Virus record (IMG/VR): IMGVR_UViG_3300012352_000657
Location: 1-27,154 of that record
Length of the DNA stretch: 27,154 nucleotides
Origin: a virus
Lineage: Duplodnaviria; Caudoviricetes
Reading direction: 5' to 3' (one strand)
Of this stretch, positions 1-27,154 are shown piece by piece. Position 1 is the stretch's first letter. Each line of letters opens with the position of its first letter. Below the pieces are notes generated by a model. It did no database searches and had not been told where the DNA came from. It saw only the letters and a list, made by a program, of their open reading frames with translations. The position numbers were made by a program, and so were the translations under genes.

Positions 1-2
1 TA

Positions 3-143
3 AAGCCAGGTAGCAAAGCTGCTAATCGTAGAAAATCTTTCTGTGCTCGTATGGGCGGAATGAAGAAACGTTTAACATCAGCAAAGACTGCTAATGATCC
101 AGATTCAAGAATCAATAAAGCATTGAGAAAGTGGAATTGCTAA
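3..143 (+). CDS. 3' end of a conserved T4-like phage hypothetical protein (DUF6321-like), truncated by the window start
   Basis: Frame 3 reads KPGSKAANRRKSFCARMGGMKKRLTSAKTANDPDSRINKALRKWNC*. The RRKSFCARM...LRKWNC motif is recalled from T4-like phages. Confidence 0.7.
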   Translation, partial: KPGSKAANRRKSFCARMGGMKKRLTSAKTANDPDSRINKALRKWNC

Positions 144-163
144 TACAGTAATATACATACATT

Positions 164-763
164 ATGTGGATTATTTCGTCATTTCTTCCTGATTGGTTTA
201 TCACTTATTTTGTACACATCGTACTTGTAGTAGGATTAATTCTTACATTTGCAAGTACGATTGTCGCCAGATTACCAGTCATAAACACTTATGGTAAATT
301 AGTTAAACCAATTGGTGTTATCATTCTTGCAATTGGTATATACTTAGAGGGTGGATTAACTAACGAACTTGGTTGGAGATCTAAAGTAGCAGAGTTTGAA
401 AAGAAGATAAAAATAGCAGAAGCTAAATCAAATGAAGCTAATGTAAAAATAGTAGAAAAAGTAGTCACTAAAATACAAGTGATTAAGGATACATCAAATG
501 AAAACAAAAAAGCGATTAGTAAGTACGTTGGTGATAGCTGTGAGTTGTCTAATGCTGCAGTCGTGCTCCACGACAGTGCCAGTCAAAATGAACTTCCCCC
601 AAGCACCATCAATACTGTTAGAGGAACCTCCAAAGTTAAAGTGCCTGAACTGTTAACAACAGTTTCAGATAACTACGCAACATGTTACGAAACACGTGAG
701 AAGTTAAAAGCGTGGCAAGATTGGTATAAAACACAAAAAGAAATATTCCAGGATGTGAAATGA
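164..763 (+). CDS. Membrane-anchored Rz/i-spanin-like protein
   Basis: N-terminal hydrophobic segments, a coiled coil (KVAEFEKKIKIAEAKS), and C..VVLHDSA and NY.TC motifs. Overlaps a downstream lipoprotein gene. Confidence 0.5.
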   Translation: MWIISSFLPDWFITYFVHIVLVVGLILTFASTIVARLPVINTYGKLVKPIGVIILAIGIYLEGGLTNELGWRSKVAEFEKKIKIAEAKSNEANVKIVEKVVTKIQVIKDTSNENKKAISKYVGDSCELSNAAVVLHDSASQNELPPSTINTVRGTSKVKVPELLTTVSDNYATCYETREKLKAWQDWYKTQKEIFQDVK

Positions 764-1170
764 AAAAAGTATTAATGGCATTATCAATTGTTTTATTAAC
801 GGGTTGCAGTACATTACAAACTGCGTTTGATTCTTATTTCATGGCAAGATATGATAATCAAGAATACGTTTTGATAAATAAGATACGTACTACAGCTGAG
901 TTAGCTCAATCAGAGTGTGATAATTTTGCAAAAGCTAAAATAGAATTTACAAATTTGCAAAAATTAAATAAAGAATTTAAAAATTTTACTCAGTATATTC
1001 CTCGTAATCCAGAGGCATATAAACTAGCAGTACAAATGGAAGAGTTAATTAATCAAGGAAATAAATCCTATGATGATAAATCTTCAGTCTTTTTCTGTAA
1101 AGCAAAGTTTCAGCAGATCGAAAGAAATGCTGAAAAAATCCAAAAAGTCCTAGGGAGTAAGCCAAGATGA
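760..1170 (+). CDS. Lipoprotein (possible o-spanin)
   Basis: Signal peptide with lipobox MKKVLMALSIVLLTGC. ATGA overlap with the upstream gene. Confidence 0.6.
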   Translation: MKKVLMALSIVLLTGCSTLQTAFDSYFMARYDNQEYVLINKIRTTAELAQSECDNFAKAKIEFTNLQKLNKEFKNFTQYIPRNPEAYKLAVQMEELINQGNKSYDDKSSVFFCKAKFQQIERNAEKIQKVLGSKPR

Positions 1171-1373
1171 ATACCGCACAATTAGCAGAATACTATAATG
1201 AGTATACACAGGCTTACGAAAACGGGCAATGTTCTAAAGAAGAATACTTAAATTTACTTCGTGGTTTAGAAGTAGAAAAGGCAGTAGCTTCTACAACAGA
1301 AGAACTAGAATACAAAGAGCAACTAAACGTTGCAATCAACGCTGCAATATCAATAGTTTCAGCAGTAGCTTAA
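1167..1373 (+). CDS. Hypothetical protein
   Basis: ORF coupled to the upstream gene by an ATGA overlap. Confidence 0.65.
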   Translation: MNTAQLAEYYNEYTQAYENGQCSKEEYLNLLRGLEVEKAVASTTEELEYKEQLNVAINAAISIVSAVA

Positions 1374-1389
1374 TCCCGCAAAAATAATA

Positions 1390-1419
1390 GTGTACACCTA
1401 TGAATAGGTGTGGTATAAT
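1390..1419 (+). promoter_or_regulatory. T4 early-type promoter upstream of nrdA
   Basis: GTGTAC-N18-TATAAT with TGTGG extended -10. One of 10 identically spaced copies. Confidence 0.8.
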
Positions 1420-1449
1420 ATACTTCTGATCATTGGAGTTTGAATAATA

Positions 1450-3750
1450 ATGCAAAATATTAATGTAGTAAAGAAAGACGGGAAACAAGAACCGTTTGAC
1501 GTAAACAAGATCCATAAAGTTTTAGAATGGGCTACCGAAGAGATTAATGGCGTTTCAATTAGTGAAATTGAGTTAAAGTCAAACATCCAAATTAATAATG
1601 GCATGAAGACTGATGATATTCACGAGTTATTAATTAAGTCAGCTGCAGAACTTATTTCAGAGCAAACACCTAATTATCAGTATGTTGCTGCACGTTTAGT
1701 TAACTATAAACTACGTAAACAGGTTTATGGTGATTATACACCTTGGCCATTAATTAATATTATTAAACATAATATTAATAAAGGTGTTTATGATGCACAA
1801 GTTATTAGTGCATATGATGAGACTGAAATTGATTCATTAGATCGTTACATTAAACATGATCGTGATAATGAATTCACTTATGTTGGTATGGAACAATTTC
1901 GTGGAAAGTATTTAGTTCAAGACCGTAGTACTAAAACACCATATGAAACTCCACAAGTTCTATACATGTTAATTTCAATGACACTCTTTATGAGTTATCC
2001 TAAAGAAAGTCGTATGAAGTATGTAAAGGAATATTATGATGCTATCTCTCAATTCTATATTAGTCTACCTACCCCAATCATGGCAGGCGTTCGTACTCCT
2101 ACTCGTCAGTTTAGCTCTTGTGTGCTTATTGAGTCTGGTGATTCTTTGGACGCCATCAATTCAACGACGACTTCAATTGTCAGATATATTTCTAAAAAGG
2201 CTGGCATTGGGATCGGTGCTGGTTCTATTAGGGCTATCGGTAGTCGTATTGGTGACGGTTCAGTTGTTCACACCGGCTTAATTCCATTCCTTAAGTATTT
2301 CCAAGCAGCAGTTAAATCATGTTCACAAGGTGGTGTTCGTGGTGGTGCAGCTACAGTTTATATTCCAGTTTGGCATTTAGAATATGAGAACCTTATTGTA
2401 CTAAAGAATAATAAAGGTACAGAAGAAACTCGCGTACGCCATATGGATTACTGCTTCCAATTCAATAAGACAATGTATGAGCGTCTATTGACTGGTGGTA
2501 ACATTACACTATTCTCTCCAGATGAAGTACCCGATTTGTATGAAGCATTCTATTCAAATCAAGATAAATTTAAAGAATTATATACTGCTTATGAAGCTAA
2601 TAACAGTATCCGCAAAAAAGTATTACCAGCAATCGAAGTATTCTCTCAATTCTTAACAGAGCGTAAAGATACTGGTCGTATTTACTTAATGAACGTAGAT
2701 CATGCAAATAGTCACGGCTCTTTTATTCCAGAAGTAGCACCTATTCGTATGTCTAATTTATGTTGTGAAATTGACTTACCTACTAAATCATTAAATTCAG
2801 CGGAGGATGTAAATGGAGAAATTAGTTTGTGCACTTTGTCTGCCATCAACTGGGGACTTATCAACGATCCAAAAGAATTTGAAAAATACTGCGATCTCTC
2901 AGTCAGAGCGCTCGATGAGTTACTTGACTACCAAGCATATCCAGTCCCAGCAGCAGAACGTTCAACAAAGAATAGGCGCCCTCTTGGCATCGGCATCATC
3001 AACCTCGCATACTTCCTTGCAAAACGTGGATTAAAGTACGACGATAATGCTCTTGAAACTATTGATGAATATGCAGAAGCTTGGTCATACTATTTGATTA
3101 AAGCATCTAACACCTTAGCTAAAGAAAAAGGTGCATGTCCTAGTCATGGTGAAACAAAGTATTCATTGGGTATTACACCAAATAATACATATAAGAAAGA
3201 AGTAGATGAGTTAATTAGACACATTGAACGTCAAGATTGGAATACATTACGTTCAGATCTAAAAGAGTTTGGTGTACGTAACTCAACACTAATGGCTTTA
3301 ATGCCTGCTGAAACTAGCGCGCAGATAAGTAATAGTACAAATGGTATTGAACCTCCGCGCGCTTTAGTATCATTCAAACAATCTAAAGATGGTGTAATGG
3401 CTCAAGTAGTTCCAGGTTATCATAAGTTGAAGAATCAATATGATTTATTGTGGGATCAAAAATCACCAGAAGGTTACCTAAAGATTTGTGCAATATTGCA
3501 AAAATATATTGATCAAGGTATTTCTGTTAACACTTCATATAATCCTGAGAATTACGAAGACCATAAAGTACCAATGTCAGAACTAATTAAACATTTAGTT
3601 ATGTTTTATAAGTATGGTGGCAAACAATTGTATTATTTTAATACACATGATGGTGCTGGTGAAATGCACGAAAAAGAATTTAAAGAAATTGAAGAACAGT
3701 TATCTCAACCAGTTGATGGTGAAGAAGACTGTGAGTCATGCAAGATCTAA
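1450..3750 (+). CDS. nrdA: Ribonucleoside-diphosphate reductase class Ia alpha subunit
   Basis: N-terminal ATP-cone (VVKKDGKQEPFD), TRQFSSC, SNLCCEI, LYY and C-terminal CESC. No intein or intron seen. Confidence 0.98.
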   Translation: MQNINVVKKDGKQEPFDVNKIHKVLEWATEEINGVSISEIELKSNIQINNGMKTDDIHELLIKSAAELISEQTPNYQYVAARLVNYKLRKQVYGDYTPWPLINIIKHNINKGVYDAQVISAYDETEIDSLDRYIKHDRDNEFTYVGMEQFRGKYLVQDRSTKTPYETPQVLYMLISMTLFMSYPKESRMKYVKEYYDAISQFYISLPTPIMAGVRTPTRQFSSCVLIESGDSLDAINSTTTSIVRYISKKAGIGIGAGSIRAIGSRIGDGSVVHTGLIPFLKYFQAAVKSCSQGGVRGGAATVYIPVWHLEYENLIVLKNNKGTEETRVRHMDYCFQFNKTMYERLLTGGNITLFSPDEVPDLYEAFYSNQDKFKELYTAYEANNSIRKKVLPAIEVFSQFLTERKDTGRIYLMNVDHANSHGSFIPEVAPIRMSNLCCEIDLPTKSLNSAEDVNGEISLCTLSAINWGLINDPKEFEKYCDLSVRALDELLDYQAYPVPAAERSTKNRRPLGIGIINLAYFLAKRGLKYDDNALETIDEYAEAWSYYLIKASNTLAKEKGACPSHGETKYSLGITPNNTYKKEVDELIRHIERQDWNTLRSDLKEFGVRNSTLMALMPAETSAQISNSTNGIEPPRALVSFKQSKDGVMAQVVPGYHKLKNQYDLLWDQKSPEGYLKICAILQKYIDQGISVNTSYNPENYEDHKVPMSELIKHLVMFYKYGGKQLYYFNTHDGAGEMHEKEFKEIEEQLSQPVDGEEDCESCKI

Positions 3751-3896
3751 AACAATTAGTTCAAAGTAGATATGACATATGCAAAACATGTGCTCATTCT
3801 ACTAAAGAACGTATTGAAAAATGTAATAAATGTGGATGTGTAGTGTTGTTTAAGATAATACCTCCATCAAGCAAATGTCCAATAGGAAAATGGTAA
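3738..3896 (+). CDS. Small Cys-rich protein (DUF6171-like), 52 aa
   Basis: MQDLKQLVQSRYDICKTCAHSTKERIEKCNKCGCVVLFKIIPPSSKCPIGKW*. Fills the nrdA-nrdB gap, and its stop abuts the nrdB ATG. Confidence 0.75.
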   Translation: MQDLKQLVQSRYDICKTCAHSTKERIEKCNKCGCVVLFKIIPPSSKCPIGKW

Positions 3897-5018
3897 ATGT
3901 CAGTATTTAAGTTAAAAACAAAAAGTCATTTAGAATCACCAATGTTTTTTGGTGAGTCAGTTGATATCGCTCGCTATGATACTGTTCGTTATGGTCAATT
4001 TGAAAAGATTACAGATAAACAATTAGGTTTCTTTTGGCGTCCAGAAGAAGTAGATTTATCAAAAGATAGAAAAGATTTTGATGATCTAAACGACTTTGAG
4101 CAACATATCTTTACATCGAATCTGAAGCGCCAAATCCTTTTGGATTCAGTTCAAGGTAGATCTCCTAACCTAGCGTTCTTACCAGTAGCATCAGTGCCTG
4201 AGTTAGAAGTGATGGTAGAGACATGGGCGTTCTTTGAAACAATTCACTCTAGATCATATACACATATTATTAGAAACATTTACGCTAATCCATCTATTGT
4301 GTTTGATGAGATTAAAACTATTCAACCAATTTTAGATTGTGCTGAAGATATTTCTAAATACTATGACGACTTTATTTCATATTCACGCTATTATGAATTA
4401 CTAGGTGTTGGTAAACATACGATTAATGACGAAACAATTACTATTGATATGTATGAACTCAAGAAGAGGTTATTCATGTGCTTAATGAGTGTATACATAC
4501 TCGAAGGTATTCGTTTCTATGTTTCATTTGCTTGTTCATGGGCGTTTGCTGAGTTGAAGAAAATGGAAGGCAACGCTAAAGTAATTAAGTTTATTGCTAG
4601 AGATGAGAATACTCACCTTGCTGGTAGTACTTCTATCATTAAACATCTTATTAAAGACGATCCTGACTTTGCGAAGATTCGCCAGGAAACTGAAAAAGAA
4701 GTTAATGATATGTTTGTTAGTGCTATTGAACAAGAAAAAGAATGGGCTAAATACTTGTTTAAAGATGGCTCAATGATTGGTTTGAATGAGAAACTATTAG
4801 GTGACTATGTTGAGTGGATTGGTTGCCGTCGTATGAGAACTCTATCATATCATTGCCCATATAGTGTATCACAATCTAATCCATTGCCTTGGACAGAAAA
4901 ATGGATTGGTGGCGGTAACGTGCAAGTTGCTCCACAAGAAACAGAAATTACAAGTTATGTTAATGGCGGCGTTAAACAAGACGTATCAGCAGAAACAATG
5001 AAAGGTTTATCATTATGA
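3897..5018 (+). CDS. nrdB: Ribonucleotide reductase class Ia beta subunit
   Basis: FFWRPEEVD, FETIHSRSY (radical Tyr), LEGIRFYVSF, RDENTH, VAPQETEITSY. Confidence 0.98.
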   Translation: MSVFKLKTKSHLESPMFFGESVDIARYDTVRYGQFEKITDKQLGFFWRPEEVDLSKDRKDFDDLNDFEQHIFTSNLKRQILLDSVQGRSPNLAFLPVASVPELEVMVETWAFFETIHSRSYTHIIRNIYANPSIVFDEIKTIQPILDCAEDISKYYDDFISYSRYYELLGVGKHTINDETITIDMYELKKRLFMCLMSVYILEGIRFYVSFACSWAFAELKKMEGNAKVIKFIARDENTHLAGSTSIIKHLIKDDPDFAKIRQETEKEVNDMFVSAIEQEKEWAKYLFKDGSMIGLNEKLLGDYVEWIGCRRMRTLSYHCPYSVSQSNPLPWTEKWIGGGNVQVAPQETEITSYVNGGVKQDVSAETMKGLSL

Positions 5019-5248
5019 TTGTAGTTTATTCTAAGACTGTATGTCCATATTGTGTACAAGCAAAGAATTTATTAAAGTCAAAAGGTATTGAGTTTACTGA
5101 AGTCAATATCGAAACAAATGCAGCAGGTCGTGATTACTTAGTAGAAAGATCACTGCGCTCAGTCCCACAAATCTTCGATGGCGAATTGCACATTGGTGGA
5201 TTTGATAAACTTCAAACATGGTTAGAATTAAAAGATCAAAGTTTATGA
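5015..5248 (+). CDS. nrdC: Glutaredoxin
   Basis: CPYC, SVPQIF and IGGF motifs. Directly follows nrdB. Confidence 0.9.
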   Translation: MIVVYSKTVCPYCVQAKNLLKSKGIEFTEVNIETNAAGRDYLVERSLRSVPQIFDGELHIGGFDKLQTWLELKDQSL

Positions 5249-5418
5249 CAAAGAAAAGTTTTGAATGTAAAGAATGTAGTTGCGAAGCTACAATAGAATA
5301 TAGCTATGATGATGTTGGTGAGCATCCGCTCTATTGTCCGTTCTGTGGAAACACATATATAGAAGAGGAACTAGACGAAATGGAGTATCCTCACAATGAC
5401 ATGGATGATGAATGGTAA
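5245..5418 (+). CDS. Small zinc-ribbon protein with acidic tail
   Basis: CKEC...YCPFCG. Start moved to the ATG overlapping the glutaredoxin stop. Confidence 0.75.
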   Translation: MTKKSFECKECSCEATIEYSYDDVGEHPLYCPFCGNTYIEEELDEMEYPHNDMDDEW

Positions 5419-5812
5419 CGAGTTTGAACTTGGTGAAAATACTCACAAAGAAATTTATGGATTTGTTTATCTAATCACTTGCAAAAAGACTAATAAACAA
5501 TATATTGGTAAAAAGTTCTTTTGGTCAAGTAAAACAAAAACAATTAAAGGCAAGAAAAAAAGATCTAAAGTAGAATCAGATTGGAAAGATTACTTTGGAT
5601 CTAATAAAGTTCTCATTGAAGACGTAAAGGTTAATGGGAAAGATAATTATACTCGCGAGATCTTGCACTTATGTAAGACTAAAGGCGAATGTAATTATTT
5701 AGAAGCATACGAACAATTTACTCGCAAAGTATTAATTGGTGAAGATTATTACAATGAGTGGATTATGGTGAAAGTTCATCGCTCGCACATTAAAGGTTTA
5801 CAACGAGCATAA
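5396..5812 (+). CDS. GIY-YIG nuclease, T4 endonuclease II (DenA)-like
   Basis: YGFVYLIT...QYIGKK, ESDWKDYFGS, REILHLC and YYNEWI motifs. Confidence 0.8.
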   Translation: MTWMMNGNEFELGENTHKEIYGFVYLITCKKTNKQYIGKKFFWSSKTKTIKGKKKRSKVESDWKDYFGSNKVLIEDVKVNGKDNYTREILHLCKTKGECNYLEAYEQFTRKVLIGEDYYNEWIMVKVHRSHIKGLQRA

Positions 5813-5825
5813 CATGTGATATAAT
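5796..5825 (+). promoter_or_regulatory. Early-type promoter upstream of rnh
   Basis: GTTTACAACGAG...TGTGATATAAT. Confidence 0.85.
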
Positions 5826-5834
5826 GGATATACT

Positions 5835-6686
5835 ATGATAATTATTGACTTCTCACAAATCTCTATTGCCTCTTTTATGGCTCAGCCTGATGCTGAGTTA
5901 TCTGAGAATTTCTTACGCCACATGATTTTAAATTCTATCCGTATGTACAATAAAAAGTACAAGGATGATTATGGTCAAATGGTCATTGCATGCGATGGTG
6001 CCAATTCATGGCGTAAGCGTGTATTCCCTCAATACAAAGCCCACCGTAAAAAAGCTCGTGCTGAGTCTTCTATGGACTGGGAATTATTCTTCACATATTT
6101 AAATCAAATCAGAGAAGAAATCAAAGAGAACTTACCATATAAGTTTGTGCATATCGAAGGTGTTGAAGCCGATGATGTTATTGGTACGCTTGTAGAACAA
6201 ACACAAGAATTTGGTAAAGCAGAACCTGTAATGATTATCTCATCTGATAAAGATTTTATTCAACTACAGAAGTATAAGAATGTCAAACAATTCTCACCAA
6301 TCCAAAAGAAATTGGTTACGGACGCCAACCCTCATCTCTACCTCTTTGAGCATACTATTCGTGGTGATAAAGGTGATGGTATACCTAATATTCTTTCTCC
6401 CGATAACGCTATCGTCGAAGGTTTACGCCAAAGTCCAATCACTCAGAAAAAGATAGACGCGTGGTTAGCTAAAGCAGAAGATCTTAAATCTGCTATGGAT
6501 ATAGAAACATATCGTAACTATCAACGTAATCAACAACTGATCGACCTATCTTTGATCCCACAAGACATTAAAGATAACATTATAAATACATATGAATCAC
6601 ATGTACTTCCTCCACGTGCACGTATTCTTGATTACTTAATTAAGAAACGTTGTAGACTATTAGTTGAATCAGTTGGTGAATTTTAA
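5835..6686 (+). CDS. rnh: T4-type RNase H (5'-3' exonuclease, FEN family)
   Basis: IIIDFSQI, SWRK..FPQYKAHR, EADDVIG, SSDKDFIQL, GDKGDGIPN. Confidence 0.93.
   Translation: MIIIDFSQISIASFMAQPDAELSENFLRHMILNSIRMYNKKYKDDYGQMVIACDGANSWRKRVFPQYKAHRKKARAESSMDWELFFTYLNQIREEIKENLPYKFVHIEGVEADDVIGTLVEQTQEFGKAEPVMIISSDKDFIQLQKYKNVKQFSPIQKKLVTDANPHLYLFEHTIRGDKGDGIPNILSPDNAIVEGLRQSPITQKKIDAWLAKAEDLKSAMDIETYRNYQRNQQLIDLSLIPQDIKDNIINTYESHVLPPRARILDYLIKKRCRLLVESVGEF
6581..6588 (+). promoter_or_regulatory. T4 late promoter consensus TATAAATA within the 3' end of rnh
   Basis: Exact octamer about 100 nt upstream of the next gene. Could be chance in AT-rich DNA. Confidence 0.45.
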
Positions 6687-7120
6687 TGGGTAAAAGAATA
6701 TTAGTTTCAGAAGTTTTAGAGCAAGTAGCTAAGGCTGAAACGCGTAAAGAAAAACTGGAAATTCTTAGAAAGAATAATTCCTTAGAACTTAGAGACGTTT
6801 TAAAAGGCGCCTTTGATGAGTCTATTGAATTTATTCTTCCAAAGGGTAAACCTGACATTGATGAGAAAGAAAAAAAGAAGTACGATAAAACACACTTAGT
6901 GCATGAAACTAAGAAGTTCCGTTACTTTGTTAAAGGTGGTCCAGGCGATCAGGTTAACGCATTAAGACGTGAACGTATGTTTATTGATATGTTATACCGA
7001 ATTGATACACGAGAAGCTGAACTTATATGTCTTATGAAAGATAAAGAACTTGAAGGTGTTTATAAAGGTTTAAACAAAAAATTAGTCTCAGAGGCATTCC
7101 CAGGATTAATTTTTAAATAA
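6686..7120 (+). CDS. Conserved T4-like hypothetical protein following rnh
   Basis: ISEVL..V.K, LP.G.P, RRERMFIDML and LV.EAFP motifs typical of this locus. Confidence 0.75.
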   Translation: MGKRILVSEVLEQVAKAETRKEKLEILRKNNSLELRDVLKGAFDESIEFILPKGKPDIDEKEKKKYDKTHLVHETKKFRYFVKGGPGDQVNALRRERMFIDMLYRIDTREAELICLMKDKELEGVYKGLNKKLVSEAFPGLIFK

Positions 7121-7152
7121 ATAACTGTATGGGACATACCATACAACTACAT

Positions 7153-7184
7153 AAAAGCTCGATCTTAAATGATCGGGCTTTTTT
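7153..7184 (+). terminator. Rho-independent terminator
   Basis: AAAAGCTCGATC-ttaaat-GATCGGGCTTTTTT. Confidence 0.8.
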
Positions 7185-7258
7185 CGCTTTAAGGAGACTG
7201 CATATAGATTAAACTCTACATTATGTGATTTTATTAATGTACACTTATAGGAGAACTT

Positions 7259-7432
7259 ATGGTTCCTTTCCAATTAGAAAAACTTAAAAAAGATTCACGA
7301 GACCTAGAACATTTTATAGCAAGAATGAAAAAGGAGGGAAGAAGCGACAAAGCATCGCAACTTCTGATGAAAAAAGCACATATAGATTCGTACATCGAAA
7401 AAATTACAGAACAAGAGTTTAACTACCATTAA
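7259..7432 (+). CDS. Small hypothetical protein, 57 aa (not in ORF track)
   Basis: SD AGGAGA at 7249. MVPFQLEKLKKDSRDLEHFIARMKKEGRSDKASQLLMKKAHIDSYIEKITEQEFNYH*. Confidence 0.75.
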   Translation: MVPFQLEKLKKDSRDLEHFIARMKKEGRSDKASQLLMKKAHIDSYIEKITEQEFNYH

Positions 7433-7452
7433 AGGCAGGTGATCCATATCTC

Positions 7453-7478
7453 GGCACAGAGACTTCGGTCTCTGTGTT
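7453..7478 (+). terminator. cUUCGg tetraloop hairpin (terminator or stability element)
   Basis: GGCACAGAGAC-TTCG-GTCTCTGTGTT with a weak U tail. Confidence 0.7.
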
Positions 7479-7522
7479 CGTTTCTAATACCCGACTAATT
7501 TAGTCAACTATTACACAAAACG

Positions 7523-7552
7523 GTGTACTTTTACAAAGATCTGTGGTATAAT
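7523..7552 (+). promoter_or_regulatory. Early-type promoter
   Basis: GTGTAC-N18-TATAAT with TGTGG extended -10. Confidence 0.8.
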
Positions 7553-7584
7553 AGACTTTTAAAGGAAAAATTGAGAATAATATA

Positions 7585-7938
7585 ATGGCTATTATATACA
7601 CTAATCAAAAATCTAAAAAGAAAAAGAATTTAACTCCTAAACAAAAGGAATTAAAAGCTTCATGGGAAAAGATAATGGCTAAATATGAGCCTAAAAAGAA
7701 AGTTAATATTAAGAAAGATAATAATTTAAGTAGTAATTATAAATTATCTGTTCCTCCAGGACGAGAAACACCTCATTATCCAAGTCTTAATACTAACCAT
7801 AATGATACATTCAGAAGAGATATACCAACGTATACAGGCACTAAGATGATTGGTATTGGTACTCTCCATAAGTCTAATGCAGTACCCGTCTTCAGTGATC
7901 AGGAGGCCTCTGAGATGGCCAGAATGAGGCGAGGATAA
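7585..7938 (+). CDS. Conserved T4-like basic hypothetical protein
   Basis: YTGTKMIGIGTLHKSNAVPVF...MARMRR motif. Confidence 0.75.
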   Translation: MAIIYTNQKSKKKKNLTPKQKELKASWEKIMAKYEPKKKVNIKKDNNLSSNYKLSVPPGRETPHYPSLNTNHNDTFRRDIPTYTGTKMIGIGTLHKSNAVPVFSDQEASEMARMRRG

Positions 7939-7998
7939 ACCCTTACAAATCAACAACTTATGATTATTTTAAAAACCCTTATAAATCAATAACTTATG
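7937..7998. repeat. Two 26-bp direct repeats, each containing an IHF consensus
   Basis: AAACCCTTACAAATCAACAACTTATG (7937-7962) and AAACCCTTATAAATCAATAACTTATG (7973-7998). Both match WATCAANNNNTTR. Confidence 0.75.
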
Positions 7999-8030
7999 TG
8001 TTTCATGATATGAAATAGGCCGCTGAATTT

Positions 8031-8060
8031 GTTTACAAATACCCGCTGTTGTGATATAAT
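8031..8060 (+). promoter_or_regulatory. Early-type promoter
   Basis: GTTTACA...TGTGATATAAT. Confidence 0.85.
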
Positions 8061-8092
8061 ATTCTTATACAGTGAAAAAAGGAATGATTAAT

Positions 8093-8281
8093 ATGATGAC
8101 AAATGATAGAGCTTTAGATATAGTACAAAAAATGGCTAGTGATAGAAACACTGGTGTTTTAGAAGTATTAAAAGAATACGATAAGTATAGCGTTGATGGT
8201 GAAGCTCCGCACTTTTGGCCTGACGAAAACACAGCATGTAGAGTAGCTATGGAAGGTTTTAGAAAATTATTTGCGGGATGA
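8093..8281 (+). CDS. Hypothetical protein
   Basis: SD AAAGGA upstream of ATG 8093, downstream of a promoter. Confidence 0.65.
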   Translation: MMTNDRALDIVQKMASDRNTGVLEVLKEYDKYSVDGEAPHFWPDENTACRVAMEGFRKLFAG

Positions 8282-8284
8282 TAA

Positions 8285-8410
8285 ATGAAAAGATATGCGT
8301 TGATTAATATTGAAGGTGATTGTAGAGTTTATAATGTTTTAGCATGTGCTGAAATGTACCAAAAAATATTTGGCGGCGTGATTAGAGAGATAAACATTGG
8401 ATTTGAATAA
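8285..8410 (+). CDS. Small hypothetical protein, 41 aa (not in ORF track)
   Basis: MKRYALINIEGDCRVYNVLACAEMYQKIFGGVIREINIGFE*, fills the intergenic gap. Confidence 0.6.
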   Translation: MKRYALINIEGDCRVYNVLACAEMYQKIFGGVIREINIGFE

Positions 8411-8420
8411 AGGATATATT

Positions 8421-8807
8421 ATGGGTTTAGATATGTACGCTTTTTCTGTAGCAAAAGAAAATGCAATTAGTGATTTTGAATGTAGAACTGAAAATGATAA
8501 TGGCGATCAAAAAGAACTTATGTATTGGCGTAAGTTTAATGCGCTTCAAGGTTGGATGGAAGACTTATATCGTGCCAAAGGTGGCACTGTTGAATCTTTC
8601 AATTGTGTAGCAGTTCGTTTAACACAAGAAGATTTGAATGAATTAGAACATGCACTAATTGAAAACAAATTAGAACCACGTGAGGGGTTTTTCTTTGGAT
8701 CTCAAGAAATAAATGAGTTACACATTAAAGCAACATATGAGTTTATTGCTAAAGCACATGAAGCGATAAACGAAGGTCGTGAAGTTTACTACGATTCATG
8801 GTGGTAA
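8421..8807 (+). CDS. MGLDMY-family phage hypothetical protein
   Basis: MGLDMY...YWRKFNALQGW...GFFFGS...YYDSWW, SD AAGGA. Confidence 0.75.
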   Translation: MGLDMYAFSVAKENAISDFECRTENDNGDQKELMYWRKFNALQGWMEDLYRAKGGTVESFNCVAVRLTQEDLNELEHALIENKLEPREGFFFGSQEINELHIKATYEFIAKAHEAINEGREVYYDSWW

Positions 8808-8808
8808 G

Positions 8809-9093
8809 ATGATAGACTTTATATTACATACATTCGATTGGATCAAAGATGATTGGAAGAGTCATAAACTACGTTTTTGTGTTGAACTGCTTGCTTGGGC
8901 TATTAGCATTGGTTGCTCTATCACTATGGCACTCACCGTTCCAAATCCACCTCTTATCGTCTTATACCCTGTTTGGATTGCCGGTTGCGCTATGTATGCT
9001 TGGGCTAGTTATACTCGTAAATCATTTGGTATGCTTGCTAACTATATTCTTCTCACAACAATCGACACAATTGGATTAATAAGGATGCTATAA
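8809..9093 (+). CDS. Small membrane protein
   Basis: About three hydrophobic segments. ATG 2 nt after the previous stop. Confidence 0.7.
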   Translation: MIDFILHTFDWIKDDWKSHKLRFCVELLAWAISIGCSITMALTVPNPPLIVLYPVWIAGCAMYAWASYTRKSFGMLANYILLTTIDTIGLIRML

Positions 9094-9248
9094 TGACAGA
9101 ACTTGAATTAGATATTTTATGCGGACAACTCAACGATGAAAATCGCGAGTTAAAAATTAAAGTTGAGTTGTTAGAAACTCAATGCAGAATGTTACGTGAG
9201 CAAGTGTATAGCCTTGAAAAACAGGTGTACAGCGGGCCAACAATGTGA
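9093..9248 (+). CDS. Small coiled-coil protein, 51 aa (not in ORF track)
   Basis: TAATG overlap. MTELELDILCGQLNDENRELKIKVELLETQCRMLREQVYSLEKQVYSGPTM*. Confidence 0.65.
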   Translation: MTELELDILCGQLNDENRELKIKVELLETQCRMLREQVYSLEKQVYSGPTM

Positions 9249-9254
9249 TATAAT
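9225..9254 (+). promoter_or_regulatory. Early-type promoter
   Basis: GTGTACAGCGGG...TGTGATATAAT. Confidence 0.85.
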
Positions 9255-9260
9255 ATATCT

Positions 9261-9596
9261 ATGAGTTTAGAATCTTTCTTCGAGCAAAGCAATGACGATC
9301 TTATTAAAGCTAAGATTCGCCAACGACGAGCACAGATGTTAGTTCACTCATGTTTATATTATGAATTAAATGAAAGTATTGTATCTGATCACAAGTGGCA
9401 AGAATGGGCTGATGAATTAGAAACACTACAAACAAATAATCCAGAATGTGTAAAGTTGAATTTTTTTGATAATGAGTTTAGAGATTGGTCTGGCGCTACT
9501 GGTAATCATTTACCACATCGTCATCCGTGGGTTTTAAAACAATCTCAATATATTTTGAAAGTACATAATGCTAGGACAAGTAACGTTATTTCTTGA
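9261..9596 (+). CDS. Stand-alone protein resembling the N-terminal (Ia) domain of NAD-dependent DNA ligase
   Basis: HSCLYYELNESIVSDHKWQEWADELETL matches the H...YY....P.ISD..YD.L..EL..L pattern. Confidence 0.6.
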   Translation: MSLESFFEQSNDDLIKAKIRQRRAQMLVHSCLYYELNESIVSDHKWQEWADELETLQTNNPECVKLNFFDNEFRDWSGATGNHLPHRHPWVLKQSQYILKVHNARTSNVIS

Positions 9597-10083
9597 TATG
9601 GACGGAGTTCTTACGAACTTTGAAAAAGCATATCGCGAAATTTGGAATGAATTTGAATATGATCGTGAACGATTTCGTGAAGCGGTTATCACTAGACGTA
9701 TCTTTCAAAATTTAGAATGGATGCCTAATGGTAAACACTTTCTAGATGAGATTGAATCCATTGCTGATGATTATAAGTTAGATGTGCAAATGCTAACGTC
9801 AACTGGATCACACCGTACAGAAATGAAAGAAGCAGCAATTGAACAAAAGACTATTTGGTTAGGCAACAATGGCATCCCTTGGATGCCAAATTTTGTATGC
9901 AGTAAACCAGAAAAATCTGACTATGCTCATAAGCGTGCAATTCTAATCGATGATAGTATTGGTTGTATTACACCATTCATTGAACGTGGTGGTATTGGAT
10001 TACTACATAACGATGATGATTACAAAGCAACAGCACAAAAGTTACGTTGGTGCTTAGATGAATTAACTAAGGATTTTATATGA
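9568..10083 (+). CDS. HAD-family 5'(3')-deoxyribonucleotidase-like protein
   Basis: FLDMDGVL motif I, LTS, K..W, ILIDD. Confidence 0.8.
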   Translation: MLGQVTLFLDMDGVLTNFEKAYREIWNEFEYDRERFREAVITRRIFQNLEWMPNGKHFLDEIESIADDYKLDVQMLTSTGSHRTEMKEAAIEQKTIWLGNNGIPWMPNFVCSKPEKSDYAHKRAILIDDSIGCITPFIERGGIGLLHNDDDYKATAQKLRWCLDELTKDFI

Positions 10084-10751
10084 ACATATTTTTTCTTTCA
10101 GCTAATCCTGTTGAAGCAGCTAGATCTCATCTCGATAAACATGTAGTTAAAATGATTCTCGAGTATGCTCAGCTACTATCAACTGCTCATCGTGTAATCG
10201 ATGGTAAAGAAACAGTTGTATTATCTAAGACCGGCCGTAAGAAAAAGGTGTGGCAATTAGATGATGAACGTGATTCTTTACTATATTCAGCTACGCATAT
10301 TAATCATCCATCAGCAATCTGGGCTCGTCAAAATAAACTAAACTACGATTATTTGTATGCGTTATTTGTTGCAACATGCGACGAGTACACATATCGCTAT
10401 GGTAAAGTGCATTTGACTGATAGTAAACTGCGTAATCTTCTTAAAGAATTTCCAAAGAATATTAAAGATACTAATCAATCACAAGTATGGCATGGTCCTA
10501 CGCCTGCAATGCCTGACGAATGTAAAGTAGCTGGTGATCATCTTGCTAGTTATCGTAAGTACTATATAGATAAAAAAGCCGATATGGCAATGTGGACAAA
10601 CCGTGAACCTCCTGAGTGGTTCATCAATGGTATTAAGGAGAAAGATGCCTACCTACGCTTACCAGTGCAAGAAGTGCGAGCACTATTTCGAAAAGATCCT
10701 AAAAATCTCGGAAAGAGACGAGCCAATAGCGCAACCATGTCCAGAGTGTGA
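10080..10751 (+). CDS. Pyrimidine-dimer DNA glycosylase/endonuclease V-like protein
   Basis: MNIFFL...DKHVVKMILEYAQLLSTAH, TH.NHPSAIW, PAMPD, YRKYY, WTNR..PEW. Confidence 0.8.
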   Translation: MNIFFLSANPVEAARSHLDKHVVKMILEYAQLLSTAHRVIDGKETVVLSKTGRKKKVWQLDDERDSLLYSATHINHPSAIWARQNKLNYDYLYALFVATCDEYTYRYGKVHLTDSKLRNLLKEFPKNIKDTNQSQVWHGPTPAMPDECKVAGDHLASYRKYYIDKKADMAMWTNREPPEWFINGIKEKDAYLRLPVQEVRALFRKDPKNLGKRRANSATMSRV

Positions 10752-10893
10752 GGGTGAAATATATCGCACTCTAGAAACTGGTGGATTAGTTTCTGATTCT
10801 AAAACTCCCATGCGCCGAGCAGGCACAGAGTGGAATGATGTATTGAAAAAAATTAAAAAAGGATCAGCTCGTAGTAATACGATTAAAACATAA
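10645..10893 (+). CDS. FmdB-family zinc-ribbon protein
   Basis: SD AAGGAG. MPTYAYQCKKCEHYFE...CPEC. Confidence 0.8.
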   Translation: MPTYAYQCKKCEHYFEKILKISERDEPIAQPCPECEGEIYRTLETGGLVSDSKTPMRRAGTEWNDVLKKIKKGSARSNTIKT

Positions 10894-11627
10894 TGCAAAC
10901 GAAAAAGCAAAAACAACAACCACAAGAGACACAAGAACCATTAGTAACTAAAAAGTTACCACGCTTAAAGATTGAACATTTACAACGGGTTGATCCAATG
11001 TCAGATAATCAATCTAAAGCGTTTCATGGTTACCATAAAGATAAGAACTTAATTCTTTCTGGATCTGCCGGTACAGGTAAAACGTTTATTGCTATGTACT
11101 TAGCTTTACGTGAAATCCTAGAAGGTAATGGTCCATATAAGAAAGTTGTTATTATTAGATCTATTGTACCAACACGTGATATTGGTTTCTTACCAGGTGA
11201 CGAAGCTGAAAAGAAAGAAGCTTATATGTTACCTTATATTGAAATCTGTAATGAGTTGTTTAAAGACAAATTTGCCTTTGAGCGTTTACAAGATCATGGA
11301 CAAATTGAGTTTTTATCAACATCATTTATTCGTGGTACAACATTAAATAATTGTATTATTATTCTTGATGAAATGCAGAACTGTGTGTTTAGAGAATTAG
11401 ATACTGTTATCACTCGTGTTGGATCAAGAGCGCGATTTATTATGTGTGGTGATTACTATCAATCAGACTTCGATAAGAAAGCTGATAAAGATGGCGTATT
11501 AAATTTCTTAAAGATTGTTGACTCAATGAATTCATTTGTACACGTTGAATTTAAATGGGCAGACATTGTTCGTTCAGACTTTGTACGTGATTACATTGTC
11601 ACTAAAGAATCAATGAAGATCTCATAA
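10893..11627 (+). CDS. phoH: PhoH-like ATPase
   Basis: GSAGTGKT, IGFLPG, FIRGTT, ILDEMQN, CGD..QSD, DIVRS. Confidence 0.93.
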   Translation: MQTKKQKQQPQETQEPLVTKKLPRLKIEHLQRVDPMSDNQSKAFHGYHKDKNLILSGSAGTGKTFIAMYLALREILEGNGPYKKVVIIRSIVPTRDIGFLPGDEAEKKEAYMLPYIEICNELFKDKFAFERLQDHGQIEFLSTSFIRGTTLNNCIIILDEMQNCVFRELDTVITRVGSRARFIMCGDYYQSDFDKKADKDGVLNFLKIVDSMNSFVHVEFKWADIVRSDFVRDYIVTKESMKIS

Positions 11628-12313
11628 TGCCATTTAATCATGTTGGTTGTGATCTAGGTTATAAAGATCTTGATGCTGTAACTACAGAGAAGGGTCGTGT
11701 TTATGTGACACCTTCTGGAGTAAAGTATCCATCAATTACTACAGTGCTTGGTCACTTTAGTAAACACAAATTGATGGAGTGGCGTAAAGCAGTAGGTGAA
11801 GAAGAAGCAAATAGAATTGGAAGACTTGCAGCAGATAGAGGTACAAGACTTCATACTATATGTGAAAAATATATAGACAATGAAGTGGAAATATTTGATG
11901 CTAAAACAATGCCACATGTTAAGATGATGTTTAATAGTATTAAACCAGTATTAGATTCACGTATTGGTAAAGTGTATTTGCAAGAAGTTCCACTCTACTC
12001 AGATCATTTACGCATTGCTGGTCGAGTAGATTTGATTGCAGAATTTGATGGTGTTATTTCAATCATTGATTTTAAAACATCTTCAAGACGTAAGACTGAA
12101 AAGGATATTAAAGATTACTTCGAACAAGAAGCAGCATACGCAATCATGTTTGAAGAAAGAACTAATACTCCCATTGTTAACCTAGTAACTATTATGGCAG
12201 TAGAAAATGACAAAGAACCTTTGGTCTTTAAAGAACACCGAGACAACCACGCAAGTGACCTCATTAAAAAAATCAGATTATACGAAAGAGAAAAAGGAAT
12301 TCACTATGAGTAA
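11627..12313 (+). CDS. PD-(D/E)XK exonuclease
   Basis: YPSITTVL, RGTRLH..CE, QE..LYS, AGRVD, IIDFKTS, Q.AAYA. Confidence 0.85.
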   Translation: MPFNHVGCDLGYKDLDAVTTEKGRVYVTPSGVKYPSITTVLGHFSKHKLMEWRKAVGEEEANRIGRLAADRGTRLHTICEKYIDNEVEIFDAKTMPHVKMMFNSIKPVLDSRIGKVYLQEVPLYSDHLRIAGRVDLIAEFDGVISIIDFKTSSRRKTEKDIKDYFEQEAAYAIMFEERTNTPIVNLVTIMAVENDKEPLVFKEHRDNHASDLIKKIRLYEREKGIHYE

Positions 12314-12962
12314 TCCAATGCAAACACAATCGGCTAATGCTATTAAAGCCTTTATTAATAAACCAGTCAACACTCTTCATACGTTCTATTTGAGTGGTAC
12401 TATTGAAGAACCAAGTGAGTACATTTCTTGGTTTGAAATCATGCGTAACGCTGGTGAGAATGATGTTATTCAAATCCATATTAACTCATATGGTGGTGAT
12501 TTGTTTACAGCCATTCAATTCCTAAGAGCAATTGCAGATACACCAGCTCACGTTATCTGTTCAGTTGAAGGCGCGTGTATGTCAGCTGCAACAATGGTTT
12601 TCTTAACCGCTGATAGTTTTGAAGTAAGTGAGCACTCAATCTTTATGTTCCATAATTACTCAGGTGGTACATTTGGTAAAGGTGGAGAAATGATGGACCA
12701 ATTAGTGCATGAGCGTAAGTGGTCTGAGCATTTGTTAAAGCGTATTTACGCTGACTTCTTAACTGAATCAGAAGTAGGTTCTTTATTGGACAATAAAGAT
12801 ATTTGGATGGATGGTGAAGAAGTACTAAAGCGCTTATCTGCTCGTCATGACAAATATCAAAAGGCATTAAAGACTGCAGAGAAAACTACTGCTAAGAAGC
12901 CTGCCGCTAAAAAGGTAGCGCCAAAGAAACCTGCAGCAAAGAAGCCCGCAGTTAAAAAGTAA
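12306..12962 (+). CDS. ClpP-like serine protease with Lys/Ala/Pro-rich tail
   Basis: INSYGG, ACMSAA (Ser), FMFHN (His), KDIW (Asp). SD AAAGGA before ATG 12306. Confidence 0.85.
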   Translation: MSNPMQTQSANAIKAFINKPVNTLHTFYLSGTIEEPSEYISWFEIMRNAGENDVIQIHINSYGGDLFTAIQFLRAIADTPAHVICSVEGACMSAATMVFLTADSFEVSEHSIFMFHNYSGGTFGKGGEMMDQLVHERKWSEHLLKRIYADFLTESEVGSLLDNKDIWMDGEEVLKRLSARHDKYQKALKTAEKTTAKKPAAKKVAPKKPAAKKPAVKK

Positions 12963-12991
12963 TGTACAGCGAGCTATTCATGTGATATAAT
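12962..12991 (+). promoter_or_regulatory. Early-type promoter
   Basis: ATGTACAGCGAG...TGTGATATAAT. Confidence 0.85.
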
Positions 12992-12997
12992 AGTTAC

Positions 12998-13165
12998 ATG
13001 AATATAGAAACAGTCGCTGCATTTGTTGACACATTAACGATAAACCACCTGTTAATAGCAGGTGGTATTTTTATCTTTTTATTTTTCCATGCTGTAATAC
13101 TTAGATTAGCATTTTACCTAAGCACCTTTATTCTAATATTGTGGCTTATAAGCAAGTATTATTAA
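12998..13165 (+). CDS. Small membrane protein, 55 aa, probably leaderless (not in ORF track)
   Basis: MNIETVAAFVDTLTINHLLIAGGIFIFLFFHAVILRLAFYLSTFILILWLISKYY*. ATG lies 7 nt after the -10. Confidence 0.6.
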   Translation: MNIETVAAFVDTLTINHLLIAGGIFIFLFFHAVILRLAFYLSTFILILWLISKYY

Positions 13166-13278
13166 TTTTATTAATAACTCTAATCAAATAATATTATAGG
13201 TACAAGTACCTATATTAACGAAATTTATTGATACATAATATTGATTACTTTTTTTAATTACTCTATAAAGGAAATGAA

Positions 13279-13848
13279 ATGAAAACAGTTGGACAAAAAT
13301 TAGATGCATTCAATCTTACGGGCGTAAAGCCAGGACAGACAGGCGAGTTCTTTGACATCAATGAAAAATCTTTTGAAGGCAAATGGAAGATTATTGTTTA
13401 CTATCCAAAAGACTTTACGTTTGTGTGCCCTACGGAAATCGTAGCGTATGATAAGTTATTCCAAGACTTTGAAGACCGTGATGCAGTATTACTTACTGGC
13501 TCAACAGATAACGAATTCTGTAAAGTAGCATGGCAAGCTTCTCATGAAGATTTGAAAAAGATTCGTCATATTCAATTTGCTGACACACAAAGAGAAACGA
13601 CATACGATGAAGCAAGTAATCGTTATGTTCAAGGTAGTTTAGTAGAACAGTTAGGCGTATTCTTTAATCCAGCAGGTGCAGCACTTAGAGCGACATTTAT
13701 CGTTGATCCTGATAATGTTATTCAACACGTTACAGTAAACAACCTTAACGTTGGTCGTTCACCAGAAGAAACACTACGTGTTCTTGACGCTTTACAAACA
13801 GGTGAGTTGTGTGCTTGTTCACGTAAAATTGGTGGAGAGACTCTATGA
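13279..13848 (+). CDS. ahpC: Peroxiredoxin AhpC
   Basis: YPKDFTFVCPTE, ALRATFIVDP, VGRS.EE.LR, GELCAC. Confidence 0.95.
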   Translation: MKTVGQKLDAFNLTGVKPGQTGEFFDINEKSFEGKWKIIVYYPKDFTFVCPTEIVAYDKLFQDFEDRDAVLLTGSTDNEFCKVAWQASHEDLKKIRHIQFADTQRETTYDEASNRYVQGSLVEQLGVFFNPAGAALRATFIVDPDNVIQHVTVNNLNVGRSPEETLRVLDALQTGELCACSRKIGGETL

Positions 13849-14357
13849 GTTGGGTTGACCAAATAAAAGAGGTATTACCAGAATATGCAAAAGACACTAA
13901 GCTCAATCTTGATAGCGTTATTAATCGCAGCACCTTGGACAGTGGTGTCGCTAACGCCTGTGCACTTGCGGCAGCAATGGCAACAGGTAACGGAAAACTC
14001 GTTTCTTTTATTCAGTCAAGTTTGGAGGATACCAAAGAGCGAGACGCAGCGTTAACAGCTGGTTCTATTATGGCTATGAATAACGTTTGGTATCCATTCG
14101 TTGAGATGGCTGAAGATGAGCGATTAACTGGTTTACCAGCACAATTACGTATGAACGCTATTGCAGCGCATGGTGGAACTACTAAAGCTAACTTTGAAGC
14201 GTATTCACTTGCAGCTTCTATTGTTGGTAAGTGTCACTTCTGTGTTAAAGCACACTATGAAACATTGAAGCAAGAAGGTTATAGTGTTGAGCAATTGCGT
14301 GATGTTGGTCGTATTGCATCAGTTATTAATTCAGTAGCAAAAGTGTTGAATAGTTAA
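13845..14357 (+). CDS. ahpD: Alkyl hydroperoxide reductase AhpD
   Basis: YAKDTKLNL, MAMNNVWY, LRMN, CHFCVKAH. Confidence 0.93.
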   Translation: MSWVDQIKEVLPEYAKDTKLNLDSVINRSTLDSGVANACALAAAMATGNGKLVSFIQSSLEDTKERDAALTAGSIMAMNNVWYPFVEMAEDERLTGLPAQLRMNAIAAHGGTTKANFEAYSLAASIVGKCHFCVKAHYETLKQEGYSVEQLRDVGRIASVINSVAKVLNS

Positions 14358-14362
14358 ACGAT

Positions 14363-14377
14363 TCGTATATATAATAT
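14363..14377 (+). promoter_or_regulatory. Second promoter class (-10 only, late-like), copy 1
   Basis: TCGTATATATAATAT, identical at 15716-15730. Confidence 0.55.
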
Positions 14378-14380
14378 TAC

Positions 14381-14461
14381 ATGAAAACAATACTCACAAC
14401 TCTGGTAAAAACTAACGCAATGTTATTAGCAACATGGCTATGTAGAGGCGTCCAGAGTTAA
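14381..14461 (+). CDS. Putative 26-aa attenuator leader peptide
   Basis: MKTILTTLVKTNAMLLATWLCRGVQS*. The last codons overlap a potential antiterminator arm. Confidence 0.55.
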   Translation: MKTILTTLVKTNAMLLATWLCRGVQS

Positions 14462-14489
14462 TGTAATACGTTTTAAACGAATAAAGACT

Positions 14490-14528
14490 AACCCTGGAAC
14501 CTAAAAAGTTTCAGGGTTTTTTGTTTTT
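14490..14528 (+). terminator. Rho-independent terminator immediately upstream of the tRNA cluster
   Basis: AACCCTGGAAC-ctaaaaa-GTTTCAGGGTT followed by TTTTGTTTTT. Confidence 0.85.
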
Positions 14529-14530
14529 AT

Positions 14531-14612
14531 GCCTCAGTGGCGCAAACAAATGGAAGACGCGGCTGTTCAAGAGACAGTTAGGTTACGGGTTCGAATCCCG
14601 TCTGAGGCACCA
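14531..14612 (+). tRNA. Atypical tRNA-Leu-like gene (anticodon AAG by stem register, CAA in an alternative register)
   Basis: Acceptor GCCTCAG/CTGAGGC with ACCA. T arm ACGGG-TTCGAAT-CCCGT. Anticodon arm GCTGT-TCAAGAG-ACAGT. Confidence 0.75.
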
Positions 14613-14617
14613 AAATT

Positions 14618-14647
14618 ATGTACAACGAGCGATAGGTGTGATATAAT
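14618..14647 (+). promoter_or_regulatory. Early-type promoter upstream of tRNA-Trp
   Basis: ATGTACAACGAG...TGTGATATAAT. Confidence 0.85.
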
Positions 14648-14658
14648 ATTAGTTCAGG

Positions 14659-14733
14659 TTCTCGATAGTGTTAACGGTAGCACGTTGGTCTCCAAAACCA
14701 AAGGTTGCGGTTCGAATCCGTATCGGGATGCCA
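14659..14733 (+). tRNA. tRNA-Trp(CCA)
   Basis: TTGGT-CT CCA AA-ACCAA, GGTTCGAATCC, 3' GCCA. Confidence 0.9.
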
Positions 14734-14743
14734 ATATATAATT

Positions 14744-14773
14744 GTTTACAACGAGTCATTGTTGTGATATAAT
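14744..14773 (+). promoter_or_regulatory. Early-type promoter upstream of tRNA-Asp
   Basis: GTTTACAACGAG...TGTGATATAAT. Confidence 0.85.
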
Positions 14774-14786
14774 AGTATTACATTGT

Positions 14787-14863
14787 GGAGTGGTAGTTCA
14801 GTTGGTTAGAATATCGGCCTGTCACGCCGAGGGTCGCGGGTTCGAGTCCCGTCTACTCCGCCA
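14787..14863 (+). tRNA. tRNA-Asp(GTC)
   Basis: GGAGTGG/CTACTCC acceptor, TCGGC-CT GTC AC-GCCGA, CCA end. Confidence 0.96.
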
Positions 14864-14886
14864 AAGATTTTTAACGTGAGGATAAT

Positions 14887-15075
14887 ATGGCAGCTGTAAA
14901 GAAAAAAGGTAAATCACCAACACATACAAAAACTGGTAAAGTTCGTTTGTATGGTTTAAACGTAGCAGCATTAAATAAAATGTTAGAGAGTGAAAGTAAG
15001 CCTAAGGTAAAAGCAAAGATTAGAAATGCGATTGTGCGTAGAACACTTACGCAACAGGCACCAGTACTTTTATAA
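14887..15075 (+). CDS. Small basic hypothetical protein
   Basis: SD GAGGA. Lys-rich, TKTGKVRL.GLN motif. Confidence 0.7.
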   Translation: MAAVKKKGKSPTHTKTGKVRLYGLNVAALNKMLESESKPKVKAKIRNAIVRRTLTQQAPVLL

Positions 15076-15087
15076 TATAACAGTAAT

Positions 15088-15163
15088 TCCTCGATAGCTC
15101 AGTCGGTAGAGCGCCGGACTGTTAATCCGTAGGTCCCTGGTTCGAGCCCAGGTCGAGGAGCCA
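15088..15163 (+). tRNA. tRNA-Asn(GTT)
   Basis: TCCTCGA/TCGAGGA acceptor, CCGGA-CT GTT AA-TCCGT, CCA end. Confidence 0.96.
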
Positions 15164-15343
15164 TAATTGAGAATGTGAGCGAAAGAAATAGGAATCCCAA
15201 CTGTTAGGGGAGATAACTATCCTAGCAATATCGCATCCATCATCGGAGATAGTCTATCATCCCAAAGGTAGAATGAAAGCGTGAGGTCTAGGAGATGGGT
15301 TTATAAAGCCATCTTAAACACATAACAGTATTCTCAATTATGG
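15161..15343 (+). ncRNA. Candidate structured ncRNA inside the tRNA array
   Basis: Perfect 14-bp terminal inverted repeat CCATAATTGAGAAT/ATTCTCAATTATGG enclosing several hairpins. No convincing ORF. Confidence 0.55.
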
Positions 15344-15348
15344 TATTT

Positions 15349-15424
15349 GCCCCTTTAGCTCATCTGGTAGAGCAACTGATTTGTAATCAGTAGGTGGTCT
15401 GTTCGAGTCGGACAAGGGGCACCA
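15349..15424 (+). tRNA. tRNA-Thr(TGT)
   Basis: GCCCCTT/AAGGGGC acceptor, ACTGA-TT TGT AA-TCAGT, ACCA end. Confidence 0.95.
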
Positions 15425-15431
15425 AGTATTA

Positions 15432-15508
15432 GGGCCTATAGCTCAGTTGGTTAGAGCAGAGGACTCATAATCCTTTGGTCGTAGGTTCGAGTCCTACTGG
15501 GCCCACCA
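15432..15508 (+). tRNA. tRNA with CAT anticodon, most likely tRNA-Ile2 (lysidine)
   Basis: GGGCCTATAGCTCAG start typical of Ile2. GAGGA-CT CAT AA-TCCTT. Lacks initiator features. Confidence 0.88.
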
Positions 15509-15537
15509 TATATAAACTTTTAATCAGAGGAATTCAT

Positions 15538-15687
15538 ATGAATGAAGGCGGAAAAGGTTGTAAGCCACGTCCGTTTAGCGTAACTCAAGAAGAGTACGAT
15601 AACAGATGGGATAGTATATTCAACAAAAACAAAGAAGATAAAGAAGAAACTGTAGAAGAAACTAAAGAAGAAAATTCTAAAGAGTAA
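15538..15687 (+). CDS. Small phage hypothetical protein (GGKG..PRP family)
   Basis: SD GAGGA. MNEGGKGCKPRPFSVTQEEYDNRWDSIF. Confidence 0.75.
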   Translation: MNEGGKGCKPRPFSVTQEEYDNRWDSIFNKNKEDKEETVEETKEENSKE

Positions 15688-15692
15688 ATAAA

Positions 15693-15714
15693 TTGAGTCC
15701 TTTCGAGGTCTCAA
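15693..15714 (+). other. UUCG hairpin at the end of the tRNA-region transcript
   Basis: TTGAGTCCT-TTCG-AGGTCTCAA (one mismatch). Confidence 0.5.
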
Positions 15715-15715
15715 G

Positions 15716-15730
15716 TCGTATATATAATAT
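15716..15730 (+). promoter_or_regulatory. Second promoter class, copy 2
   Basis: TCGTATATATAATAT, identical to 14363-14377. Confidence 0.55.
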
Positions 15731-15735
15731 AAACA

Positions 15736-15909
15736 GTAAGTAGTAATACTTACACGCAAAAGGTCTCAAAGAAGACCACAATGAATTTGGGACACACCCG
15801 AATCGGTAGCGGCGACGTATCACCGTTAGTCTTGACATTTGTCAAGCAATAGAAGGCGGTGAGCGCTTGCCAGTACTACTGACATGTGTTCCTCGCTATT
15901 TTTAAATTC
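15736..15909 (+). ncRNA. Candidate structured 5' leader or cis-regulatory RNA of the accessory operon
   Basis: GNRA hairpin GTAAGTA-GTAA-TACTTAC plus nested stems GGGACACA/TGTGTTCC, GGTAGCG/CGCTTGCC, TCACCGTT/GGCGGTGA and CTTGAC/GTCAAG. Confidence 0.6.
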
Positions 15910-15939
15910 CTAATAAAAAGAAGAAAAAGGAAAAATAAA

Positions 15940-16500
15940 ATGGCTGAATATACAAGTTTCGTTATGGATCCATTCTACGCACTATCACGTGAAGTAGAAG
16001 CAACAAAGACCAAAGTAGCAGACAGCGTCTTTGAGAACTATAAACTCCAAGTAGCACAAACAAACGACATCAATAATCGCGCTATGCAAGTTGCATTGCA
16101 TGACTCAACTGCTTTGGCAAATCTAAAGCAGCAAACCGCTGACGCCGTTGTACAGACTATGTTGGCCGCCGCACGCACTGATGCAGCAGTAGGCGCAACA
16201 GCAGGTCTTACACAACGTATGTTGATGGAAGAATCATATCGCACTCGTGATTTGATTAATGGTTTGAACACTCAGAACTTAAACACAGCATTGATCAACC
16301 AAAACACAGCCTTAGTTGGTGGTGGTCTTGGTTACAATCAACTTGGTTTAGCTTATGGTGGCTTAAATTCTGCTTACCAATCTGCTAACTTGAGCAGCGC
16401 TGTTAATGCAATCGGTAGTCAAGTTTCTGGTCAACGTTTGGTTAATACTGGTACATACACCGGTAATACACAAACTCAAACACCTACTAACGTTCTTTAA
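15940..16500 (+). CDS. Ala/Gln/Asn-rich hypothetical protein, paralog 1
   Basis: SD AAGGA before ATG 15940. Aligns end to end with 16512..17066. Confidence 0.85.
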   Translation: MAEYTSFVMDPFYALSREVEATKTKVADSVFENYKLQVAQTNDINNRAMQVALHDSTALANLKQQTADAVVQTMLAAARTDAAVGATAGLTQRMLMEESYRTRDLINGLNTQNLNTALINQNTALVGGGLGYNQLGLAYGGLNSAYQSANLSSAVNAIGSQVSGQRLVNTGTYTGNTQTQTPTNVL

Positions 16501-16511
16501 GGAGATAAATC

Positions 16512-17066
16512 ATGGCTGACTCATTCATGATGGATCCATTCTACGCTCTTTCAAGAGAGATTGAATCTACAAAGACTAAAGTAGCTGACTCTGTATTCGA
16601 AAACTACAAATTGTCAGTAGCTCAAACTAATGATATTAACAACCGTGCTATGCAAGTAGCGTTACACGACACTGCAGCATTTGCTGATCTTAAGCAACAA
16701 ATTGCTAATAGTGTTGCTGAAACAATGTTGGCCGCAGCTCGTACCGATGCTGCTATTGGTCAAACTGCTTCATTGACACAGCGTATGTTGATGGAAGAAT
16801 CAGCACGTACACGCGAGTTGATTAATGGTTTGAATACACAAAACTTGAACACTGCTCTTATTAATCAAAACACAGCCTTAGTTGGTGGTGGTCTTGGTTA
16901 TCAAGGTCTAGGTTTAGCTTATGGTGGTTTGAACACTGCAGTTCAAACTGCAAATCTTGCTAGTGCAACTAATGCTCTTCAAAGTCAAATCCAAGATCAA
17001 AGTTTAGTTAATACAGGTACAATGTCAGGTAGCGAACAATCTCAAACTCCAACTAACGTAGTTTAA
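16512..17066 (+). CDS. Ala/Gln/Asn-rich hypothetical protein, paralog 2
   Basis: SD AAGGAG. Shared blocks MDPFYALSRE, AQTNDINNRAMQVALHD and LINGLNTQNLNTALINQNTALVGGGLGY. Confidence 0.85.
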   Translation: MADSFMMDPFYALSREIESTKTKVADSVFENYKLSVAQTNDINNRAMQVALHDTAAFADLKQQIANSVAETMLAAARTDAAIGQTASLTQRMLMEESARTRELINGLNTQNLNTALINQNTALVGGGLGYQGLGLAYGGLNTAVQTANLASATNALQSQIQDQSLVNTGTMSGSEQSQTPTNVV

Positions 17067-17076
17067 GGAGAATGAT

Positions 17077-17274
17077 ATGTTTGCAAGATTTGGTGGATAC
17101 GGCCGTCCGTATCTAGCAGCAGGCATTGGCTATCCGTATTACGGTGGCTATGGTTACGGTAACCCATACTGTGGATTCGGCTACGGTGGCTGCGGCTACG
17201 GTGGCTATGGTGGTTATGGTGGTTATGGTGGCTGGGGTCGTGGTTACGGTTATGGATATGGATACCCATATTAA
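17077..17274 (+). CDS. Gly/Tyr-rich low-complexity peptide
   Basis: SD AAGGAG. About 27 Gly and 18 Tyr in 65 aa, GGY repeats. Confidence 0.8.
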   Translation: MFARFGGYGRPYLAAGIGYPYYGGYGYGNPYCGFGYGGCGYGGYGGYGGYGGWGRGYGYGYGYPY

Positions 17275-17284
17275 TTAATAGGTA

Positions 17285-17316
17285 AGCGAATCTACCTATT
17301 AATGGGTGGGTTCGCT
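17285..17316 (+). other. Intercistronic hairpin
   Basis: AGCGAATCTACCTA-ttaa-TGGGTGGGTTCGCT, 14 bp with G-U pairs, no U tail. Confidence 0.65.
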
Positions 17317-17338
17317 CCTAATACAAGGAGTAAAAGAA

Positions 17339-17530
17339 ATGATTTATAGTCCAATATACTTTAGAAGTTATGGATTTCCATACTTTAATCCATCGTTTGG
17401 ATTTGGATTTACTGGATATGGAATTGGCGTTAACGCAATTGGTAGTCAATTTTCAAACCAAAGTTTAGTTAACACTGGAACATATACAGGTAGTTCACAA
17501 ATTCAATCACCAACTAATATTTGGGGATGA
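17339..17530 (+). CDS. Aromatic/Gly-rich 63-aa protein sharing the C-terminal motif of the two paralogs
   Basis: SD AAGGAG before ATG 17339. VNAIGSQFSNQSLVNTGTYTGSSQIQSPTN. Confidence 0.8.
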   Translation: MIYSPIYFRSYGFPYFNPSFGFGFTGYGIGVNAIGSQFSNQSLVNTGTYTGSSQIQSPTNIWG

Positions 17531-17534
17531 TTAA

Positions 17535-18368
17535 ATGTATAAGAGAATAGTAGTACTTGACGAAAATCAATTTGCTGAATGTGAAATAAAGACAAGTGGT
17601 TCATCAATTGAAAACGAAGAAGATATTATATCTGTAGACGTTCCATTGATGATTCGCTTACTTGAGTACGCTAGAGAAGACGCTAAGGCTGACGTAGATC
17701 TACATGTTGTAGCTACTAAGCTAGTTGACATGTGCGAAGAGTGTGAAGAGGCTTTAACTATGGAAGACTATGACGCTATTGTTGGCAAAGAAAGCCCTGC
17801 AGCTATCACCGAAGAATCTATGTTGTTTAGAATGGATTCTAGAACGTGGTGGTCAAGGTTTGCTTGGAGCCTGTTGAATTATTCAATAGCGTTAAACAGC
17901 GAAATTGATGGAAAAGAGCAAGCAGAACAGAGAATTTATTCTCACGCTAAGAAAATTGGTGGGTTGGTTGCTCCATACTATGGTGACGAAACAGGAAGAG
18001 TTTTTGGTGAGGCATTATCGACATTTGGGAAAATTGGCGTTACTGTTATGCAAGAACTTAAAGAAGGCACTCCTATTAATGGTACTAAAGCTAGATGGGA
18101 TCTCAACATTGAAGAGATTTCAACAATGTTGTCTACCGTTAATCCAGAGTATTGGCCAAAAGAACCTGTTAAGTCATATTTCAATATGTTAGTAACTTTC
18201 TGGCTTGATTCAATTAAAGCACGTGATGCTAGAGATTGGGAAGCTAATGAAGTAGCTATTGATAACATTGATAAACTTATTACAACTGGAACTGATGAAA
18301 TGCCTAGCTTAGCTGATGTATTTAGCGCTGGTATCATTGGAAAATTTCCAAAAGAGTTTGTAGGATAA
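17535..18368 (+). CDS. Two-domain protein: phage DVPL.IRLLEYAREDA domain plus a helical-bundle domain
   Basis: C-terminal pattern R..W, PYYG, RW..N..EI...L...NP.YW, AD.F..GI...FP..F recalls an uncharacterised family from spore-forming Firmicutes. Confidence 0.65.
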   Translation: MYKRIVVLDENQFAECEIKTSGSSIENEEDIISVDVPLMIRLLEYAREDAKADVDLHVVATKLVDMCEECEEALTMEDYDAIVGKESPAAITEESMLFRMDSRTWWSRFAWSLLNYSIALNSEIDGKEQAEQRIYSHAKKIGGLVAPYYGDETGRVFGEALSTFGKIGVTVMQELKEGTPINGTKARWDLNIEEISTMLSTVNPEYWPKEPVKSYFNMLVTFWLDSIKARDARDWEANEVAIDNIDKLITTGTDEMPSLADVFSAGIIGKFPKEFVG

Positions 18369-18372
18369 ACTT

Positions 18373-18618
18373 ATGTTAGTAAGTAAATCATCATCAGAAA
18401 ATATAGAGCATGAAAGTTTACCAGCTCATGTAGAACTGTGTTCTCAAAGAGTTGCTGTTCTCAATAAACGAATACTTGATATTGAGAATAGTCATATTAA
18501 ACTTAATGAAGAATTAGATTCGTTGCGTCTGTTTATTATAAAATCAATTAGTACTGCTACAGCAGTTTTAACAACTATTGTATCTTTAACTATTATTATA
18601 TTAGATAGGATGAATTGA
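18373..18618 (+). CDS. Coiled-coil protein with C-terminal transmembrane helix
   Basis: SLPAHVELCSQR motif and a hydrophobic C-terminus. Confidence 0.7.
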   Translation: MLVSKSSSENIEHESLPAHVELCSQRVAVLNKRILDIENSHIKLNEELDSLRLFIIKSISTATAVLTTIVSLTIIILDRMN

Positions 18619-18619
18619 T

Positions 18620-18979
18620 ATGACTAATCAATTTGATAGTTCTATATTAAATTTAGCTAGACAACAAATATCAGAAGAATACATTAAAAGTAAATCTGAA
18701 GATCTTGCTAATTGGTTAATAGAGTGTGATAGAGTGTGGAAAGAAGAAGGCACAATGCTTCCATATCCTACGTATTCGTTTTATCCAAGTGAAGAAGATA
18801 TTATTGCTAGAGCTAAATTATTAAGTGGCACTTCTATTGAACAAGCAATTGAAGAGCCAAATGAAGAATTAGTTGAAGCTAAAGAAAAAGTTGGTGTAAA
18901 TGAAGAAATTAGTATTATAAAGGAGACGATAGTAAATCCTATTGTCACCTATAAGAAAAAGAGAAAGTGGATTAAATAA
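18620..18979 (+). CDS. Phage hypothetical protein (YP.EEDII.RAK.L motif)
   Basis: Tightly packed ORF with a motif common in T4-like phages. Confidence 0.7.
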   Translation: MTNQFDSSILNLARQQISEEYIKSKSEDLANWLIECDRVWKEEGTMLPYPTYSFYPSEEDIIARAKLLSGTSIEQAIEEPNEELVEAKEKVGVNEEISIIKETIVNPIVTYKKKRKWIK

Positions 18980-19470
18980 TGTTTCCTTTCTTATTTCAAC
19001 CAATACGCAAACTTAGAAGATTGCCAAGAGTATTACCAAGGCGGCCAATCTATCCAGTATGTTCATTTAATTCTATAGGTGGTGCTGGTGATGATATTAT
19101 TATTACAGGTGGTGTAGGACCTGCTGGACCTCCGGGCCCGGCAGGACCGACTGGTCCACAGGGTCCTGTGGGTCCACAAGGCCCAGCTGGAAGTTTGAAT
19201 ATTCCCACAACCACAGTTGAATCTAATTACCTTGTCACAGCTGATGACTATTTTATCGGCGTTGTTACAAGCGCACCGTTTCTTATCACGCTACCGTTAT
19301 CTGTAGAAGGTACAGTTTATATCGTTAAAGACGTGCTAGGGACAGCAGCAACAAATCCAATCACCATCACAAACACAGCTTTGATTGATGGTTCCATTAA
19401 TGCAACAATTAATGTCAATTACGGATCCATAACATTTGTGTTTAGTGATGACGTATGGAACATTGTATAA
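18979..19470 (+). CDS. Short collagen-like fibre protein with C-terminal beta domain
   Basis: Eight G-P-X triplets, then DYFIGV..ITLP..G.VYIVKD..IDG..YGSITFV..W. Confidence 0.8.
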
Positions 19471-19482
19471 AAGGAAAAATAT

Positions 19483-19698
19483 ATGTACAAAAGATTAGAT
19501 GTATACCCAAATGGTGCACCAATACCAGCATCACTACCAGACAGTTATCAACCAGCTGGATATGGTAATGCTCCAAAAGGTCAAAATTGTTTGACTTGCA
19601 AAGCGTTCAATTTAGACACTAGAATTTGCTCTAAGTGGAATGCCCAAGTCAAATATAGATGGTGGTGCATTGCGTGGCAACCCCGCTCAAGCGTATAA
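19483..19698 (+). CDS. HiPIP-like small Cys protein
   Basis: YQ...GQNCLTC-x9-C-x12-C (V..RWWCIAW) resembles HiPIP ligand spacing. Confidence 0.6.
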   Translation: MYKRLDVYPNGAPIPASLPDSYQPAGYGNAPKGQNCLTCKAFNLDTRICSKWNAQVKYRWWCIAWQPRSSV

Positions 19699-19719
19699 CA
19701 AAAACAAAGGGAAGACAAA

Positions 19720-20121
19720 ATGTCATACACAAATAATTCACTGTCAATAATTGGCGGTACAGGAATAACAGTAACACCAACTACAAACACTGGTGCTACG
19801 ACCATCACACTAGACGTTGTCGCAGGCCCAGATATTCTGGCTGTGCGCGTTGCTACAACAACACCTGTTGCAGTATTAACAACTAATGAAGTAGTTAGTG
19901 TTGAAGTTCCAGGTCCAGTAGCAGTTGCTGTAACATTACCAACAGGTGTAACAGGACAGGTATTCTATATCAAAGATGGATTGGGATTAGCTGCGCCAGC
20001 TACACCTATTACTATTACTCCAGCAGCTGGTACAATCGATGGCGCAGCAACAGCAACAATCAATGCTCCATACGGTTCATTAACATTCGTATACTCTGGC
20101 ACAGAGTGGAAACTATTATAA
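19720..20121 (+). CDS. Thr/Val/Ala-rich beta-domain protein, paralog of the 18979 C-domain
   Basis: VTLP.G.TGQVFYIKD..G.A...ITI..IDG..YGSLTFVYSGTEW. Confidence 0.8.
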   Translation: MSYTNNSLSIIGGTGITVTPTTNTGATTITLDVVAGPDILAVRVATTTPVAVLTTNEVVSVEVPGPVAVAVTLPTGVTGQVFYIKDGLGLAAPATPITITPAAGTIDGAATATINAPYGSLTFVYSGTEWKLL

Positions 20122-20124
20122 TCT

Positions 20125-20607
20125 ATGGCTTATAACAGACAACCAAATGTGGTGTTAGCTGGCAGAGGATTGCTACAAAATCCTTTGCCAACAACATTGG
20201 CTCCAGCTGGTATACTGCCCGTTTCTTTAGATGCTAATATAGCCACTACAACTTCTTTAGGTGTTGTTCAAATTGGTAGTGGAATTAATGTAAACGCAAA
20301 TGGTGTTATTTCAGTTAATAATAGTGGAAGCGGTTTAATTAACGTTACACTTACATCTGTAAACTATAACGCTTTACAAACAGATTACTATATTGGTTGC
20401 ACTAACGAGAAAGATGATAAGATAACAATTACATTACCGCTTGGTGTTACTGGTAAAGTTTACATTATCAAGAATCAAGATAATGGAGGTTCAGTTAAAG
20501 TAACTGGTTCAGCAGGTCAAAAAATAGATAACTTTACTACATTAAATTTAAGTAATGAATCGGGCATTATGCTGGTATTTGATGGAACCCGCTGGAACGT
20601 AATTTAA
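20125..20607 (+). CDS. Fibre-like protein, third copy of the beta domain
   Basis: ATTTSLGVVQIGSGINV..NGVIS fibre repeat plus DYYIG..ITLP.G..GKVYIIK..ID..LVFDGTRW. Confidence 0.8.
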   Translation: MAYNRQPNVVLAGRGLLQNPLPTTLAPAGILPVSLDANIATTTSLGVVQIGSGINVNANGVISVNNSGSGLINVTLTSVNYNALQTDYYIGCTNEKDDKITITLPLGVTGKVYIIKNQDNGGSVKVTGSAGQKIDNFTTLNLSNESGIMLVFDGTRWNVI

Positions 20608-20613
20608 AAAAAT

Positions 20614-20643
20614 ATTTACAACAGGAAATTGCTGTGGTATAAT
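20614..20643 (+). promoter_or_regulatory. Early-type promoter
   Basis: ATTTACAACAGG...TGTGGTATAAT. Confidence 0.75.
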
Positions 20644-20724
20644 TGATTTATAGATTATATAAATTAGAATTGTAATCTATAGGTTGCACAATATGTGTGT
20701 TTTTTTAATTTATATAAATTATAA

Positions 20725-20982
20725 ATGGAGTTTATCATGAAAGATGCAAGTACAGTTAACCAAGTGAATAGTATGTTAACAGAAGTGGATAATATACTGT
20801 GTAAAAAGATTGAAAGCGATTTTTTGCATTTAATTGAATTAGCTGATGAAATGGCTGAAAACGCCACTAAATTTGAGGGTCAGGGATATAAATCGTTTCT
20901 AGATTCCCGCAATAATTTAGTTTCTGCCTTAACATCTTTAAGTAAAGATTACAAAAATTTAGTCTGCGTTTTAAAGCATTAA
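20725..20982 (+). CDS. Hypothetical protein
   Basis: ORF between two promoters. The start may be the second Met (20737) after GGAG. Confidence 0.6.
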   Translation: MEFIMKDASTVNQVNSMLTEVDNILCKKIESDFLHLIELADEMAENATKFEGQGYKSFLDSRNNLVSALTSLSKDYKNLVCVLKH

Positions 20983-20983
20983 T

Positions 20984-21013
20984 ATATACAGCGGGTTATT
21001 TCTGTGATATAAT
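20984..21013 (+). promoter_or_regulatory. Early-type promoter
   Basis: ATATACAGCGGG...TGTGATATAAT. Confidence 0.75.
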
Positions 21014-21037
21014 AATACTATATTATTAAGGAACACT

Positions 21038-21931
21038 ATGAAATTAGCACTCGCATCAGATCTCCACTTAGAATTCGATAACATCGTTTTAAAGAATGAA
21101 CAAAACGCTGACGTATTAATTCTAAGTGGCGACATTTGCGTTGCTAAAACAGTTGAGAAATTTATTCCATTCTTTGCAAACTGCTCTAATGAATTTCCAC
21201 ACGTAGTTTACGTTGCTGGTAATCATGAGCATTATGGTTACGATTTTAAATACACAATCAGTGATATTAAAAAAGTACTAGCATCTCTTCCAAATATTCA
21301 TCTACTAGATAAAGAAACATTTACGCTTGGTGATGTTACTTTTATTGGTGGTACATTATGGACTGATATGAATGAAGAAGATTCTTTGACTATGCTTCAT
21401 GTTAAAAGAGCTATGAGTGATTATCATGTCATTGAAAATAGTAATCGTATGGTGCAAAGGAAAGTGCCACTATATGAGATGAATCCTAATTATACTGAAG
21501 ATGGTAAAAATGGTAGTCGTTATAAACTTGATGAAAGAGGTTATAACATTTTCATTGGTGAAAAGACAAAAGAAGAACCAGCTCGCTTTGCACCAGAGGA
21601 TACTGTTGAAGATCATCGTAAAATGTTAGAGTATATTAAGTTATGCACTGCAGAAAGTAATCAAAAGTTTGTAGTGGTAGGTCATCATGCACCAAGCAAA
21701 TTGAGTACGCATCCTCGCTATCAACATGATACGACTATGAATGGTGCTTATAGTTCAGACTTAATTGAGTTTATTATGGATAGACCATGCATTAAACTAT
21801 GGACTCACGGACATACACATGATGTGTTTGATTATATGATTGGTACTACACGAGTTAGTTGTAATCCAAGAGGTTACAGTGGATATGAACAACGTGCAGA
21901 AAATTTTGAATTGAAGTATTTGGAGGTATAA
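21038..21931 (+). CDS. Calcineurin-like metallophosphoesterase
   Basis: SDLH, GDI, GNHE, HHAP, HGHTH, NPRGY. Confidence 0.9.
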   Translation: MKLALASDLHLEFDNIVLKNEQNADVLILSGDICVAKTVEKFIPFFANCSNEFPHVVYVAGNHEHYGYDFKYTISDIKKVLASLPNIHLLDKETFTLGDVTFIGGTLWTDMNEEDSLTMLHVKRAMSDYHVIENSNRMVQRKVPLYEMNPNYTEDGKNGSRYKLDERGYNIFIGEKTKEEPARFAPEDTVEDHRKMLEYIKLCTAESNQKFVVVGHHAPSKLSTHPRYQHDTTMNGAYSSDLIEFIMDRPCIKLWTHGHTHDVFDYMIGTTRVSCNPRGYSGYEQRAENFELKYLEV

Positions 21932-22221
21932 TGGCTAAGAAGAAAACTGAATTAGTAATGGTAGAAACTGTACAACAATTTAGACAACGTTATCTTGTTG
22001 AAGTACCAGTTGGTAAAAAAGATTGGGCATTAGATACCGTTGTATCTGAACAGGCCAAAGAGTTTTCTCAACTAGATATTGGTGAAACAATTGTATCTCA
22101 TCGTGTTGTTTCTGAAGAAGAAGCATTTGAGTTATGTGATGAAGATAATAGATATTGTGGAGCTTGGGATAAGCAAGCAAAGATTGACGCATTCTTTACA
22201 TTAGAAAAAGATTTAAAATGA
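21931..22221 (+). CDS. Hypothetical protein
   Basis: Translationally coupled ORF, SD GGAGGT. Confidence 0.7.
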   Translation: MAKKKTELVMVETVQQFRQRYLVEVPVGKKDWALDTVVSEQAKEFSQLDIGETIVSHRVVSEEEAFELCDEDNRYCGAWDKQAKIDAFFTLEKDLK

Positions 22222-22823
22222 AAGTCTACATAAACAAATACAAGAGTCATTGGATTAGTCCATACACTATTGTTGAGTATATGTTCTTTTGGACAGCGTG
22301 GTCTAAGTGTGCACGTAAAAATGGTTTTGTACCAGATAATGAGTGGGTACATGCACCTGCTTGGTCAGACACATTAGCTACTATTATCGAACCAATTAGT
22401 CACATCATTAAATTCATATGGGAAAAGGTAGATCGTAAAATCGATTATGTAAAGATCGATCGTTGGGATACTTGGTCAATGGATTCTACATTAACTAAGA
22501 TTATTCTACCAATGTTAAAGCAATTAAAAGCTAATAAAGGTGGATCACCAAACGTAGACGATCAAGACGTTCCTGAGTACTTAAGAAGTCATATGGCTCA
22601 GCCAAAAGAATATGAGTGGGATACAGATGATCTATGGCATATGCGTTGGCAATGGGTTATGGATGAAATGATTTTTGCATTTGAGAAATTGAATGAGGAT
22701 GATTGGGAACAAGAATTCTATAAAGATAAAGAATGGGATAAAGAAGGTTGGAGCAAAGTTGATAATCGTATTCAAAATGGATTAACTTTATTTGGCAAAT
22801 ATTTTAGAGCGTTATGGGATTAA
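22218..22823 (+). CDS. Conserved T4-like hypothetical protein
   Basis: KIDRWDTWSMD.TL..II.PMLKQLK, RW.WVMDEMIFAF, G..LFGKYF..LWD. Confidence 0.75.
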   Translation: MKVYINKYKSHWISPYTIVEYMFFWTAWSKCARKNGFVPDNEWVHAPAWSDTLATIIEPISHIIKFIWEKVDRKIDYVKIDRWDTWSMDSTLTKIILPMLKQLKANKGGSPNVDDQDVPEYLRSHMAQPKEYEWDTDDLWHMRWQWVMDEMIFAFEKLNEDDWEQEFYKDKEWDKEGWSKVDNRIQNGLTLFGKYFRALWD

Positions 22824-22824
22824 G

Positions 22825-23130
22825 ATGATTGAATTTATATTAGGATTTATTTTAGGCGCATTCTTATTTGCGATTCATATACAAATCAAAAAGTTTAAAT
22901 TATTGCGTGAACTAGAAACTAGCGTAGGTGAATCCTTAGAGCGTTTAAAAGATCGAATTATTCCATCACGCATTGAAGAAGAAAATGGTATGCTTTATTT
23001 GTATAATAAAGAAACCAATGAGTTTCTAGGTCAAGGTAAAACCTTTAACGAATTAGAACAAAATGTGAAAGAGAAGTTTCCTAACAAATTGTTTAATGTA
23101 CCACAAGAGGAGTTAAATAAGTATGAATGA
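22825..23130 (+). CDS. Hypothetical protein with N-terminal membrane anchor
   Basis: MIEFILGFILGAFLFAIHI. ATG just after the upstream stop. Confidence 0.7.
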   Translation: MIEFILGFILGAFLFAIHIQIKKFKLLRELETSVGESLERLKDRIIPSRIEEENGMLYLYNKETNEFLGQGKTFNELEQNVKEKFPNKLFNVPQEELNKYE

Positions 23131-23362
23131 TAAAGAAGTGTTTTTTAAATCATTAGTTATTATTACAGCATCAGTAACTTTATTAATGGGTGGAATAATT
23201 GCTGCTAATATTATCAATACCGGTTATGTAAAAGACTTAGTTAAGTTGTCTCTTGAAAAAGGACAAAATCCAGTGTATGTGAAATGCGCTATGGAGACTA
23301 ATTCATCTCAAGAATGTAAGACAATGATGACGGTGATTGCAGTATCTAAATCAGATAAATAG
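23123..23362 (+). CDS. Small membrane protein
   Basis: One TM helix, GQNPVYVKCA motif. Confidence 0.65.
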   Translation: MNDKEVFFKSLVIITASVTLLMGGIIAANIINTGYVKDLVKLSLEKGQNPVYVKCAMETNSSQECKTMMTVIAVSKSDK

Positions 23363-23366
23363 ATAC

Positions 23367-23696
23367 ATGCCAGGAATAGCAAGAGTCAATCAAGATAGAG
23401 CCGGTGGTCTTATCACCGGCAATTTAGCACCTACAGTTTTTATAAATGGTCAACCCATCGCTGTAAAAGGTGCTAGTGTGCAAGGACATGGATTGGGTTC
23501 TCATGCTGGACCAGTAATAGATGGATCTTCTAAAACAGTATTCGCTAATGGAATTGGTGTTGCTAGAATAGGTGATTTAGCTACATGTGGCGATGCAATT
23601 TCAACTGGATCTGGTAACGTTAATGCCGGCGGTGTAACATCCTTTGGTGGTAGTGTATTAGGTATTTCACAATTAGGACAAGAGGCACTAAGTTAA
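23367..23696 (+). CDS. PAAR-motif spike-tip protein (T4 gp5.4-like)
   Basis: MPGIARV, TVFINGQPIA, H....H, GS.TVFANG..VARIGD...CG. Late-like GATAAATA at 23354. Confidence 0.88.
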   Translation: MPGIARVNQDRAGGLITGNLAPTVFINGQPIAVKGASVQGHGLGSHAGPVIDGSSKTVFANGIGVARIGDLATCGDAISTGSGNVNAGGVTSFGGSVLGISQLGQEALS

Positions 23697-23697
23697 T

Positions 23698-24747
23698 ATG
23701 GCATTCGTTTTTAAAGATGGCGCATCTTCAACATTAAGTATACCAGTTGATAGTAATAGCACTTCAACTCTTTTAAAATTAGAATCAGTTGCTTCATTTC
23801 CTCAAGGGATGATACCAGGCGTTGATTATAGTATTGCTACTATTTCTAATTCAGACAATACATTAAGAGAAGTTGTAAAAATAACATCAATCAATTATAG
23901 TACTAAAGGTTTATTTGTAGAAAGAGGGTATGATTCAACAATACCATTAAATTGGCCTGCAAATAGTAAAGTTGAAATTAGAGCTGGATCTACTTTATTA
24001 AAAGAACTAGGAATATCATACTCGCCAAAAGTATTGCTTAGTAAAAAAACATTTCCCACTTCAATTCCTTCTCCAAATTCATCTGCAGCAGTTATTCATT
24101 TACAAGACATTCCTACTATCGCTTCTACTATAAAAGTGTTTGATGGCGAATTTACGAAATTTCGAATAGAACTTCGTGGTTTATATGCGACTAGCAACAC
24201 TATACCAATAACGCTTAAACCAACTACTTTTCTTAGATCGCCAAAAGGACCGTTTTACACGGGTGGCCCAGTATTCTCCACCGGAGCCTATCCTAGAATT
24301 AATCCTATTACTGGCGCTGGTCAACCACCTCATATTTTTTATGAACCTTCTAACACAATTGGTACTACTAATATTGGTTTAGGAGAAATAAGATATCTTA
24401 ATGGTTCTACACAAGTCTACCAACAAATCAATCTTGCTTCAACTGGGCCATTAGTTATTCCAGCTTCAAACAATTTTAATATTTCCAATTATTCTGATAG
24501 CAATATTGACGTTAGTGTAGAAAAAGTATTTGTCGATAATCAAGGTGTTACAAATTTTAAAATGAACTTTGATATAGAAACTAATGGAACTCATAGTCAA
24601 TCTGGTACTGCGTATATGTATAAAGCAGTATGTGATTTGCGATTAAGCGTACAAACAGATGTAGATTGGATCGGTTTTTCTTTGATATCGCAATTCGCGT
24701 TTCAAGGCACTACATTTGCATCATCTTCGTTATACGGTATAAGATAA
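23698..24747 (+). CDS. Putative virion structural or tail-associated protein
   Basis: N-terminal EVVKIT...VERG..ST....W...SKVE domain typical of tail proteins. Follows the PAAR gene. Confidence 0.55.
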   Translation: MAFVFKDGASSTLSIPVDSNSTSTLLKLESVASFPQGMIPGVDYSIATISNSDNTLREVVKITSINYSTKGLFVERGYDSTIPLNWPANSKVEIRAGSTLLKELGISYSPKVLLSKKTFPTSIPSPNSSAAVIHLQDIPTIASTIKVFDGEFTKFRIELRGLYATSNTIPITLKPTTFLRSPKGPFYTGGPVFSTGAYPRINPITGAGQPPHIFYEPSNTIGTTNIGLGEIRYLNGSTQVYQQINLASTGPLVIPASNNFNISNYSDSNIDVSVEKVFVDNQGVTNFKMNFDIETNGTHSQSGTAYMYKAVCDLRLSVQTDVDWIGFSLISQFAFQGTTFASSSLYGIR

Positions 24748-24751
24748 TTAA

Positions 24752-24778
24752 AAAGGACTCTTAAGAGTCCTTTGTTTT
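24752..24778. terminator. Bidirectional terminator between convergent genes
   Basis: Perfect palindrome AAAGGACTCTTAAGAGTCCTTT flanked by A and T runs. Confidence 0.8.
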
Positions 24779-24998
24779 ACTTATTAGCTTCTGCTTTTTT
24801 CTTTACAGAGTCAGGAGCTTTTCTTACTTTCTCAGGTGGTTTAACAACCGCCTTTTTTTCTACGTCCGATTTTGGTGCTTCTTTACACTGAATCTTAGTA
24901 GCGTTCTTTTTATTAGAACAGTCAACACCTTTAGTAGGCGTAGAAGCGAAGGCAAGTGAAGATGCCAACATCATTGCAACAAATAAACTCTTTTTCAT
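24777..24998 (-). CDS. Small secreted Lys-rich protein
   Basis: Signal peptide MKKSLFVAMMLASSLAFA, two Cys. Confidence 0.7.
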   Translation of the reverse strand: MKKSLFVAMMLASSLAFASTPTKGVDCSNKKNATKIQCKEAPKSDVEKKAVVKPPEKVRKAPDSVKKKAEANK

Positions 24999-25009
24999 TT
25001 TTATTTCCC

Positions 25010-25642
25010 TTAAGCAGATAAAACGTGTACTGCATGATTGTAGTGATTAATACGATCAGCAAGACCAATAGTTCCACCATTGATACGCTTAGTCATACCT
25101 TCAAAATCACCAGCATCAGCAAATGTATTTAAATCATTTGAATACCAGAACCAGCAAGCGGAGTGTACTGCACCACGTGGAGTCTCGAGGTATTCTGCAG
25201 CTTGTTCAACACTAATCTCAGCAGATTGAGCAAATGATGTATAGTTACTACGGCCAGTTAATTGAATCAAACCACGACCACAGAATCTCCAACCATCACC
25301 AGTTTCAGGTGCACCATTACCCATACGATTTGCATAAACTAAATTAGCAATCTTTTCCGGTTGACGATGATACTCAGTTGCATCACGTCCAGCGCCAGCA
25401 AAATACTTTTTAAAGATGTTATTCAATCCATCTGATGAGTAGTTTAAGTTCTCTTTAAGAACTGCATAACCACCAGATTCATGAGCAGTTTGCGCTAAGA
25501 AAGCAGCAACTCTACCAACAGTAGTAATCTCGAATGGTGGCAATAATTCTACTAATTCGTTATACCACGTATCAACGCCATAAGCAGCGTTAGGTATAAT
25601 TTGTTGTAGTTTTTCTTTTGTAAAATCAAATTCAAATGACAT
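25010..25642 (-). CDS. Glycoside hydrolase family 19 endolysin
   Basis: FLAQTAHESGG, ENLNYS, YANRMGNG, GRGLIQLTG..NY, TKRINGG..GL.DR. Confidence 0.92.
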   Translation of the reverse strand: MSFEFDFTKEKLQQIIPNAAYGVDTWYNELVELLPPFEITTVGRVAAFLAQTAHESGGYAVLKENLNYSSDGLNNIFKKYFAGAGRDATEYHRQPEKIANLVYANRMGNGAPETGDGWRFCGRGLIQLTGRSNYTSFAQSAEISVEQAAEYLETPRGAVHSACWFWYSNDLNTFADAGDFEGMTKRINGGTIGLADRINHYNHAVHVLSA

Positions 25643-25652
25643 TTATTTTCCT

Positions 25653-27152
25653 TTATTTAGATGTTGCTCTATATGTACCATCCCAATTAGATGGCTTACC
25701 TTCAGATAATCTTTCTTTCATAGCATCATAGTAATCACTCATTTCAGGTGTAGCATTAATGCATAATGGAATAAGTGTTAACGCTTTCTTCCAATCACCT
25801 GCATAATATAACTCTAAGAAAGATCTATGCATTTCAGTTTCATGTGCTAAGGTGTAAATCTTAACACCTTCTTTTTTACCTTTAACTGCAATGCAATCTA
25901 ATTCAAATACATCGTATTCATCTTTAACTTGTTCGGCAGTTAGACTACCTAATACCATTTTAACTCCGTAGGGCTTGGACTGTCCTTCCAATCGACTAGC
26001 CAGATTGACCGAATCTCCGAGGCAAGTATAGTCAAAGCGTTGGTCTGAACCCATATTTCCAACAACAACGGTGCCTGTATTAATACCAAGGCCCATGCCA
26101 AATGGAGGAATACCTTCTTTAGTAATTTCATTATTAAATTCTTCTAAACTATTCATCATCTGCAATGCTGTGCGCACTGCCATCTTGGCATGTTGTGGTT
26201 CATCTAGTGGTGCATTCCAAAATGCCATTTGTGCATCACCAATATACTTATCTAGGGTACCATTATTTTCAATAATCTTTGCTGTCATCGCTGTCATATA
26301 GCGATTCATAATTTTAGTTAGGCCTTGTACGTCTTTGCCATAGTGCTCTGAAATTGTAGTAAATCCTCGAACATCTGTAAACATAATCGAGAGTTCTCTT
26401 GAATCACCACCGAGCTGTAACAACTCTGGATTTCGTTGAAGTTTTTCAACCAATGCTGGGCTGAGATATGTTCCAAATTGTTTTTTGATTTGGAGCTTTT
26501 GGCGCAGTTCAACAAGGAATTTGACAACGTATCCGTGGAAACTAACGAGCGTGAGGGTGAGTATAGGGAATACAGCATCAAGTAAATAGCTTGATCGAAC
26601 AAATAATTCAATACCGGCATAGTACGTAACTCCTGATAAAAGTAATGCAAATACATAACCATGCGTAAATCTCGTTAGAATTAAAGTGATAATACAAATT
26701 GCAATGATGTATAGTAACTCTGCACCTAACGCCCAATCAGGTCTTGATATATTCTTACCTTTAATTAACGTATCCAAGATTGCTGCTTGAAGATAATGCG
26801 GATACACTCCACCTGTTGCAGTAGCTACTGGATTGTTAAGTCCCTTTGCAGTAAGACCAACAATAACAATACCACCATTAAAATCTTTTGGTAACTTTGC
26901 AGCAGAGTGTTCAATTGGTTGACTTGACCAATCAATCCAAACTCTACCAACTTCATCTGTTTCAATCTTTCTAAACTTTGGAATGCGTACTGCTTCAATT
27001 AAACCTTCATTAACTTTTACTTGGAAACTTGGATCGCCACTTGCAACTCTTAATGTTTCAAGCGTGATAGAAGGATAGAGTTGTCCATTTGATTGTACAA
27101 CCATTGGTACTCGTCTGGTGACGCCATCGATTTCTGGCAATGTGTTAACAAC
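25653..27152 (-). CDS. Membrane-bound class III adenylate cyclase with CHASE2-type sensor domain (N-terminus outside window)
   Basis: DGVTRR.P sensor segment, 3 TM helices, FTDVRGFT, DKYIGDA, DYT.LGD.VNLASRLE. Frame stays open to the window edge. Confidence 0.92.
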   Translation of the reverse strand, partial: VVNTLPEIDGVTRRVPMVVQSNGQLYPSITLETLRVASGDPSFQVKVNEGLIEAVRIPKFRKIETDEVGRVWIDWSSQPIEHSAAKLPKDFNGGIVIVGLTAKGLNNPVATATGGVYPHYLQAAILDTLIKGKNISRPDWALGAELLYIIAICIITLILTRFTHGYVFALLLSGVTYYAGIELFVRSSYLLDAVFPILTLTLVSFHGYVVKFLVELRQKLQIKKQFGTYLSPALVEKLQRNPELLQLGGDSRELSIMFTDVRGFTTISEHYGKDVQGLTKIMNRYMTAMTAKIIENNGTLDKYIGDAQMAFWNAPLDEPQHAKMAVRTALQMMNSLEEFNNEITKEGIPPFGMGLGINTGTVVVGNMGSDQRFDYTCLGDSVNLASRLEGQSKPYGVKMVLGSLTAEQVKDEYDVFELDCIAVKGKKEGVKIYTLAHETEMHRSFLELYYAGDWKKALTLIPLCINATPEMSDYYDAMKERLSEGKPSNWDGTYRATSK

Positions 27153-27154
27153 GC

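Follow-up and report, generated by a model that had tools for sequence, protein, structure and literature searches.

The Locus and Its Phage Setting

The window, meaning the whole stretch of DNA that was analysed (27,154 nucleotides), is a 27-kb contig from an uncultured large phage and constitutes the whole of its own assembly. By our reading, its gene content is T4-like and includes ribonucleotide reductase, a PhoH-like protein, exonucleases, and a ClpP-like protease. The peroxiredoxin pair ahpC and ahpD (13279-14357, + strand; Pfam AhpC-TSA and CMD) is located upstream of a short leader, which is followed by six tRNA genes in 14531-15508. Five of them were called by ARAGORN, all on the + strand: tRNA-Trp (CCA, 14659-14733), tRNA-Asp (GTC, 14787-14863), tRNA-Asn (GTT, 15088-15163), tRNA-Thr (TGT, 15349-15424), and a tRNA with the anticodon CAT (15432-15508), which is called Met but looks Ile2-like. 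The remaining gene, the first of the array, was detected by Rfam only. As the terminator scan returned 0 terminator-like sites in the interval from ahpD to the leader, the ahpCD transcript likely also ends at the leader terminator.

Several further elements surround the array. Upstream of ahpC, the stretch at 13180-13240 is A/T-rich and contains an inverted repeat, which presumably resembles an OxyR-type site. Near ahpD in many related phages (L004, L013, L024, L027, L029, L033, L070), there is an ORF of 23-24 codons with its own terminator, which we liken to PqqA. Within the tRNA array, a Lys-rich ORF of 62 aa at 14887-15075 matches no family. Four relatives of this ORF directly precede tRNA-Thr(TGT); at L200 and L202, it seems that the frame continues into the tRNA gene. 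In the 1.3 kb examined upstream of these four loci, the leader has no counterpart. Downstream of the array, a G+C-richer non-coding stretch at 15760-15900 follows a promoter-like site, has no Rfam match, and is possibly a structured RNA. Two tandem paralogous ORFs of ~185 aa, the first of which has no Pfam or PHROGs match, are followed by short Gly/Tyr-rich ORFs and then by collagen-like or fibre-like genes (15940-17530).

Anatomy of the Leader

The sequence-only reading of this locus proposed a leader-peptide attenuator composed of a promoter-like site, an ORF, an antiterminator, and a terminator, and all four were found at the positions that it had given. The sigma70-like promoter (14346-14375, + strand; 10/12) has its -35 hexamer inside the end of ahpD. 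Sigma70-like sites are equally frequent in shuffled sequence (23 found vs 22.6), so the promoter match is weak when taken alone. The -10 hexamer ends 5 nt before the ATG of the leader, which is not preceded by a Shine-Dalgarno-like motif, and the start is predicted to be that of a leaderless mRNA. A leaderless-like promoter spacing occurs in 9/22 leaders of the family described below, compared with 4/32 genes of the window. The leader ORF (14381-14461, + strand) has 26 codons, is rich in Leu and Thr, contains a single Trp at codon 19, and encodes the peptide MKTILTTLVKTNAMLLATWLCRGVQS, which matched no Pfam or PHROGs family. With 14 distinct residues against 13.6 expected, its diversity is ordinary, which rules out an all-amino-acid design for this particular leader.

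The antiterminator strand (segment 2; 14451-14460, + strand) overlaps the final codons of the ORF together with its stop. As had been claimed, it forms 9/10 Watson-Crick pairs with 14489-14498, at -7.2 kcal/mol. This is the sole such + strand site in 27 kb, and the chance of a 9/10 site is ~0.002 for a target zone of 30 nt and 0.006 for one of 110 nt. Taken by itself, the window locus gives moderate evidence for the antiterminator, with a shuffle p of 0.04 and a rank of 0.15 in the swap test. An A/U-rich linker (14462-14488, + strand) separates the ORF from the intrinsic terminator, and the distance from stop to terminator is 29 nt. The terminator itself (14490-14528, + strand) consists of segments 3:4 (stem 14490-14518) and a U-tract that runs to 14528; the full stem has an energy of -14.8 kcal/mol (fold z -2.9), and the core, at -12.8 kcal/mol, is stronger than the antiterminator. 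The follow-up folding additionally revealed an element that was absent from the sequence-only reading. This candidate anti-antiterminator (segment 1; 14398-14405, + strand) can form 8/8 pairs with 14452-14459, at -8.8 kcal/mol (p 0.025 at the window locus). The first tRNA gene starts 3 nt past the U-tract, with no promoter-like site between them. The tRNA genes thus have a leader in which a short ORF precedes an intrinsic terminator, which is the arrangement of leader-peptide attenuators.

Searches for known or homologous elements returned little. No T-box or other Rfam cis-regulatory RNA reached its gathering score over the leader, the best E-values being those of ncr1575 (E 0.079) and mir-7918 (E 0.093), both far below thresholds. 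Two DNA patterns retrieved no close homologue of the exact leader from viral contigs, and the 29 loci returned by a metagenome scan were all unrelated. When the window, L015, and L006 leaders were compared with cultured phages by blastn, only short tRNA or chance pieces were matched, so these three queries provide no model phage. Six RNA runs contained 6-7% of the query words.

Modelled Folding of the Leader with a Ribosome in Place

The constrained-folding model assumes that a ribosome covers -15/+12 around the A site and that the polymerase, standing at the U-tract, holds the last bases. In the absence of a ribosome, or with one placed between codon 22 and the stop, the terminator core is predicted to form at 0.76. 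A ribosome placed at codons 4-13 gives 0.90-0.97 for the antiterminator and at most 0.04 for the terminator. At codons 15-21, the terminator returns to 0.63-0.76, with segment 1 re-pairing around the ribosome; such re-pairing, which is a product of the model, may be sterically unrealistic. In the model, a ribosome that has arrived at the stop covers the antiterminator strand and leaves the terminator free, and the same geometry is found in 23/25 family leaders. At full equilibrium, the terminator forms at 0.99 whatever the position of the ribosome. Since the terminator always wins at equilibrium, any switch has to be kinetic and must act co-transcriptionally.

A Family of Leaders before Phage tRNA Genes

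Among 80 viral loci linked to ahpD, most have something else downstream; a like element was found at L006, L015, and L049, and by eye at L001. The family was gathered not through ahpD but by a terminator pattern, in two scans (the first covering 30/64 parts), which yielded at least 144 records in addition to the window. The 145 records comprise 113 unique leaders, which fall into 55 clusters by shared 8-mers. Of these clusters, 25 have tRNA genes within 1 kb downstream, 16 do not and served as controls, and 14 were set aside since they carry too little downstream DNA. The arrays were followed to 1.5-2.5 kb.

The proposed geometry is strongly associated with tRNA genes. A significant antiterminator is present in 19/25 tRNA-linked clusters and in 3/16 controls (Fisher p 5e-4), and the best pairing site ends within -30 to +10 nt of the stop in 23/25 compared with 4/16. 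An ATG ORF of 20-60 codons that ends 20-36 nt before the terminator occurs in 24/25 tRNA-linked clusters (1.4 expected) and in 5/16 controls; over the 24 leaders with this ORF, the distance from stop to terminator is 21-34 nt. The covariation check proposed for regions upstream of phage tRNA arrays revealed that the alternative pairing is kept and is locus-specific: the duplex with a leader's own terminator arm has -13.7 kcal/mol, whereas that with a swapped arm has -9.9 kcal/mol (p 5e-5). For the control loci, the two values are -8.1 and -8.0 kcal/mol (p 0.42). With a further terminator pattern, which gave 56 clusters, the antiterminator was found in 2/3 tRNA-linked, 0/37 unlinked, and 0/16 short clusters; three tRNA-linked clusters are too few for an out-of-sample test of codon matching. 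A GTDB scan added 59 loci, seven of which passed the switch test, and three of these seven precede tRNA genes. The candidate anti-antiterminator is not a general property of these leaders. Segment 1 is significant in only 4/23 of them, so a universal segment 1 is ruled out.

The family also carries information about the ORF. The frame is open in 69/69 members of 24 clusters (L123 was left out, and nine members need GTG or TTG starts). For 33 close pairs (spanning tree, <25% divergence), 18 of which come from one cluster, the pooled pN/pS amounts to 0.39, a value that the peptide-guided alignment may bias downwards. The kept frame, the in-frame insertions and deletions, and this pN/pS are indirect signs that the leader ORF may be translated. 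Trp is present in 21/23 leaders (10.2 expected), and 11/23 use 19-20 amino acids.

Strain Variation and the L006 Relative

The leader was found in contigs of all four DNA runs (4/4), which come from three studies. Among the variants listed from these runs, the ORF differs at no fewer than seven positions, two of them synonymous and five non-synonymous, and Leu5 is replaced by Phe in all four. In the same set, the start, Trp19, the antiterminator, the stop, and the terminator stem are unchanged. Run X4 has 9+1+11 = 21 extra bases after codon 20, and by hand reading the frame remains open; the same run has 14404 G>C, which weakens segment 1.

The 41-codon leader of L006, which uses all 20 amino acids and heads an array of 20 tRNAs, can be aligned with that of the window. 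Identity amounts to 71% of columns, with gaps of 24 and 21 nt, and the latter coincides with the site of the X4 insertion. At one position of the pairing register, an A-U pair of the window corresponds to G-C in L006, a double change that affects both the antiterminator and the terminator helices. Since the gaps are in frame, the window leader, which is 15 codons shorter, is a shorter in-frame relative of a 20-amino-acid leader. The length change was presumably a deletion from an L006-like leader.

The First tRNA and the Extent of the Proposed Gating

The first gene of the array (14531-14612, + strand) is an atypical tRNA that scores 39.7 bits with Rfam and is misfolded by ARAGORN even at a low threshold. 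By its D-arm and discriminator, we take it to be of the Leu class. Its anticodon is ambiguous and may be read as AAG in a 7-nt loop with C33 (the Rfam register) or as CAA in a 9-nt loop; if it is CAA, the leader ORF has no TTG codon. The gene, with its long D-loop, short variable arm, and non-canonical anticodon loop, is kept in strains, and the strain change 14562 G>A converts a G.U pair of the anticodon stem into A-U. No relative of this tRNA was found among the fetched loci, and related phages carry short-armed Leu tRNAs of 74-80 nt.

The caution of the sequence-only reading that tRNA-Trp and tRNA-Asp have their own promoters was justified. Strong promoter-like sites with an extended -10 precede both genes (14619-14647, 10/12, and 14745-14773, 11/12, + strand) and bypass the switch. 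From the leader promoter to 14619, there is no + strand promoter-like site, so the first tRNA would be reached only by readthrough, and no other gene of the array depends on the switch alone. With four to five of the six tRNAs also behind stronger promoters of their own, any gating is partial. Since the array contains no + strand terminator-like site, readthrough could nevertheless contribute to the output of all six genes. Arrays of the family often contain internal promoter-like sites. The sites at 5797-5825, 14619-14647, and 14745-14773 share a block just after the -35 hexamer as well as the extended -10; a weaker trace of this block is seen in the leader promoter and in L006, and the sites possibly represent a phage promoter class.

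Codon and Amino-Acid Matching to the Downstream tRNAs

The leader codons had been listed correctly, but the statement that they match five of the six downstream tRNA types proved uninformative, since 49% of 1596 overlapping 25-codon segments of this phage's own genes match as many. This count was discarded as a statistic. Strict codon matching gives 6/25 in the window leader, and 30% of the background segments do as well. At the level of amino acids, 13/25 residues match, which is in the top 4% of the background, and in the sensor region, where a stall leaves the antiterminator free, the match is 12/18 (p 0.005). In these counts, Leu was added by hand and the CAT tRNA was taken as both Met and Ile; the assignments of the first tRNA to Leu and of the CAT tRNA to Ile are our assumptions, made by resemblance. 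With Met counted, the window leader fits its own tRNA set best of 21 loci. The idea of a tRNA-matched sensor is thus upheld in part: the enrichment in amino acids is modest but real, whereas the strict codon match is at chance level.

Over the 21 loci with at least three tRNA types, the sensor regions match their own arrays at 0.494, compared with 0.413 after permutation (p 1e-4). The p value becomes 5e-4 when the window is omitted and 0.076 when the three best loci are dropped as well; a similar trend is seen outside the sensor region (p 0.063). The use of isoacceptors is slightly enriched in the family (89/150 vs 76.5 expected, z 2.1) and is not enriched at the window (3/5 vs 2.7 expected). 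Some of the family thus has real amino-acid matching, which at the window is modest. Of the loci examined, L268 is the most clearly matched; it lies outside the 21-locus set, on a 375-kb contig that is binned as Bacteroidota and has phage-like flanks. In its interval 1392-2360, the leader consists of His, Ser, Tyr, or Leu in 15/23 residues (p 1e-4), and the tRNAs downstream are His, Ser, Ser, Tyr, Leu, Leu, and Leu. L268 is the only new locus of the GTDB scan with at least three tRNA types; the antiterminator test at this locus returned p 0.07. As 11/23 leaders use 19-20 amino acids and others are biased and matched, two designs seem to coexist, namely near-complete amino-acid leaders and biased leaders matched to their arrays.

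Proposed Mechanism and Its Alternatives

The anatomy of the leader, its mutually exclusive pairings, and the conservation of a fixed geometry over many phage tRNA arrays are established at the level of sequence. On this basis, the element is best read as a translation-coupled leader-peptide transcription attenuator of the classical type with tRNA genes as a new target, a reading to which we give a probability of roughly two in three. The family comparison and the strain variation support it well. Translation of the leader would start on a leaderless mRNA. Once a ribosome has come to the end of the 26 codons, it would sit on the antiterminator strand, and the terminator could fold. If the ribosome is slowed before that point, the antiterminator would stay exposed and could trap the 5' arm of the terminator, so that RNA polymerase could enter the tRNA genes. 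According to the model, stalls at codons 4-13, and possibly up to ~19, would favour the antiterminator. The signal would be slow decoding, weighted to Leu, Thr, Ile, Asn, and Trp codons and not strictly matched to the phage anticodons; in this respect, the attenuator of the sequence-only reading is retained, and its sensor tuned to five of the six tRNA types is only partly supported. The useful trigger would be a shortage of functional tRNA caused by host nucleases, RNA decay, or high demand, because extra tRNA would not cure amino-acid starvation. The local output would consist of on/off control of the atypical first tRNA and a top-up of the five other tRNAs.

A broader proposal is that phages use leader peptides to take stock of the tRNA pool codon by codon, and that this inventory evolves together with the tRNA cassette behind it, with long leaders of all 20 amino acids heading full arrays and short, biased ones heading partial arrays. 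The window leader would then have arisen from a 41-codon relative by two in-frame deletions and a shift towards Leu, Thr, Ile, Asn, and Trp, retuned to six tRNAs, and host tRNA-cleaving defences would switch on their own antidote. We consider this proposal less likely than not.

The features that make the window copy look weak could also indicate a vestigial switch, in which case the family would be functional and the window leader would be decaying, its control reduced to one defective tRNA-like gene and the working tRNAs transcribed from internal promoters. The loss of 15 codons relative to the L006 homologue, the non-canonical anticodon loop of the first tRNA, the 10/12 and 11/12 promoters downstream, and the five non-synonymous substitutions out of seven among the variants listed fit such decay. 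However, both length changes are in frame, the start, Trp19, the antiterminator, the stop, and the terminator stem are unchanged among the variants listed from four runs, the first tRNA has a strain change that improves a pair, and internal promoter-like sites are a common property of the family arrays; we find decay unlikely. Slightly less credible is the view that sensing is done by the nascent chain, in the manner of the TnaC-like and antibiotic-dependent arrest peptides. The switch would then report ribosome arrest by a ligand or drug instead of tRNA supply. The constraint on the peptide (pN/pS 0.39) and the frequency of Trp speak for it, but the peptides are unrelated between clusters, and Trp stands 7-37 residues from the end, so that, together with the lack of a Pfam or PHROGs match, the conserved motif at a fixed stall distance that characterizes TnaC-like leaders is not seen here. 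Moreover, some leaders of the family have a composition that follows the tRNA set behind them, and the window lineage has accepted many substitutions as well as an insertion of seven codons.

The codons might also be uninformative, with the leader acting as an infection-stage timer that opens when bulk translation is uncoupled from transcription, through host shut-off or an altered polymerase speed. Leaders with nearly all amino acids would suit a sensor of any slowdown; the residue diversity of the window leader is ordinary. We hold a timer to be improbable, given that amino-acid matching to the own locus beats permutation and that the use of isoacceptors is slightly enriched. Finally, the hairpin could be only the terminator of ahpCD, with the ORF and the complementarity arising by chance. 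The lack of another terminator-like site after ahpD and the shuffle p of just 0.04 at this single locus are compatible with that view, but it is largely refuted by the family tests and has very little chance of being correct: in the flanks examined, ahpC or ahpD lies upstream in only 2/25 tRNA-linked clusters, the family geometry and the locus-specific pairing are far beyond chance, and the first tRNA follows the U-tract directly, with no promoter-like site of its own.

Relation to Known Systems

Leader-peptide attenuation is a mechanism of the enterobacterial type, known from the leaders of amino-acid operons (trpL, hisL, leuL, pheL) and from the multivalent leaders thrL and that of ilvGMEDA. 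The leader pheL is counted among these attenuators (PMC3082878). The phage leader shares with these elements a short ORF, an antiterminator under the 3' end of the ORF, a terminator ~30 nt past the stop, and, in the window, a candidate 1:2/2:3/3:4 layout. Unlike them, it controls phage tRNA genes and not biosynthetic enzymes, has no tandem run of one control codon, and has a predicted leaderless start; moreover, segment 1 is not general in the phage family. The mechanism as such is thus already known from enterobacteria, and what is likely new is its target, tRNA genes in a phage.

Closer in logic is pheM-pheST, in which attenuation feeds back on the translation machinery itself through the supply of charged tRNA. 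There, the target is a synthetase, one amino acid is monitored, and the system belongs to the host chromosome. General translation-stress uORF attenuators, represented by whiB7/wblC and by leaders of ABC-F genes such as lmrC, likewise open a terminator when a ribosome is slowed on the uORF, but they respond to antibiotics, control resistance or regulator genes, and have no tie to the content of downstream tRNAs. T-boxes may also control tRNA genes. The passages of PMC11404447 contain no statement of such control. In the titles and starts of abstracts searched, an attenuator of tRNA genes or of phage tRNA arrays is not mentioned; the supplements of RNA-motif surveys (PMC5737381, PMC11109978, PMC8632094, PMC6429828) might list one, and no uORF or attenuation passage occurs in the main text of PMC5737381.

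It has long been asked why phages carry tRNAs. Phage tRNAs can offset tRNA-cleaving defences, and by analogy this is likely the purpose of the switched phage tRNAs. According to PMC11555353, a phage tRNA-Tyr offsets PtuAB, and the rescue depended on a strong phage tRNA promoter; control in that phage is by promoter strength, and "attenuat" occurs 0 times in the main text. The Anabaena trn operon resembles the proposed phage system in that accessory tRNAs are switched on under translational stress, but it is controlled by the DNA-binding repressor TrcR and not by an RNA switch (PMC10272220). If transcription of phage tRNAs is wired to decoding speed, the codons of the leader state which shortage the phage expects. 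Classical attenuation would then extend to tRNA genes and viruses and would provide a compact sensor for damage to tRNA, and a reporter cassette of 150 nt would suffice to test the depletion or defence hypothesis. Because internal promoters bypass the switch, the window copy is a weaker showcase than L268, L106, or L120; its in-frame length variation among strains is useful for studying the retuning of leaders.

Two bacterial loci from the GTDB scan have the same geometry, one with a leader that contains a run of Cys (L259) and one with an Ile/Thr-rich leader (L284). The genes downstream are presumably enzyme genes, and both loci look like ordinary amino-acid attenuators. One cluster without downstream tRNAs (L108, L177, L199) has strong complementarity to the terminator arm upstream of it; its 17-codon ORF ends 7 nt before the terminator, and the element may be a different switch.

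Follow-up and report, generated by a model that had tools for sequence, protein, structure and literature searches.

A conserved leader RNA upstream of one gene family in uncultured T4-like phages, with a predicted two-state relay over the translation start

Described phage leaders and the locus

The 5′ untranslated region of the maturation gene of MS2, a levivirus, comprises several hairpins and can adopt two exclusive folds; in the account of PMC4615214, the start stays accessible as long as an earlier hairpin persists, whereas in the final fold the Shine-Dalgarno sequence (SD) is paired by an upstream strand. In T4, inhibitory hairpins at the starts of genes e, soc, 49 and I-TevI hide the SD and/or AUG, and a late promoter within the 5′ strand of the structure allows late transcripts to escape, while genes 32 and 43 have autogenous translational operators, i.e., repressor sites on replication genes (PMC3014915). 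According to that 2010 review, T4 had yielded neither a functionally characterized riboswitch nor a trans-acting regulatory RNA characterized in this way, and the phage riboswitches treated in PMC9004378 are copies of known bacterial classes. Fremin et al. 2023 used the intergenic regions of IMG/VR to predict structured RNAs that precede phage genes (8,495 DNA-virus models; PMC10690425).

The leader described here lies on a 27,154-nucleotide stretch of DNA (IMG/VR record IMGVR_UViG_3300012352_000657; hereafter the window), a fragment of a T4-like phage with nrdA/B, RNase H-type exonuclease and phoH genes. It is located between a small ORF (15538-15687) and the gene for a 186-residue protein (P0001), and 5′ of it are six tRNA genes (14531-15508), the sixth being a tRNA-like gene (14531-14609) that scored 39.7 bits with Rfam and was negative with ARAGORN. 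The small ORF and a hairpin (together 15538-15714, between tRNA-Met and the leader) are missing from a near-identical X1 contig, in which 15512 is joined to 15713, a difference that reads as a recent insertion or loss. A strong terminator-like hairpin (14490-14518) stands just before the tRNA cluster. Further upstream, a perfect 11-bp palindrome surrounds an extended -10-like element (12975-13002) and is followed by two further hairpins (13024-13066); a 174-nt stretch of this region folds at z -4.6.

A sequence-only reading of positions 15736-15909 had described them as a non-coding, relatively GC-rich RNA, and both properties hold: the GC content is 44% versus 36% for the window, and the only ORF of at least 45 residues that starts inside on the + strand begins at a GTG (15886) and merely extends the next gene. 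An upstream ORF common to the homologs was sought by eye and none was kept. For the + strand the folding energy is -55.6 kcal/mol (z -4.44), with none of 200 shuffles as good, versus z -2.21 and 3 of 200 shuffles for the - strand; among 91 windows of 174 nt in the record the leader fold ranks second, and three of the 91 reach z <= -4. Together with the G-U pairs, this strand asymmetry favors the proposed function as + strand RNA and argues against a DNA-level element. A test for self-cleavage had been suggested at the outset and a conserved core does exist, but the leader matches no Rfam ribozyme family and its alignment shows no conserved catalytic-type junction; a self-cleaving ribozyme or a DNA-level element is a highly improbable explanation. 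The conserved element reaches beyond 15909 to about 15952, that is, through the start codon of the next gene (Table 1).

A box resembling the T4 late promoter, given as TATAAATA in PMC3014915, is found 5′ of P1 in all nine homologs. L001 and L281 share TATATATA with the window, at an unchanged position, and the remaining six have TATAAATA or a near variant of it, which suggests that a late promoter lies upstream of the leader. The 15-mer around the leader's box is repeated at 14363-14377, followed by a 26-codon ORF.

Table 1. Features of the leader and of the genes that follow it; ON and OFF denote the two predicted folds.
Feature	Position	Strand	Remarks
Late-promoter-like box TATATATA	15719..15726	+	inferred promoter
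5′ hairpin, GNRA loop	15736..15753	+	window-specific, outside the conserved motif
P1 hairpin (GGTCT/AGACC), A-rich loop	15762..15777	+	four of five pairs change on both sides
P2 hairpin	15783..15804	+	15785-15791 with 15797-15803, plus 15783:15804
Strand a, 5′ arm of P3 (ON)	15807..15815	+	OFF: single-stranded or loosely paired (constrained folds)
Strand b, shared	15820..15828	+	pairs with a (P3, ON) or c (OFF)
P4 hairpin (CTTGAC/GTCAAG)	15831..15846	+	variable length, present in ON and OFF folds
Strand c	15855..15866	+	pairs with b (OFF) or d (P5, ON)
P5 apical hairpin (CAGT/ACTG)	15871..15881	+	in ON fold; variable insert, up to about 80 nt in L343/L344
Strand d: P5 3′ arm, U-rich tract and anti-SD	15885..15911	+	OFF: pairs SD, AUG and first codons
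A-rich spacer, loop of start-site helix	15912..15927	+	17-31 nt, 58-83% A in 8/9 homologs
Strand e	15928..15952	+	SD AGGA 15928-15931, AUG 15940-15942, first codons
First cassette gene, 186 aa (P0001)	15940..16500	+	family unknown; 774 homologs
Paralog of first gene	16512..17066	+	79.6% identical; directly after first gene
Rest of cassette	16512..20607	+	paralog, Gly/Tyr-rich peptides, 277-aa unknown protein, collagen-like and fibre-like proteins

Distribution of the leader and its conserved hairpins

Among 41 viral loci with a P0001 relative that were examined, only L001 had the same leader; pattern scans brought in L042, L271 and L281/L284, and searches with divergent proteins brought in L303, L304, L343 and L344. 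A covariance model built on five sequences, with L001, L303, L343 and L344 outside the training set, was run on 96 sources and matched ten at E <= 6.4e-6, the next match having an E of 0.48. These ten matches represent nine distinct sequences from uncultured T4-like phages, nine being the total and two of them 90% alike, with cores that are 46-90% identical. Each is located directly 5′ of the same gene family on the same strand, in one copy per record (in the window and in all four records counted), and because of this constant position cis-regulation, as first proposed, is the best reading of the leader. The upstream neighbors differ (tRNAs, pmoC, Ro60, a GIY-YIG gene and a homospermidine-synthase-like gene), and the leader therefore travels with the downstream gene; within the available flanking DNA, tRNA genes are near only some of the loci.

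The alternative that the leader is an independent small RNA, or an RNA part of a structure built by the cassette, would account for its own promoter-like box, for the 84% identity of its core between the window and L042 even though their first proteins barely align, and for its being kept in L042 where tRNA genes follow a single shortened gene. However, no match occurs anywhere away from a gene start, and in a relative one contig from X2 (an RNA run, though the contig may be DNA) spans the core into the gene. Moreover, the start of the very gene that follows is complementary to the 3′ strand of the leader, and because of this an RNA component of the module, as the sequence-only reading had also entertained, has little support; we consider an independent RNA very unlikely.

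Several carrier phages have distinctive surroundings. At L348:901-1830 (the same leader as L042, and intact) the single first gene lacks the C-terminal tail of its family and is directly followed by the tRNA genes. In another carrier pmoC/amoC lies directly upstream of the leader (L344:2730-3500), which hints at a methane- or ammonia-oxidizing host, and a third has a gene for a Ro60/TROVE protein (L304:1417-3027). A Y-RNA idea was dropped, the Ro60 gene being near L304 only. A relationship to T4 rnaC/rnaD was likewise rejected, as model R1 scored at best 5.7 bits on the T4 tRNA region, which is noise only.

Loose DNA patterns returned 119, 107 and 16 loci, mostly chance matches with no new homolog, while one further DNA pattern gave one new homolog among eight loci and a metagenome pattern gave eight loci containing one new variant, in two copies. 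In GTDB genomes there were no matches to the leader pattern and one protein locus, which had a short leader; among cultured phages neither the leader nor the first-gene protein was matched. Scans with Rfam 15 found only tRNAs in the window at the gathering score, only tRNAs in six more loci, and no credible match at E <= 10 for the window (including the leader itself) or for the L302 and L304 leaders, so that the leader falls outside Rfam. No sequencing run contained half of the leader's words; X1 (probably DNA) covers the leader and hardly the gene, and contigs of this kind cannot show transcript starts, ends or levels. No printed description of the leader was found in the literature searched, although one of the models of Fremin et al. 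2023 (PMC10690425) may correspond to it. We conclude that the leader is a real and, as far as this search reaches, undescribed phage RNA family.

The eight complementary pairs listed in the sequence-only reading are all present in the window, with arms starting at 15736/15747 (GTAAGTA/TACTTAC), 15762/15773 (GGTCT/AGACC), 15783/15904 (GAATTT/AAATTC), 15789/15885 (GGGACACA/TGTGTTCC), 15805/15864 (GGTAGCG/CGCTTGCC), 15820/15855 (TCACCGTT/GGCGGTGA), 15831/15841 (CTTGAC/GTCAAG) and 15871/15878 (CAGT/ACTG). The single nested domain into which most of them had been drawn did not hold up. The minimum-energy fold of 15736-15909 contains only five of the eight stems as written, GAATTT/AAATTC, GGTAGCG/CGCTTGCC and CAGT/ACTG being missing from it, and the drawing overlooked P2, P3, P5 and the start-site helix. 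The GNRA hairpin does form in the window's fold but is absent from all eight other homologs, and in one 99%-identical X1 contig the loop G at 15743 is replaced by A. What we took to be a resemblance to the c-di-GMP-I riboswitch, a GNRA-capped first hairpin, was rejected because of this absence and of the lack of any match at E <= 10. The outer stems of the nested domain are also not conserved among the homologs: GGGACACA/TGTGTTCC has a probability of 0.58 and is found in the window only, where it competes with P2, and there too P2 prevails once 30 coding bases are added to the fold. In the eight homologs other than the window P2 forms with a local probability of 0.74-1.00, and it replaces the long-range GGGACACA stem.

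Covariation among the homologs, a check proposed along with the original description, is present in P1-P4. In an unfitted alignment of five sequences, in which 96% of the cells are paired, both-side changes occur in 8 of 26 pairs, a result equaled in none of 500 shuffles; in the model-fitted alignment of nine sequences, which leans towards structure, 15 of 26 pairs do so. The signal comes mostly from P1, P2 and P4. P2 is paired in 100% of cells (both-side changes in 2/8 pairs unfitted and 4/8 model-fitted), and the basal pairs of P4 show such changes in 2/5 and 4/5, respectively. P3 is 90.8% paired with 3/8 pairs changing on both sides in the model-fitted alignment, mainly owing to L303, and its region is near-invariant in six homologs. 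By the alignment, P1-P4 form a chain of hairpins without a closing junction.

Two predicted folds of the leader

Five strands of the conserved element, a to e, can be paired in two exclusive ways. In the predicted ON fold a pairs with b and c with d, leaving e open, whereas in the predicted OFF fold b pairs with c and d with e, so that d would lie over the SD and start. The b:c helix is the TCACCGTT/GGCGGTGA stem of the sequence-only reading, whose structure is a mixture of parts of these two exclusive folds with window-only stems. Each of a:b, b:c and c:d can form in eight of the nine homologs; RNAalifold chooses b:c. The b:c duplex has a predicted stability of -10.5 to -15.6 kcal/mol in 8/8 homologs, and the c:d duplex of -14 to -22 kcal/mol in 7/8 (-8.9 in L304), with a probability of c:d given ON of at least 0.97 in 7/8. 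Strand c was chosen by motif, which biases the shuffle test of the strand duplexes.

The window can form 20 d:e pairs (15885-15891:15946-15952, 15895-15902:15937-15944 and 15907-15911:15928-15932), a duplex as stable being found in 5 of 1000 shuffles. Over the eight homologs the counts are 5, 140, 26, 24, 80, 7, 13 and 12 of 1000, the duplex being unremarkable in L001 (140) and L281 (80), and 945 in L303. Strand d pairs with the SD in 8/9 homologs and with the AUG or next codons in 7/9, and the partner bases vary as the gene starts vary. When b:c rather than a:b is imposed on the fold, opening the region from -16 to +12 around the AUG is predicted to cost an additional 2.4-5.6 kcal/mol in 8/8 homologs. 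Shuffling the middle stretch removes this difference in 6/7 tested (0-1 of 20 shuffles), L042 failing the control (7/20), and the accessibility of the SD alone, without coding bases, hardly differs between the states. In equilibrium folding of the growing transcript P3 forms first in most homologs, and b:c then leads in all eight once c appears.

On this modeling we favor, with moderate confidence, the interpretation of the leader as a two-state translational relay switch. A static structured leader is an unlikely competitor: one fold, P1-P5, would protect the 5′ end or serve as a simple protein operator, b:c would arise incidentally from the similarity of two strands, and all that the start helix would do is damp translation. 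It is consistent with the covariation, which is confined to P1-P4. The b:c helix is 82% paired, no better than column shuffles (232/500), and carries no covariation signal, although it can be argued that a strand shared by two helices cannot easily covary. The static leader also fits the predicted default state, which is ON in L042, L271 and L281, as against OFF in the window, L001, L304, L343 and L344, where the open ON state is predicted to be 10-14 kcal/mol uphill. It leaves unexplained, however, why c stays complementary to b while its partner in P5 varies, and why opening the start is predicted to be costlier when b:c is formed, in all eight homologs. The ninth homolog, L303, bears on it in both directions: P1-P4 are retained without the relay, as a static leader would have it, but the joint disappearance of b:c, P5, the anti-SD and the start helix is not accounted for. 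The sequence of P3 in L303 is changed wholesale, as expected, in this one case, once the constraint of the relay is lifted.

The same strands could be read with reversed logic as a transcription attenuator, in which P5 and the U-rich tract would terminate transcription, b:c would act as antiterminator, and P3, as anti-antiterminator, would be the OFF element. The strand order is compatible, and a U-rich tail follows P5 in the window, L001, L042, L271 and L281. L304 has no such tail, though, and in L343/L344 the tail is broken and P5 surrounds about 80 nt, so that the terminator reading fits 5/8 homologs and the translational one 8/8; in addition, the longest U run is five, a terminator scan of the window made no call at the site, and the U tract is explained by its complementarity to the A-rich bases that precede the AUG. 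For the tail and the scan result the intrinsic-terminator class was rejected, and attenuation in general appears improbable.

L343/L344 were at one point interpreted as a short form whose SD is in strand c; this was abandoned, as the family protein starts 123 nt further on, at a site with its own A-rich spacer and SD. There is also an upstream in-frame AUG in the P5 region of these two homologs, which could possibly be used as a start.

If the relay switch operates as modeled, P3 (a:b) would form first during transcription; as c emerges, b:c would take over, and d, thus released, would close the start site. With P1-P3 stabilized by some factor, b would be kept off c, allowing P5 to form and leaving the start open. 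We infer that the switch is probably held ON by a bound protein. P1 and P2 lie outside the relay and are nonetheless conserved, including in L303; as the chain also lacks a closing junction, we suspect that the 5′ hairpins form a platform for protein binding and not a pocket for a small molecule. No candidate RNA-binding protein for the leader was identified. Given that switching occurs, a protein is, tentatively, the foremost candidate trigger, and a folding-time window alone, like that of MS2, is the next most likely, if a rather doubtful one; a small molecule is unlikely and an RNA or tRNA very unlikely.

By description, not by sequence, the leader's mode of action would be closest to those of the maturation leader of MS2 and the start-site hairpins of T4. 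It shares with the former the multi-hairpin build and the two exclusive folds, but MS2 is an RNA phage whose RNA is made by a replicase and in which one strand is sequestered directly (PMC4615214), whereas here, in a DNA phage, five strands form a relay and the inhibitory strand is just 5′ of the SD and covers the AUG region too. With T4 e, soc and 49-type hairpins it has in common the T4-like phage, a late-type promoter, and an SD and/or AUG in a helix (PMC3014915); here, unlike there, the box is upstream of the whole structure, and escape would therefore need refolding. The operators of T4 genes 32 and 43 are similar in being structured leaders read by a phage protein (putative here), though in T4 binding represses (PMC3014915) and here the proposed binding would activate.

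A likeness to T-boxes (PMC7583486) is superficial. The leader shares the stem chain, in which the 3′ arm of P3 bears a hexamer resembling the F-box and is followed by a stem of variable form and a switch strand rich in purines, but not the Stem I motifs described there (specifier, K-turn, T-loop): P1 is a 5-bp hairpin, and there is no Rfam match. In T-boxes a UGGN bulge pairs with the tRNA 3′ end (PMC7583486), whereas strand c reads CGG in 7/9 homologs and UGG only in L304, and is absent in L303. A T-box-like pseudoknot between the P3 loop and bases after P3 was rejected, as it is broken in L042 and absent in L303.

The gene cassette and the LuxR-type regulator

The first gene of the cassette gave no significant Pfam, PHROG or NCBIfam family. 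Among the genes that follow, the collagen match has an E of 0.0013, below cut-off, the PHROG tail-fibre and baseplate matches are weak, and a 71-residue Cys-rich protein (19483-19698) has a faint match to a HiPIP-type iron oxidase model (E 0.067).

Comparison of 103 loci, reduced to 71 by removing near-duplicates, revealed that a LuxR-type gene is absent from all 19 distinct cassettes with a long structured leader (nine of this family, nine of a second and one of a third; three with under 1 kb upstream) and present in 43 of the 52 others (two without upstream DNA), directly upstream in 35. It was also not found in five partial leader-bearing records that are 12-24% complete. The exclusion may follow phage lineage. 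On a quick tree of 59 first proteins, which leaves aside L344 and loci without a clear start, the leader occurs at three or more separate positions, of which two fall among cassettes headed by the LuxR-type gene, and this scatter indicates that leader and gene have been recombined. The LuxR-type protein carries a GerE-type HTH and is similar to regulators of the NarL/CsgD type. A c-di-GMP-binding motif of VpsT-type regulators is absent from all five LuxR-type proteins examined. In one group of LuxR-headed cassettes (L002-L038), in the region about 60-130 nt ahead of the first gene, the leaders are short and stand behind a (C/T/G)TAAGTA or TTAACTA box; AGTACT/AATACT-like sites, repeated between the regulator gene and this promoter, are probably the operator of the LuxR-type regulator.

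The same gene family is preceded elsewhere by other leaders. A second, unrelated one of about 240 nt (L316:3590-3844, and in L313, L321, L323, L327, L330, L334, L337 and L347) shows both-side changes in 12 of 69 predicted pairs over eight sequences and combines a near-invariant stem-loop core at its 5′ end with a long stem, the 5′ strand of which can instead fold into a local hairpin; the two loci scanned had no Rfam match, and it is a candidate motif of its own. A third, possibly a fourth, long hairpin-rich leader is found at L006:5790-5990 and L040:4020-4220, both directly after a tRNA cluster, and at L016:5110-5300.

The mutual exclusion of leader and NarL/CsgD-like regulator is one of the points in favor of a new small-molecule riboswitch class, a sub-case of the relay switch and counted within it, in which P1-P4 would be the aptamer and the relay the expression platform. 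The near-invariance of the P3 region in six homologs, the completeness of the platform-like relay and the reports of phage riboswitches of known class (PMC9004378) agree with it. On the other hand, the P1-P4 chain lacks a closing junction, the conserved bases are largely accounted for by double pairing, Rfam has no match, and no metabolic gene suggests a ligand; we rate this class as rather improbable. A CHASE2 and adenylate/guanylate cyclase gene does occur in the window (25653-27140, - strand), beside GH19 lysozyme and PAAR genes, but in none of the five partial relative records (12-24% complete), which gives no support to cAMP, one of the ligands named in the sequence-only reading. A wider version also seems quite unlikely: P1-P4 would be the sensor of a riboswitch class native to large T4-like phages and read a host signal late in infection, the relay would decide translation of the cassette, a portable promoter-plus-leader unit would replace the LuxR-type regulator, and other lineages would use the second, unrelated RNA family.

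The leader provides a phage-only RNA family with an explicit two-state model, for which natural variants, one of them without the relay, act as controls. If the switching is true, a widespread cassette of large freshwater phages would be made conditionally, and the trigger would indicate the purpose of the cassette. The either-or pattern of leader and LuxR-type gene would represent RNA and protein regulators replacing each other in phage genomes.
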